From an uncultured bacterium (GTDB lineage Bacteria > Fidelibacterota > Marinisomatia > Marinisomatales > UBA1611): DNA of 64,000 nucleotides. Shown here piece by piece: positions 1-64,000 of the stretch. Under the pieces are notes generated by a model. The model ran no database searches and was not told the DNA's origin. It saw nothing but the letters and a program-made list of their open reading frames with translations. The stretch lies in assembly GCA_943788175.1 (NCBI GenBank), contig CALSPG010000001.1, positions 224,001 to 288,000 of the forward strand, read 5' to 3'. A program made the position numbers and the translations under genes. Positions within the stretch are counted from its first letter, which is position 1, and every line of letters starts with the position of its first letter.

Positions 1-1170
1 TGGTGGCCTTTAAAAGATCATATAGCTGATGAACCGGATGAAGGAGCAACAATGACTTTTACCGTTCCTAGCGAACTTTACTGCGTAAGCAATGGTCGTT
101 TAATAGATATCTCTAGTAATGAAGATAAAACAAAAAAATCATTTACATGGGCTGTTAATAATCCAATAAATAATTATAATATTTCTGTTCAAATTGGTCA
201 TTATGTGTCACTTCAAGATACGATTCGTCATAATGGATTAGTTGATACTCTAAATTATTATGTTTTGGATTATCATAGAGAAGTTGCAACAAATCACTTT
301 AAACAATCAAAGAAAGTAATCCGATTTTTCGAGAAATATTTTAGTGAATTTCAATGGTGGGATGATGGTTATAAACTTGTTGAAGTTTCTTATCTTGGTA
401 TGGAACATCAATCTGCCGTAACCTATGGAAACAATTGGAATAACTGGGGCGGAGAGCGAGCATGGACTAGTAAGTATTATGGCATTGTGGATGGCCTTTT
501 GTTTCATGAGACTGCTCATGAATGGTGGGGTAATAGTGTCACTGCGATAGATCCTGCTCATATGTGGATTCATGAAGGAATGGCTGTTTATAGCGAGGCA
601 ATGTTTATTGAGGACCAGCTTGGCTATAATGTTATGATTGACTTTTTATTAGATAAACGTGAAGGTATACGTAATAGACGTCCAATCGTAGGGCCATCGC
701 ATCAAAATTACTGGGCGTTTGGTGATAGCTATAATAAAGGCGCTTGGGTTCTGCATACGCTTCGTAATATTATAAACAATGATGATCAATGGTTTTCAAT
801 ATTAAAAGAATTTTCAATTGAGAATGCAAAAAGCCACGTTTCAACTCAAGACTTTTTAAATCATATAATTAAAGTTACAAAAAAAGATTTTCAATCAATA
901 TTTAATCAATACTTTTATGACCATAGACCGCCAACCTTTGAATATTATCAATTGGGTAACAAATATTATTACCGATGGTCGAATGTTATCTCAGGTTTTA
1001 CAATGCCTTTAGACATAGATGTTAATGGTTCTGAAATGAGGTTGTTTCCTACAGAATTATTGCAATCAATAGATATAGCAAAGCATTCAGTTATATATGC
1101 TAGAGATTGGGAATCTTATGTAGTCCTTAAAGAGGACTCTAGTATTATTAAAAAACTTAATGGAGAATAG
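1..1170 (+). CDS. M1 family zinc aminopeptidase, 5' end outside the window
   Basis: GMEH exopeptidase motif, HETAHEWWG (HEXXH) with downstream E (WIHEG) and YNKGA motif; frame is open from base 1 (WWPLKDH...). Confidence 0.9.
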   Translation, partial: WWPLKDHIADEPDEGATMTFTVPSELYCVSNGRLIDISSNEDKTKKSFTWAVNNPINNYNISVQIGHYVSLQDTIRHNGLVDTLNYYVLDYHREVATNHFKQSKKVIRFFEKYFSEFQWWDDGYKLVEVSYLGMEHQSAVTYGNNWNNWGGERAWTSKYYGIVDGLLFHETAHEWWGNSVTAIDPAHMWIHEGMAVYSEAMFIEDQLGYNVMIDFLLDKREGIRNRRPIVGPSHQNYWAFGDSYNKGAWVLHTLRNIINNDDQWFSILKEFSIENAKSHVSTQDFLNHIIKVTKKDFQSIFNQYFYDHRPPTFEYYQLGNKYYYRWSNVISGFTMPLDIDVNGSEMRLFPTELLQSIDIAKHSVIYARDWESYVVLKEDSSIIKKLNGE

Positions 1171-1278
1171 TTGATTACAATGGCATTATCAGATCTGTAT
1201 GTTATTTTTATTGTATCAATTGTTTTAGCGATAAAAGTAAGTATATTTTATTTAGTTAAATCAAAAAACGATAAATAG
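1171..1278 (+). CDS. putative small single-pass membrane protein (32-35 aa)
   Basis: TTG 1171 or ATG 1180 to TAG 1278; MALSDLYVIFIVSIVLAIKVSIFYLVKSKNDK; GGAG at 1162-1165; fills the gap between convergent genes. Confidence 0.4.
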   Translation: MITMALSDLYVIFIVSIVLAIKVSIFYLVKSKNDK

Positions 1279-1282
1279 TAAC

Positions 1283-2155
1283 TCACTTAGTGGCTCTGAT
1301 GACAACATAACCAAATGGGCTTTGTTCTTTTTTATTTGCAGAATACTGGAGACATTTACAAAGCATATCTAAAAATAATTTAGGATATAAATTAAGTAAA
1401 TGTTTCTCATTAGCTCGAATCAAGTCTATCCATTTAGGAAGCACGGAAGATACATTAATAGTTATGTCTTCACATGTAATATCTCTAAATCCAGTTCTAT
1501 TCAAAGTTTTCCCCCACTTTTTAATAGTATAAAACTCTTTTGTTGCTAAACCGTGTTTTGCTATTGATACTTTATAAAAATCGAAAAAGCTTAATAATTC
1601 CGGTTTGATAATGATATCAGCAATAGCTATTTGACCATTGCTTTCTAAAGCATCGTAAGCACTCGATGCAAATAGTTGTTTATTTTCAAAATGAAATGCG
1701 GATTCGATAGCATAAATGTTTTTAAATTTTCTATCTAAACTTGAAATATTTTGTGCATCACAAAGGGAAAAACTTGCCTTATTATTAAGGTTTTTTGTTT
1801 TTGCAAGATTTCTTGCTTTAATAATTTGCGACTCAACAATATTTATTCCAGTAATAGAAATATTATTATTTAATTTTGCTAGGTAGCAAGCAGGAGCACC
1901 AGTTCCACATCCCACATCAAGCCAATGACCACTTTTTATAAACGTTTTTGTTACAATGTCGACCATGTTTTCCTGTGTTTTAACTACAGAATCAGGTAAA
2001 GAGTTTGTTGTGAAATGATAGCCTAAGTTCAAGAACATATTGTTATCACTCATTGCATGAAAAAGAGGCTCAAGAAGGTGGTAGTACGTTTTAATTTTTT
2101 TGTTTGAGCTTGCTCTAAAAACAAAATTGTAAAGTAGGTCTTTTTTAGTAATCAT
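1283..2155 (-). CDS. class I SAM-dependent methyltransferase (sterol/tocopherol MT-like)
   Basis: FLNLGY, WLDVGCGTG motif I, AIESAFHF post-II motif. Confidence 0.85.
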   Translation of the reverse strand: MITKKDLLYNFVFRASSNKKIKTYYHLLEPLFHAMSDNNMFLNLGYHFTTNSLPDSVVKTQENMVDIVTKTFIKSGHWLDVGCGTGAPACYLAKLNNNISITGINIVESQIIKARNLAKTKNLNNKASFSLCDAQNISSLDRKFKNIYAIESAFHFENKQLFASSAYDALESNGQIAIADIIIKPELLSFFDFYKVSIAKHGLATKEFYTIKKWGKTLNRTGFRDITCEDITINVSSVLPKWIDLIRANEKHLLNLYPKLFLDMLCKCLQYSANKKEQSPFGYVVIRATK

Positions 2156-2186
2156 ATCTTTAAAATACTTGATAAATAGTTAGTGT

Positions 2187-3050
2187 TCATAATATAAAAG
2201 CTGCAGATAAAAACACTGTAAAGAGAATGCCTATATAACCTGCGAAATATAATTTTCTCTCAAAACAAGGCCTAGCTGCTATAACAGGTAGACAAATAAA
2301 CAATAGTCCTGGTGCAAAAGTCACATAAAATGGATGTGATTCTGATATCATATGTTTTGAAGATAATAATTTGAAAAATACTAAAATAATGGTTGTGTTA
2401 AAAAACCATCCTATAAAATTTTGAATTGGTACACCATAATAATTCCCAGGCTTATCCCATCTCCACCTACCTTCACTGACAGCTATTGGATCTAATATTA
2501 AATCTAAAATTGTAATAAATATAGATGTCATAATTATAACTTCTAATGAAATGATGCTATTAAATCCCATGTCGAGTATTAGAAAAGAGCAATTTAATGA
2601 CATATATATTAGGCCTGACCATGCAATGGCTATAAGCAAAGGTACATTGCCAAGCATAGGTCCAGGGCACAGAGATGGTTCGTAGGAGTATTTACCAAAA
2701 ACATAGCCTTTGTTTGCACCGATTATTTCTAAAAAAAGGCTGGTAGTAAAGCTGATTATGAAAAAGATAACAGTGTTTAAAACACCAAAAAATAATACAC
2801 TATGAAAAACAAAAAAACTGAAGCCTAGAATGACTTGAATCATCCTTATATTTTCTGCTTTTTTATAATTGGATTCGCTTTCGAGCTTGTCCCCAAAGTA
2901 AAGTAAAGATTTTATACCAACACTGTAAATTCTGTAAAGGAACAATATGGATAAGCATAGAGCAAAAAAAAATATTGTGAAATAATTGACCAATTGAATA
3001 TTATGACTTTTTATAGTTAGTACTTGATTAATGAAAGTAATGATTATCAA
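2187..3050 (-). CDS. CruF/DUF422-type carotenoid biosynthesis membrane protein (1,2-hydratase-like)
   Basis: Multi-TM; LEIIG...VFGKYSY, VPLLIAIAW, LDLILDPIAV..GRWRW, YYGVPIQNFIGW motifs typical of CruF/DUF422. Confidence 0.8.
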   Translation of the reverse strand: MIIITFINQVLTIKSHNIQLVNYFTIFFFALCLSILFLYRIYSVGIKSLLYFGDKLESESNYKKAENIRMIQVILGFSFFVFHSVLFFGVLNTVIFFIISFTTSLFLEIIGANKGYVFGKYSYEPSLCPGPMLGNVPLLIAIAWSGLIYMSLNCSFLILDMGFNSIISLEVIIMTSIFITILDLILDPIAVSEGRWRWDKPGNYYGVPIQNFIGWFFNTTIILVFFKLLSSKHMISESHPFYVTFAPGLLFICLPVIAARPCFERKLYFAGYIGILFTVFLSAAFIL

Positions 3051-3194
3051 AATTTATTTATAATATTTATTTATCTTTTGATAAATTATTCGATTATTTA
3101 TTCAGGGAAATAATATAGATTCTTGATATCAAGGCAGTTAAAAATATAATGTATTTAGCTGCGTTTTTCATTCTTACTCAAAAAGGAAAAAGCT

Positions 3195-3593
3195 CTGAAA
3201 AATTCAGCAATTAGTAAAATTTTATCTATGAAAATAATAGCTGTTGTTGGTATGAGCCCAAACCCTGAAAGACCAAGTCATTTTGTTTCAAAATATATGA
3301 TCAATAATGGTTTTAAAATAATTCCAGTAAACCCTGGGCAAAAAGAAATTTTAGGCCTTAGATGCTACCCGGCATTAAAAGATATAAAATACGAAGTTGA
3401 TATTGTAAACGTTTTTAGAAATTCAGATTATGCTACGCCTATCATTCAAGAAGCTATTTCTATCAAAGCGAAAGCGATTTGGCTCCAAGATGGCATTGTT
3501 TCAAGTGAAGGTAAGCAGATGGCTAAAGATAATAACATAACTTATATTGAAAATGATTGCATTTTAAGAAGACATAAGAGATTGTATGAATAA
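3195..3593 (+). CDS. CoA-binding protein (YccU-like); start either CTG 3195 or ATG 3228
   Basis: IAVVGMSPNPERPS, IIPVNP, DIVNVFR, IWLQDG, ENDCI motifs; AAGGA 7 nt before the in-frame CTG. Confidence 0.9.
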   Translation: MKNSAISKILSMKIIAVVGMSPNPERPSHFVSKYMINNGFKIIPVNPGQKEILGLRCYPALKDIKYEVDIVNVFRNSDYATPIIQEAISIKAKAIWLQDGIVSSEGKQMAKDNNITYIENDCILRRHKRLYE

Positions 3594-4335
3594 TATTTTT
3601 TTAAAGGTTCTAGTTATAGTTTTTTGTTTAGCATGTTTTCCTTTTGCTCAAAAAGGATCTAAGTTACCTGAAAGTGTATACTTGAACATATCTTTAGGGA
3701 TTTTGCAGCCACAAGGTGAGTTTGCAAGTAATGTTACTAATAATGGTTATGGTGTTGACTTTGATGGTGGCTGGTATATTTATAATGGCCCTGTTGGATT
3801 AGGCGTTAATATTATTGCAGCTCAATATGGTAATTTTACTCGCCAAATACCATATAGTTACTACTCTAGTTTGGTTACTTTAACCGAGACAACCGAATCA
3901 ACTATATTTATTGTTAATCCTTATGTTCAACCTACCTTACGAATGGGAGATTTTAGTTTTTACACTAAATTTTTTGCAGGTTATCAAGTTCTTGAAACAA
4001 AAACTAAGATACAGAATGATGCGCAAGAGAATAATGAGAATGAAGCTGATGAGCCTGATTATATAGCTCAATCTACGGTGGCGACTGATGGTGCTTTTAA
4101 TTACGGAGTTGGTCTTGGTATGAGATTTCCGATATTTAGAGGTGGTGAGAATGGACCGCTATTTATTTGTTTAGAAATGAAATGGTCAAAAGGAGGCGAG
4201 GCTGAATATCTAAATGCAGGTAAGGATGGAGCTATTGTATTTAGTGACGCTGCTGATGGACCGGTTACAACGACATTTAATCCTGACAAGTCAATGACGG
4301 ACCTTTTTAATATTTCAATAGGTATTGGGTTCTAA
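3586..4335 (+). CDS. outer membrane beta-barrel protein
   Basis: Signal peptide, alternating beta-strand pattern, C-terminal ISIGIGF. Confidence 0.65.
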   Translation: MNNIFLKVLVIVFCLACFPFAQKGSKLPESVYLNISLGILQPQGEFASNVTNNGYGVDFDGGWYIYNGPVGLGVNIIAAQYGNFTRQIPYSYYSSLVTLTETTESTIFIVNPYVQPTLRMGDFSFYTKFFAGYQVLETKTKIQNDAQENNENEADEPDYIAQSTVATDGAFNYGVGLGMRFPIFRGGENGPLFICLEMKWSKGGEAEYLNAGKDGAIVFSDAADGPVTTTFNPDKSMTDLFNISIGIGF

Positions 4336-4377
4336 TTTTTATAAAAACCCAAGATATAGTTTTTTGAATCAGATATT

Positions 4378-6742
4378 ATGTTAAAAGCAGTTATAATCAT
4401 TTTATTGATTGATGTTTCTTTTTGTCAAAGTAAATGGATTAAAACTTATGGTTCTGATGAGCTAGATGGAGCAAATCATGTGTTGCCATTAGAGGATGGT
4501 TTTCTTCTTACTGGTTTCACAAGTTCCTTTGGAAATGGTGGAAATGATCTTTGGGTTATAAGAACGGATAAAAACAGGGAAAAGGTTTGGGATAAATTCT
4601 ATGGTGGAATGCATTTAGAGACTGGCCACAAATCGATTAAAACCAAAGATGGTGGATTTATTATTTTAGGACAAACTTATTCTTATGGATCAGGCTCTGG
4701 AGATATTTGGGTTTTAAAAATTTCTGATAGTGGTACTATTCTTTGGGATAAGACGTACGGTAATGAAAACCTCGATATAGGCACCGATATATGTGTTTCT
4801 AATGATAGCGGATATATGATAGTGGGTACTACACATTCTAAGAAAACTAATAGCCTCGATGCATATGTGATAAAAATTGATTCAGTTGGAAATGTAATTT
4901 GGAATCAAGTCTATGGTGGATTATCAGCAGATGGTTTGAATTCTATTTCGAAATTAAATGATGAATATGGATATATGTTATTTGGTTACACTAAGTCCTA
5001 TATGCTTGACGAAAATAGAAAAAAGAAAAAAGGATTTTTTGGGCGAATATTATCTTCAGTTTTTAAAAAAGAAGCTTCTTCTGAATCATGGCTAATAAAT
5101 ATTGATGAATATGGAGATAGGAATTGGCACACTACCTATGGAGGAAAAAAAGAAGACATTGGAAAGCAAATTAACTCTTTTTCTGATGGCAGTTTCTTAC
5201 TCTTCAACGAGACTGAATCATTTGGTGCCGGTGGAAAAGACATTTGGTTAATAAAAATTGATAGGAATGGAAAAATAGTATGGGAGAACACCTTAGGAAG
5301 TAAAAAAGATGAGTATGCTGGATCAACAAAATTAATATCAGATAAAGAAATACTCATTAGCGGACAAAAGCCATTAAAAAATAAATTATCATTTAGATCT
5401 CTTTTTTCTTCAAAACCTAAAAAAAACAAGAATAAAAACGGTAATTTTATTTCCTTCATTACAAAACTGGACCAAGAGGGGAAAAATTATTTGGCAGAAA
5501 GATGATTTTGAAGATGAAAAAAATCGAGTTCCTTATATTTCAAATATCAAAAATAACATATTAATTGTTGGTCAAAAATCAACTAAGTATAATGGCAATG
5601 GTGATGCATGGGTAGCTTTATTGAAAGAAAATGGTGATAAAATATGGGAAAACAGTTTTGGTGGTAGAGGCGCTGATGGTGGTAATCATTCCATAGGTAC
5701 ATCTGATGGCGGATATATTTCTGTTGGATATACAAATGCTTATGGAAATGGTAAAAATGATGTTTGGATTATTAAAACAGATTTTACGGGAGAAAGAGAA
5801 TGGAGTCGCGTGTATGGTGGAAAGTTAGATGATTATGGTTGGGGTATAACAGAAAGTATTGATGGTGGCTATGTAATAGCAGGTGAAACCTTTTCATTCG
5901 GTAGAGGGCAAAGTGATATTTATCTATTAAAAATTGATTCAACTGGAAATATGGTATGGAATACAACATTTGGAGGCCTTGCAGAAGATGTCGCTTATGC
6001 GGTTGTTAATTCTGATGATGGTGGTTTTGTCGTTGCATCGCAAACAAAGTCATATGGTAAGGGCGGAAGCGATGGCATGATTGTTAAGTTCAATTCTGAT
6101 GGAATCAAGGAGTGGCATAGACTTTTTGGAGGAAAGGGATTAGACTATTTTAAGTCAATAACTATTGATTCTATAAAAGGATATGTTTTAGCAGGTGGAA
6201 CAAGGTCATTTGATAATGGGGATAGTCAAGGATGGTTATTATCTGTCAACCTAGACGGTTTTCCAAAGTGGGAAAAAACTTATGGTGATAAAGGCGAGGA
6301 TGCTTTTAATATGATAACTAGAACAAAGGATAACGGTTTTGTAGCGGTTGGATCTAGTGCATCATTTTTCAGTAAAGGAATGAAAGATGTTGTAATGATA
6401 AAACTTGATTCTTTAGGACAAAAATTATGGATGAACTTATATGGAGGTAAGAAAGACGATATAGCAACTGCTGTAAGTGAGTGCAAAGATGGAGGCTTTA
6501 TATTAACAGGTGAAACAACTAGCTATGGGAAAGGTAAAAGCGATATCTTTCTACTTAAAACGAACCAATTAGGAAGAGAAAAATGGAAAAAAACTGTTGG
6601 CGGTATTGGAGTAGACATTGGTAAATCTGTACAGGAATTATCTAAGGGCGGCTACATAATTTCGGGGACCTCGACTATATCAAATTTATCGTTTGATTCA
6701 ATTTTAATTAAAACGGATAAAAAAGGTAATGTCTCAAAATAA
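4378..6742 (+). CDS. secreted repeat beta-propeller protein (W-x-K-T-Y-G-G repeats), one frameshift near 5485
   Basis: About 50-aa repeats (GxxDxWxIKxDxxGxxxWxxxYGG) in both ORF halves; removing one A from GAAAAATTAT joins 4378.. to 5621.. through an open frame (IIWQKDDFED...AWVALLKE). Confidence 0.75.
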
Positions 6743-6838
6743 AAAATATAAAATAAATCATTTTAAATATTCATTTATCAAATCAATTATTACATTCTAC
6801 TCTATCATTAAACCAAAAAAGTATAAACAAATAAAAAT

Positions 6839-8749
6839 ATGAAAAATTATATCCTTATATTATTTTTACTGCTACTCTTTTCTTGCGGTGGAGATTCAAA
6901 AAAAGATTCTAATCTAAGCATTAGTAAAGAAACCATTTCCAACAAAGATTCTCAGACTAGTGCCGAAGATGGTGGTTATGGATTTGAAAAAATTTCAAAT
7001 AGTCTTGGATTTGGTACTTATGCGTGGAGTGAAAAAATTGATAAAACATTTTTTGGAGACCCGAAAGCTGTTAAAGGTGGAACTCTAAATTATATCCATT
7101 CATTGTTTCCAAGAACGATGAGAGTCCTTGGTCAAAATTCATCTCAAGTCCTTAACTCTAGAACTATTATGAGTTTATGTTATGAAGGTTTACTCGGTCA
7201 GCATCCTGCAACATTGGAGTTTACGCCTAGATTAGCCTCTCATTGGAAAATATCAAAAGACAAGACAACTTTTGAATTTAGAATAGACCCTGATGCAAGG
7301 TGGTGGGATGGAATGCCGGTAACTTCAGACGATGTAATCGCAACGTGGGATCTTAGGATGGATGAGACTATTCTTTCTCCGGCAGAACAAATAACATATG
7401 GAAAATTTGAGAGACCAATTGCCAAATCAAAATATATTGTTTCTGTAAAAGCGAAATCGGTTAATTGGAGAAATTTTTTATATTTTTCAACAATGGTTCT
7501 TCACCCAAATCATATATTAAAGAATCTCGACGGTACTGCTTTTTTAGAAGAGTATGCTTTCTCAGTTATTCCAGGAACAGGTCCCTACATTCTCAAGGAT
7601 AAAAATATTAAAAATCAAGAGTCCTATACTCTTGAAAGAAGAACTGATTATTGGAATGTGGACAGTCCATTTAATAAATATAAATATAACTTTGATAAGA
7701 TTAAAGTCTCCGTAGTTAAAGATAACGATGCGCTACAATTTGAAAAATTCAAAAAAGGAGAACAGGATATATATAATGTTCAGAGATCTAGGCGTTGGGT
7801 TGAAGAGACAGATTTTAAAGCCACAAAAAAAGGTTGGATTAAAAAGCAAAGAGTCTATTCTGAAAAACCTGCCGGCACTTCAGGCTATTATTTTAATATG
7901 CGCCAATGGCCATTTAATGATAAAAGAATAAGATATGCTTTTTGTTATTTGTATGATCGCCAAAAAATGAATAAAGAGATGTATTACAATGAATATGGTA
8001 TGATGAATTCACTTTATTCGGGATCTGTTTACGAAAACAAGGATAATAATCCCTTCGAGTATAATCCAGGAGAGGCAAAAAGACTTTTAAGAGAAGCTGG
8101 ATACATAAAAAGAAATTCTAACGGTTGGCTTGTTCATTCTGAAACAGGAAAAATATTATCTTTTGAGATTGTAATTCAAAAAACTAGTGCATACATGGTA
8201 ACTCCTGTTCAACAAATGCTTAAAGAATATGGAATAGATATGCAAATTAAGTTTATGGATTATAATACTATGATAAAAAACGTGAATGCCAGAAACTTTA
8301 ATGTTTGTCTCCTAGCATATTCTGGCCTTATTTATCCTAACCCAGAAGGGAGTTTAAGATCTACATTGGCCGACCAAAATGACAATAATAATGTTTGGGG
8401 TTTTAAGAGCGATAGAGTTGATAAGCTTTTAGATGAATATGATATATGCTTTGATCAAAAGAGGAGAGTAGAAATTATTAGAGAAGTTGACGGAATCTTC
8501 AGTGATGTTCATCCTATTGCATTTAGTATTTCAAGAAACTATTCAAGAATGATGTGGTGGGATAAGTTTGGCTATCCTGATTGGATGTTTTCACGGTATG
8601 TAGGTGAATATTGGGATGCTTTATACTACTGGTGGTACGAAGGCGATAAAGATACGGTATTGAAAGAATCTATAGAAAACGGAAAGTCATTACCGTTAAA
8701 ACCCATCGATATGAAATACTGGCCAGATTACTTAGCGAAAAATTCATAG
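6839..8749 (+). CDS. ABC transporter substrate-binding lipoprotein, family 5 (YejA/OppA-like)
   Basis: Lipobox LFSC; DPKAVKGG, LASHW, ARWWDGMPVTSDDV, GTGPY, PFNDKRIR motifs. Confidence 0.9.
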   Translation: MKNYILILFLLLLFSCGGDSKKDSNLSISKETISNKDSQTSAEDGGYGFEKISNSLGFGTYAWSEKIDKTFFGDPKAVKGGTLNYIHSLFPRTMRVLGQNSSQVLNSRTIMSLCYEGLLGQHPATLEFTPRLASHWKISKDKTTFEFRIDPDARWWDGMPVTSDDVIATWDLRMDETILSPAEQITYGKFERPIAKSKYIVSVKAKSVNWRNFLYFSTMVLHPNHILKNLDGTAFLEEYAFSVIPGTGPYILKDKNIKNQESYTLERRTDYWNVDSPFNKYKYNFDKIKVSVVKDNDALQFEKFKKGEQDIYNVQRSRRWVEETDFKATKKGWIKKQRVYSEKPAGTSGYYFNMRQWPFNDKRIRYAFCYLYDRQKMNKEMYYNEYGMMNSLYSGSVYENKDNNPFEYNPGEAKRLLREAGYIKRNSNGWLVHSETGKILSFEIVIQKTSAYMVTPVQQMLKEYGIDMQIKFMDYNTMIKNVNARNFNVCLLAYSGLIYPNPEGSLRSTLADQNDNNNVWGFKSDRVDKLLDEYDICFDQKRRVEIIREVDGIFSDVHPIAFSISRNYSRMMWWDKFGYPDWMFSRYVGEYWDALYYWWYEGDKDTVLKESIENGKSLPLKPIDMKYWPDYLAKNS

Positions 8750-8768
8750 GTTGATTATCGAATAGAAT

Positions 8769-10055
8769 ATGGTAAACTATTTTTTAAGAAGAATTCTTTT
8801 AATGATTCCTACATTCTTGGGTTCAACTATTTTAGTCTTTACCATCCTGCAAATGGCACCAGGTGGCCCAATAGAACAGATGATGTTAGAACTCCAAATG
8901 GGCGGTAGTGTTGTTGGTGAAGGAGGAGGAGGAGCATCCTCAAGCGCTATAGGCGGTGTATCATTACCTCCTAAAGCTTTGAAAGAGCTTGAGCGGTTCT
9001 ACGGATTCGACAAGCCAATTTATCAAAGATATCTAAGTTGGTTGGGTGTTTGGCCGAGAGAAATTAAGCATAGGGATTTTTCAATACCTAAAGATATAAG
9101 CTCTGTTGAAAAGAGAGTTGGTAAAGTGGATGGTGTTATTTGGAAAGTTGATGTATCTATTTCTAATGAAAATGATCTTATTGTTTATGAAAAAAGTGGT
9201 GAGAAAAGTAATAATTGGTTCTCGAAAGTTGAAAACATAAACGAAGATGGATCATTAGATGCTGTTGTTTTTCAGCAAGAATATTCTGGTATCTTAACAG
9301 GAAACCTTGGCAAATCTTATACTTATCTAAAGCCTGTTACTGAAGTTATGAAACCCCGTTTTAAGATATCTTTATTTTTTGGTTTAACAGGCATATTTCT
9401 TTCATATTTAATTTGTATACCTCTAGGAATCAAGAAAGCATTAAATCACGGCTCTGTATTTGACTTCGGTTCAAGTGTTTTAATTTTTATGGCTTATTCC
9501 ATTCCAGGTTGGGCATTGGGTGGTGTCCTATTAGTTTTGTTTGGAGGCGGTAGTTTCTTTGATGTTTTTCCTTTAGGTGGTTTTAGGAGCCCCTCTGAAG
9601 TCTGGGATACTTTATCGCCGATACAAAAAGTTTTTAATCAAGTACATCACATGATTTTACCAATTATTGCGTGGTCTATTGGTAGCTTTGCAACCTTAAC
9701 AGTTCTAATGAAAAATAGTCTTCTTGAAAATTTAAGTCAAGATTATGTTCGGACTGCTTTTGCAAAGGGTTTAAAAGAAAACCGTGTTATCTGGTACCAC
9801 GCTATGCGCAATAGCCTAATTCCTATTGCCTCTGGAATAGGACATCTTTTAGGTGTAGTTATTGCAGGATCTTATTTTATTGAACGTATGTTTAACATCG
9901 ATGGGTTTGGAAGAATGGCATATGAAGCTATCTTATCAAGGGACTATCCTGTCACATTAGGTTTCTTAGTCATAGTTGTTCTAATTAGACTTTTAGGAAA
10001 CATAATTTCTGATCTTGTACTAGCAATCGTTGACCCTAGGATACGTTTCAAGTAA
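8769..10055 (+). CDS. peptide ABC transporter permease (YejB/OppB-like)
   Basis: YFLRRILLMIPT, DYVRTAFAKGL (EAA loop), DPRIRF. Confidence 0.9.
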   Translation: MVNYFLRRILLMIPTFLGSTILVFTILQMAPGGPIEQMMLELQMGGSVVGEGGGGASSSAIGGVSLPPKALKELERFYGFDKPIYQRYLSWLGVWPREIKHRDFSIPKDISSVEKRVGKVDGVIWKVDVSISNENDLIVYEKSGEKSNNWFSKVENINEDGSLDAVVFQQEYSGILTGNLGKSYTYLKPVTEVMKPRFKISLFFGLTGIFLSYLICIPLGIKKALNHGSVFDFGSSVLIFMAYSIPGWALGGVLLVLFGGGSFFDVFPLGGFRSPSEVWDTLSPIQKVFNQVHHMILPIIAWSIGSFATLTVLMKNSLLENLSQDYVRTAFAKGLKENRVIWYHAMRNSLIPIASGIGHLLGVVIAGSYFIERMFNIDGFGRMAYEAILSRDYPVTLGFLVIVVLIRLLGNIISDLVLAIVDPRIRFK

Positions 10056-10060
10056 GGCTT

Positions 10061-11110
10061 GTGAGTAAAATGAAAAATACTTCCATTCTAAGTAGAAGGT
10101 GGCAAAAGTTTAAGACCTTAAAGCGTGGTTATTATGCTCTGGTAATTTTATTATCGTTATATATCCTTTCTTTCTTTTTGCCTCTATTAATTAATAATAA
10201 AGCATTAATCGTTAAATATAACGGGAACTATTATTTTCCTATTATTACGGGGTTTGTTAGTGGGGAGGTGTTCGGTCAAGACGTTCCTGGTGAAGCTAGG
10301 TATAGGAAACTAAAAAGTTCTTTTAAAGAGGATTTAAACAGCAGTAACTGGGTTTTATTACCACCCTATCCTTACTCACCTTATGAAGATATAACCTATG
10401 AGGGAAATAAGATGTATCAATCACCATCTTCTCTACATTGGTTAGGTACAGATAATACAGGGAGAGATGTTTTTGCTCGCCTTTGTTATGCCTTTAATAT
10501 ATCAATATCATTTGCGTTGATACTTACAATCATCAATTATATCGTTGGTATTTTAATTGGCGGAGCGATGGGGTATTATGGCGGCAAATTTGATTTAATT
10601 TTCCAAAGGTTAATCGAAGTTTGGTCTAGTTTACCAATGCTTTTTGTAATAATTATTATATCTTCAATTTTGAAACCATCATTTTTCCTTTTAATTGGTA
10701 TCTATACATTGGTCAATTGGATAAGTATGACTTATTTGATTAGGGCAGAATTTTACAGAGAGAAAGCTAAGCCATATGTTGCTGCTGCTTTAAGCATGGG
10801 ACAATCAAATTTTAAAATTATGTTTAAACATATTTTAGCTAACTCTCTTGTACCTATTATTACCTATTTCCCATTTTCAGTTGTTGCTGGAATATCAGCA
10901 CTTGTTGGCTTAGATTATTTAGGCTTTGGCTTAGCGCCTCCAACTCCATCCTGGGGTCAAATGCTAGATGTGGGTTTATCAAATATTTCAAAATGGTGGA
11001 TGGTATTTTCACCAGTTTCAGCTCAGTTTTTCACACTTTTAGCTATTGTTTTTATTGGCGAAGGCGTTCGAGAGGCTTTTGACCCAAAAGTATATTCAAG
11101 GTTAAGATGA
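10061..11110 (+). CDS. peptide ABC transporter permease (YejE/OppC-like)
   Basis: HWLGTDNTGRD, PPTPSWG, GEGVREAFDP. Confidence 0.9.
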   Translation: MSKMKNTSILSRRWQKFKTLKRGYYALVILLSLYILSFFLPLLINNKALIVKYNGNYYFPIITGFVSGEVFGQDVPGEARYRKLKSSFKEDLNSSNWVLLPPYPYSPYEDITYEGNKMYQSPSSLHWLGTDNTGRDVFARLCYAFNISISFALILTIINYIVGILIGGAMGYYGGKFDLIFQRLIEVWSSLPMLFVIIIISSILKPSFFLLIGIYTLVNWISMTYLIRAEFYREKAKPYVAAALSMGQSNFKIMFKHILANSLVPIITYFPFSVVAGISALVGLDYLGFGLAPPTPSWGQMLDVGLSNISKWWMVFSPVSAQFFTLLAIVFIGEGVREAFDPKVYSRLR

Positions 11111-12093
11111 TTCAAGAAAAATTAATTGAAGTAAAAAACCTTAAAACTTTTTTTAATACAGAAGCAGGTGTTGCTAGGGCTGTAAACAATGTTTCTTTTG
11201 ATATTTTTAAAGGTGAGGTTCTTGGCATTGTTGGCGAATCTGGTTCTGGTAAATCTGTGACTTCAATGTCTATAAATCGTTTAATTCCTAATCCCCCCGG
11301 GGAAATCGTTGGTGGTGAAATCTTTTATAATGGTGTTGATCTATTGAAGTTAAGTTATGAAGAAATGTGTGATATAAGAGGTAAGGATATATCAATGATT
11401 TTTCAGGAACCTATGACATCATTAAATCCTGTTTTGCGTATTCAATCTCAAATGAATGAAATAATAATCAAGCACGATGGTTTGAGTCCTGAATCCGCCA
11501 CTAATAAAAGTATTGAAATGTTAAAAAAAGTAGGTATTCCTGAGCCAGAGAGAAGAATATATGATTATCCGCATCAATTTTCTGGTGGCATGAGACAGCG
11601 AATTATGATAGCTATGGCCTTACAGTGTAATCCGGCATTGTTAATTGCTGATGAACCTACAACTGCACTTGACGTCACAATTCAAGCTCAAATTCTTGAC
11701 CTTATGATGGACTTAAAAGACCATAGAAAAGACTCTGCTATCTTGTTAATTACCCATGATTTAGCAGTAATAGCTGAGACATGTGATCGTGTAATTGTCA
11801 TGTATGGTGGTGTTATTCAAGAAATTGCAACTATTTTTGATCTTTTTAAAAACCCTGTAAACCCTTACACAAAAGCTCTCATGGAGTCTATTCCGAAAAT
11901 GGATCATAACTCTAAACGTTTAAAAGCATTAAAAGGTATGGTTCCCTCTATTTTAGATCTTGGTGACGAATGTAAACTTTGCTCACGATTTGAACCAAGC
12001 GAATGTGCCTGTGGAGGAACAAAAGTAGAACCAGCATTAATAGAGATAAAAAAAGGACATTTTGCCAGAATAAACGAAAAACTTATAAAATGA
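11107..12093 (+). CDS. oppD: oligopeptide ABC transporter ATPase (OppD/DppD-like)
   Basis: GESGSGKS Walker [19 protein letters not shown]. Confidence 0.9.
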
Positions 12094-12960
12094 GTAAGAG
12101 TAATCAGATATTAAAAGTAAGGGACTTGATTGTAGATTTTCCAATTTTCGGTGGAATTATGCAAAAAGAAGTAGATGCAGTTCATGCAGTTCGTAAAGTG
12201 TCCTTTGAATTATTTAAAGGTGAGACTTTAGGCATTGTTGGCGAATCAGGTTCCGGTAAATCCACACTTGGGAATGCAATTTTAAATGTATTGAAAGTTA
12301 ACAGCCCCGGATGTCCATATAAATGGCGAAATATTTTTAAATATTAATGATGAAAGTGTTGATATATTAAATTTAGAAAAAAATAAAATGAAGCAATATC
12401 GCAAACATATTCAAATGATTTTTCAAGATCCTTACTCATCATTGAACCCGCGAATGCTTGTGAAGGATATTGTTAAGGAATCATTAGATATAAATACTAG
12501 TTTAACAGAATCCGAGAAAATGGAAAAGGTTTTTTGGCTTTTAGATAAAGTTGGCTTATCACCAGAACAATCAAGTCGGTATCCTCACGAATTTTCTGGT
12601 GGACAGAGACAAAGAATTGGAATTGCAAGAGCTTTAGCAACAGAACCTGATATTATTATAGCTGATGAACCTGTCTCGGCCTTAGATGTTTCTATCCAAG
12701 CCCAAATCATAAACCTTATGATGGACCTTCAAAAAGAATTTGAACTTTCTATCCTTTTTATTGCGCATGACTTATCTGTCGTGAAGCATATTTCAGACCG
12801 TGTAGGCGTTATGAACTTAGGAGAATTGGTGGAAATAAATAAGACATCTAGCATATTTAATAAACCGAAGCATAGCTACACTAAAGAGCTTTTAAGGGCT
12901 ATCCCAGAACCAGACCCAGTAGGTAGGGAAGATAGAAAAAAGAAAAGGCTATCAATTTAA
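12090..12960 (+). CDS. oppF: oligopeptide ABC transporter ATPase (OppF/DppF-like), frameshift near 12305
   Basis: ATG 12090 overlaps the oppD stop; Walker A in the first fragment, FSGGQRQR and DEPVSALD in the second; the second frame is open across the gap. Confidence 0.85.
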
Positions 12961-12975
12961 CAAATAGAAGAATAC

Positions 12976-14667
12976 ATGGTATACAAAGATTTTCATTACG
13001 AAAGATTAGAATTAGAGAAAAGTAAAAGCATATTAAATAAAATTATATCTGATTTTAAAAATGCGGTTTCAGCTAAAAAACAGATTGATGCAATCAAAGA
13101 AGTTGACAGCTTTTCAAGGGAATATATGACCTATCAAGCGATGGCCAGTTTGAACTATAGTAGAGATATAAATGATGATTCTGCTAAAAATGAAAAAGAC
13201 TATTATGATTCTATATCTCCCGATATGATAGAGGTTTTTGATAGGTTTGATAAGGCTTTACATCAATCAAATTTCAAGAGTGAAATTGTAGATATGTTCG
13301 GTGAAACTTTTTTGAATCAGATAGAAATTAATCTTAAAACATTCGATTCGAAAATCAAGGATATGTTAAAAGAAGAGATTAAGTTAAAAAATGATTATAC
13401 AAAACTAACTGCGGGAGCTAAAATCGAGTTTGAAGGAAAGGAATACAACCTTGCTGGTTTAGGTCCTTTTCATTCAGATGTAAATCGCTCAGTTAGAAAA
13501 AAATCATATGAAGCACGCTTTGCTTGGTTTAAAAGTAAAGAGGATGAATTAGATAATATCTATGATAAGTTGGTGAAGTTAAGACACAATATTGCTGTTA
13601 CTTTAGGTTATAAAAACTTTATTGAGCTCGGATATTACAGAATGGGTCGTTCTGACTACGGGCCAGGAGAGGTCGCAAATTTTAGAAAGCAGATTGTTGA
13701 ACACGTCGTACCTATTATATCAAAATTAAGCGAACAGAAAAAAGAAATTTTAGATTTAGATCATCTGTATTTTTATGATGGTATAAATTTCAAAGATGGT
13801 GACCCAAAACCAAAGGGGACACCAGACCAATTAGTTGCAGAAGCTAGAACTATGTATCATGAGTTATCTCCTGAGACTGGAGAGTTTTTTGATGTCATGA
13901 TAGATGAAGAACTTATGGACTTGGTCAATAGGGAAGGTAAAAGGCCTGGAGGGTTTTGTACTTCCTTCCCTAAGTATGAGAGGCCTTACATCTTTTCTAA
14001 TTTTAATGGAACAGATCATGACATTACAGTTCTAACGCATGAGGCTGGCCACGCGTTCCAAAATTATTCCAGTTCCAATCAACCTCTAGTTAATTATCAT
14101 TGGCCGACAATGGAAGCAGCAGAAATCCACTCTATGAGTATGGAGTTTTTTACTTGGCCATGGATGAAGAATTTTTTTAAAGAGGATACAGAAAAATTTA
14201 AATATAAACACATTTCTGGAAGTCTTTCTTTCTTGCCTTATGGTGCCTGCGTTGATGATTTTCAACATTGGGTTTATGAAAATCACGATGCTTCTCCAAA
14301 AGAAAGAAAACAAAAATGGCTTGAGCTTGAGAACGTTTATATGCCTCATAGAGATTATGATAATATGATTTTTGCTAGAGACGGTGGAATATGGCAAGGG
14401 CAGCTACATATTTATCAGATGCCTTTTTATTACATTGATTATACTTTAGCTCAGACATGTGCTTTTCAATTTTGGATCAAGAGCGAAACAGATAAAAAAG
14501 CAGCTTGGAATGATTATTTAAAACTATGTTGTGCTGGAGGTAGCCTGTCTTTTACGAAGTTAGTAGAACTTGCTAAATTAAAATCACCATTTAAAGATGG
14601 CTGTCTTGAAGAGGTAGTAGGCTACGTTGATAAATGGTTGAAAAATTTCGACATAAAAAATATGTAG
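12976..14667 (+). CDS. M3 family oligoendopeptidase (PepF-like)
   Basis: GKRPGGFC, THEAGHAFQ (HEXXH), AEIHSMSME, PFYYIDY. Confidence 0.92.
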   Translation: MVYKDFHYERLELEKSKSILNKIISDFKNAVSAKKQIDAIKEVDSFSREYMTYQAMASLNYSRDINDDSAKNEKDYYDSISPDMIEVFDRFDKALHQSNFKSEIVDMFGETFLNQIEINLKTFDSKIKDMLKEEIKLKNDYTKLTAGAKIEFEGKEYNLAGLGPFHSDVNRSVRKKSYEARFAWFKSKEDELDNIYDKLVKLRHNIAVTLGYKNFIELGYYRMGRSDYGPGEVANFRKQIVEHVVPIISKLSEQKKEILDLDHLYFYDGINFKDGDPKPKGTPDQLVAEARTMYHELSPETGEFFDVMIDEELMDLVNREGKRPGGFCTSFPKYERPYIFSNFNGTDHDITVLTHEAGHAFQNYSSSNQPLVNYHWPTMEAAEIHSMSMEFFTWPWMKNFFKEDTEKFKYKHISGSLSFLPYGACVDDFQHWVYENHDASPKERKQKWLELENVYMPHRDYDNMIFARDGGIWQGQLHIYQMPFYYIDYTLAQTCAFQFWIKSETDKKAAWNDYLKLCCAGGSLSFTKLVELAKLKSPFKDGCLEEVVGYVDKWLKNFDIKNM

Positions 14668-14738
14668 TCTTTATTGAGATTTTTTGAAATTTTAGTTGTA
14701 TTTAATTTTTGATAAATTTTATGTTCAGTATAGATACA

Positions 14739-15344
14739 ATGAAATATTTTACTATAATTATTATTTTTTATTGCTTTATAACTGCTCAAGATGGTGTCAG
14801 GGTTGCCCCTGAAAAAATATCAAATCGTGTACAAGTAATTGTAAGTGGTAACCACCCAGACGCAATAAATAACGAATCTACAATAATTTTTGATAATTCT
14901 AAAAATATTGATTTAAGAAGTAATAATAGGCCAATTAAAAATACGGTACCTCAAAGCGATACTGAGGAAGAATTATTTTTGCCAAATGAAGTTATGCCCA
15001 CACTGTCAACTGAAGAATTAAAACTAGTGGATTTGCAAAAAACTGAAACCCAAATTAATCAAAAATCAAAAATATTATCAGATGATTATATATCATCTTT
15101 TAGTGTAGTAAAAAGTGGCCCTATTTATGATGGTTCTAGGACACAAAACCTTTTATTAATGAAAGCATTATCTATCAAACCTGGCTGGAGTAATAATGCC
15201 AAATGGCCAGATGGTACAGATGTAGATGATTATTCTATTGTAGACTGGATTAAATACGGCAAAGGCAAAGTAATAGGAATAGGAAATGATGCATCCAAAG
15301 AAGCTAGATCATATCTCTTTGATAAATATGTTAAATCAAAATAG
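14739..15344 (+). CDS. hypothetical exported protein
   Basis: ORF with N-terminal signal-like segment (MKYFTIIIIFYCFITAQD); no family recognised. Confidence 0.55.
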   Translation: MKYFTIIIIFYCFITAQDGVRVAPEKISNRVQVIVSGNHPDAINNESTIIFDNSKNIDLRSNNRPIKNTVPQSDTEEELFLPNEVMPTLSTEELKLVDLQKTETQINQKSKILSDDYISSFSVVKSGPIYDGSRTQNLLLMKALSIKPGWSNNAKWPDGTDVDDYSIVDWIKYGKGKVIGIGNDASKEARSYLFDKYVKSK

Positions 15345-15402
15345 CACTTCAAGAATTACCTCTTTTTTTGATTTTTTTTTAATTATTATGAAATAGTTAA
15401 CA

Positions 15403-16202
15403 TTGAAAATTAATTTATTCAAATTTTTAATATTCTTTTTCTTTTTAAATATTTGCTTTGGACAAAAAACATACATTCGATCCTCATTGCCATCTAGAGG
15501 AGGCTTGGTTTTTAATCCAGACAACGGAAGACCATTTAGTAATCTAGCCATTGAATACTTTGATAATGGCCGTATAAAAACGAAAGGAAGGTATTCAGGT
15601 GGTTATGCTAGCGGCTACTGGGTGTATTATTATCCAAATGGACAATTAAAATCGAGGGGACGGTACTACATGGCTTCTGATCCGAAACTAAATGGAATAA
15701 TAGAAAATGGTCGCGCTGGGAAAGTGGGTTTTTTGGCATAGTAATGGCTCTAAGAAAGATGATGGGTTCTTACAAAAACAGTCAACAAGTTGGGGCCTGG
15801 ACATTCTGGCATCAGAATGGATTTAAGCATTCTGAGGGAAGGTACAGACAGGGAAAATTGCATGGAAAATGGAAGTTCTGGTATGCAAACGGAAACACAC
15901 AAGAGAGTGGGAATTATATTTTAGGCTTAATTGATGGTGAATGGCTTTTTTGGGATACATTAGGACAGCTTATTGAAAGTGGTAGATATCAAAATGGGAG
16001 ACCAATCGGTGAACATAATGGTTGGTATGGCTCTGGTGGCAGAAAATGGAAATTGAATTATCAATTTGGGAAGATTCATGGACCATATACATCTTGGCAC
16101 GAAAATGGTGAACCAGAAAAATCAGGAGACTATATATCAGGGGAAAAGTATGGCGCTTGGAATTACTGGGATATCAACGGTAAAAAATTAATTAATAATT
16201 AA
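15403..16202 (+). CDS. MORN-variant repeat protein (YwqK-like), frameshifted near 15720-15760
   Basis: Signal peptide; repeated GxWxxWxxNGxxxxxGxY units in both fragments. Confidence 0.75.
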
Positions 16203-16218
16203 TTATTAATATACAGGG

Positions 16219-17351
16219 TCATTCTTTTAATACTATAGGTCTCCAATTTTTCCAGTCTAAGGGTCGATAGGGTAGTTTTTCAAACCATTCTTTTTTCAGC
16301 TTATTTATATAGGGTTTGATGTTTAGCGGTACGTCATCAATGGGGCTTCCCACTCCTTTAAAGTATATTAACCTTGTTTCATAAGGTAAGCGATACGTTA
16401 AATCGAAAAACGCAATTAGATGGACTCTGTTTCGCTGTATTCAGGTAAAATTATGCCACCTCCGCAACTGACGCAGTTTTCTAAAAAATTATCTAACATG
16501 ATAGGGTAATTAGGCGATTTTGTCCAGATTGAATCAGGTCGGTCTGTGTATATGTAGTATTTAGGCTCTATAATATTGATGGGCCCAAAATCAACATCTA
16601 AAATTTTCTGATTTTTATAGTTTTCATCAAAACTATAGTTAAATGTCATCTCATAATGATTTCTAAAAAAAATAATTTTTTCGAAAGTGATCTGTGGTGT
16701 TTTATCATCCTGGATAGATAACAGTCTATCCGTTATATAAGTAGTCCCTTTTCTTTGATATTCCTCATTCGGGAAAACGGTGTGTTTAGCTGAACCGTTC
16801 ATTATTTCAGTTTTTATTTTATTTTGCTCATGTCTGTTTAGTGTATGTGGCCAAAATGTTAAGAAATCTTTTATATCTGTTGTATCTTCAATTACTTTAC
16901 CCCAAAAGTCGTCCAACGCATTTTGTTTTGAAATTTTTACTAACGTATCAGAGACACCATGGGTCCAAGCCCAGCTTGATTCGTGGTCACCTATAGCTTC
17001 TATTCTTGCTTTTCTTACGCGTTTGTTTGCGGTGTTTTGCATGTAAGTCATCATAGAAAAAAATAAAAAAACAAAAACTATAATAATTATATATCTATCA
17101 TATGATTCTTCTTTGTTTTTTAATAGAACAAGAAAATTCCAATTAGCTTTTATAAAATCATATGCCTTATGAGCTTTTTCTATTTTTTTACTCGCTAATA
17201 ACTTTTCATCGATAGTTTCAAAGTTGTCTAATTTCCAATACTTTAAATACTTTTGGTACTTTCTATATAATTCAAGTTTAGAGCATTTGTGGTTGAGACC
17301 AAAATACTCCAGTTCTTTTTTAAGAGTAACTATTGTCTTTTCTAGGTCCAT
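16219..17351 (-). CDS. membrane protein with N-terminal J-domain-like region; probable frameshift near 16420-16440 extends it to 16219
   Basis: LEYFGL...ELYRKYQKYLKYWKLDNF...KAYDFIK resembles a J-domain; TM IIIIVFVFLFFSMM; alternative frame open from 16440 to TGA at 16219 (HLIAFFDLTYRLPY...RPIVLKE). Confidence 0.55.
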
Positions 17352-17474
17352 TATAGTGCAACTCTAATGCTCGATACTCCAGATATACTTGTTAGAAATA
17401 AGGTCATAAATACAAATGAAATTAAATAATAATTATTTGGTTAGAGCTAATAAAATTTTCTTTTAATTTATTGT

Positions 17475-18866
17475 ATGTTAATTCGCCTATTTTTCGGAAT
17501 CTCATTATTTCTTTTATCTAGTTGCTCAAATATTAGTAACGAATCAGAATTAGAATTAAAAAGAGGTCTTTTCTATAATACTTCCAATGGAAAGCCTTTC
17601 TCCGGTAAAGTATATAAATTATATAATAATGGTTCTAAAATGCGAGAGGCGCAATTTGATATAGGTGCTATTGAAGGTTCATACACTTATTATGATAACG
17701 AAGGCTCGATAATTTATCCAGCAGACGAGGCTTCATTAGATTTTAGAGATGGGAAAAAATATTTTGCAAATTCTGATAAAGAATTCTGGGGTTTAGCCTT
17801 TGGAACTTATCAAAGCGGAGAAACTTCTTTCGAAGTGCTTTATGAAAATGGCAAGGTAGTTGGAGATTATGTTTACTTTAACCGAGACGGTTCTATCAAG
17901 TCCCCTATCTTTACGTCATTATTGATTCGTCGCGGAGATGTCTTATATCAAGAAAGTTCACCAGAACCTTACACGGGTCCTGTATTTGATCTGTGGGAAA
18001 ATGGAAATAAAATGTTGGAGGGCTCCTACAAAAATTCTGTTAAGGACGGTAGGTGGATGGAGTGGTTTGATAATGGTCAGCCAGAGAAGACAGTACAACT
18101 ATCGTTACGGACTTCGTCATGGCTATTGGGCTGAATGGCACAGCAACGGCTTGCTCTCTATTGAAGGTAGCTATACGTTGACGGTAAAGAGGATGGCACC
18201 TGGACATATCTGGTACCCTTCCGGCCAAAAAGAAAAGATAATCATGCAAAAAGAAGGTTGGTGGAATGGAAGGATCTCAAAAATGGTTCTTAAATGGCCA
18301 AATGATGGAAGATATAAGCTATAAAGACCAAATGCCTGTAGGCAAATGGCAATATTGGTTTGAAAATGGTCAACTAAAAGGAAGAAAGAAACTATGAGAA
18401 TGGTTTGCCCTCCGGAAGCTGGACTCAGTATTATAACAATGGATTTATGAAACATAAAATCAACTACTTGTACTAGGCAAGGAAGATGGTACGTGGGTCT
18501 ATTGGTATAACAACGGCCAAAAAAAGGAAGAAAAAAACTTTATCAATGGAAAAAAAGAAGGTAAGTGGCAAAGTTGGTTTGCCAATGGCGCCAAAAAAGA
18601 AGTGAGATACTTTTGCTGGTAATTTAAAAAGTGGAGTGTGGAGAGAATGGTATGACCTCCAGCCCAGAGAAGAAAGACGATATGTGAACGGTAAATTAGA
18701 TGGGCCTAGAAAAAAATGGTATTCCAATGGTAAGTTAAAAGAAGAGGGTAATTATAAAGAGGGTAAAGAGAACGGAAGATGGACCTACTATCTTGAAGAT
18801 GGCGCTATTGAAACATCCTATGATATTAAAGGTAACTTTTTATCGCGAATTAATGTTGATGACTAA
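17475..18866 (+). CDS. MORN-variant repeat lipoprotein, multiply frameshifted between about 18090 and 18640
   Basis: Lipobox LSSC; GKPFSGKV, PYTGPV and GxWxEWxxNG repeats continue across frames. Confidence 0.65.
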
Positions 18867-18953
18867 AAAAACTAAAAATAGTTCGGATTGCCACTTATAA
18901 AAAATGTACTTAAGTTAAAAAGCATCTGTTTTAAACAATTACATAGAATAATC

Positions 18954-20094
18954 ATGAAAAAAATCTTTTATTTACTCAATATTATTATCCTTCGCCTCTG
19001 CTCAACAAGGGCTCAACTTGGAAGAGCTTGAATCAGATGATAACGGGACCCTAATGTATCCTTACTCTGGGAAAGTATTTGAATACTGGCCTAATGGGGA
19101 TTTAAAGGTTAGAGGTAGACTTAGAAATGGTTTAAGAAATGGTAAATGGGAATATTATCACACAAATGGATCAAAGATGGCTGCTGGTAAGTATTTCGAT
19201 GGCAATGGTTCTAAAATCGATCCTGAAACTAAGATTCCCATGCAGGGTTTTGTAGGTAATTGGACGTTCTACTATAAAACAGGGCAGCAATGGCAAGAAG
19301 GCAGCTGGAAAGACGGTATACCATCAGGAGAACATGTAAAATGGTATCCTAATGGAAATACTAAAACTATTCTAACATATGAGAGCGGAGAGCTTCAGGG
19401 GCCTATAACTAAATGGTTTGAAGATGGTCAAGTAAAAGAAGAGGCGTTTTACAACTTTGGTAAGCTAGATAGTTCTTACTCAACCTGGTATTCAAATGGC
19501 AGCAAAAAAGAAGAGGGTGATTACTTTCGAGGCATTCAAAATGGACATTGGACATTTTGGCACGAAAATGGAGAGCTAAAGCGAGATGGTAGTTATTCAA
19601 ATGGTGAAATGGATGGTATCTGGGTGGAATATGCAGCTGATGGAAATAGTATCCAGCGAAGTAGGTACAATGAGGGGTTGTTTCTATATGACTTGCATTG
19701 GGGGCCGAAAGAGCTTTACACAAGGTCACAAAAGCTTAGAAAAAAGAATATAGAGTCTTCAATTTTAGTTTTAGACAACATTGTCAATTCATTCAAAGAA
19801 AGTAAGTATGCCACTCGATCTCAATTTTTAAAAGCCGAAATTTATATGAATGATTTAAAAGATTTTAATGCTGCAATTAGGGAATATAAAGCAGTAGTTA
19901 AATTGTTTCCCACCTCTGCGCAGGCCCAAGACTCACAATATATGGTTTCTTATATCTATGGTAGTGTATTAGATAATAAAAAGCAGGCTAAAAAAGAATA
20001 CAAATCTTTCCTTAAAAAGTATCCTAGTAGTAGGCTTGTATCCGCAGTGAGATTAGAATTGAAACAGCTTAATAGTAGGATGGCTAGAAAATAG
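18954..20094 (+). CDS. MORN-variant repeat protein with C-terminal TPR (BamD/YbgF-like) domain; frameshift in the signal peptide
   Basis: ATG 18954 (MKKIF); mature part ...SFASAQQGLNLEEL in the 19018 frame; MORN repeats then AAIREYKAVVKLFPTS / FLKKYPSS TPR signature. Confidence 0.8.
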
Positions 20095-20099
20095 TTTAT

Positions 20100-21422
20100 T
20101 TAGTCTAAACCAATAATTGTTGGTTTATTTACGGGCCCAGTTAGTTTTAAGACAATCACAGGTCCTTCTCTGTTTAAATTTTTATCATTCTCTATTTCCC
20201 ATTCTCTTATAATATCTCTTACGCCATATGATATCGGATTAATTCTAATTTCAGTATCAAATAAATCCAATGAACTAAAATCTTTTTTTCTAGTATCAAA
20301 TGAAAATTGCCCACTAATATTAATTTTTAAAAATGGACTATCAAATAATGCTTCAATTATTCCAAATTCATTATCATAAAATCGAAAATTAAAATCTGCT
20401 CTTCTAATACGTAATAAACCATTCCTGGCACCAAGTTCAAGCATTAAGAAGTTTATAGTCTCATCGTTAGTAATAGACGGTGGTATTTTAAACTCAAGGT
20501 TTTTGATTGAAAAATCACCACTGCCATTCTGAAAATTTGGATAGCCTTCCGTATCTAAAACTTGGAAAGATAAATTATTTATATTTAGGATTATATCGTT
20601 TATTTTGAAATTAGTTTGTTCGAAAATATCATTATTAGGGATGGCTGTTACTGACAATCCTTTAAGTGTGAATTTTCCATATTTTTGAAAATACTCAATA
20701 CTAGAACTTTTTGGAGATAAACCAATATTAATATCTGAAAGTAGCGACTGTTCAATTTCATTTATATTAAATCTAAAAGACCAGTTTGTACTGTCTTTAG
20801 GAAAATTATCAGATTCTTTGTTGGTTATTTTTTTCGTTTCCCAGTTTAAAGAAATATATTTTTCTTGTTTTTTGTGGCTTGAAGTTGTTCGCGCATCAAT
20901 ACTAATTGGTAATGACATAGTGTAGTTCCATTCATTATTGCTAAATGGATATTTGTCGGGTCTTATCAAAGACTCGATAACTAAGTCATTATAATTTTTT
21001 GGATATTTTTCATTTTTTTGGAAATAAGCTTCGGTTGCTTTTTCTAAAACTTCAAAAGCATCCATCGGTGTTTCATACCGTTTATCTGAAAGATCAGTTA
21101 ATATTAAGTTGTAAAAATTCGCTAATTTGTAGTTGGTTATTAATTCAAAATGATCAAGCAATAAGCCAGGTCCATTAATCACTATTCCTATTGATTCATC
21201 ATTTATATTTTTTATTGCTATATCATCAAAACCAAATTTTAAAGATTGTATTGAGAGTTGTGCATTCTCAAGGCTGTCTTTTGATATATTAGTAGCTATT
21301 TTAAATTTATTAAGTTGAAAATATAATTGTTCTAATGATGCTGTCGCATCAATATAATTTTGGCTTTTTATACTTTGCCCTATAATTAAGACAATAAAAA
21401 TGCATTTTGTTAAAATTTTCAT
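20100..21422 (-). CDS. hypothetical exported beta-rich protein (AsmA/GspN-like C-terminus)
   Basis: ATG 21422 MKILTKCIFIVLIIG signal-like; C-terminal VLKLTGPVNKPTI. Confidence 0.55.
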   Translation of the reverse strand: MKILTKCIFIVLIIGQSIKSQNYIDATASLEQLYFQLNKFKIATNISKDSLENAQLSIQSLKFGFDDIAIKNINDESIGIVINGPGLLLDHFELITNYKLANFYNLILTDLSDKRYETPMDAFEVLEKATEAYFQKNEKYPKNYNDLVIESLIRPDKYPFSNNEWNYTMSLPISIDARTTSSHKKQEKYISLNWETKKITNKESDNFPKDSTNWSFRFNINEIEQSLLSDINIGLSPKSSSIEYFQKYGKFTLKGLSVTAIPNNDIFEQTNFKINDIILNINNLSFQVLDTEGYPNFQNGSGDFSIKNLEFKIPPSITNDETINFLMLELGARNGLLRIRRADFNFRFYDNEFGIIEALFDSPFLKINISGQFSFDTRKKDFSSLDLFDTEIRINPISYGVRDIIREWEIENDKNLNREGPVIVLKLTGPVNKPTIIGLD

Positions 21423-21501
21423 ATTTTTATTAATTTGTTGTATACATAATTTATGTAGTGAGTCAATTTGATAAACTATTTTTTTCGAATACTTTAATTT
21501 T

Positions 21502-21831
21502 ATGAAAAAACGACAAAACATTGTGTTCTCTACGGATGAAAATTTTTTTCATGATAAAAATGAATCTATAGAACCTATTAATGTGGCTGCAAATGAACAA
21601 AATCTGAAAATCAGTTTAAAAAGGCTACCTGGTAATAGGATATTAACGATTATTAATGGTTTAAAAGGAGACGCCTTAAGCTTTAATGCTTTATCAAAAG
21701 ATCTTAAAAAGGCTTGTGGTGTCGGCGGATCGGTAAAAAATAGACAAATCTTAATCCAAGGAAATCATAGGGAAAAAATAATAAAAATTTTAGATGAAAG
21801 AGGCTTTAAAGTAAAGGCCAGTGGAGGTTAA
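21502..21831 (+). CDS. yciH: translation initiation factor SUI1/eIF1 homologue
   Basis: LTIINGL, LKKACGVGGSVK, ILIQGNHREKI, GFKVKASGG. Confidence 0.9.
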   Translation: MKKRQNIVFSTDENFFHDKNESIEPINVAANEQNLKISLKRLPGNRILTIINGLKGDALSFNALSKDLKKACGVGGSVKNRQILIQGNHREKIIKILDERGFKVKASGG

Positions 21832-21840
21832 ATTTATAAC

Positions 21841-23013
21841 ATGAAATTTTTTAATTTAATTACATTTATAGTTTTAAGTGTCATGTCATTTTCTTCGTGC
21901 GATAAATCGTTAAAACTATCAAAAATAAAAATGGTGCTAACTGGGAGTGTTCATGGCCAGTTAGATCCTTGTGGCTGAAAGAAAAATCCTCTAGGCGGTC
22001 TGTCTAGAAAATTAATGGTATTAAAAGATATGCGTAAGAATGGTGAAAGCCCTCTAGTTCTTGATGCCGGCGATATGTTCTTTAGTAAAACTAGCATTAA
22101 CATTAATAATATTAAATCAGAGCAGCATAGGTGCGAAACTATGTTAAAAGGCTACGAGAAAATTGGCATTGACGCTCAAAATGTTGGTAAGTATGAACTT
22201 TTAGCTGGGTTATTATATCTGAAAAAAATGGAGAAAAAGTTCAGTAATATTCCATTTATTTCTGCAAATATAAAAAGTGCTGCGACAGGCGAGTTATTAT
22301 TTAAGCCATACCGTGTCGTAAGTAAAGATGGTCTTAACATAGGTGTTTTGGGTTTAACTAATATGGTTCCTGATACGATGCGCTCTGTTGTCATGGATGA
22401 CTACATAAATACAGGAATTAAATACATTAAAGAATTGAAAAATAAAGTTGACCTTATTGTTTTGCTTGTTAATGCAGATAGAACTTCCCAGGCTTCTTTA
22501 TCAAAACATTTTAGCGATGCGGATTTTATTTTTACAAGCGGTAGTACTCATAGAACTAGCTCATCAATGACTCAAAATAAGAATGGTCCTTTTTTATATT
22601 CTAATGGAAAACAAGGTAAATACCTATCGATAATTGATCTTGAGATTAAAAATGTCAAGGGACCCATTGCTGATCTTTCAGCTCCAGAACAAAAAGTAAA
22701 ACAACTTAATAATAGGCTGAAAAGATTGCAGAAAAAAGATCCAAATAGTTCTCTTGAAAAAATTTATGCTGGTAAAGATAATATCTTAAACCTAATCAAA
22801 CGCTATAAAAACGACCTTAAAACAGCAGAAACTGCTATTGAAAATGCTTCAAATAAAATGAGATACACTAGTTTCGCGTTAAATAGAAAAATAAAAGATG
22901 ACCCTGAAATGTTAACAATGGTTAATCTTGCTGTCGAAAAATGTAAATCGTTAGAATTGAATAATAATAGTTTTGAAAAAAGTAATTCTCACGGGCACAA
23001 CCATAGCCATTAA
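21841..23013 (+). CDS. UshA/5'-nucleotidase-like lipoprotein selenoprotein (Sec46, C-G-U motif), 390 aa
   Basis: ATG 21841, lipoprotein signal (...MSFSSC), TGSVHGQLDPCG-TGA(21976)-KKNPLGGLSRK in frame with ORF 22015 (VLDAGD, PFISANI, IGVLGLT, GKQGKYL); SECIS-like hairpin follows the TGA. Confidence 0.88.
21990..22008 (+). promoter_or_regulatory. bacterial SECIS element
   Basis: TCTAGGC-GGTCT-GTCTAGA: 7-bp stem (one G-U) with a G-initiated loop, starting after an 11-nt spacer from the in-frame TGA; GGUCUG matches the apical sequence of the E. coli fdhF SECIS. Confidence 0.8.
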
Positions 23014-23057
23014 TTTTTTTAAAAGGTTTAATATTATCAAATTTTAATTTTGAATTA

Positions 23058-23543
23058 ATGAACTATTCTAACTCGATCCACCAAGTAGGTATCTTCATAT
23101 TTATATCTTTAATTTTTAGTATTTCTACTAATTTTTTCCGATCTGATTCTATTGATTATATCTCAAAAGGATTTGATAAAGTTGAATCTTTAGATGATTT
23201 AAATTTAAATAGTGAAGAGGGTATTAAAGAGGTTAGTTTAAAAATTGCTCAGGATTTGTTCAAAAAGGAGACACTTTTTATTGATGCTAGAGCTAAAGAA
23301 TATTACCTTGAGGGACATATCCCTGGTGCAATTTGTTTTGATGATTTTGATTCTCTTTCAAATGAAATTGATAATAGGATCCAAAATAATGAATTTTTTG
23401 TAGTTTACTGTAGTGACGATGACTGTGGTTCAAGCGAAGAACTTTCATATCAGTTGCTTGACGAGGGCTTTACAAGTATTTATTTATTTCGAGGCGGTTG
23501 GAAGCTGTGGATAGATAATAAAATGCCTATTGAAAAACCATGA
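23058..23543 (+). CDS. membrane-anchored rhodanese-like domain protein
   Basis: N-terminal TM; LFIDARAKEYYLEGHIPGA, VVYCSDDDCGSS active-site loop, FRGGWKLW. Confidence 0.9.
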   Translation: MNYSNSIHQVGIFIFISLIFSISTNFFRSDSIDYISKGFDKVESLDDLNLNSEEGIKEVSLKIAQDLFKKETLFIDARAKEYYLEGHIPGAICFDDFDSLSNEIDNRIQNNEFFVVYCSDDDCGSSEELSYQLLDEGFTSIYLFRGGWKLWIDNKMPIEKP

Positions 23544-23991
23544 ATTACTTAAAAAGTTATTCTATATTAATATTAAGAATTATTGTTGGCTCGGTTTTCT
23601 TATGGGCTAGTCTAAGCAAGATCATAGATCCTTCAAAGTTTGCTAGAGAAATTTCAAATTATCATGTTATGCCATTTGGTTTGGAGAATACGTTGCTATC
23701 TTTTTACCATGGTTAGAGTTTTTTATTGGCTCTGCACTCATTCTTGGAATTATGGTTGATGGTTCGGTAATCATATGTGCATCTTTATTAATTATGTTTA
23801 ATTTGCTTGTAGCTCAAGCAATGGTTCGAGGTTTTAACATAGAGTGTGGATGTGGCTTAAAAGAGGGTGAGCTAGTTGGTTTTCAAAAGCTATTTGAAAA
23901 CTTTACCTTTCTAGGATTCTGTGTTTTGATTTATTTTAGAAAAAATAAATTTTTGGAAATATTTCCAAAAACAGAATTGTCTGATAAATAA
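23540..23991 (+). CDS. MauE/DoxX family membrane protein, frameshift near 23690
   Basis: ATGA overlap with the rhodanese; LRIIVGSVFLWASLSKIIDP, then VAIFLPWLE and RGFNIECGCG in the second frame. Confidence 0.85.
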
Positions 23992-24013
23992 CATAGATGT
24001 AAATTTATATCAT

Positions 24014-24086
24014 GCGAGAGTAGCTCAGCTGGTAGAGCATCACCTTGCCAACGTGGATGTCGCGAGTTCGAATCTCGTCTCTCGCT
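24014..24086 (+). tRNA. tRNA-Gly (GCC), CCA not encoded
   Basis: GCGAGAG/CTCTCGC acceptor stem, TAGCTCAGCTGGTAGAGC D arm, TTGCCAA anticodon loop, GTTCGAATC T loop, U discriminator. Confidence 0.92.
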
Positions 24087-24092
24087 CGCGAT

Positions 24093-24129
24093 AATAGCCT
24101 TACCTGATTTTTTCATGTAAGGCTATTTT
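24093..24129 (+). terminator. intrinsic terminator after tRNA-Gly
   Basis: AATAGCCTTAC...GTAAGGCTATT inverted repeat ending in a short T run. Confidence 0.65.
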
Positions 24130-24326
24130 GATTACAGTTAAGTATTTGTTATCTATTTTTTTGATTTTTATACTTTTCGTATTGATGATATGGATTATTT
24201 AGGTAAATTATTCTAAGCTTTCTTTGCTATCTATGTGTTTTAGTTAACATTAGCTTGTCCTAATCAACTATGTATTACATCGTGTATAGCATCTGTGCTC
24301 TTAAAATATTATAGGTTATTAACCAT

Positions 24327-25061
24327 TTGAAGATAATATATATTATAATTTTTTCTTTTTTAGGGAATTGCTTGTTTTCTCAAACGTGTTCTCTTGATGG
24401 TAAGAGTGTTGTCCCCGTCAGCTCAACAGAGATAGTTAATAATGAATCCTTAGCTCTTTACAGGTGCTCTAATGGTCACCAGATGTGGTTAGCCAATCCT
24501 GAAACTAAGGTTAGCAATGAATCTATTAATTGAATCTATTGGTTCAGATAATAAGATCTATTGCTCCCATAAAATAGGCAGGTAGCTAAAGTATAAGGTT
24601 AGTGATTCAGAATTGCGAGTTTCTAACCCTGACAGTTTCTAAAGGCTTTTCTAAGCAAAGCTATTGATTCTCAAAATATAAATACCAAAACTATTATCTG
24701 ATAACTTAAATGTGGCTCCTAAAAATAAAAATGTTGATTCTCTCAGGTTTTACCGCTGTTAAAAAAAGAGAGACTATGTCTAAAAAGGAATCTCAGAGAT
24801 TCAAAATTTTCAAGTTCTTTAAATATTCAAAAATTTGGGCTTGAAACACTTTTGCACAAAAAAATTGAAAGTGACAGGCAGTTTTCTGAGAAACTTGATA
24901 ATGAAAAGTCTGAACTACTCCACTTGATGTATACTCAAAAAAAGTTATTTGATAAAATAGATGATAATAGATTTTCTTTTAAAAAATACCCTATTTTTTC
25001 ATATTCCAACATGTTGTATATTGCTATATCTATTGCATTTACATCGTATTTAATTTTTTAA
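24327..25061 (+). pseudogene. fragmented gene for an exported protein with an N-terminal Cys/His motif and a C-terminal TM anchor
   Basis: Signal peptide plus CSLDG...YRCSNGH fragment (24327..24533), coding-like but broken middle, and C-terminal hydrophobic fragment (24852..25061). Confidence 0.45.
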
Positions 25062-25122
25062 ATTTTAATAATGGCTCCTCCTGGAGCAATTTTTTATATT
25101 TAGACATATAATATCAATTCAT

Positions 25123-26750
25123 ATGTCACAATTTAATAAAAATACTTTTTTGTTTTTTCTTTCTCTCCTATTTGTGTTTACAAATTTATATGCTGTTAAT
25201 AAAATTTCTGTTTCAGGGATAGTGGAAGACGTGAATGGCGTGTTGCTTTCAGACGTGTTAATAACTTTAAGTAGGCAAAACAACAGCGCTGTTTCAAATC
25301 GATTCGGTGAGTTTGACCTTGGGCGTATTTCTTCCCAAACGATACAATGTATGTAATGTGTATAGCTGGTTTTCAAAAAAAAGAATTCATGCCTTCATAA
25401 CTAGTATGAAAATAAAGCTATTTCCTAAATCTATTATTCAAGAAAAAATAAATAACGTAAGAAATGGCCAGACGCTGATTATTCCGCCTGGTATTCATTT
25501 TCTTTATCCGGATTTTAATGTGGATAGTACTTTTGGTCTAATTATTAGTAACAAATCAAACGTTACAATCCAAGGATCCGAAAATTCAGAGATAAGATTG
25601 TTGAAAAAGAACGCGGATATTTTTCGTATTTTTAAATCAAATAATATTAATATAAAAAATCTAATTATTAGTTACGATGATTTAGATAAAAGGACAAAGA
25701 ATTTTAATATTTCTAGAAGTCAAGCTGTTGATTTTCCTGATGCTTTAAACTTGGCGAAAAATCATGTATGGTGAAAACTCGGTTTTTAAATATGACGGTA
25801 GTCTTCACCATACAAAAGGTTTTAAAGAACCTTTTATTGAACATCATTTAGCGAATGTCGTCAATATCGTGAATTCAACAAATATAACTTTCGATAGCGT
25901 AACTTTTAGTGCTCATGGGAAAATATGCCTAGCCGGACAAAACTCACGAAATATTTCTATTAATAATTCTGTATTAAATGATGGTATTTATGGAACAGTA
26001 TTAAAAAATTGTCAAAACGTTAGCATTTCAACAATCTCTTATTATCGGATAATGCAGAGTTATATTATTACAATAATAGTACATTGAATTACGTTGATAA
26101 TAAAATTAAAATTTTAGGGTACCATGTTCCAGAACTTATTTTTGTCGAAGGTGGTTCTATAGAGATGCTAGATGAAACTATTATTCCACCACCAAAACCC
26201 ACTTATCTTAGCTCTGAAAGTTTTAAAATGAGTAAGAAAGAAATTACGTTTGATCAATATGACTCTTTTTGTATGGCTACAGATAAGGGTTTGCCCGATG
26301 ACAGTGAGTGGGGCCGTGGGACTAGGCCTGTTATAAACATATCTTATGATGATGCTGAATTGTATTGCAAATGGTTAAGTGACCTTACGGGAAAGAAGTT
26401 CAGGCTACCCAATGTTACTGAATGGGAATTTGCTGCTAGAGGTGGTTTAAAAGGCGGTGATGATTATGCGTATAGCGGCAATAGTTTGTTGGAGCCAGTA
26501 GCTTGGTGTAAATACAATACAAATGGAATGACAGAGCCGGTTGGTTTAAAAATTCCCAATGAACTAGGGTTGTTTGATATGTCTGGAAATGTATTTGAAT
26601 ATTGTAGTTCAACAAATGACAGCATGATTGTTCTGAAAGGTGGATCTTGGGCAAATAGTGGAGTTGGTTGTAGAGTTGCTGACGAAGTTGTAAGCAGTAT
26701 ACACCATTGGGATGATAATATTGGCTTTCAGAATAGTTCAAGGAGACTAG
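25123..26750 (+). CDS. secreted multidomain protein: carboxypeptidase-regulatory-like + beta-helix + FGE/SUMF1 domain; at least 4 frameshifts
   Basis: VSGIVEDVNG..SNRFGEF; ISNKSNVTIQG / IVNSTNITF beta-helix rungs; EITFDQY, RPVINISYDDA, RLPNVTEWEFAARGG, NELGLFDMSGNVFE, KGGSW; removing one T near 26727 gives the canonical IGFRIV ending, stop at 26748-26750. Confidence 0.7.
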
Positions 26751-26752
26751 GC

Positions 26753-27424
26753 ATTAGAAATCTAATTATAATTGTTCTAATTAAGCTTTTGTTATTAATT
26801 GATTGTCTTCAAGCAAATCTTCCATTAGGATTTGTATACCTTGATTCAATTATCCCAACAGTAAAAATTGATTTAAAGTACTTCGGTAAAGAGAATTTTA
26901 CAGGTACTAATATTAATGGATATGATTCAAATAGGTGTATTATATCAAAAGACGCTGCTTTTGCATTAAAAAATGTACAAAGTGATTTAGGTCACTTTAA
27001 CTATGGTTTGAAGGTTTTTGACGCATATAGGCCACAAAGAGCAGTTGACCATTTTGTAAAATGGGCTAGAAATAATAATCAAAAAATGAAAAGTGTTCAT
27101 TATCCAAATGTGAATAAGAAAAATTTATTTAAGGAAGGATATATTGCTTCTAAGTCAGGTCATTCAAGGGGTAGCACGGTAGATTTAACTATAATTGATT
27201 TTGAAACAGGGTTAGAACTAGATATGGGTACATGTTACGATTTTTTTGGTGAAGAATCATGGATCACATTTGAGAATATCAATGTAGTTCAAAAACAAAA
27301 CCGCCTACTTCTTCAATCGGTTATGAAAAAATATGGTTTTAAGCCTTTAAAGGCCGAATGGTGGCATTTTACGTTACATATTGAGCCTTTTCCCAATAAA
27401 TATTTTAATTTTAAGATTATTTAA
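26753..27424 (+). CDS. ddpX: D-Ala-D-Ala dipeptidase (M15/VanX family), exported; start codon uncertain
   Basis: DLKYF..ENFTG, LKVFDAYRP, SGHSRGSTVDLT, EWWHF; hydrophobic signal; AGGAG 7 nt before the in-frame ATT at 26753. Confidence 0.85.
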   Translation: MRNLIIIVLIKLLLLIDCLQANLPLGFVYLDSIIPTVKIDLKYFGKENFTGTNINGYDSNRCIISKDAAFALKNVQSDLGHFNYGLKVFDAYRPQRAVDHFVKWARNNNQKMKSVHYPNVNKKNLFKEGYIASKSGHSRGSTVDLTIIDFETGLELDMGTCYDFFGEESWITFENINVVQKQNRLLLQSVMKKYGFKPLKAEWWHFTLHIEPFPNKYFNFKII

Positions 27425-27429
27425 AAATA

Positions 27430-28785
27430 ATGGTTCGATATAAAAAGATTGCTGTTATTTTATGTTTAGTTTCTCTTTCAATTGCAGAAGATATCAAACC
27501 TAGTTACGAGCAAACTTCAATTAAAATTATTAATTCTCTTAAATCAGATAGTGTTGGTTATAATAGATTATCTTATCTTTGTGATATGTTTGGTCCAAGG
27601 CTTAGTGGTTCAAAAAATCTTGAAAAAGCAATCGACTGGATTATAAAGGAAATGAAACTCGATGGATTATCTAATGTAAAAGGTGAAAGAGTAAAAGTAC
27701 CTACTTGGATAAGAGGGGAGGAATCATTGCAAATTCTGGTTCCGTATATAAAAGATTTAAAAATTCTTGGAATAGGTGGTAGTGTTGGTACACCTAAGGC
27801 TGGAATTAGTGGAGAAGTTTTAGTACTAAATAGTTTTGATGAACTGGAAGAAGTAAAGTATAAAGCAAGGGGAAAAATTGTTTTATTTAATGTGCCTTTT
27901 ACTACTTACGGTGAAACGGTAAAGTACAGATATGATGCTCCTAGCAAAGCTGCAAAGTACGGTGCAAAAGCGACTTTAATTCGTTCTATAGGATCCTGGT
28001 CTATGAATACGCCGCATACTGGTACAATGGGAGAATATACTTATCACAAAAAAATTCCTCATGCTGCTATTACTTCTGAAGATGCAATGATGATATCTAG
28101 GATATCTAAAAGAGGACAAAAAGTAGTATTAAAATTAAATATGGATGGAAAATTTGTCGAAGATAGGTGGTCTAGAAATATCATTGCCGAACTTAAAGGT
28201 TCTACTTACCCGGAAGAAATAATTGTAGTTGGTGGGCATATTGATTCATGGGATGTTGGGCAAGGTGCACATGATGATGCTGGTGGTTGTGTGGCTGCTT
28301 GGCGTGCTGTTACGTTAATTAAAGAATTGGGATTAAAACCACGAAGAACTATCAGAATAGTCTTATGGACAAATGAAGAAAATGGTGGGAAGGGAAATGA
28401 AAATTATAAAAATGAACATTTATCTGAGTTAAATAATCACATACTTGCTATAGAATCTGATGGTGGTGTTTTTGCGCCTCGAGGTTTTGGTTTTACAGGA
28501 AGTGAAAAAGCTAGAGATTACATTCTAGATATTGCATCATTACTTGACCCAATTGGAGCTGGGACCATTACTAATTGGGGTAGAGCAGCAGACGTAGCGC
28601 CATTAAATGATAACGGTGTTCCAGTAATGTCTCTTAATGTTGATAATTCTAAATATTTTTGGTACCACCACACAAATGCTGATACTTTTGATAAAATTGA
28701 TTTTCGAGAATTTAATAACTGTATAGCTGCCATGGCGATAATGAGCTATGTTGTTTCTGATATGGAAAAAAAGTTGCCAAGGTAA
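27430..28785 (+). CDS. M28 family peptidase (carboxypeptidase Q-like, PA domain)
   Basis: FGPRLSGS, PHTG, GGHIDSWDVGQGAHDD, NEENG, ESDGG, YHHT. Confidence 0.92.
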   Translation: MVRYKKIAVILCLVSLSIAEDIKPSYEQTSIKIINSLKSDSVGYNRLSYLCDMFGPRLSGSKNLEKAIDWIIKEMKLDGLSNVKGERVKVPTWIRGEESLQILVPYIKDLKILGIGGSVGTPKAGISGEVLVLNSFDELEEVKYKARGKIVLFNVPFTTYGETVKYRYDAPSKAAKYGAKATLIRSIGSWSMNTPHTGTMGEYTYHKKIPHAAITSEDAMMISRISKRGQKVVLKLNMDGKFVEDRWSRNIIAELKGSTYPEEIIVVGGHIDSWDVGQGAHDDAGGCVAAWRAVTLIKELGLKPRRTIRIVLWTNEENGGKGNENYKNEHLSELNNHILAIESDGGVFAPRGFGFTGSEKARDYILDIASLLDPIGAGTITNWGRAADVAPLNDNGVPVMSLNVDNSKYFWYHHTNADTFDKIDFREFNNCIAAMAIMSYVVSDMEKKLPR

Positions 28786-28801
28786 ATTACAATTATAAGA
28801 T

Positions 28802-30934
28802 ATGTTTTATAAAAATACATACATAAGACTATTTCTATTAATTGTTATTATAATTCTACTCCATAAATATGCTCCAACTCCTTTAAAATACCCTAAAACC
28901 AATATGAATAATAATATCAGTGACAATTACCACGGTAAAGAGGTAAAAGATGAGTACAGGTGGTTAGAGGACGAAACCTCAGTACAAACTGATGCGTGGA
29001 TTCAAAAACAAAACGCGTTTACTGATAGATATATAAGAAAAATCCCCTTTCGTAAAAAGATTCAAAAAAGGCTTAAAGAACTTTGGAACTATCCAACCAT
29101 GAGTATGCCATTTATTAAAAATGATAAAATTTATTTTTACAAAAATAATGGCCTTCAAAATCAATCTATTTTATACGCGAAAACGAACATAGAAGATTCT
29201 GATACCTCAGCAAAAGTAATAATTGATCCTAATAAATTATCTAAAGATGGAACTGTAGCTCTTAGTGGTATATATTTTTCAAATGATAACAAATACCTTG
29301 GGTATTCAATCTCAAAATCTGGCTCAGATTGGAGAGAGTTTTTTATTAAAGATTTATCTTCAGGGAAAAATTTAAATGACCATCTGCAGTCGATTAAATT
29401 TAGTGGAATGTCCTGGGTCGATGATGGTTTTTATTATAATGCTTTTCCTCAACCAAAGGATGGTCGCGAATTATCTGAGATTAATCATAGTAGTAAAGTA
29501 TTTTTTCATAAATTAGGCACAAGTCAAGACGCAGATCGCTTGGTTTTTTCCGATTCTAAAAACCCAAAAATAAATAATTACCCATCAACAACAAAAGATG
29601 GTGGATTTTTAATTATTTATAGAACTAAAGGTACATACGGTAATAAACTATTAGTTAAAGACTTAAGAAATGAAGGCAGCGATTTTGTAAGTATTGTTAA
29701 TGATTTTAATTCTGATATAGATATTATTGACAATCTTGATGGTAAGCTTTTAGCTATTACAGATAGAAATGCACCTAGAAAGAAGGTTGTCTTAATAGAT
29801 CTAAAAAATCCAGAAGAAAATAACTGGGATACTATTATACCTCAAAATGATAATATCCTTACATCGGTTAACATAATAAACAATAAACTAGTTGCTCATT
29901 ATATGGTGGATGTCCTTTCTAGTTGGTTAATTCATGATTTGAAAGGTGAATTAATTCAAAAAGTAGAATTACCAGGGCCTGGAATATCTTATGGATTTGG
30001 TGGTAGTAAAGAACAATCTGTTTCTTGGTATATTTTTGAATCGTTGGTTCATCCTCCCACGGTTTTTATGTATGACTTTGATAAATTCAAATCAAATTTA
30101 TACTATGATTCAAAAGCTAAGTTCGACAAAGATAGATTTATCATGAAGCAAGAGTTTTATTTCTCGAAAGATGGTACAAGGGTTCCAATTTTTATTGCTT
30201 ACGAAAAAGATCTCGTTTTAAATGGTTTATCTCCTACTCTGCTATATGGTTATGGAGGATTTAATATATCTGAAAAGCCATATTTTAATAAAACAATTCC
30301 AGTTATACTTGAAAATGGAGGTGTATATGCTATCGCTTGTATTAGAGGAGGTGGAGAGTATGGTCAGGATTGGCATAGTCAGGGGATGCTAGAAAAAAAA
30401 CAAAATGTATTTGACGATTTTATTGCTGCGTCAGAGTTTTTAATCACTCAAGGTTTTACTTCACCTGATAGATTAGCAATAAGGGGCGGCTCAAATGGAG
30501 GAACATTAATCGGTGCTGTTCTTAATCAAAAACCTCACCTTTTTCGTGTTGCGTTTCCAGAAGTCGGTGTTATGGATATGCTAAGATATGAAAAGTTTAC
30601 GATAGGCTGGGCATGGGCTGTTGAATTTGGGTCTGTCGAAAATAAAAATAGTTTTGTGAACTTATTATCATATTCACCATTACATAATATCAAAAAGAAA
30701 TCATATCCTTCTGTTCTAATTTATACCGCTGACCATGATGACAGAGTTGTTCCTGCTCATTCATATAAATACGCAGCCAAGCTACAAAGTAATCAAATGA
30801 ATGATGTAGATCCAATTCTAATTAGGATAGGTACAAAAACTGGTCATGGTGCAGGTAAATCGACAGAAACAAAGATAAGAGAATATGCTGAAAAATGGGC
30901 TTTTATGTTTTATGAGATGGGAATAAAGTACTAA
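28802..30934 (+). CDS. prolyl oligopeptidase (S9A)
   Basis: DEYRWLE, YGYGGFN, GGSNGG nucleophile, DHDDRV, GHGAG. Confidence 0.95.
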   Translation: MFYKNTYIRLFLLIVIIILLHKYAPTPLKYPKTNMNNNISDNYHGKEVKDEYRWLEDETSVQTDAWIQKQNAFTDRYIRKIPFRKKIQKRLKELWNYPTMSMPFIKNDKIYFYKNNGLQNQSILYAKTNIEDSDTSAKVIIDPNKLSKDGTVALSGIYFSNDNKYLGYSISKSGSDWREFFIKDLSSGKNLNDHLQSIKFSGMSWVDDGFYYNAFPQPKDGRELSEINHSSKVFFHKLGTSQDADRLVFSDSKNPKINNYPSTTKDGGFLIIYRTKGTYGNKLLVKDLRNEGSDFVSIVNDFNSDIDIIDNLDGKLLAITDRNAPRKKVVLIDLKNPEENNWDTIIPQNDNILTSVNIINNKLVAHYMVDVLSSWLIHDLKGELIQKVELPGPGISYGFGGSKEQSVSWYIFESLVHPPTVFMYDFDKFKSNLYYDSKAKFDKDRFIMKQEFYFSKDGTRVPIFIAYEKDLVLNGLSPTLLYGYGGFNISEKPYFNKTIPVILENGGVYAIACIRGGGEYGQDWHSQGMLEKKQNVFDDFIAASEFLITQGFTSPDRLAIRGGSNGGTLIGAVLNQKPHLFRVAFPEVGVMDMLRYEKFTIGWAWAVEFGSVENKNSFVNLLSYSPLHNIKKKSYPSVLIYTADHDDRVVPAHSYKYAAKLQSNQMNDVDPILIRIGTKTGHGAGKSTETKIREYAEKWAFMFYEMGIKY

Positions 30935-31308
30935 GAAACAATCTTATCGATATCTTCCCTTATTAGGATTAATATTGCTGATTGAGGGACAATAAGGTAC
31001 CCTTTTTGTTCTATTTCAAGCTCTATCGCAGCTTTCCCTAGATAAAGGGCATAATCACCAATCTCTGCTTGAGTAGGAATATATTTAACATCGCTCTTAG
31101 AATCTTTCCATGGCTCATCAACAATATCATCAGGAGCCCCTAATGGTATACCAGGACCAACCTCAACAACAATGCCAGCTTTGACTTCTTGCTTTTCAAC
31201 AACACTAGGAGGGAGGTAAAGCCCCGCTGGAGAAGTCTTATCACCTTTGTCGGGTCGAATTAAAAGTCTGTCACCTACAACCAAGATTTGTTTATTCTTA
31301 CTTTTCAC
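30931..31308 (-). CDS. stand-alone GroES-family co-chaperone
   Basis: VVGDRLLIRP, AGLYLPP, GIVVEVGPG, YLIVPQSAIL; no groEL adjacent. Confidence 0.85.
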   Translation of the reverse strand: MKSKNKQILVVGDRLLIRPDKGDKTSPAGLYLPPSVVEKQEVKAGIVVEVGPGIPLGAPDDIVDEPWKDSKSDVKYIPTQAEIGDYALYLGKAAIELEIEQKGYLIVPQSAILILIREDIDKIVS

Positions 31309-31341
31309 TTGATAAACCCACTAAAGAATATTTTGTAAAGT

Positions 31342-31902
31342 TTAATTATTTTTAGAATCTATTACAGTGGGTGGTGTTTCTTTTGGTTTGCTACCCCAAT
31401 AAGAAGGGCGTGTATTAAGCATATAAAATAGATTTTCAGAAGTACGATATACTATATCTACACCAATATTTCTGTAAAAGTTGTGAGCATAGTCTTGACC
31501 TTTATTGCTAAATATAGTCGATGCTATCAGCTTGTCATCCTGAAAAACTGATAAGAGTTTTCCAGAAACGGTATCAACGCCAAATGTAACCCATTTATTT
31601 GGATTTTTTGACATAACCATATCATAAGTTCCGCCGATAACTTTTTCAAAGAATTGGTCGATTTGCCTATCTTTAACAACTAACGAATCATTATCAAGGA
31701 TAGACCAAACTGAGTCAGTTTTAAAAAGAGTGATTGATTCACCAGAAGAATCTTTGAGTATAATTTTATTTATAATATCTGCATCTAAATCAAATATCGT
31801 TTCAGAGGTGCCTATGTATTTATTTTGTTGTCCTTGATTGATAAAATAAAGAAATAATAATGTGCCAAAGGCGATGAGTAAGTATTTTAAAGATTTATTC
31901 AT
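31342..31902 (-). CDS. DUF4340-like membrane-anchored protein
   Basis: N-terminal TM, ITLFK...W, TFGVD pattern; position after gldG-like gene. Confidence 0.6.
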   Translation of the reverse strand: MNKSLKYLLIAFGTLLFLYFINQGQQNKYIGTSETIFDLDADIINKIILKDSSGESITLFKTDSVWSILDNDSLVVKDRQIDQFFEKVIGGTYDMVMSKNPNKWVTFGVDTVSGKLLSVFQDDKLIASTIFSNKGQDYAHNFYRNIGVDIVYRTSENLFYMLNTRPSYWGSKPKETPPTVIDSKNN

Positions 31903-33403
31903 ATATTTGTTTTAGTATATCTGCTTTTGTTTTTTCATTCTTTGATCTGTAGAAGCCTAATCCAGCGATTATTAGTGAAGGTAAAAGGACATTAGCCCAT
32001 TTCCATCGAGTTCTTGTCCCGTCTTCAATCTCATCAAGAGGCCTATTGGTTATTTCACGAGAACGCAGTGCAATAAGTTCTTTTTCACCTGCTAAATAAT
32101 CAATAGCATTCATTAAAAAGACCATATTCTCAGGAATGGACATTCCTGCATCATCTGCTAGAAACTTTGAATCAGAAACTAGAATTAACTCCCCACCGGT
32201 AGCTAGCCTAGAGGCAGCGCCAACAATTTTACTATCCTGATTTAGGTTTTGGAGAAACGGGTTATTTTTTGGATCGGGACTAAGCATAAATCTACCCGCC
32301 ATGATGCCAGATTTATTAGAACTTGAAAATAGATCAGTCACTCCAATTACTTCGTCGCTTAGTAATGTATCTAGAACTATTTCACTTGGGAAAAAGACAT
32401 GTATCTGTTCGAGACCACTAACCACAAGTTCCTGATCATTAAAATTCTTAATTATTGGAAGAAATGGATATTCCATTGGTACGTTCATCCGGATAAAGCC
32501 CATTTGCTGTTGGACTTGTACACGCCCACAAGATTTATCTAGAACTAGATTTTTGTTAATAATTAGACCGTATGACTTTAATAAAGAGAATATATTTGAG
32601 TTTATTGGATTTGCTTGCTGAACTTGCATGTCGGTTAAAACAGCGCCTTGGGCCATAAAAATGTTTTTGCCAGAATTCATAAAACTTTGAATATTAGTAA
32701 TTGAATTATCGTCTAAAGTATCCGTAGCTCCACTTATTAACATCACATCAATATTATCCATTATTAAATCTTCATTTGAAAGATCTAATGATTGAACATT
32801 ATGATGTTGTCGTAATTGATTAGAAAGGTTTTCAGTTTTAACCTCTTCGGTTTTCGAAAGGTTCACAATGCCCACTGTTTTTTTATTTGTATTTACTAGA
32901 GTTTTAATTTTTGTTGTTATTAAATATTCTAAACCAGTAGCAGTTTGAATAACGGGTATAGTCTCTTTTTTATCCTCATAAAGCATCACCATTCCTAAAT
33001 ATACTTTCTTAATCTCTAGCTTGTCATCTTCAACAACCTGCATCTGAACAGGTTGTATACCATCCTTTTGTGCTTCTTCTTGTAGTTTTTCATTAGATTC
33101 CGGATCAGTAAAGAAAAATCGAATGTTATCAGACTTGGCTTCATACTCTTCAAGCAAATCTTGTAAATATCTTTTAGTATTAGATAGCTCGCCAGGGAGA
33201 TCGTTAGAGAAGTACACCTTCATAGTTAATAAGTCGTCAATTTTATCTACGATGTTTTCGCTCGAGCTACTCAGAGAATACATTTTGTTGTCAGTAAGAT
33301 CAAAACGTTTGTACCAGTTTCTACTAATTAAATTGAGTAATAATAATGCTCCTATTAAAATGAGAAGATATATTGTGAGAGAATTTCTATTTTTTACTAA
33401 CAT
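31895..33403 (-). CDS. gldG: GldG-like ABC transporter auxiliary component
   Basis: RFDLTDNKMYSLS, LEYLIT, NMVFLMNAIDYL, LIALRSR. Confidence 0.85.
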   Translation of the reverse strand: MLVKNRNSLTIYLLILIGALLLLNLISRNWYKRFDLTDNKMYSLSSSSENIVDKIDDLLTMKVYFSNDLPGELSNTKRYLQDLLEEYEAKSDNIRFFFTDPESNEKLQEEAQKDGIQPVQMQVVEDDKLEIKKVYLGMVMLYEDKKETIPVIQTATGLEYLITTKIKTLVNTNKKTVGIVNLSKTEEVKTENLSNQLRQHHNVQSLDLSNEDLIMDNIDVMLISGATDTLDDNSITNIQSFMNSGKNIFMAQGAVLTDMQVQQANPINSNIFSLLKSYGLIINKNLVLDKSCGRVQVQQQMGFIRMNVPMEYPFLPIIKNFNDQELVVSGLEQIHVFFPSEIVLDTLLSDEVIGVTDLFSSSNKSGIMAGRFMLSPDPKNNPFLQNLNQDSKIVGAASRLATGGELILVSDSKFLADDAGMSIPENMVFLMNAIDYLAGEKELIALRSREITNRPLDEIEDGTRTRWKWANVLLPSLIIAGLGFYRSKNEKTKADILKQIYE

Positions 33404-33407
33404 GTAT

Positions 33408-34121
33408 TTAACTCCATCTCCGAGACTCAACAAGTCTCGTGGTTAGAAAAAGGAAAAAACCTATCACAGAACCGAAATAAATAAGATTTCGAGTGTCGAT
33501 AACGCCTCTAGATATGTTGGAGAGATGATATTCAACGCTTAAATATTGTATCGTACCAGCAAGTAAATCCGGCATAAAGATCAAAACTTTATCAAAAAGC
33601 CAAAAAACAAAAATAATAGCGATGCCTACAATAAAAGAAATAACTTGATTATCAGTAACCGCGCTTGAAAACATACCAACAGAAGCATACACTGAACCAA
33701 CAAGGAGTAAACCTAGGTATCCAGTAAAAACAGCACCATAGTCAATTGAGTTTCCAAAAGAAGAAAGGGTAATAAAATGTAATGATGTAGTCAAAAGTGC
33801 TATGGCAATGAGTGCAACTGCTGATAAATATTTGCCAACTACGATATCTCTGTCATCAATAGGAAGTGTAGAAATAATTTCAATTGTACCAAGTCCTTTT
33901 TCTCTAGATATGAGTCCCATTGTTATTCCCGGGATAAAAAATAGGTACACCAAGGGTACAATATTAAAAAGTGTCCTTAAATCAGACTGACCATAAAGAA
34001 AAAACGTTGTTGTAAAGAACCATCCGTTCAGTAGCGCAAAAACGACAAGAAAAACATATGCCATTGGGCTATCGAAAAACGATTTTAGCTCCCTTTTAAA
34101 AATTGTTAGAGTGTTATGCAT
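33408..34121 (-). CDS. gldF: GldF-like ABC-2 permease
   Basis: RELKSFFDSPMAY, EKGLGTIE, TDNQVISF, RGVIDTRNLIYF. Confidence 0.85.
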   Translation of the reverse strand: MHNTLTIFKRELKSFFDSPMAYVFLVVFALLNGWFFTTTFFLYGQSDLRTLFNIVPLVYLFFIPGITMGLISREKGLGTIEIISTLPIDDRDIVVGKYLSAVALIAIALLTTSLHFITLSSFGNSIDYGAVFTGYLGLLLVGSVYASVGMFSSAVTDNQVISFIVGIAIIFVFWLFDKVLIFMPDLLAGTIQYLSVEYHLSNISRGVIDTRNLIYFGSVIGFFLFLTTRLVESRRWS

Positions 34122-35065
34122 TATGAAGGCTTACCATTGCTTGTTAAGTTTCGAAAAATATCCTCAAGGTTTTGTTTTGTGGCTACCATTTCTAAAATAA
34201 CCCATTTTTTAGAAACGGCATAATTGAATATATCAGCACGAGGATCTTTGTTATTTGAATATTCAATATTAATGTTAGTGTAAGAATCGTTTTTAGTAAT
34301 GCTATCTATATCAATAGATGGAATAGTCGCTTTCATATCTTTAATATCATTTTCATTAGCATTACTAACATCAATACTTAACTCAACTTTACCGCCAGCT
34401 GAATCTTTGAGAAGCGATTCACTAGAACCATCAGCTACAATAGAACCTTCATTGATAATTATGATTCTATCAACGGTAGCTTGTATCTCTTGTAAAATAT
34501 GAGAAGACATTAAAACAATTTTTTCTTTTCCAAGTTTTTTTATTAATTGTCTTATTTCAACAATCTGGTTTGGATCTAATCCAGTTACCGGCTCATCAAG
34601 AATTAGTATTTTTGGGTCGTGAATCATCGCAGCTGCTAAGCCAATTCTTTGTTTATAACCTTTAGAACAGTTGCCAATAGTTCGATGAGCAACAGCATTT
34701 AAAGAACATTCTTCAACAACTTTTTGAAATGCATTTTTAAAGTCGTTACTGGGAATACCTCTTATATCTGAAATAAATTTAAGATAATCATGAACTCTCA
34801 TTTCACTGTACAGGGGATTGAGCTCAGGTAAATAACCTATATCTTTTTGTATATCCGATGTGTCATCTTGTATGTTTCTATTTCCATAATAAACGTTGCC
34901 TGATGAGGGGGAGATGTAACCAGTCATTATTTTTAACGTTGTGCTTTTTCCGGCACCATTAGCACCAAGGAAACCAACTACTTGACCGTCCTGCAATTCA
35001 AAAGATATAGACTTTACTGCTTTTACGTCATCATAGTTTTTAGATAAGTTGTCTACTTTAATCAA
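34121..35065 (-). CDS. gldA: GldA-like ABC transporter ATPase
   Basis: GANGAGKST, SKGYKQR, LDEPVTGLDPNQ. Confidence 0.88.
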   Translation of the reverse strand: MIKVDNLSKNYDDVKAVKSISFELQDGQVVGFLGANGAGKSTTLKIMTGYISPSSGNVYYGNRNIQDDTSDIQKDIGYLPELNPLYSEMRVHDYLKFISDIRGIPSNDFKNAFQKVVEECSLNAVAHRTIGNCSKGYKQRIGLAAAMIHDPKILILDEPVTGLDPNQIVEIRQLIKKLGKEKIVLMSSHILQEIQATVDRIIIINEGSIVADGSSESLLKDSAGGKVELSIDVSNANENDIKDMKATIPSIDIDSITKNDSYTNINIEYSNNKDPRADIFNYAVSKKWVILEMVATKQNLEDIFRNLTSNGKPS

Positions 35066-35256
35066 AATATGTTCTCTGCTTTTTTATATCGTTAATGTTT
35101 AAATAATTAAAAAGTTCCAAAAATTTTAGACGAAATATTAATACTAAATATTTTTATGGTAAAATAATATTTTGGTTTGCGCACAAATTATATAAATATT
35201 TTTTAGTCTATATAGTCATATATACAATAGAATGTTTTTTTAAGCTTTAATAAAAC

Positions 35257-35286
35257 TTGACAATAGTATTTATTTGAAAATAACTT
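35257..35286 (+). promoter_or_regulatory. sigma70-type promoter for the Lys-rich miniprotein
   Basis: TTGACA (35257) - 18 nt - TAACTT (35281); AAGGAG RBS at 35341. Confidence 0.5.
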
Positions 35287-35352
35287 ATGATAACTGATAA
35301 ATGTATATCAGTGTTGTCGACAAACAATAACAGTTAACTAAAGGAGAATAGA

Positions 35353-35628
35353 ATGAAACGTTTCTATAGATTATTTATCTCTCTTCTCGTCATCGTTGGT
35401 ATCGTTGCAGTAGCTCCAGCTACTACAGTTGAAACCAAAACAGAGCAATGCGCAGTCAGCGCAGGTTCTTGTGGTGGTGGAGATTTCGTTTATGCAGATG
35501 CTGCAGATGATATCAAGAAGAAAAAGAAGAAGAAGAATAAGAAGAAAAAAGGAAAAGAAGGAAAAGGCAAAAAAGGTGGATCTTGGGGTAAGTGGAAGTC
35601 CAAGTGGAAGAAGAAAAGCTCTAACTAA
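35353..35628 (+). CDS. small exported lysine-rich protein (91 aa)
   Basis: Strong RBS, signal-like N-terminus, two Cys, 21 Lys in the last 37 residues, own terminator. Confidence 0.8.
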   Translation: MKRFYRLFISLLVIVGIVAVAPATTVETKTEQCAVSAGSCGGGDFVYADAADDIKKKKKKKNKKKKGKEGKGKKGGSWGKWKSKWKKKSSN

Positions 35629-35646
35629 TTTTCTTTTCTAATTAAC

Positions 35647-35682
35647 AATAAAAAAGGCGCTTATTTGCGCCTTTTTTATTTT
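35647..35682 (+). terminator. intrinsic (bidirectional-type) terminator
   Basis: AATAAAAAAGGCGC-TTATTT-GCGCCTTTTTTATT. Confidence 0.85.
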
Positions 35683-35758
35683 AGGAAGTTGCCTAAAAAT
35701 TTTGCTACTTTCTCTTTACTTGTACGATCATTCTTAAAAACTTTTAGTAGGATAAAAA

Positions 35759-36580
35759 ATGATAATATATAAAATATTAGTTTGTTTGTTTTTAGCTGTA
35801 CCTGTATTCAACTTAACCTATGCGCAAGATGATGTTGAAGAAAATAGCTTTGAGTCTTCGCATGACTTATATATTGCTTTCGATCAGACCAGTGGGAATA
35901 CAAATAATTTAGTTTCTGGTGCTGAGTACAGTTTTTCTTTATTAGGAGATCTCTTATCTTTTACTGATACAGAATTTTCTTTTTCTCTTAATGGTAATTA
36001 TGCCACCCTTGAAGAGGAACCTTATGCTCTCGATGGCAATATTCACACACAACTTGATCTTTGGGCAAATCAAAAATATTCTCCTTTTTTGTTTTTTGAC
36101 TACAGCTTTGATCGCTCGTTAGGTTTAATCAATAGAACAGACGTAGCACTTGGCGCTAAAGTTAGGCTAGGTAAAATCTTTTCTCTTAGCTATGCCTTTA
36201 TGTTTGAAGAAGAAGAATATGATTCAGTAGAAACTTTTTCCAGACATTCGTTTCGTCCAAAAATAAAATTAGTTTTATCTGAAGGCGCTCTTTTTATGGA
36301 CTACCGAGCCTTTTATAAGCCACGAGTTGAAGATTTTAATGATTATCTTCTAGAAAATACTTTAGTTCTATCTATTGCAACATTTTATGAAGCATTATCT
36401 GTAGATATTACATTGCAACATAGTTATAATAGTAAATATGAGGGAGACAATAAAGTTCTCAAACCTTTAGAAGAATGGGAAAGTGAATACGATTCCGACT
36501 ATGGAGATTTTGTATCTAAAGAGACTTTCTATAAAGATACAGATTTGTCCGCTTCCATCGGCTTTAGTTTATCTTTCTAA
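35759..36580 (+). CDS. outer membrane beta-barrel protein (DUF481-like)
   Basis: Signal peptide, QTSGNT, YKPRVEDFNDY, C-terminal IGFSLSF. Confidence 0.65.
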   Translation: MIIYKILVCLFLAVPVFNLTYAQDDVEENSFESSHDLYIAFDQTSGNTNNLVSGAEYSFSLLGDLLSFTDTEFSFSLNGNYATLEEEPYALDGNIHTQLDLWANQKYSPFLFFDYSFDRSLGLINRTDVALGAKVRLGKIFSLSYAFMFEEEEYDSVETFSRHSFRPKIKLVLSEGALFMDYRAFYKPRVEDFNDYLLENTLVLSIATFYEALSVDITLQHSYNSKYEGDNKVLKPLEEWESEYDSDYGDFVSKETFYKDTDLSASIGFSLSF

Positions 36581-36606
36581 ACCTTTTTTAATTAATTCTT
36601 AAAAAC

Positions 36607-36634
36607 GGGCGCAATTACACTTGCGCCTTTTATT
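36607..36634 (+). terminator. putative terminator hairpin before leuS
   Basis: GGGCGCAA-TTACAC-TTGCGCCT followed by TTTATT. Confidence 0.55.
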
Positions 36635-36640
36635 TATACT

Positions 36641-39058
36641 ATGGACTATAATCACCTAAAAATCGAAAAAAAGTGGCAAAAGTTTTGGGAGGATAACAAT
36701 ACTTTTAAAACTGAAGATTCGAAAGAAAAAGAAAAATGCTATATTCTTGACATGTTTCCTTATCCTTCTGGTTCAGGTCTACATGTGGGGCATCCTCTTG
36801 GCTATACTGCCACAGACATATATTCTCGCTTTAAAAGACTAAATAATTTTAATGTGTTACATCCTATCGGTTGGGATGCTTTTGGTCTACCTGCTGAGCA
36901 ATATGCACTAAAAACTGGCACCCACCCAAGCATTACTACTGAAAAAAATATAAATCGTTATAGGAAACAGTTGAAAATGCTTGGCTTTTCATATGATTGG
37001 GATAGGGAGGTAAATACAACTGATGCCAACTATTATAAATGGACGCAATGGATTTTCTTGCAACTATATAAAAAAGGACTCGCCTATGAAGCTGAGGTAC
37101 CAGTTAATTGGTGTCCTGAATTAAAAGCAGTTTTATCAAATGAAGAAGTCGTCGATGGGAAATCAGACATAGGAGGACATCCAGTTGAACGCTTGCCAAT
37201 GAGACAATGGATGTTTAGAATTACTGATTATGCAGAATCTTTATTGGAAGGACTAGAAGATTTAGATTGGCCAGAAAGCGTAAAGGAGTTACAACGTAAT
37301 TGGATTGGAAAATCAAATGGTTGTGAAGTTGATTTTAAAGTAAAATCTTTAAATCAAAGTATTACTGTATATACAACAAGACCAGATACGCTTTTTGGTG
37401 CTACTTATATGGTCCTTTCTCCAGAGCATCCACTAGTAGATAAACTCGTATCTAATGATCAAGTAGTACAAGTAAAAGATTATAAGAAACTTGCCTCAAT
37501 GAAGTCGGATTTTGATAGAGGGGAAATCAATAAAAACAAATCTGGTGTGTTTTTAGGATCATATGCTATAAATCCAGTAAATGATGAAAAGATACCAATC
37601 TGGATTGCTGATTATGTCTTGATGAGTTACGGCACAGGATCAATCATGGCCGTACCGGCACACGATGAAAGAGACTATGAATTTGCAAAGAAATTTAAAC
37701 TACCTATTAAAGAAGTTGTTTCTGGTGGATACATAGAAAAAGAAGCTCATAAAGACACTGATCATGGAGTTATGGTTAATTCGTCAAACAATCGAGATCT
37801 TGATTTAAATGGCTCTAGTATCAAATCAGCGATTGAGCAGGTAATTATTTGGCTTGAAAAAAAGCAATTAGGTAAAAGAAAAACTCAATATAAGCTTAGA
37901 GATTGGCTTTTTTCTAGGCAGAGATACTGGGGTGAACCAATTCCAATAATTCATCACAAAGATGGTAGTGTAGTACCTCTTGATAATTCAGATTTACCTT
38001 TAACACTTCCTCAAGTAGAAAAATATGAGCCTACTGGTACAGGGGAGTCTCCTTTAGCTGGTATATCTGATTGGGTTAATACGGAGGATGGAAGAAGAGA
38101 AACAAACACAATGCCTCAGTGGGCGGGATCGTGCTGGTACTATTTACGTTATATTAGTCCGAATGACAATAGTGTTGCATGGAATAAGGATGATGAGAAA
38201 TACTGGATGCCTGTTGATCTCTATGTTGGAGGCGTAGAGCATGCAGTTTTACATCTTCTATATTCAAGATTCTGGCACCACGTGCTTCACGACTTAGGTT
38301 TAGTATCAACCAGAGAGCCATTCAAAAAGCTTTATAATCAGGGTATGATTGGCGGGGAAGATGGTCAAAAAATGAGTAAATCCAGAGGGAATGTTGTAAA
38401 TCCTGATGATGTTGTTGAAAAGTTTGGAGCAGATAGCTTTAGAGTTTATGAGATGTTTATGGGACCATTAGATAAGTCAAAACCATGGAATACTAAAGGT
38501 TTGCAAGGTTCGTACAGATTCATACAAAAAGTTTGGAAAGCTTGTATTGAAAATAAAGATAAGATAAATAATCGAAATGAATCTTCTGACCAAACGATAA
38601 GAATTCTCCATCAAACTATAAAGAAAGTCACTAAAGATTTAGAAAACTTGAGTTTTAATACTGCTGTATCACAAATGATGATTTTCATTAACCATATTTT
38701 AACGCTTAAAAGTTATGACGAGGATGTAATTAGGTCTTTCCTGATCATCCTAAATCCATTTGCTCCACATATTTCAGAAGAAATAAATGAATTATTATCA
38801 TTAAGTAATGGCGAACCAATTTCTAGTCAACATTGGCCTAAGTATGTTGAAAGTTTAATTGCTACAGCAAACATGACAATTGCAGTGCAATTTAATGGAA
38901 AAACTAGAGGAACTATTGATGTGAGCACTGATTCTAGTAAAGATGAAATTATACAAAATATTACTAAAAACGATAATTTTAAGAAGTATTTTGTAGATGT
39001 CGAAATAGTAAAAGAGGTCTACGTTCCAAAACGTTTAGTGAACTTAGTATTCAAATAA
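36641..39058 (+). CDS. leuS: leucine--tRNA ligase
   Basis: [14 protein letters not shown] (HIGH), [14 protein letters not shown] editing domain. Confidence 0.98.
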
Positions 39059-39092
39059 CAACTGTCAATCATTTTAAATTGAGGATTCGAAC

Positions 39093-42000
39093 ATGAGGTT
39101 TTTTATAAAAAATATTTGTATCTTTTTTTTATTAACTGTTTTCCTATTTGCTGATGATAATATTAACAACCAGATAGAAAACGATCATAGGATTAGGAAT
39201 TTTGCTTTTATAGGACCTTTTTCAAAAGATTTTAACTCTGATTCACTAGCTAAGTCCTTTAGCTTCAAAAATATTGAAATTGAAAAAGATTTAGTAATTA
39301 ATGGATCTAAATTTAGGTTTCTTAAACCACCTGCTTCTAATGGTTCCATAGGCTTTCATAATATTTGGCATTATTATCCAGAAATTCAGACCGAAGAAGT
39401 TGTTTTAGCTATATCTATAGTTAATTCAAAAACTAATCAGTCTATAACTGCTTCTATTTTTAACGAATGGTATTGCAAAGCTACTATATATATAAATGGT
39501 AAAATTATTTATGACCCGAATAGCAACGTAAAATCAGAATTTTCAAGAGGTTTATTAAAGGCTGGTGATAATTTAGTGATTGTGAAAATTGACGCAATCA
39601 GAGAACCTGGCTTTAATTTAGTTCTTTATCCTGAAACTAGAGCAGAGGTTTCAGGAAAAGTACTCGATTCTTTTGGGAAACCTGTACCGTATGCTTCTGT
39701 AAGATTATATGAATTAAATGAAAAAAGATGGGTTTCTGGCGATGCAAATTCAAAAGGTGAATATACATTAAATATATTTCCAGCTAATAATGAAGGTGAG
39801 TATAATTTATTCTCAAGCGCTGGAGATGATAAAAAATATTTTAAATTATTAAATAACATCAGACCAGGTGATAGAAAGACTTTAAATATTAAAGTTGGCC
39901 CAAGGCCAAAAATAAAAGGTAAAATTTTAAATCTTGATGATAATGGTAGGCAAAGTGGAGTGGTCGTACAAGCTGTTGGCTTAAATAGTAGTGGTAAAGA
40001 GGATAAAAGGCAAATATTTACTAGCCAAAGTGATGTAGAAGGTGAATTCAATTTCAATAATTTACCAAATTCTCATAATTTTTTAATTAGAGTTCACGGT
40101 GAGAAAGACTTTATTTATTATCTGGACAAAAATGGTAACAACAAAGTTTTTAACTTAAATAAACCAAATGACAGTTTTGAAAGCTTAAAGTTTAATGTTT
40201 CTCGTACTTCACGAGGTACTTGGAGTCAAATTACTTATACAGATGGCTTAACAAGTAACTACTCTATGTCGAGCGTAATTGATGAAGAAAATAAGTTTTG
40301 GTTTGGTACTTATACAGGAATTTCTATTTATGATGGTCAAGAAATAAAAAATATTACTCAATATGATGGCTTACCTCAGAGCCCGGTTCTTAGTCTCTAC
40401 AAAGATAATAATAATAAAATATGGGCTGCTGCTGCAGATCCTTTCTGGAAAAATGAAGGTGGCTTAGTAAAGTTTGAAAATGAAAAAATACAAAAAGTAT
40501 TTTCTGATGATGATGGATTTCCTTACAAAAATATTAGAGCAATTTCTCAAGATATAAATAATAATATGTTAATAGGGGGTAATGGAGGTCTTTCTATTTA
40601 TGATGGAAATAGTTTTACAAACTATTCTGCTTTAGATGGTATTCCTTTTGGCTACATTACTGATATTATGGTAGAGGGAATAAATATTTGGCTTGGTTCT
40701 TTAGATGGGTTAGTGCTTTACAATGGTAAAAAGTTCAGAGTCTATAACAAGGATGATGGATTAATTAATCAATGGGTCAGATGTATTAAAAAAGGTCCAA
40801 AGGGAAATATATGGATTGGAACTCGAGGTGGTATATCTATTTTTGACGGAACTAAATTTAAAAATATTAATCGTTTGCAGGGTCTTCCAAATAGAGAGAT
40901 TAATGATATTTACTTTGATGATTCAGGGGAAGCTATTATAACGACTCAAAGAGGTGTCTACAGGTATAATAGTACTACATTTGTGCGACTTAACCCTAAA
41001 ATGGCAGGGCATGATTTTGGCCTTCGAAATGTTCATCAAATTAATCGATCAAGCGATGGCATTTATTGGTTTAATGATTGGAGTGGCTCAGGTATTGTAA
41101 AATATGATCCAAGGTCAATTATTAATACTACATTCACTGATAGTTTCCCCAAAACTAGTATTAATGATATTGAAGTAGATAAAAATAGAAATTTATGGTT
41201 TGGAACAGCAAATCATGGATTGATTAAAGTCTCAGAAAATAAAATTGTTAAAAAATTAAATAGAGAAAATGGTTTGAGGTCGAATGAAGTTTTAGCTATT
41301 GATTTTGATATATATGGTAATGTTTGGATAGCTACAGAAAATGCTTTGTCTAAATATGATGGTAGAGAAATAAAGAATTATACTGTTGAAGATGGTCTTC
41401 CATCAAGCAATATTAGAGATTTAGTTGCGGATAAAAGAGGTTTTATATGGTTAGCAACCCAAAAAGGCGTAACGAGATTTGATGGATTAGAAGCAAAAAA
41501 TTTCGATGAAAAAAATGGCCTTACTGCTCAGGTATCAACTGGCCTACATATTGCCAAGGGTGGTCCAAATGATATTATTGTTTTTAGTATATACAATTAT
41601 GGATTCTCTATACTTAAAGATGGCAAATTTACTAATTACGGTGTAAGTGAGGGGCTCCCTGACCCAAGGATATCAGGTGTAGACATAGATAGCGAAGGTA
41701 ATATTTGGTTAGGTTCTGATGGCTCCGGTGTAATAAAATTTGATGGAAATAATTTTAAACAGTATAAAAGAGAAGATGGTGTAGCTAATCCTGAAATTTG
41801 GACTCTTCATGTAGATGATTATGATAGAGTTTGGATAGGTACTTATGGAGGCGGTGTTGGATTTTACGATGGTGAAACATGGACTACACTTGATAAAAGA
41901 GATGGTATTGTTGATAATGATATTTCAGCGTTAACTAGCTTTGGCGGGAATGTATTTTGGTTTGGAAGTGGAAAGGGCGCAGGGTTTAGTGAATACAGGC

Positions 42001-44039
42001 CTTCAAAATCTCCTGGTTTTTCCATAGTTAAAGAGGTGGTTACTTCCAATAAAAGATATGATTTAAAGAACAGAGCCATATTGCCAAGTTCAATTACTAA
42101 TAATAGATTAAGTTTCATTGTAAATGCTGCAAATTATAATACTCACAAGGACAAACAAAAGTTTAGATATAGAATAAAAGAAGTTTCCGAAAGTTGGAGC
42201 GAACCATCAAATAAATCTATTTTTGAATGGGTTCCGAAAAATGCCGGTTTATACACATTTGAAGTCCAATCAATTGATCGAGACTTAAATTATTCAAAAC
42301 CCGCTAGTATTTCATTTAATATTGATTATCCTTGGTATCGGGAGCCAAAAACTGCTTTCCCATTTTGGGGAATTATTATATTCATATTGTCTTTATCTGG
42401 TGTATCTACAAAAAATTATATAAAACAAAGAAGAGTAGCTTCAGTACTGAGGAGGGAGGCAGCAGAAAAAGATAGAATTGCTAGAGAACGATTAGAAGAA
42501 AAAAATACTGAGTTACAAGATTCTCAAAAAGAAGCAGAGGCAGCAAATGAGGCAAAGAGCACTTTTTTAGCAAACATGAGTCATGAATTAAGAACACCGT
42601 TAAATGCTATTATAGGTTATAGTGAAATGCTTATGGAAGATGCAGAAGATGAGAATGAGGATTTCATTCCAGATCTTGATAAGATAAATGGTTCTGGCAA
42701 ACATCTACTTGGATTAATTAATGATATCTTGGATTTATCTAAGGTTGAGTCTGGTAAAATGGAATTATATATTGAAGAATTCGATTTAAAGAAAATTGTT
42801 AGTGAGGTAGAGGCAACAATTAAGCCTCTCATTGACAAAAATAACAATAAACTTGTGATAAAGTACAATGCAGTTGAAGATAAAATGTCTGCTGACTTAA
42901 CTAAAATTAGACAAATACTACTTAATCTTTTGAGCAATTCAGCAAAATTTACAAAAGAAGGTACGGTTACAATATCTGTTGATAAATCTAAATCGATTAA
43001 AAATGCTATCGATTTTAATATATCAGATACTGGCATAGGGATGACTCCTGACCAGGTTGATAAGGTATTTAAACCATTTACTCAAGCAGATGAAAAAACT
43101 ACAAGAAAGTTTGGTGGAACAGGACTAGGGTTAACAATAACAAAAATGTTTGCAGAAATGATGGGAGGCGATATAAACCTCAAGTCCAAAGAAGGTGAAG
43201 GGACAACTTTCACTGCAACCATTCCACTAAAAGTTAAAGATTTAAAGGTATCGCAACCTGTTAATAATGGTGGAATAATTAAAGAAGATGATTCTGATTA
43301 TAAAGTTTTAGTCATTGATGATGATGATAATGCACAAGATATGATGAAGAAATTTTTAGAGAAGCAGAATGTTAGTATAATACAAGCTAAATCTGGTGAA
43401 GAAGGCTTAAAACTCGCAGCTGAACATTTACCTGATGCTATTACTTTGGATGTGATGATGCCTGAAATGGATGGTTGGGAAGTGCTCACAGCCTTACAAG
43501 CAAACGATGTTACTAAGAATATTCCAGTCATTATGCTTACTATGGCTGATGAACCTGATATTGGTTATTCATTAGGCGCAACTGACTATTTAACTAAACC
43601 TGTTAATTGGAATCAGTTATCAAATATTCTAAGTAATCACAAGATTGAATCGGCCTCGCAGACGATACTTATAGTTGAAGATGATGATACTACAAGGGAA
43701 ATGTTAAAAAAGAGCCTTACGGGCCATGATTTCAAGGTTAGAATAGCAACCAATGGTAAAGAGGGGCTTGAAAAAGTAAAAGATTCAAAACCTGGCTTAG
43801 TTCTTCTTGATTTAATGATGCCAGAAATGGATGGGTTTGAGTTTGCTGAGAAACTAAGAGAAAATAAAGATTGGTTGGATATTCCAGTTGTGGTTATAAC
43901 CGCAAAAGACCTTACTAGTGCAGATCACAAAAGACTAAAAGGGAATGTTGAAGCGATAATGCAAAAAGGTTCTTACAGCAAAAAAGAACTAATGTCTGAA
44001 GTTGGAAATAGAATTAAACTGTTAAAAAAACGGAGTTAG
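39093..44039 (+). CDS. hybrid sensor histidine kinase: beta-sandwich + carboxypeptidase-regulatory-like domains + Reg_prop propeller + Y_Y_Y + TM + HisKA + HATPase + 2 REC
   Basis: DGL..WxGT repeats; [37 protein letters not shown]; two LDxMMPEMDG receivers. Confidence 0.93.
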
Positions 44040-44043
44040 GCTT

Positions 44044-44403
44044 ATGTCAAAAATATTAATTGTTGAAGATAACGAGATGAATAGAGATATGCTATCTAGG
44101 CGTTTAGAGAGGAAAGGTTTTGAGGTAGTAATGGCAGAAGATGGTAAAAAAGGTGTAGATATGTCAAAAAGTGAAACCCCTGATCTGATATTAATGGATT
44201 TGAGTTTGCCAATAATGGATGGATGGGAAGCAACTTCAACAATTAAGTCAGAAGAAAGTACTAGAGACATCCCAATAATAGTCCTTACTGCTCATGCTAT
44301 GTCCGGTGATAGAGAAAAAGCGCTCGAAGCTGGGGCTGATGAGTACGATACTAAACCTATTGATTTCAAAAGGCTTTTAGGGAAAATTAAAGATTTTATT
44401 TAA
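44044..44403 (+). CDS. single-domain response regulator (DivK-like)
   Basis: ILIVEDN, ILMDLSLP, LTAHA, TKP. Confidence 0.93.
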   Translation: MSKILIVEDNEMNRDMLSRRLERKGFEVVMAEDGKKGVDMSKSETPDLILMDLSLPIMDGWEATSTIKSEESTRDIPIIVLTAHAMSGDREKALEAGADEYDTKPIDFKRLLGKIKDFI

Positions 44404-44434
44404 AAATATCATTTTTTAGAGTCCCTCTTTTATA

Positions 44435-46013
44435 ATGGATAAAAGAACACAAAATGCTTTTCTTGGGAAGGCAAGGCATAATCTCAAGAACCCCGTCAAT
44501 GCTATTCTTGGTTATAGTGAAATGTTAATTGAAGATTGTGAAGATGAAGGTTTTATTAGCTTGATACCAGATATAAAGAAGCTAAATCAGGCTGGTAATG
44601 ATATATTATCATCCATTGAAGAAATATTCAGTGATAAGGCACTGGCCGATTCAGAAAATTCAATATCTGGAATGGCTAAAGAAATGGAAATAGCACTCCG
44701 AACTCCTCTAAATACAATAATTGGATATTCTGAGCTTTTAATTGAAGAATCAGACAGTGTTACAATTGATAATTTTAAAACTGATATTGATAAAATAACA
44801 CAGTCAGGTAGGTTGTTAGAGGAGGAATTGAGAAGTATAATAAGTTTTGATTCTAAAAATATTAAAAAAATAGGAGATCAAAATTTAAACCACGGAAACC
44901 TTTCCATGGTGCAAGATGTTCTTGATAGTATAATTCCATTAGATCAAAAAGATAAAAAACCTAAAGATGACGGGGACTATTTTGGCCGTTGATGACAATA
45001 AAAACAATACTGATCTTCTTGATAAAAGATTAACGAAAAAAGGTCATGAGGTTTTTACAGCAAACAATGGTAAAGATGCTCTCCTGCGTTTGAGCATTGA
45101 TAGAAATCAAATAGATGTGATTTTATTAGATATTGTTATGCCTGAAATGAATGGTTTTGAGGTTCTAAAATATTTGAAAAATGACAAACGCTATTTTGAA
45201 ATACCTGTAATTATGATATCGTCAATGGATGACACGGATAGTATATATAGATGTATTGAAAATGGCGCTGATGACTACATTACAAAGCCATTTGACAAGT
45301 CAATACTTGATGCCAGAATTTCATCGTGTATTGAAAAGAAACACCTTAGAGATAAAGAAAAGGTTTTGATGAAAAAACTAGCTGAGGAACAAGAAAAGTC
45401 AGAAAACTTATTACTTAATATTCTTCCAGAAGATATAGCATATAGATTGAAATCTGGAGAAACAAATATAGCTACCAAGCATAAAGGTGTTTCAATTTTG
45501 TTTGCAGATATTGTTGATTTTACACCTCAGTCTAAAAATTTACAACCCAATGAACTAGTAGTTATATTAAATAAAATCTTTTCTTGTTTCGATGACTTAT
45601 CCTCAAAATTTAAAATAGAAAAAATTAAAACTATTGGAGATAGTTATTTTGCTGTCGGAGGACTAAACAGTGAATCACTAAAATCATCAAAAAATTTAAT
45701 TGAAATGGCAAAAGAAATGATAACAGAAATCGATGTTCTTAACAATGAAACAGAAAAAATGGACATCCAATTAAGAATAGGGATACATTGTGGTGATGTA
45801 GTAACGGGAGTAATTGGGAAGCATAAATTTGCTTATGATCTCTGGGGTTCTGCAGTAAATATGGCAAGCAGGATGGAATCAACTAGTCTCCCAGGTAAGA
45901 TCCAAGTAAGTGAAGAAGTAAAATTACTAGTTGCAGACAGTTTTAAATTTCAAAAAAGAGAAAAAATAAAAATAAAAGGACTAGGGTATATAAGTACTTA
46001 CTTTATTAAGTAA
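44435..46013 (+). CDS. tandem HisKA-like + receiver + class III adenylate cyclase; frameshift or gene boundary near 44965
   Basis: RHNLKNPVNAILGYSE and IALRTPLNTIIGYSE; ILAVDD/LLDIVMP receiver; FADIVDFT, KIKTIGD, YDLWGSAVNMASRMES (K/D pair consistent with ATP specificity). Confidence 0.85.
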
Positions 46014-46024
46014 TGAAATATTAT

Positions 46025-47098
46025 TTAAATGCTAATATTATTGATTATAGATATAATTAAAATACTAGAAAATCCTACAGTCGTTGCCGCAATAAGACCT
46101 ATATAAAAAGGTTTTATACCTAGTTCTTTAAAATTATCAAAAGAAGTATTAAAACCAACTGCAGCCATTGCAATGATTAAAAAGAATTCTGCAATTTTTT
46201 TAATAAAAACTATTGAATTTTTCCAAGTAGCTAAATATATCTCATTATCAAGAAAATAAAAATCACCTAATGATCTAATGCAACCAAAAACAATAAAACC
46301 TATTACAAAGTAAGGGAAAATAGCAGAAATTTTATACGATTTTTTTTGTACAGACATTGATTTATGAGCTAAATAGGGTATAACAATTACCATAAGCGTA
46401 TTTCTAATTAATTTTGTAACAGTCGCAACAGCAATAATATTTGGTTCTTCATATTGATCGCTGTAAATCATAGCAGATCCAGCTACTTGAGCTGTCTCAT
46501 GAATTGAACTACCAAGGAAAAGACCTGCTGAAACAATATCTTGAGAAAATAAAAAATGCGCAAATATTGGGTATAAAAACATTGCAAAGAGTCCAAAAAT
46601 TGTAATATTCGCAATTGCATAAGTAATTTCTGATTTTTTAGCTTTAATTGAAGGCGCTAAAGCCACAATTGCTGTAGCTCCACAAATACTGGTGCCGACA
46701 GCAATTAGCAATGATAGTTTTTCTGATATCTTAAGATTTTTTCGTAACACCTGAACTAAGAATATAGTAATGATAATGCACGGGATAACGACAATTAACC
46801 CTTTAGTACCATAACTAATTAAATCTATTAGGCTTAAACGTATCCCTAATAAAATAATTCCAATTTTTAGTAATACTTTTATACAAAAATCTAAACCAGG
46901 TTTTAGTGCATTAATAATCATTGAGTTGAAGTTTGCAATTGATATTCCAACTATAATGGCTATCATGATTGGTGATATTGGACTTTTTTCAAATCCAAGT
47001 AAATGTATTCCTAGATATTCAGATAGTTGAATTGATGTTATCGCAACTGTTATACAGGCTATAATACCAAATGCTTTACTCTTAAAACTTTCGGACAT
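46025..47098 (-). CDS. YeiH/UPF0324 putative sulfate exporter family membrane protein
   Basis: LLKIGIILLG, GTSICGATAI, SIHETAQV, TKLIRN. Confidence 0.88.
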   Translation of the reverse strand: MSESFKSKAFGIIACITVAITSIQLSEYLGIHLLGFEKSPISPIMIAIIVGISIANFNSMIINALKPGLDFCIKVLLKIGIILLGIRLSLIDLISYGTKGLIVVIPCIIITIFLVQVLRKNLKISEKLSLLIAVGTSICGATAIVALAPSIKAKKSEITYAIANITIFGLFAMFLYPIFAHFLFSQDIVSAGLFLGSSIHETAQVAGSAMIYSDQYEEPNIIAVATVTKLIRNTLMVIVIPYLAHKSMSVQKKSYKISAIFPYFVIGFIVFGCIRSLGDFYFLDNEIYLATWKNSIVFIKKIAEFFLIIAMAAVGFNTSFDNFKELGIKPFYIGLIAATTVGFSSILIISIINNISI

Positions 47099-47262
47099 TA
47101 AATATATATCCTATTATACATAATATATGTTATATGCCATTAAGATATCGAATTGTATGTTCTATTATATAAAATATATTTAATAACTAATATATCATAC
47201 AGTATAATTTTTAAGGACAAACTTAGATTTTTGATAGATAATATTTTTTAAGAAGTTAAATA

Positions 47263-47299
47263 AAACAAAAAAAGGAACACCTAAAGTCCCTTTTTTGTT
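47263..47299 (-). terminator. putative terminator downstream of the 47322..47855 gene
   Basis: Imperfect inverted repeat AACAAAAAAAAGG...CCTTTTTTGTT. Confidence 0.4.
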
Positions 47300-47321
47300 G
47301 ATATAGTTTTGTATTGGAAGT

Positions 47322-47855
47322 TTATTTTTCTGCCGCCTTAGCTTCTTCCTCTTTCATTTTTTGAATGCTTTTAATAATACTTGGAAGAGACTTTATCTCT
47401 TTTAAATCTTTAGTTAATTGTTCCTTTGATTGTTCCAAGTCAGCAAGTTTTTGTTTTGTTCGCCTAGCACTGCTTCGGACATCATCAGATAAGTCTTCAA
47501 GGTCATTTGTTACATTCTTAAAATTTCTTCCAGTCTCTCTTATAAAGTTATCTAACTTAAAGTCCACATCATCAATTAAACTGAGTAATGAATCGGTATT
47601 TTTGATTATCAGATCAGTATTGTCTATGATATCTATTTGTGCCTTTCGCAGGTGTTTACCTCTTCCAATAAATCTTAAATTGTATTGTCGAAGACTATCG
47701 GCAAATTGATCTTCAACTTTGTCCACAAGCTTTTGATCAATTGTATTGATTTCATCCATTCTTTTATTCAGCTCGTCTGCTAAATATTGAAAATATCCAG
47801 CCCCAAGAAAAAGAACGATAAGTAACCCAATGATAATTTTATCCGCATTTCTCAA
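47322..47855 (-). CDS. membrane-anchored coiled-coil protein
   Basis: N-terminal TM then heptad-rich helical region; TTG start with AAGGA RBS. Confidence 0.6.
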   Translation of the reverse strand: MRNADKIIIGLLIVLFLGAGYFQYLADELNKRMDEINTIDQKLVDKVEDQFADSLRQYNLRFIGRGKHLRKAQIDIIDNTDLIIKNTDSLLSLIDDVDFKLDNFIRETGRNFKNVTNDLEDLSDDVRSSARRTKQKLADLEQSKEQLTKDLKEIKSLPSIIKSIQKMKEEEAKAAEK

Positions 47856-47880
47856 TTTTTATTTCCTTTATTTATTAATG

Positions 47881-48222
47881 CTACTTTAAGCCTTCAAGCC
47901 GTTTTTCCCATTCACTCATAATTTCAGAATCTAAGTTTGATGACTGTTCATGATTTTCTTGAGTGTTTGGTTCACTAGATATTGAATCATTACCTTCCAT
48001 TAAAGTATGAATAATTTCAGCTCTCTTATCAGAGTTGCCTTTTACGGCCTCGGTTAGTTGACTGATCTCATCATTAAAATCATTAATGGTACGGTCGAGC
48101 CTCATAACCAGTTCATTAAATAATTCTTCTCCATAAGAAGAATTAATTCCTTCAAGTAGGTCATCTAGCTTTTCGTTTAGATAGCCTAAACGACTATCCT
48201 GATTGTTAAACTCTATACTCAC
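47881..48222 (-). CDS. hypothetical acidic helical protein
   Basis: 113-aa ORF in series with neighbours. Confidence 0.55.
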   Translation of the reverse strand: MSIEFNNQDSRLGYLNEKLDDLLEGINSSYGEELFNELVMRLDRTINDFNDEISQLTEAVKGNSDKRAEIIHTLMEGNDSISSEPNTQENHEQSSNLDSEIMSEWEKRLEGLK

Positions 48223-48302
48223 AATAGACTGTAAATTTATATAAACGAATGTATTTATGGGAGATTATTTTTATAAATTTTAATAATTTCATAAAACTGT
48301 AA

Positions 48303-48749
48303 TCATCTCCTCGTTTTTACTAGTTTCAATCCTCTCTTTTCAAGTGCATCTATTATGGGGAGAAATATTTTTTTCTGCAATCGATAAGGTAATTTATCAA
48401 CAGTTTTTATTTTTAAAATATCATCTGGATTGCCTATTCCAGATGTTACAATTTCATATTTCCCCATACCAACCACCACTACTAAATCATTGATATTAAT
48501 TGATAAAGCTAAAAAAACCTTTCCGGTATTTAGTTTAAATAATTTATAATCAGTTAATATGAACCCAGACTCAGGAGCGTAATGAATAATATCGTATTCT
48601 TGACTTTCTAGATAATCTTTGATAGTTGGCATGATATCTTTGATTGAACCATTATACTGAAAGTTTATATTCATTCGAGGTGGCTCAGGACAGGTTGAAA
48701 TCTTAATTGAGCCGAGCGAAATTATTAAAAGAGTAAATAATGCGCGCAC
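48303..48749 (-). CDS. hypothetical exported protein
   Basis: Signal-like N-terminus; SGFILTDY motif reminiscent of BamC-like domains. Confidence 0.5.
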   Translation of the reverse strand: MRALFTLLIISLGSIKISTCPEPPRMNINFQYNGSIKDIMPTIKDYLESQEYDIIHYAPESGFILTDYKLFKLNTGKVFLALSININDLVVVVGMGKYEIVTSGIGNPDDILKIKTVDKLPYRLQKKIFLPIIDALEKRGLKLVKTRR

Positions 48750-48756
48750 GAAAATT

Positions 48757-49929
48757 CTAGTTTATCAGTGTACCTATTCTATTCAATCTTGGAATCCATG
48801 TTTTTAAATCCAATGAGAAATACGCAAATAAAGCCTCTCCAAGAATAAATTTTTCTGGAATAAGTCCCCAATATCTTGAATCCAAACTGTCATCTCTATT
48901 ATCACCCATAGCCCAATAATAATCTTGTTTTACTTCGTATATCTTCCATTCATTTAATGGTTTACCATTGACTTCTAAAAACTCAAAATGACTATCTAAA
49001 ATTTTTGTCGACCATGGATTAATTAAATTACCTTCTCCCCAGCCAAAGTATGGGTCGAAAACAGAAGGATGGTCTTTTCTTCTATGCAATTCAAATGGAT
49101 CTTGAAGTGTAAAGTTATATGTTTTGGATTCACTTACAAGTTTGGCTGTATTCCCATCCATCATCATTATTGGGAGTAACTCACGCCAATTGGTATTTGT
49201 ATTAATCTCAAACTTGTCACCTTTTTTTGGTATCACTATTGGCCCCATATTATCTTTATTAATATTAGTTTCAGAACTTAAATATATTTCTCTTTGTTTT
49301 ATTGATCTTGGGATTTCCTTTTGGGAGAAAACAAAGTTTTCAGGAAGTTCTGTTAGAATGCCATTTATGTATACTTGTTTATGATTAATTATAATTGTAT
49401 CACCAGGGCCGGCAACACACCTTTTAACGTATTTAACGTATTTATCTCTGGGATATTTAAAAATTAAAACATCTCCGACTTCTGGAACTTTAAATCTTGG
49501 TAGCTGAAAAGAAGGTATAAAAAATCCGATATCAGTATATGGAATACCTACCCAATCAGGAGTTCTGAGGCCATATACAAAACGACTACCAATTAAAAAA
49601 TCTCCAGTCATAATTGTTTTTTCCATGCTCCCGGTAGGTACAATGTATGCTTCCAAGAGAGTTACTTTAACTGATAGAGCAATTAAGACAATAATAACAA
49701 TTGCCTTTAATTCAGATAAAAACTTTTTATTTCCGGTACTTAAGCCTGTAAGCGCAAATCCAATTGCACCTAGAAATATTTTTGAGGGCATACCATATCT
49801 CTCATTTAAAAAAAGAGAATAAATAAGGATAAGTACCCCTAAAGCTGCCATTACTTTATTTTTAATTTCGTAACCTAATAGTATCATTTTTTTATAATTG
49901 ATTTTAAAATTCTCTAAAGATTTAAACAA
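48757..49929 (-). CDS. lepB: signal peptidase I
   Basis: VPTGSMEKT (Ser), YVKRCVA (Lys), MGDNRDDSLDSRYWG. Confidence 0.95.
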   Translation of the reverse strand: MFKSLENFKINYKKMILLGYEIKNKVMAALGVLILIYSLFLNERYGMPSKIFLGAIGFALTGLSTGNKKFLSELKAIVIIVLIALSVKVTLLEAYIVPTGSMEKTIMTGDFLIGSRFVYGLRTPDWVGIPYTDIGFFIPSFQLPRFKVPEVGDVLIFKYPRDKYVKYVKRCVAGPGDTIIINHKQVYINGILTELPENFVFSQKEIPRSIKQREIYLSSETNINKDNMGPIVIPKKGDKFEINTNTNWRELLPIMMMDGNTAKLVSESKTYNFTLQDPFELHRRKDHPSVFDPYFGWGEGNLINPWSTKILDSHFEFLEVNGKPLNEWKIYEVKQDYYWAMGDNRDDSLDSRYWGLIPEKFILGEALFAYFSLDLKTWIPRLNRIGTLIN

Positions 49930-49981
49930 TCAGTTCCATATTTAACCATATAAAGCTTTAAGAATTTAAACCTGTCTTTTA

Positions 49982-50569
49982 TTATAAGATTCTACTTTTT
50001 TTATTTTTCATAGGTTTAAAAGTTAATCTATGTATCGGTGATGGATTGCAGTTTTTCAATGCATTTAAATGGAATTTAGTTCCGTAGCCTTTGTTGTTTT
50101 GAAAACCAAAATTAGGATATTGTAGTGCATAAGTTTCCATTAATTTATCTCTGCTTACTTTTGCATATATTGAAGCAGCCATAATACATTCTTCAGAATT
50201 ATCTCCTCCAACGATATTTTTATTAGGTAAATCGATATCTAGTTTATCTAATCCGTCAATTAAAACTAAATCAGGTCGTTTTTTTAAATTTTTTATCGCA
50301 TCTTTCATTGCTTGAATAGTAGCATTTCTTATATTAACCCTATCTATAGTAGAAGCTTCTATTGACGCGATGCCTATACTGATGGCTATTCGTTTTATTT
50401 TTATTGATAGCTCAATTCTTTTTTTTGCGCTTAGCTTTTTTGAATCATTAAGCCCAACAATATAATGTTTTGTTGGTAAAATCACAGCAGCTGCAACTAC
50501 TGGCCCAGCTAACGACCCTCTACCTACTTCATCCACTCCGCAAATATATTTTTTTAAATTTTGTATAAT
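49982..50569 (-). CDS. rnhB: ribonuclease HII; start probably upstream of GTG 50536
   Basis: YICGVDEVGRGSLAGPV, DSKKL, LIDG, AASIYAKVSRD, NKGYGT, HRLTF. Confidence 0.95.
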   Translation of the reverse strand: MIQNLKKYICGVDEVGRGSLAGPVVAAAVILPTKHYIVGLNDSKKLSAKKRIELSIKIKRIAISIGIASIEASTIDRVNIRNATIQAMKDAIKNLKKRPDLVLIDGLDKLDIDLPNKNIVGGDNSEECIMAASIYAKVSRDKLMETYALQYPNFGFQNNKGYGTKFHLNALKNCNPSPIHRLTFKPMKNKKSRIL

Positions 50570-50668
50570 GATTTTCTCTTAATTTTAAAATTTTAATTTC
50601 TTGATTGTCGTTCCCAAGTCTTTATTATAATATATGTTCTTAATTTAAATGAAACATTAGGTATAACA

Positions 50669-52246
50669 ATGGACAGAAAACAATCTGGGATAGTTTTTTT
50701 TGCAATAATAACATTTTTGCTTTACGCATTCGGTGTTGAATTATTTGAACAAGTCTGGAGTTTTCCTAAGATAAGGGAAATCCCTTTAATGGTATTGGCT
50801 TTAGTAGGGACAGGCGTTTTTGCCACTGTAAGACTCGGTTTTCCTCAACTAAAATATTTAAAACATGGAATTAATGTTACTGCTGGTAAGTATGATGACC
50901 CAGCTGACAAAGGTGACTTAAATCATTTTCAGGCATTGACAACAGCTCTTTCTGCAACTGTTGGTGTTGGAAATATAGCAGGTGTGGCAACGGCAATGTA
51001 TTACGGTGGACCAGGTGCATTATTTTGGATGTGGATTACTGCTTTTTTTGGCACTACTCTAAAATATGCGGAGTGCACTCTATCAGTCAAATATAGAGAA
51101 ATAAACTCTAGTGGTTTCACCGCAGGTGGACCTATGTATACGATTGAAAATGGCATGGGTAAAAAGTGGAAATGGCTAGCGATAGCTTTCGCAGGTTTCG
51201 CTATAATTTGTTCTTTTGCTACAGGAAATGCGATACAATCCTTTACTATCTCAGATCAAATTTATTCTGAATCTGTGCAACTTCTTGGTTCAGATCACTT
51301 TTTAAACTTAGATAGAACTTTATTTGGTATTATAAGTTTTAATTTTCAGCAAATATTCATTGGTATTATTCTAGCCACTGTTGTTGGTGCAGTAATTATT
51401 GGTGGTATAAAAAGGATTGGCCAAGTTACTGGCTACCTAGCACCAATTATGGCGGTAATATATGTATTAGCTTCTGTTTTAGTACTCGTCTATCATTCAG
51501 AAAAGATTGGCGAGTCTTTTTCACTTATTTTTAATGGCGTTTTTAATCCTACTGCTACTGTCATAGGAGCTGGAGGCGGCGCTTTAATGACAATGCTTAA
51601 TACTATGTTAATGGGTATTAAAAGGGGTCTTTATTCAAATGAAGCTGGGCAAGGAAGTGCTGCAATCGCACATTCTGCAGCAAAAACAAATTTTCCAGTA
51701 CGAGAAGGCGCCGTAGCAATGCTCGGGCCGTATATAGATACTATTATTATTTGTACTTTAACTGGTTTAGTAATTCTATGTACTGGTGCATGGAAACATA
51801 CTGAGTATTATGTAAGTATATCTGCTAGTTCTATTGAAGAATATAATAATGCAATAACTATAGGTATTTTTAGAGGTATGGATTTAATAAATGGAAGTCT
51901 CCTGACATCATTTGCTTTCAAAAATGGTTTAAGTTGGATTTTTAACTATGGAGATAAGATAATTACCCTATCTGTATTATTGTTCGCAACCTCTACTGCT
52001 ATTAGTTGGTCTTTTTATGGTGATAGAGCAACAGAATACCTCTTTGGTGAAAAGGCAATATATTGGTACCGCTTAGTCTATATCCTTTTTGTTTTTATAG
52101 GAGCAAATGCCGGGATAGAAACGGTTTGGGCGTTCGGAGATGCTGCCCTTGGATTTATGACATTCCCTAACCTTATATCAATAATTTTTCTTACTGGAGC
52201 ATTGAAAAAAATGACTCAAGAATATTTCAAAGTAAATAATGAATAA
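50669..52246 (+). CDS. alanine/glycine:cation symporter (AGCS family)
   Basis: ATVGVGNIAGVA, GGPGALFWMW, GGPMY, RGLYSNEAGQGS. Confidence 0.93.
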   Translation: MDRKQSGIVFFAIITFLLYAFGVELFEQVWSFPKIREIPLMVLALVGTGVFATVRLGFPQLKYLKHGINVTAGKYDDPADKGDLNHFQALTTALSATVGVGNIAGVATAMYYGGPGALFWMWITAFFGTTLKYAECTLSVKYREINSSGFTAGGPMYTIENGMGKKWKWLAIAFAGFAIICSFATGNAIQSFTISDQIYSESVQLLGSDHFLNLDRTLFGIISFNFQQIFIGIILATVVGAVIIGGIKRIGQVTGYLAPIMAVIYVLASVLVLVYHSEKIGESFSLIFNGVFNPTATVIGAGGGALMTMLNTMLMGIKRGLYSNEAGQGSAAIAHSAAKTNFPVREGAVAMLGPYIDTIIICTLTGLVILCTGAWKHTEYYVSISASSIEEYNNAITIGIFRGMDLINGSLLTSFAFKNGLSWIFNYGDKIITLSVLLFATSTAISWSFYGDRATEYLFGEKAIYWYRLVYILFVFIGANAGIETVWAFGDAALGFMTFPNLISIIFLTGALKKMTQEYFKVNNE

Positions 52247-53027
52247 AGGAGATAATCATATTTTTTTAGAAACGGCAATTTTTGCTGCAAAATCGGCAGC
52301 GACCGTTATCAATTCATCTTATAATAATTCTGTTAAAACTTACAAAAGCTTAACAGATCTTGTTACTCAAACGGATATTGATTCTGAAAAAAAGATTATA
52401 GAATTAATAAGTTCAAAATTCCCAGATCATAGTTTCTTAGCAGAGGAATCTGGAAAAAAATTGAAACCTTCCAAATTTACATGGGTTATCGACCCACTTG
52501 ATGGCACTACGAATTTTGTACATGGCTATCCCTGTTACGGAATATCTATAGCTTTGATGCACGAAAACGAAACTATAGTAGGTGTAGTGATTGAGTTGCC
52601 TATGAATAATATATATTTTGCGACAAATACTAGTTCGGCTTATTGCAATGATGATATTATCCAGGTCTCAAAAAATAAAGATCTTATTAATAGTCTTCTA
52701 GTTACTGGCTTTGGATATAACCATGGAGATAAATGGAATTTTAATATGGAACTATTTAAAAAATTTACAGATTTAACACAAGGAGTTAGAAGATCAGGAG
52801 CAGCGGCTGTTGATTTATGCCATACTGCATCTGGAAAAGTCGACGGATATTGGGAATTTGATGTTAAGCCTTGGGATTTGGCTGCCGGCGCTTTAATTGC
52901 TAAACAAGCTGGTGCAAAGCTAACAAATCTTAAAGGAGAAAAATTTTCAATTTTTGATAATGAAGTACTAGTATCAAATAACTTAATTCATTCCGAAATG
53001 GTTAATACTGTTCATAACCTTAGTTAA
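52239..53027 (+). CDS. suhB: inositol monophosphatase family protein
   Basis: DLVT, WVIDPLDGTTNF, RRSGAAA, PWDLAAG. Confidence 0.92.
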   Translation: MNKGDNHIFLETAIFAAKSAATVINSSYNNSVKTYKSLTDLVTQTDIDSEKKIIELISSKFPDHSFLAEESGKKLKPSKFTWVIDPLDGTTNFVHGYPCYGISIALMHENETIVGVVIELPMNNIYFATNTSSAYCNDDIIQVSKNKDLINSLLVTGFGYNHGDKWNFNMELFKKFTDLTQGVRRSGAAAVDLCHTASGKVDGYWEFDVKPWDLAAGALIAKQAGAKLTNLKGEKFSIFDNEVLVSNNLIHSEMVNTVHNLS

Positions 53028-53718
53028 ATTGATCAATGAATTGCTTTTCCGTCCAAGTAGCTTCAATTGAAACTATTTTATTACTTTTTCGAGATGTTTT
53101 AATTATTTCTATAGCTCTAAAGCTATAATTAGGTCCTTTTTCTACTAGGCTTCCCTCCCAGCTGTAATGGATAACAAACCTGTTTTTTTTTGAAAAAATA
53201 TCTATTATACTCAATTCGTAATCAAACCACCTATTTCCATAACTTTTTATATCTTCGATAAATTTATCAGAACGTTGCTGGAGCTGCTGTTTTGTCAAAA
53301 ATACCAGGGTCGACATAGACTCGCCATTTCTACTAAATATTAATTTTAGCGAATCACCAGCCGCACCCTTGGTTTTTCTTATAAAATAATCTTCACTATT
53401 ATTATTACTTAACTTATAATCATTTACCTGAAGTATTACATCGCCCTTATTTAACATATTAGTTGCTTTAATAAAAGGCGATACCGCTTTAATCATTATC
53501 CCAAGATTTGTCACTTCAGTAGTTATACCTAAACCAACGTATGGAGAATGATAATATATAAAATTATTGTCAAGAAAAAGGCTAACAGAGTCAATGTTAG
53601 CGCTATATCGAGATTCTAGAAATTTGATAATTTGAATTTCTTTTTTATTTTGGCCTAAAGTTAAGGAAAGGAAAAAACTTAAAAATATAGTGATTTTGAT
53701 TAAATAATAACGTTTCAT
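53020..53718 (-). CDS. exported protein: SnoaL/NTF2-like fold with an inserted PDZ domain
   Basis: Signal peptide; YVGLGI...LNKGDVILQVND...GAAGDSLKLIFSRNG (PDZ) flanked by SnoaL-like segments. Confidence 0.65.
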   Translation of the reverse strand: MKRYYLIKITIFLSFFLSLTLGQNKKEIQIIKFLESRYSANIDSVSLFLDNNFIYYHSPYVGLGITTEVTNLGIMIKAVSPFIKATNMLNKGDVILQVNDYKLSNNNSEDYFIRKTKGAAGDSLKLIFSRNGESMSTLVFLTKQQLQQRSDKFIEDIKSYGNRWFDYELSIIDIFSKKNRFVIHYSWEGSLVEKGPNYSFRAIEIIKTSRKSNKIVSIEATWTEKQFIDQFN

Positions 53719-53741
53719 TGAAATCAAATCTAGCTATCTAT

Positions 53742-54620
53742 TTATTCTATTTTAAGGTTTTTAATAATGTGATTAATTGTATCAGGAGTGGAGCCACAGC
53801 AAGCACCAAGAACACTAGCGCCTTTGCTAGCGGCAAACATTAATTGTTCTGCAATATCTATATCATTTATTTTACTATCGATATATCCATCTTTTGTTGG
53901 CATGTCCTCTCCCAAGTTTGGATATACACCCCACTTACCTGGCCAATGTCTTTTTATTTTTGGTATTGCTCTAATGGTGTTGTGAATTGTTGAGCAGTTT
54001 ATAAGTATTGTATCAACTGAATTATTATAAGCGAGCCTAAAAACTTCTGTAATATTTGTACCATCAAGAATTTGATTTTCATTTTTTAAAACCATACTTA
54101 GCCACTTCTTTTTATTTGTATTAATATCAATTTCTAATAGTGTCTTAATTTCCTCAAAATTGCCCATCGTTTCATAGAGTAATAAGTCAACGGCTTGATG
54201 ATTAAATATATTAATTAGATGAATATATTCATCTATAGCAATCCTTTTACCTGGAAAATCGTTTGGTTCGTAACAATCTTCTAATGGTCCTATAGATCCT
54301 GCAACCAAAACGTTTCTTCCCTTTCTGGCTGTGTTAGCAGCTTCTATAGCTAATCTAAGTGATTGTTCACTTTTAACGACGGCATTAGAATTACTGTATC
54401 CAGCTTTTCTAAAAGTTCTAGGAGTAGTTCTAAACGAATTAGTAGTGATTACATTACATCCGCTTTTAATATATTCTTTATGAATAGCTATTACATCATC
54501 AAAGTTTTCATAATTAGCAACAGCAGACCATAACGGTAATGGCGCTTTAATACCTCGCATCATTAGAGCGGTACCCATAGCACCATCTAAAATGAGTGGT
54601 ATTTGAATGTCTGAATCCAT
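53742..54620 (-). CDS. homocysteine S-methyltransferase family protein
   Basis: ILDGAMGT, LWSA, VAGSIGPL, INC, YPN, GACCG zinc ligands. Confidence 0.92.
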   Translation of the reverse strand: MDSDIQIPLILDGAMGTALMMRGIKAPLPLWSAVANYENFDDVIAIHKEYIKSGCNVITTNSFRTTPRTFRKAGYSNSNAVVKSEQSLRLAIEAANTARKGRNVLVAGSIGPLEDCYEPNDFPGKRIAIDEYIHLINIFNHQAVDLLLYETMGNFEEIKTLLEIDINTNKKKWLSMVLKNENQILDGTNITEVFRLAYNNSVDTILINCSTIHNTIRAIPKIKRHWPGKWGVYPNLGEDMPTKDGYIDSKINDIDIAEQLMFAASKGASVLGACCGSTPDTINHIIKNLKIE

Positions 54621-54674
54621 AGTTTAAATTAAATAATATTATTTTTAATAAAATTGTATTTATACCTTCTATGC

Positions 54675-55955
54675 ATGAGTAAAATAAAAAATACTATGCT
54701 AGTTGTGATTTTGACAAGTTTTGTTATTTGTCAAAAGACATATATTCAAGCCGGTAGGCTCATTGATGGTATTACAGAGATTCCAATAGAGATGGTGACA
54801 ATTGTTATTAATGGTAGCATAATACAAGCAATATTAAGAGGACATATACAGCCTGGACCTAAAGATAGCCTAATATCATTAAAAGAATTTACTGTATTAC
54901 CTGGTTTGATGGACATGCATACCCACTTATCAATTCAAAGTAGTCCAAAAAGTTATATGGAAAAATTTTATATGGACCTTGATGAATATGCATATAGGTC
55001 TATACCGTATGCAGAAAAAACACTTATGGCTGGTTTTACAACTGTTAGAGAGCTTGGAGGAGTTATTAGCAATAGCTTGCGTGATGCCATAAGCGCTGGC
55101 TATGTAAATGGTCCAAGGATTTTCAGTGCCGGTAAATCAATTGCCACAACTGGAGGCCATGCGGACCCTTCAAGCGGATTAAATATGAATTTTTCAGCAG
55201 ATTTAGGACCTGAAGATGGTGTTATTAATGGACCCAGTGATGCAAGAAAAGCAGTTCGTCAAAGATATAAAAATGGTTCTGATTTAATAAAAATTTCTGC
55301 TACTGGTGGTGTATTGAGTGTAGCTAAGAATAGTAAAAATCCTCAGTTTACAGAATCAGAAATTAAGGCCATAGTTGAAGCTGCTCAAGATTACGATATG
55401 CATGTTGCTGCTCATGCGCATGGCCCTGAAGGTATGAAGAGGGCTATTAGGGCGGGTGTTCATTCAATAGAACATGGTACTATAATGGACGGCGAAGTTT
55501 TGGCATTAATGAAGAAGCATGGAACATATTATGTGCCGACGATATCTGCGGGTATGTTCGCGGCTGAAAAAGCAAAAATAATTGGTTATTATCCCCCTAT
55601 CATTATTCCTAAGGCATTAGAAATTGGTCCTAGATTATTAAATACTTTTACTACTGCTTATAAATTCGGTATTAAGATCGCATTCGGTACAGATTCAGGC
55701 GTTTCGTATCATGGTAATAATGCAATGGAGTTTTCATATATGGTAAAGGGCGGCATGACTGAAATGGAAGCGATTAGATCAGCAACTATTACTGCATCAG
55801 AAATGCTAGGTATTAGTGATGAATTAGGGTCAGTTGAATCAGGAAAGTTAGCAGATTTAATAGCTGTTGAAGGAAACCCAATTAAAGATATAACAGCACT
55901 TCAAAATGTTGTTTTCGTAATGAAAGAAGGTAAAATATATAAATTACCAAAATAG
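54675..55955 (+). CDS. amidohydrolase (Xaa-Pro dipeptidase/prolidase-like), exported
   Basis: PGLMDMHTH, IKISATGG, AHAHG, SIEHG, FGTDSG, GKLADL. Confidence 0.92.
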   Translation: MSKIKNTMLVVILTSFVICQKTYIQAGRLIDGITEIPIEMVTIVINGSIIQAILRGHIQPGPKDSLISLKEFTVLPGLMDMHTHLSIQSSPKSYMEKFYMDLDEYAYRSIPYAEKTLMAGFTTVRELGGVISNSLRDAISAGYVNGPRIFSAGKSIATTGGHADPSSGLNMNFSADLGPEDGVINGPSDARKAVRQRYKNGSDLIKISATGGVLSVAKNSKNPQFTESEIKAIVEAAQDYDMHVAAHAHGPEGMKRAIRAGVHSIEHGTIMDGEVLALMKKHGTYYVPTISAGMFAAEKAKIIGYYPPIIIPKALEIGPRLLNTFTTAYKFGIKIAFGTDSGVSYHGNNAMEFSYMVKGGMTEMEAIRSATITASEMLGISDELGSVESGKLADLIAVEGNPIKDITALQNVVFVMKEGKIYKLPK

Positions 55956-56486
55956 TTAATTCATTTTTCCCCTTCTTAATGCATAATCATGTGATCTTTC
56001 CGTAATTATTTCCATTGCTTCTTCTATTTCAAGTTGATAATGATTCGGTAGTAATTGAACCCACCAGTTTGGAATCATGCTTTGTAAAATCTTTTGTGTG
56101 CTAAGTGGTCCTAACCCATTTCCATAATTATTTTTAAAATAGACATTAAGTTTAGATTTCCAAAATCCTTCTTTCACATCTTGGACAAACACTAACCATT
56201 CAAAATATTTAGCCAAATAACTACCTATGCCAATAATAATCGAAACAAAAATTATTGTCATAGATAATTTTAAATCTTCATAAAATAAAGATAAAAACCA
56301 CAGATTAATAATCATTAAAAATGTCCCTATCAATAAACCATGTTTAGAAAGCCATATAATTTGTGGTAACAGTTCACAAAATCGCTTTTTGCTTTGCATA
56401 GTAAGCCAGGTGGCAAAACTCCAGCTAAGAGTTAGCAATATAACTAAAAAAATTAAATGAGGCTGAACATCTGTATGTATGAACAT
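55956..56486 (-). CDS. hypothetical membrane protein (3 TM)
   Basis: Three hydrophobic segments then a soluble tail. Confidence 0.55.
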   Translation of the reverse strand: MFIHTDVQPHLIFLVILLTLSWSFATWLTMQSKKRFCELLPQIIWLSKHGLLIGTFLMIINLWFLSLFYEDLKLSMTIIFVSIIIGIGSYLAKYFEWLVFVQDVKEGFWKSKLNVYFKNNYGNGLGPLSTQKILQSMIPNWWVQLLPNHYQLEIEEAMEIITERSHDYALRRGKMN

Positions 56487-56504
56487 AAAATTAAAATAGA
56501 CAAA

Positions 56505-58172
56505 CTAGTTAAAAGCTCTAAAAACTTCTTTTCCATTGTATATTGTATTAAGAACTCTTGTTTTTAATATATCATCGATTTTAATAGATGTTATATCTTT
56601 TGATAATACCACAAAATCGGCTAGCATGTCTTTTTGCAAAACTCCTATGTTTTTTTCACTAAATACTGCATACGAATTATTATTTGTATAACAAGATATT
56701 GCTTCCTCAACTGTTAATTTTTGTTCCGGATTCCAGCCACCTGGATTGCTACCATCAATCGTTTTTCTTGAAACAGCAGCATAGATTCCAAACAATGGGT
56801 TTAATGGTGTTACATCCCAATCAGATCCAAAAGTCAGGTTTACATTTTTATCTATAAATGTTTTAAAAATATAAGTCCTTGACATCAAATCACTATTAAT
56901 TCTTTTATGCATCCATCTAGTATCATCGATACAGCCATAAGGCTGCATTGATGGAATTATGTCATTGTTTATAATTTTTTCAATTGCATCTTTGGTTAAA
57001 TGTTGGGCGTGCTCAATGCGTATTCGTCTATCAATCAAACCATTGACTTTATTCAAATTCATAGATTGCTTTATTATCCAATCATTTGCTTTATCTCCGA
57101 TGGCATGGATTGCTAATTGAATGCCGTTTTTATCTAAATTTGTTATCATTTTCTTAAAGCTATTAGTGTCTTTTATACGCATGATACCATTTGTGTTTTT
57201 ATCATCAAGATAATGGTTGTGCATCCATGCGGTTCGAGATCCAAGAGAACCATCTATCATTGCCTTTATTCCATCCCACCTAAGTATGTTATCCCCTTTT
57301 CCATATTTATCAATCAAGTCAATTAGTTTTTCCCAATCCTCATACCATGTATAGGTTTTTATTCTCAAAGTTAATTTATCTTTATTTCTTCTAAACGTTT
57401 GTAAGTCATCCCAGGTCGCCATATCATGAATTTGAGTAATTCCTTGAGAGGATGCGTAATTCATAGAAGTTTTTAAAATACTGTCTTGTTCAGAGTGTGA
57501 CTGCTTTGGAATGAGTTTTCGAACAATATCAATTGCTGTGTCTTTAAGTATACCAGTTGGAATTCCAGTATTTATATCTTTAACTATTTCACCCCCAACA
57601 GGGTTGGGGGTATTTTCATTTATATTTGCTTCTTCTAATGCTTTTGAGTTAGCAAGTGCCATGTGACCATCTACCCTACTTACAAGAACTGGGTTATTAT
57701 TTGTAAGACTATCTATCCAAGACTTGTTGGGTAGTGCTCCACCCCAGTTTTCATGGTCCCAATTACCACCTTGTAACCATAGACCATTATTAATATTTGG
57801 GATGTATTCTCTGAAAGCATTAATAAATTCATATTGAGTTAGTGAATTTTGGAGACTTATGTTATTTAATTTTGTTCCACCGTAAATAAAGTGAGTATGA
57901 TTATCTATAAAGCCAGGAAGTAAAAAATTATTCTTTAAATCAATAAGTTTAGTATTACTACTTATTAAGTGACTGTAATTATCGATACCTAATTCTAGGA
58001 TGCGATTATTTTTTGTTGCTATATAATTTTGCCTTGTGTCTTCTTTGATACCAGTATAAATATTACCATTAAAATAAATTATGTCTGCTGTTTCGATGCT
58101 AGCGCATTTTAATAAAAAAAATGAGAACGTTAGAATTATCAAATTTTTAATATTAATAATATATTCCCCCAA
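56505..58172 (-). CDS. YtcJ-like amidohydrolase (Amidohydro_3), probable lipoprotein
   Basis: PGFIDNHTH, DGSLGSRTA, HAIGD, RIEHAQ, FGSDW; LLKC lipobox-like. Confidence 0.92.
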   Translation of the reverse strand: MGEYIINIKNLIILTFSFFLLKCASIETADIIYFNGNIYTGIKEDTRQNYIATKNNRILELGIDNYSHLISSNTKLIDLKNNFLLPGFIDNHTHFIYGGTKLNNISLQNSLTQYEFINAFREYIPNINNGLWLQGGNWDHENWGGALPNKSWIDSLTNNNPVLVSRVDGHMALANSKALEEANINENTPNPVGGEIVKDINTGIPTGILKDTAIDIVRKLIPKQSHSEQDSILKTSMNYASSQGITQIHDMATWDDLQTFRRNKDKLTLRIKTYTWYEDWEKLIDLIDKYGKGDNILRWDGIKAMIDGSLGSRTAWMHNHYLDDKNTNGIMRIKDTNSFKKMITNLDKNGIQLAIHAIGDKANDWIIKQSMNLNKVNGLIDRRIRIEHAQHLTKDAIEKIINNDIIPSMQPYGCIDDTRWMHKRINSDLMSRTYIFKTFIDKNVNLTFGSDWDVTPLNPLFGIYAAVSRKTIDGSNPGGWNPEQKLTVEEAISCYTNNNSYAVFSEKNIGVLQKDMLADFVVLSKDITSIKIDDILKTRVLNTIYNGKEVFRAFN

Positions 58173-59325
58173 CTAATGAAAGTAGCCAGGCTGTAAATAA
58201 ACCTGCATAAATACCTATTATATTACCAATTACACCCATTAATAAACCTACTGGTGCAAGAGACTTTTTATAAACAGTTGCAATAATAGGTGCACTAACG
58301 ACACCACCAATATTTGCTTGACTGCTAGTTGCAATCAAAAACATTGGAGCTTTTAATAACCGTCCACCAAAAAATAAGATTATTGCATGAATAAATATCC
58401 AAAGTATGCCTACAGCAATATAATAAGGAAGGTCTCCAATTTGTGTGATATTGGCTTTTGCTCCAATTGTACCTAAAAGTATGTATAAAAATAAATTTCC
58501 AACATGGGATGCCCCTGCATTATTTAAGTCTGATAGTCTAGTAAAAGATAAAGAAACACCAATTAGTGAAACTAAAATTATTGTCCATCCAAAACTAGTA
58601 ACTACTTTCCCTAAATCAGGGATTAGCTTGCCCAATTCTAAAGAAAGGAGCCCAAAAAATAAACTAACAACTACGATTGTTAATAAATCGTTAAAAGAAG
58701 TAGGTCGTTTTGAATCTTCTGTGCTCATTTTTATATTTAAATCATCGATGATACGAGTATCAGCATCATTCCATTTATCTATACTTTTTTGATGGCCTGA
58801 TATTAAAATTACAATCCCCATCCAACCATACCCAACGACAGTATCAATAACAATCATATTTCCAAAAAGATTATCGCTGGTGCCAATTGATTTACCGATA
58901 GCAACCATGTTTGCACTTCCACCTATCCAACTACCTGATAACGCCGCTAAGCCCATCCAGGCATCCTCTGGTAAAAAGCTTCCAAATACAAGTAGGGATA
59001 TAGGACCACCTAAAACTATACCTAGTGTGCCAAAAAGCATTGTGCCAATAGCCTTAGATCCAAGAGTTGAAAGAATCTTTATATTTGAAGATAATAGCAA
59101 TAATATAAGAGCTGGAGGCAATAAGTATTTTGAAGTCCACGAATAGATAGGAGAAGCAGTTGGTATTATTCCAATACCTGAGCTTAGCATCGGTAAAAAG
59201 TATATCCATATTATTGGAGGAGCGTATTTAAAAACTTTTTCTAAAGCGCTTATCGACTTTAGGTAGTGTATTAAACCTATTAAACTAACGATATAAATAA
59301 ATATTGCATTTGGATCTTTTATCAT
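58153..59325 (-). CDS. DUF819 family membrane protein
   Basis: GSWIGGSANMVA, SQANIGG, multi-TM. Confidence 0.88.
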   Translation of the reverse strand: MIKDPNAIFIYIVSLIGLIHYLKSISALEKVFKYAPPIIWIYFLPMLSSGIGIIPTASPIYSWTSKYLLPPALILLLLSSNIKILSTLGSKAIGTMLFGTLGIVLGGPISLLVFGSFLPEDAWMGLAALSGSWIGGSANMVAIGKSIGTSDNLFGNMIVIDTVVGYGWMGIVILISGHQKSIDKWNDADTRIIDDLNIKMSTEDSKRPTSFNDLLTIVVVSLFFGLLSLELGKLIPDLGKVVTSFGWTIILVSLIGVSLSFTRLSDLNNAGASHVGNLFLYILLGTIGAKANITQIGDLPYYIAVGILWIFIHAIILFFGGRLLKAPMFLIATSSQANIGGVVSAPIIATVYKKSLAPVGLLMGVIGNIIGIYAGLFTAWLLSLVGGIYY

Positions 59326-59394
59326 TTTAGGAAAAAAATAAATAGTTCATTAAATAATTACGATAATTTGACAGAAAAAACAGTACTTTTAAGA

Positions 59395-61125
59395 TTAATT
59401 AAGAAAACAAGAATTAAAAAAATCAATCATTTTAGGTTTTGTATATGGAAGTGATTTAATGAAAGATTCAACATCGGATCCTGAAACCACCTCAGCTTCT
59501 TTCAGACACTCTATTGCTTTATCAGACTTACCAAGTTTAAAATAACATGCGGACAAATAAAATAAATTCTGTTGCATTAATTTTACTTTTCTAAAGCTTT
59601 CTATAGCTTTCTCATAATTTTCAAGCCAAAAATAACACATTCCTTCCTCCACATATAAAATATCATGAGAAAATGGGTCTAACCTTGTAGCCCTATTAAG
59701 CTCCTTTAGTGCGCTTTCTATATCACCGGTGTATATTAAAACTAATGCATACCTAGAAATAATATAAACATCACTTGGGCATAAATCTTTTGCTTTTTCG
59801 AGATGATAAATGCCTAATTCAATATCTTTTTCAAAAAAGAATTTTATAGATCCCATAACACGATGAGCTTCAGGGTCATTAGAATCTAGTTCTAGTGCTT
59901 TATACGCTGATGCGATTGCAGATTTAAATAATGCTGAATCTGGTTTAGTTTCCCAATCAGATAAATTTCCCAATGAGCATGCTCTCCATGCATGAGCGCG
60001 AGCGTAGTTAGGATCAAGGTCTATAGCTTTCTCAAAAAACTTTACAGCATTTTCAGTATTTTTTTTTATTACATTCCCTTTTCTAGCATAGTCTAATCCT
60101 TTTAATACTAACTCATAAGCTCCCATATTTTCAGGCCTTTTTGATTTAATATTCTCTAGCGCATCTGATTCTACTCTACCAACAATAGTGGAGACAATCT
60201 GCTCTGCTATTTGATCTTGAACGTCAAATACTTCATCAATAGACAAATCATAATTGTTCGTCCAAAGCGATTTTTTATTTTCAGTTGAAACAAGTTGCGC
60301 ATTTATTCTCATTTTTTTTCCTAACCTTCTTACGCTCCCATTAATGACGTACTTAACACCGAGTTCCTTTCCAATTTCTGAAAAATCTTTACTTTTATTC
60401 CTATAGGCAAAACTAGCATGACTTGAAATAACTACAAGCTTATTAAATCTTGAAAGCATGGAAAGAAGATCTTCACAAAATCCCTCGCAAAAATATTCTT
60501 GTTCCTCGTCATTACTTAAATTTTTAAACATCATTACGGCAACAGACCCTGGTTCAACTTCTTTTACTTCTTTTTGTATCTTATCAGAATCTTGAGTAAA
60601 CCTAGGTGTTCCTTTATTTTCCAAAACATGAAAAGCCTTAATTGGGAATTCGATATTTTTTAAATCTAATTGACCAGCATCTTCAAACGAGACCATAATT
60701 TTACGATTAATCATATCAAAAACTGTTTGAGATACACAAATACCTGATGGCTTGGCTGCAGCTTCGAGTCTGGCAGCTATGTTGACGGCATCACCGAATA
60801 AGTTGTTTTCTGTTATCATTACATCGCCTATATTAATTCCGACTCTAAAAATCATAGTTTCAGAATCCTCCAACCCATGATTCATCGTTTTCATTTTTAG
60901 TTGAGTATCTACTGCTGCCTGAGCAGCTTTTATTGGACTAGCGAATTCAGCAATTACACTATCGCCTGCACTGCCAAAGATGATTCCGTCATGATCATCA
61001 ATAATCTTATCAATCACCTTTCTCCTTTCTTTAAGGATCTTTAATGTATTGACTTCATCTGTACCCATCATTTTACTAAAGCCTACTACGTCTGAAGCAA
61101 AAATTGTAGCTAATTTTCTATCCAT
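59395..61125 (-). CDS. class III nucleotidyl cyclase + TolB-like + TPR protein
   Basis: RKLATIFASDVVGFS, AGDS, FRVGINIGDV, GDAVNIAARLE; SVAVMMFKNLS..EYFCEG; TPR tail. Confidence 0.9.
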   Translation of the reverse strand: MDRKLATIFASDVVGFSKMMGTDEVNTLKILKERRKVIDKIIDDHDGIIFGSAGDSVIAEFASPIKAAQAAVDTQLKMKTMNHGLEDSETMIFRVGINIGDVMITENNLFGDAVNIAARLEAAAKPSGICVSQTVFDMINRKIMVSFEDAGQLDLKNIEFPIKAFHVLENKGTPRFTQDSDKIQKEVKEVEPGSVAVMMFKNLSNDEEQEYFCEGFCEDLLSMLSRFNKLVVISSHASFAYRNKSKDFSEIGKELGVKYVINGSVRRLGKKMRINAQLVSTENKKSLWTNNYDLSIDEVFDVQDQIAEQIVSTIVGRVESDALENIKSKRPENMGAYELVLKGLDYARKGNVIKKNTENAVKFFEKAIDLDPNYARAHAWRACSLGNLSDWETKPDSALFKSAIASAYKALELDSNDPEAHRVMGSIKFFFEKDIELGIYHLEKAKDLCPSDVYIISRYALVLIYTGDIESALKELNRATRLDPFSHDILYVEEGMCYFWLENYEKAIESFRKVKLMQQNLFYLSACYFKLGKSDKAIECLKEAEVVSGSDVESFIKSLPYTKPKMIDFFNSCFLN

Positions 61126-61164
61126 GTAATACCATTCCTATACATTGATTATTTGTCAAAAGTT

Positions 61165-61476
61165 TTAATGCGTGTTTTTATTATTTTTATTATGCCAGTG
61201 CCCATGCTCAACAGACCATATTTTACCATTAGGGGCATCACCTTTAGGTCTTTTTAAATTTCCTGTCTTTTCCGAAAAAGGTTTTGGTGATAAACCAGAT
61301 GAAGCATTAGAAGAATTAAATTTTGTACTACCAAAGAAAAAAATCGTAACTATACCTAACGAAATAACAGCAAGGTATACCAATTGAGCAGATTGGCTAT
61401 TTTTTTTCAATTGGTGACACTGTTTATACTTTTTCCCACTTCCACAGTTACATACTTCGTTACGACCAATTTTCAT
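61165..61476 (-). CDS. SEC-C motif membrane protein with C-terminal HGHWH motif
   Basis: KIGRNEVCNCGSGKKYKQCH, TM, PKGDAPNGKIWSVEHGHWH. Confidence 0.85.
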   Translation of the reverse strand: MKIGRNEVCNCGSGKKYKQCHQLKKNSQSAQLVYLAVISLGIVTIFFFGSTKFNSSNASSGLSPKPFSEKTGNLKRPKGDAPNGKIWSVEHGHWHNKNNKNTH

Positions 61477-61692
61477 AATATCATATTCCTTTCAAAGTTT
61501 AATCCTAAACTGATTTACTAACAATATTAAAAGACAATAGCTCATTGAAATAATAATTAGCGACATAATAAGTCTCAAATATTGCATGATTTATTTAATG
61601 AAATTTTGATTTAGTTCTCATATCATTCATAGTAGCATAAAACTTTATTATAATCCATTAATACTAGCCTCATGTAGCATCTATAATCATAT

Positions 61693-63837
61693 TTATTTTA
61701 TTAAATTATTTGACGTTACACTGTAACTAGAATGAAGATTCTTTTTAATATCATTAATATTACTCCAAACTGGTTTCATTTTTTTCTCTGAAAATAATTT
61801 TGATTGATTATTAAAAAATTTTGAATTTTTATCATTTGTACTAGATCCGAATTGATGAATAGACTTTGCGCTTACTTTCCCTTCCGGGCTCCATTCAACT
61901 ATTTGAACATAACAGTCACCAACTTTTGCAACCATCCTGCCATCTTCCCAAGTTGAATATATAGCTCTCATATTTCCAGGACCACCATCGAGCGGATAGC
62001 TAACATCACCTCTTATTAGACGCTGTACTTGTCCAAGGGGAACATCAAACCTTCCAAAACTACTTTTTAATTTAGAAATAGATTCTTTTAAATTTTTAGT
62101 AATTTGAGTAAGATCATGCTCGTAGTTAGAAATATCAAACTCAAGGGGGAATGTAAGAATCGCTAATGCAGCAGCTCTATTATCAAAGTCTGTTCTTAAA
62201 TTCCAATTTTTTAGCAAGTCCACAGCTGCTAATAATTCTAAATCTTCAGTTTTAAAGTCTTCAATAAAACTATCAATAGCAAATGCCATTACTGAATTTT
62301 TTGCATACTGATTATCAAATTTATAATTATAAAATTCACTTCTACTAATTTTACGATCTCCTCCGTAAAGTTTTATAGCTCTAAGCGATCTATTTGTTTG
62401 ATGAGTCTCAATACCGGCATCCTTTGTGATACCCTTTGAGGTTATCTCTTCAAGAAAACCCGTAGCTAAAAATGGGTTGGCATTACAATTTTGGAAATAC
62501 CCAGAAGGTGGATTTGTAGTTTGAGGAAGATTTTGAAATTTTATATATTCATTCCAGTTGGTTTTAGATGTGTTACCCTTAACAATTTGATTCCAATTAT
62601 AGCCCTTACTCCTTTTTGGTATTAGTGCATTATATACATAAAAGATATTTCCTTCTTTATCAGCATACCCAGTGTTGTACATTGGTAGCGCCTGCATTTC
62701 CATAGCACTTTTAAATTCTTTCATGTTCTTTGATTTATTCATTCTATAAAACTGCTCTACAGTCCTCATTTCATTTATTCCTGCATATTTTATTGCGTAC
62801 GTACCATGTGATTGTTTCAATACAGGTCCATGAATAGATTTATATACTTTCTTTTTAACTGTCCACTTAAAAGGCCCGAGAATCTTTATTTTTAATTTTA
62901 TTTCTCTAGAATCTAAATTTTTCCATTCTCCATCATAAAAATATTGATTTTCATTTAATGGATTTATTTCCAATTCGTAAATATCAATTAAATCAGGGTT
63001 ATTGGAGGTAAAAGACCAACCAATATTTTCATTATGACCATGATTTACCAAAGGCGAACCTGGAAATAGTCCACCAGTCATATTTAGACCATCTTCGCTA
63101 TGTATTTGCGCTTCATACCATGCTGTCGGACCGCTCCATGGTTGATGTGTATTTAATAAAAGTCTAGTATATCCATCCTCGGATTTAATAGGTGCAACTG
63201 CGATAACATTACTACCAATTAAATCAATATTCAGAGGATCAAAATCATCATTTTTAGAATTAATATTTGAAGAAAAGCTTGGTTTACTACTTTTAAATAA
63301 TTTACCTAAAACTTTTTCTATACCGTATAAATAAGGAATTTGATACATCCATCCAGCAATGATGTCCTTCCCCGTTAGCGGAAATAATTCTTTTTCTACC
63401 TCTTGTTGATGTTCAAATGCATATTTATTAATGCCCTGAGCATATGCTTCACAAATAAGCTTAATATGTTCAGGAATTTCATCATCATAACGGTTATTTA
63501 TATCCTCCCAAACGCCAATAAGTTCAACATAATAGTCAACAGGTGAAAATTTAACTCCATACTTGGCGCCAAGCATACCTCTAGCACCCAATAGAAGATC
63601 TTGAATAGTTTTAAAATCATCCTCTGCATGTGCGAATGCAAGTCCGAAGACAGCATCCGCATCTGTTTTTCCAAAAATATGAGGTACGCCCATAATATCT
63701 CTATATATATCTGCTGAAAAAGTTCTAGTTGAGTTATCTACTTTACTTGTCATAAAAGGAGCCATAGAGCTACATGAATAAACACTAAACAGAATAAAAA
63801 CCAATATTATATGAATTCGATTTATTATTTGTATCAA
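61693..63837 (-). CDS. penicillin/cephalosporin/AHL acylase family Ntn-hydrolase (S45)
   Basis: RDIMGVPHI, GLAFAHAED, GSN nucleophile site, NTHQPW, QNCN; signal/lipobox-like N-terminus. Confidence 0.92.
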   Translation of the reverse strand: MIQIINRIHIILVFILFSVYSCSSMAPFMTSKVDNSTRTFSADIYRDIMGVPHIFGKTDADAVFGLAFAHAEDDFKTIQDLLLGARGMLGAKYGVKFSPVDYYVELIGVWEDINNRYDDEIPEHIKLICEAYAQGINKYAFEHQQEVEKELFPLTGKDIIAGWMYQIPYLYGIEKVLGKLFKSSKPSFSSNINSKNDDFDPLNIDLIGSNVIAVAPIKSEDGYTRLLLNTHQPWSGPTAWYEAQIHSEDGLNMTGGLFPGSPLVNHGHNENIGWSFTSNNPDLIDIYELEINPLNENQYFYDGEWKNLDSREIKLKIKILGPFKWTVKKKVYKSIHGPVLKQSHGTYAIKYAGINEMRTVEQFYRMNKSKNMKEFKSAMEMQALPMYNTGYADKEGNIFYVYNALIPKRSKGYNWNQIVKGNTSKTNWNEYIKFQNLPQTTNPPSGYFQNCNANPFLATGFLEEITSKGITKDAGIETHQTNRSLRAIKLYGGDRKISRSEFYNYKFDNQYAKNSVMAFAIDSFIEDFKTEDLELLAAVDLLKNWNLRTDFDNRAAALAILTFPLEFDISNYEHDLTQITKNLKESISKLKSSFGRFDVPLGQVQRLIRGDVSYPLDGGPGNMRAIYSTWEDGRMVAKVGDCYVQIVEWSPEGKVSAKSIHQFGSSTNDKNSKFFNNQSKLFSEKKMKPVWSNINDIKKNLHSSYSVTSNNLIK

Positions 63838-64000
63838 AGCGTAAACACTCCTAACTATTTAAATTTGATTTCATTCTATTTTTTAAAAACAAGACTATGC
63901 TATTTACTTGATTTTTATTTGATGCGGTAAAAGTTGTTAAATATTTATTATTTATATTAATTCTATAACCTAAAATGCTATTACCTCTTAGATTTACGTT

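Follow-up and report, generated by a model that had tools for sequence, protein, structure and literature searches.

Genes and features of the locus

The window, by which we mean the whole stretch of 64,000 nucleotides analyzed here, contains on its plus strand a reading frame which starts with an ATG at 21841 and ends, after 390 codons, with the TAA at 23011–23013 (Table 1). The sole in-frame stop codon between them is a TGA at 21976–21978, which lies in the context TGSVHGQLDPCG*KKNPLGGLSRK and belongs to the motif D-P-C-G-TGA-K. This frame with its single TGA, readable from end to end without a frameshift, had been proposed in a preliminary description of the DNA and was found again here, as was the start of the annotated gene behind the TGA, since the list of open reading frames obtained with genetic code table 11 gives the gene as 22015–23013 only.

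Table 1. Positions within the window of the candidate selenoprotein gene, its elements and its neighbors
Feature	Coordinates	Strand	Evidence
SUI1/YciH-type translation factor gene, conserved upstream neighbor	21502..21831	+	Pfam SUI1 E 2e-17; adjoins gene in 18/20 loci
Predicted selenoprotein gene, UshA-like PCGU family	21841..23013	+	frame, NF041198 match, AlphaFold2/Foldseek
Putative signal peptide ending in probable lipidation Cys20 (codon 21898–21900)	21841..21900	+	orthologue alignment
CxU motif: Cys44 TGT, Gly45 GGC, Sec46 TGA, inside D42-P-C-G-U-K47	21970..21978	+	orthologue TGA conservation
Spacer between UGA and SECIS stem, AAGAAAAATCC, 11 nt	21979..21989	+	length constant in all aligned loci
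Putative SECIS hairpin, stem 21990–21996 / 22002–22008, apical loop GGUCU 21997–22001	21990..22008	+	fold, covariation, fdhF distance
His-rich C-terminal tail HGHNHSH	22990..23010	+	translation, orthologue alignment
Membrane-anchored rhodanese-like protein	23058..23543	+	Pfam Rhodanese E 6.7e-15; adjoins gene in 18/20 loci
MauE/DoxX-family membrane protein, conserved C-G-C-G loop	23540..23991	+	Pfam MauE on both pieces

The gene is part of a conserved neighborhood, as the order SUI1, PCGU, rhodanese and MauE is kept in 16 of the 20 loci fetched from relatives; in three of the other four the contig ends either past the PCGU gene or inside the rhodanese gene, and the last one (L035) has no SUI1 match. 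The rhodanese-like protein carries an invariant Y-C-x3-D-C-G-S-S-E sequence with a Cx4C motif, and its best NCBIfam match is NF041203, rhodanese-related (seleno)protein, with 50.5 bits, which is below the cut-off of 115. The MauE gene of the window is split by a 1-base frameshift near 23691, where one extra A (23691/23692) is seen in all four public runs; in 15 relatives the gene is a single intact open reading frame, and one such intact orthologue matches Pfam MauE with an E-value of 4.7e-25. In 36 of 41 genomes the MauE-like gene and the PCGU gene are either both present or both absent, and a PCGU gene in the absence of a detectable MauE-like gene was observed in two good genomes, G035 and G038 (92% complete).

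Database copies of the protein are mostly 320–350 aa in length and begin downstream of the TGA. Ten full-length database proteins show a W at the respective position; they are otherwise near-identical in sequence and originate from short metagenome contigs, and, judged from the proteins alone, this W is most simply explained as an artefact of translation with code 4. Standard gene calling removes the putative signal peptide and active site, and public sets hold either fragments of 320–350 aa or a spurious Trp. The truncated copies are named 2',3'-cyclic-nucleotide 2'-phosphodiesterase by one database source. Contigs from RNA libraries (runs X15 and X16) also cover the gene, although contigs cannot show transcription.

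A putative SECIS element downstream of the TGA

The 11-nt spacer behind the TGA and the hairpin TCTAGGC-GGTCT-GTCTAGA had both been pointed out before, and both are present. The stem consists of 7 bp including one G-U pair. Bacterial SECIS elements are described in PMC10778597 as placing the apical loop 16–37 nt from the UGA and as containing a G in this loop; the window element has the loop GGUCU, which begins 18 nt past the UGA. A resemblance to the SECIS of E. coli fdhF had likewise been claimed, and it was borne out inasmuch as the gap between UGA and GGUCUG is 18 nt in E. coli K-12 fdhF too, where the hairpin also lies in frame and directly 3' of the UGA. There are however differences between both elements. 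In fdhF, one U on the 5' side of the upper stem is left unpaired, and a longer lower stem encloses this upper stem, whereas the window element is predicted to be a plain 7-bp stem devoid of any bulge, and the orthologues keep only 5–6 of these 7 bp. The unpaired U of the fdhF element matters for SelB binding.

The folding energy of the window hairpin (-8.2 kcal/mol, z -1.09) is not better than chance, as 27 of 200 shuffled sequences fold equally well. The same test applied to fdhF from E. coli yielded a z of +0.32 with 122 of 200 shuffles as good, and because this genuine element scores no better, folding energy does not discriminate SECIS elements. A scan of 21700–22300 with Rfam at E ≤ 10 returned two chance matches and no SECIS family.

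With the same apex and spacing as in fdhF, the element may allow E. coli to insert selenocysteine into this protein without re-engineering, and if it does, the biochemistry of the protein would be directly testable.

Conservation of the TGA codon and the hairpin

The signal that goes beyond chance is a comparative one and, at the level of the aligned sequences, consists of the unchanged position of the TGA codon, a loop that never varies and covariation in one stem pair. All 20 fetched loci contain the TGA within a DPCG*K motif, and the same codon is TGA in 80 of 80 loci from species-representative genomes, the two sets being overlapping ones. A search of 41 related genomes gave 35 matches at E ≤ 2.8e-59, of which 34 exhibit one in-frame TGA. 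Gly52-Gly53-Leu54 are encoded by GGC-GGT-CTG in every one of the 80 loci (73 distinct 45-mers), while four codons are used for Pro50. The stem pair 18–30 is likewise paired in all 80, as GC in 46, AU in 19, UA in 8, GU in 6 and UG in 1. In the 20-locus alignment the covariation score was reached by none of 500 shuffles, and the true register pairs in 88.6% of cells compared to 24–49% for slid registers. These counts overstate independence because the related genomes are kin. In addition, the residues following the UGA (KKNPLGGLSR) are strongly conserved at the protein level, so that the conservation of the nucleotides is in part due to the protein.

On the other side of the codon, the upstream 45 codons comprising the putative signal peptide, Cys20 and QxDPCG are conserved across the order and into other phyla, and all 18 orthologue rows of the alignment agree in D42-P-C-G-U-K47. 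The only orthologue with a cysteine at the position is that of G035, where the codon is TGT and the motif D-C-G-C. This genome, which is 99% complete, has GGA-GGA-TTG at the loop codons, lacks the hairpin and yielded no selA or selD above cut-off. The alignment of homologues, which had been suggested as a check, accordingly gave a column consisting of TGA or, once, the Cys codon TGT, and never a non-conserved residue.

Selenocysteine machinery and the reading of the TGA

The genome to which the window belongs (2.27 Mb) contains selA (467 bits), an adjacent selB (316 bits), selD (396 bits) and a tRNA-Sec (57.3 bits) for which ARAGORN gives the anticodon TCA; selA, selB, selC and selD all exceed their curated cut-offs, and selD itself carries an in-frame TGA, i.e. 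is Sec-containing. The expectation that this organism keeps the Sec machinery was therefore correct. Since 38 of 41 relatives likewise have selA above cut-off, possession of the Sec trait is the norm for the order.

Two other readings of the TGA have to be considered. It could be a true stop codon, a sequencing error or the lesion of a pseudogene, in which case 22015 would be the real start of the gene, with a separate small ORF or noise in front of it. This is what gene calling with table 11 yields, and it agrees with most database entries starting past the TGA. However, the conservation of the upstream codons with a TGA that is always in frame in the 20 and the 80 loci speaks against it, as do the contigs of all four public runs, which cover the codon, show no other letter there and have, among the differences listed, none at 21976–22008. 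A further counterargument is that the Cys codon is found in the sole near-complete genome searched in which selA and selD do not reach the cut-off. Upstream conservation, public contigs and the Cys orthologue in effect refute this reading, and we regard its chances as negligible. Alternatively, TGA might stand for Trp or Gly throughout this organism (genetic code 4 or 25), in line with the W printed in the ten full-length database proteins. Yet TGA terminates 9 of the 47 open reading frames of at least 150 aa in the window, which is densely tiled by table-11 frames, and, of the genes in the window, reading through TGA adds a conserved N-terminal domain to this one only. A dedicated tRNA-Sec with selA, selB and selD in the genome and a conserved SECIS downstream of the codon are equally at odds with a general reassignment, which is ruled out by the stop-codon usage and to which we assign practically no probability.

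The best explanation, to which we give a probability of about 90%, is that 21841–23013 is a UGA-decoded gene for a selenoprotein of 390 residues belonging to the UshA-like CxU/PCGU family. Decoding of the UGA as selenocysteine is strongly supported by the Sec machinery, the stop-codon usage and the comparative data, which point to a Sec-containing envelope protein that is shortened by ordinary gene callers. Each of the checks named beforehand as able to refute it turned out in its favor. SelB together with Sec-tRNA(UCA) would bind to the in-frame hairpin with its GGUCU loop 18 nt past the UGA, leading to insertion of selenocysteine.

Probable export, fold and family of the protein

All 18 aligned orthologues begin with a hydrophobic stretch that leads up to an invariant Cys20, a pattern also visible in all 20 loci, and the residue before the cysteine is S, A, N or T in the 18 aligned rows. 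This invariance fits the lipoprotein signal that the preliminary description had proposed, and the selenoprotein is probably exported and lipid-anchored at Cys20. The Cys-form of G035 has no counterpart of Cys20. At the other end, a His cluster is present in 10 of 17 full-length rows, eight times as a terminal H-x-G-H-x-H-type sequence and twice in front of a short basic extension, and is missing from the other seven.

The AlphaFold2 model has a pLDDT of 86.7 as a whole and is least confident in the Sec loop (pLDDT below 50 at residues 45–48). Foldseek ranks E. coli UshA (1oie) first, with an E-value of 1.1e-18 and a TMq of 0.61, and the best fold matches comprise UshA, CD73 and 2',3'-cyclic phosphodiesterases. 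The family profile matches the UshA sequence at an E-value of 1.9e-16; the match to SoxB is weak (57 bits). According to the model, the protein folds like the metallophosphoesterase domain at the N-terminus of UshA and then continues with a helical region (residues 280–371, helices and one strand) and the His-rich tail. The protein shares with the E. coli 5'-nucleotidase UshA the N-terminal fold and the predicted periplasmic location. It differs from UshA in that the C-terminal substrate-binding domain is replaced by helices, in the gain of the Cys-Gly-Sec loop and in its G-K-Y-E-L sequence, which aligns with G-N-H-E-F of UshA and thereby replaces the Asn and His of GNHE, a motif which we take to be among the metal-binding residues of UshA. 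Pfam finds no family in the read-through protein at E ≤ 0.01, neither Metallophos nor the 5'-nucleotidase C-terminal domain. A second UshA-like match in the same genome (C7, a 639-aa frame) looked degenerate and did not serve as a canonical reference.

The read-through protein matches NCBIfam NF041198 (UshA_like_PCGU) with an E-value of 7.2e-63 and 212.9 bits over profile positions 3–387 of 519, and, like that family, carries P-C-G-U/C downstream of motif I in its UshA-like domain. Its score stays below the curated cut-off (275 bits), because the Marinimicrobia form is without the C-terminal tetrahaem domain: the translation contains no CxxCH, and the match stops at 387, before the multihaem part (about 388–519). 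Long forms do pass the cut-off (L116 with 300.1 bits, L118 with 305.2 bits), contain four CxxCH motifs in each of the four sequences L115–L118 and, in the case of L118, match Pfam Cytochrome_C554 at an E-value of 2.3e-14. Both forms share P-C-G-U and place the Sec behind motif I of the UshA-type fold; the SECIS sequence GGC GGUCU G is also present in long forms from Myxococcota. In contrast to the long forms, the window protein lacks the tetrahaem c554-like domain and has a His-rich tail. The SUI1-PCGU-rhodanese-MauE order was not seen beside two long forms examined, which have no rhodanese or MauE among their neighbors and are found next to ABC_transp_aux, DUF4340, TsaD, RrnaAD and PP2C instead.

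A UshA-like (COG0737) CxU family with 76 Sec and 92 Cys sequences is part of the selenoproteome of an ocean survey (PMC2398784), and the family is given with the motif CxU in reviews from 2022 and 2026. From the common name and the CxU motif, we take the COG0737 family of PMC2398784 to be NF041198. By its sequence, the window protein is a member of this catalogued UshA-like CxU/PCGU family, namely a shorter Marinimicrobia form devoid of the tetrahaem domain. That such UshA-like selenoproteins had been reported and left functionally uncharacterized was stated correctly beforehand, as the family has been listed since 2008 without a function. Among the papers listed for Marinimicrobia together with selenoproteins, none concerns this gene, although these exact Marinimicrobia sequences may already appear in the supplements to PMC2398784 and to the reviews.

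Possible functions

For this marine selenoprotein family, listed without a function since 2008, the present data narrow the options. The loss of the phosphoesterase motif, the fusion to four haems in the long forms and the partnership with rhodanese-like and MauE/DoxX proteins point to redox chemistry in the envelope. With GNHE lost, catalysis would presumably take place at the D-P-C44-G-U46-K loop, invariant and presumed to be flexible, which would cycle between selenol/thiol and selenenylsulfide. In the long forms this CxU centre would be wired to the four c-type haems; in the short form it may instead be connected to the periplasm-facing Cx4C rhodanese-like and CGC MauE/DoxX proteins, which would be co-transcribed with it. 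The trio could constitute a relay for thiol, sulfane-sulfur or selenium redox chemistry in the envelope. This functional model of a redox centre within a relay, derived from the neighborhood and the motifs, is put forward tentatively. The two genomes with a PCGU but no detectable MauE-like gene, the different neighbors of the two long forms and the low model confidence of the Sec loop speak against it. A metal role would suit the His-rich tail just as well.

A working UshA-like periplasmic nucleotidase or phosphodiesterase, in which Sec would have a modulating role only, is suggested by the closest folds and by the phosphodiesterase name that one database source gives to the truncated copies. 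The lack of Metallophos and 5'-nucleotidase C-terminal matches, GKYE in place of GNHE, the helices that in the model stand where UshA binds its substrate and the cytochrome domain that relatives bear instead make this activity very improbable. Selenocysteine is a metal ligand in [NiFeSe] hydrogenase and formate dehydrogenase, and Sec46 and Cys44 might, together with the surviving Asp78 and His38, ligate a metal which the His tail would deliver or store, instead of acting as a free selenenylsulfide redox couple; this proposal concerns the function only. It is favored by the position of the CGU loop directly after that of phosphoesterase motif I, by a nearly invariant GD motif (D78), by long forms that retain more His and Asp at motif positions (by eye, D-V-H-G, S-H and G-H-G in L116), by the C-terminal His cluster in more than half of the full-length rows, and by the haem fusion of the long forms, which suits a metallo-redox enzyme. 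Against it stand the substitution of both the Asn and the His of GNHE, the change of His38 to Arg in several orthologues and of the motif IV/V His to Asn or Ser (again by eye), as well as those full-length rows that have no His tail, and we consider it rather unlikely.

As to the envelope relay, DoxX/MauE-type membrane proteins in redox processes are exemplified by the mycobacterial DoxX-SseA-SodA complex and by MauE/MauD in the maturation of methylamine dehydrogenase. The present locus shares with DoxX/MauE and rhodanese modules that a MauE/DoxX-family membrane protein is encoded beside a rhodanese-domain protein, and differs from them in that both have paired cysteines (CGC and Cx4C) and are joined to a putative Sec lipoprotein. 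In its most specific form, the proposal would be that the haem-less selenoprotein and its two neighbors, the rhodanese-like one with Cx4C and the MauE/DoxX one with CGC, constitute an undescribed three-part selenosulfide relay which replaces the tetrahaem domain and connects the quinone pool of the membrane with a sulfur or selenium substrate outside the cytoplasm. We regard this version as speculative and its odds as low. If true, it would amount to a new envelope selenosulfide system in the Marinimicrobia, which we assume to be among the most abundant lineages of the dark ocean.

The selenocysteine codon and its hairpin

Translation of the window sequence gives 390 sense codons from the ATG at 21841 to the TAA at 23011-23013, and the sole internal stop of this frame is the TGA at 21976-21978, which stands between TGSVHGQLDPCG and KKNPLGGLSRK, whereas the table-11 ORF listing of the locus holds 22015-23013 only. 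The preliminary description had read a hidden lipoprotein selenoprotein here, and the frame, the in-frame TGA, the spacer and the hairpin that it claimed are all present in the sequence at the places it named. Public contigs spanning the Sec codon come from four runs of four studies (two apparently DNA and two RNA libraries) and no other letter is listed for any of them at 21976-22008; nearby polymorphisms are among the differences listed in this comparison, and 101 weaker differences lie outside the listing.

Features at and around the selenoprotein gene
Feature	Position	Strand	Remarks
473-aa ORF	20100-21521	-	no Pfam match at E <= 0.001; opposite in strand to SUI1 and on its upstream side; kept in 13/20 loci
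SUI1	21502-21831		
UshA-like selenoprotein gene	21841-23013	+	
Spacer from UGA to stem	21979-21989	+	11 nt
SECIS stem	21990-21996 / 22002-22008	+	TCTAGGC / GTCTAGA; folding, -8.2 kcal/mol
SECIS loop	21997-22001	+	GGTCT
Rhodanese-like	23058-23543		
MauE/DoxX-like	23540-23991		
tRNA-Gly(GCC)	24014-24087		
Stretch past tRNA-Gly	24100-25300		about 1.2 kb, ORFs <90 aa only
446-aa ORF	26084-27424		FGE-sulfatase (sulfatase-modifying-factor-like) and Peptidase_M15 D-Ala-D-Ala dipeptidase domains

The folding energy of the hairpin is unremarkable (z -1.09, with 27 of 200 shuffles equal or better). By the same measure, however, the authentic element of E. coli fdhF, the formate dehydrogenase H gene, does no better than its shuffles (z +0.32, 122/200), so that energy is a poor criterion for such short elements. 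Conservation is more telling. In a comparison of 80 loci, corresponding to 73 distinct 45-mers, Gly52-Gly53-Leu54 are always encoded by GGC-GGT-CTG, and Pro50 is encoded by CCA in 32 loci, CCT in 31, CCC in 15 and CCG in 2. Alignment columns 18 and 30, two synonymous third positions which form one stem pair, are paired in 80/80 loci (GC 46, AU 19, UA 8, GU 6, UG 1). The outermost pair 15-33 is formed in 39/80 loci only, and the conserved stem therefore has 5-6 bp. In the 20-locus alignment 88.6% of the stem cells are paired versus 24-49% in slid registers, and the covariation score was reached by none of 500 shuffles. The conserved peptide KKNPLGGLSR accounts for part of the nucleotide conservation, but it explains neither the invariance at synonymous sites nor the covariation, and on this comparative evidence the hairpin is under selection at the RNA level.

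In E. coli K-12 fdhF, 18 nt separate the Sec codon from GGUCUG; the window is alike, with UGA, 11 + 7 = 18 nt and then GGUCUG, and the likeness to fdhF stated in the preliminary description thus holds. The fdhF upper stem carries an unpaired U, in contrast to the window stem. According to a review (PMC10778597), 16-37 nt as a rule lie between the UGA and the apical loop in a bacterial SECIS. We consider it strongly supported that codon 46 is decoded as Sec under the direction of an in-frame SECIS resembling that of fdhF.

The TGA codon among orthologues

A search of 41 related genomes (the window's own together with its genus, family and order) gave 35 matches at E <= 2.8e-59, 34 of them with exactly one in-frame TGA, including two that also have a TAA close to one end. 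The codon lies inside D-P-C-G-TGA-K in all 20 loci fetched from this search, and P-C-G-TGA occurs in 80/80 loci from a scan of GTDB representatives with one genome per species (75 detected by a first pattern, five by eye and later by a second pattern); the two sets share genomes and their counts are not additive. The one match without an in-frame TGA provides a natural control. It belongs to G035 (same order, 1.1 Mb, 99% complete), where the codon is TGT (Cys) in D-C-G-C, followed by GGA-GGA-TTG without a hairpin, and neither selA nor selD was found above cut-off in that genome. The homologous column hence carries TGA or Cys, the two states that the preliminary description had named.

Three genomes hold second gene copies that are 41-44% identical to the window protein and have one in-frame TGA each (G009:C27:9037-10071, G014:C206:4577-5638 and G019:C87:650-1687).

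Database copies of the protein (P0002-P0121) are mostly fragments of 320-350 aa beginning past the TGA, and some truncated ones are named 2',3'-cyclic-nucleotide 2'-phosphodiesterase. Ten full-length database proteins print Trp at the Sec site; since their identity to the window protein reaches 98% and their source contigs measure 1-3 kb, the Trp probably reflects translation of short contigs with code 4.

Selenocysteine machinery

The genome that the window comes from is 92% complete at 2.27 Mb in 12 contigs. It contains selA (467 bits) with selB adjoining it (316 bits), selD (396 bits) and a tRNA-Sec (57.3 bits versus a gathering score of 47; ARAGORN anticodon TCA), that is, the machinery that had been expected from the gene. 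Above cut-off, selA is present in 38/41 related genomes, and the two besides G035 that are without it are 60% and 64% complete. The selD gene of the window's genome (G000:C7:396580-397506) has its own in-frame TGA in G-A-G-TGA-A-C-K, and the selenophosphate synthetase is thus itself a predicted selenoprotein; the hairpins downstream of this TGA are unlike the GGUCU element. General reassignment of TGA is ruled out, as 9 of the window's 47 ORFs of >=150 aa end in TGA (29 in TAA, 9 in TAG). Among the read-through candidates in the window, only the UshA-like gene gains a conserved domain.

Fold and motifs

Cys20 is invariant behind a hydrophobic N-terminus in 18/18 rows, and the protein is therefore a probable lipoprotein. 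No Pfam family matched it at E <= 0.01. The AlphaFold2 model, built with 18 orthologues, has a mean pLDDT of 86.7 and a pTM of 0.83, its confidence being low for residues 18-23, for the Sec loop (45-48) and for the tail. Its top Foldseek match is the E. coli 5'-nucleotidase UshA (E 1.1e-18, TMq 0.61), followed by CD73 and then cyclic phosphodiesterases.

The motifs were compared at the residues that we take to be the metal ligands of UshA. G-K-Y-E-L is aligned opposite G-N-H-E-F of UshA, and across the family the Asn position holds K, H, S, Y, D, G or A and the His position Y or F. By eye, D-x-H of motif I is replaced by S/N-V-H/R, and N211 and S235 occupy the later His positions of the phosphoesterase signature; of these motifs, only motif II keeps a nearly invariant G-D (D78). 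That this is an exported protein of UshA fold which has lost the GNHE motif is strongly supported. The invariant residues of the ortholog alignment cluster around the Sec loop (Q40, D42-P-C-G-U-K47, N49, G52-G-L and R56).

Family membership and tetrahaem long forms

The best NCBIfam match is NF041198 (UshA_like_PCGU, UshA-like (seleno)protein; E 7.2e-63), whose profile is covered at positions 3-387 of 519 with 212.9 bits, below the curated cut-off of 275, because the tetrahaem part of that family is missing from the window protein. Four distant loci (Myxococcota and unclassified) with the same P-C-G-TGA-P-K-N-P and GGC-GGUCU-G encode long forms of about 500 aa with four C-terminal CxxCH motifs. 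Two of these match the full length of the profile at 305.2 and 300.1 bits, above the cut-off, and one matches Pfam Cytochrome_C554 (E 2.3e-14).

The Global Ocean Sampling selenoproteome of 2008 lists 'COG0737, UshA-like, CxU', represented by 76 sequences with Sec and 92 with Cys, and its authors count the family among the few major ones not homologous to thiol oxidoreductases (PMC2398784). Two reviews list the family, one with COG0737 (2022) and one with NF041198 (2026). By their shared name and CxU motif, we treat the family of the 2008 survey as identical to NF041198. The gene is accordingly a well-supported selenoprotein overlooked by annotation, from a family already in print; our literature search found no paper on the function of the family, its haem-less form or the rhodanese/MauE operon, though supplementary files may already include these same sequences. 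The present detection makes UshA-like CxU chemistry easier to test.

Possible function

We propose, with a probability of roughly one in three, that Cys44-Gly-Sec46 is a redox centre that hands on to haems or to rhodanese-like/MauE/DoxX partners. The loop would be catalytic, with a selenenylsulfide formed in its cycle. In the long forms the four haems would receive electrons, or sulfane sulfur or selenium; in the short Marinimicrobia form the rhodanese-like protein with its Cx4C and the MauE/DoxX protein with its CGC would receive them instead. Cys and Sec might alternatively serve as metal ligands together with a His tail, a role to which we give slightly less than one chance in three. An H-x-G-H-x-H-type cluster is found at or near the C-terminus in 10/17 full-length rows, terminal in eight and before a short basic extension in two (L020 and L023). 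Retained nucleotidase activity would fit the UshA fold but not the altered motifs, and appears very improbable.

Operon structure

The order SUI1, selenoprotein, rhodanese-like and MauE/DoxX-like gene is found in 16/20 loci; in three of the exceptions (L025, L028 and L038) the contig ends past the selenoprotein gene or inside the rhodanese gene, and in L035 the SUI1 match is absent. The rhodanese-like protein has a hydrophobic N-terminal helix and an invariant Y-C-x3-D-C-G-S-S-E, and its best NCBIfam match, under cut-off, is NF041203 (rhodanese-related (seleno)protein). A conserved C-G-C-G loop lies between hydrophobic segments of the MauE-like protein, an intact orthologue of which matches Pfam MauE (E 4.7e-25) and DoxX (E 1e-6). 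Of the 41 genomes, 29 gave a MauE-like gene and 32 a selenoprotein orthologue; the two agree in 36 (both 28, neither 8), though these genomes are kin and the counts not independent. Contig ends are involved in three of the five disagreements; G035 (99% complete) and G038 (92%) have the selenoprotein-family gene, and the MauE-like gene was undetected in them.

In the window the MauE/DoxX-like gene lies in two frames, with a base missing near 23691. As the contigs of 4/4 public runs have one A more behind 23691/23692 and the ORF is single and intact in 15 relatives, the break probably stems from faulty assembly or from a lesion specific to this strain.

The neighbours at the two long-form loci examined (L116 and L118) are unlike the Marinimicrobia operon: ABC_transp_aux (GldG-like) and DUF4340 genes lie upstream, with stops and starts overlapping or abutting, and tsaD (TsaD) and an rRNA adenine dimethylase gene (RrnaAD) lie downstream.
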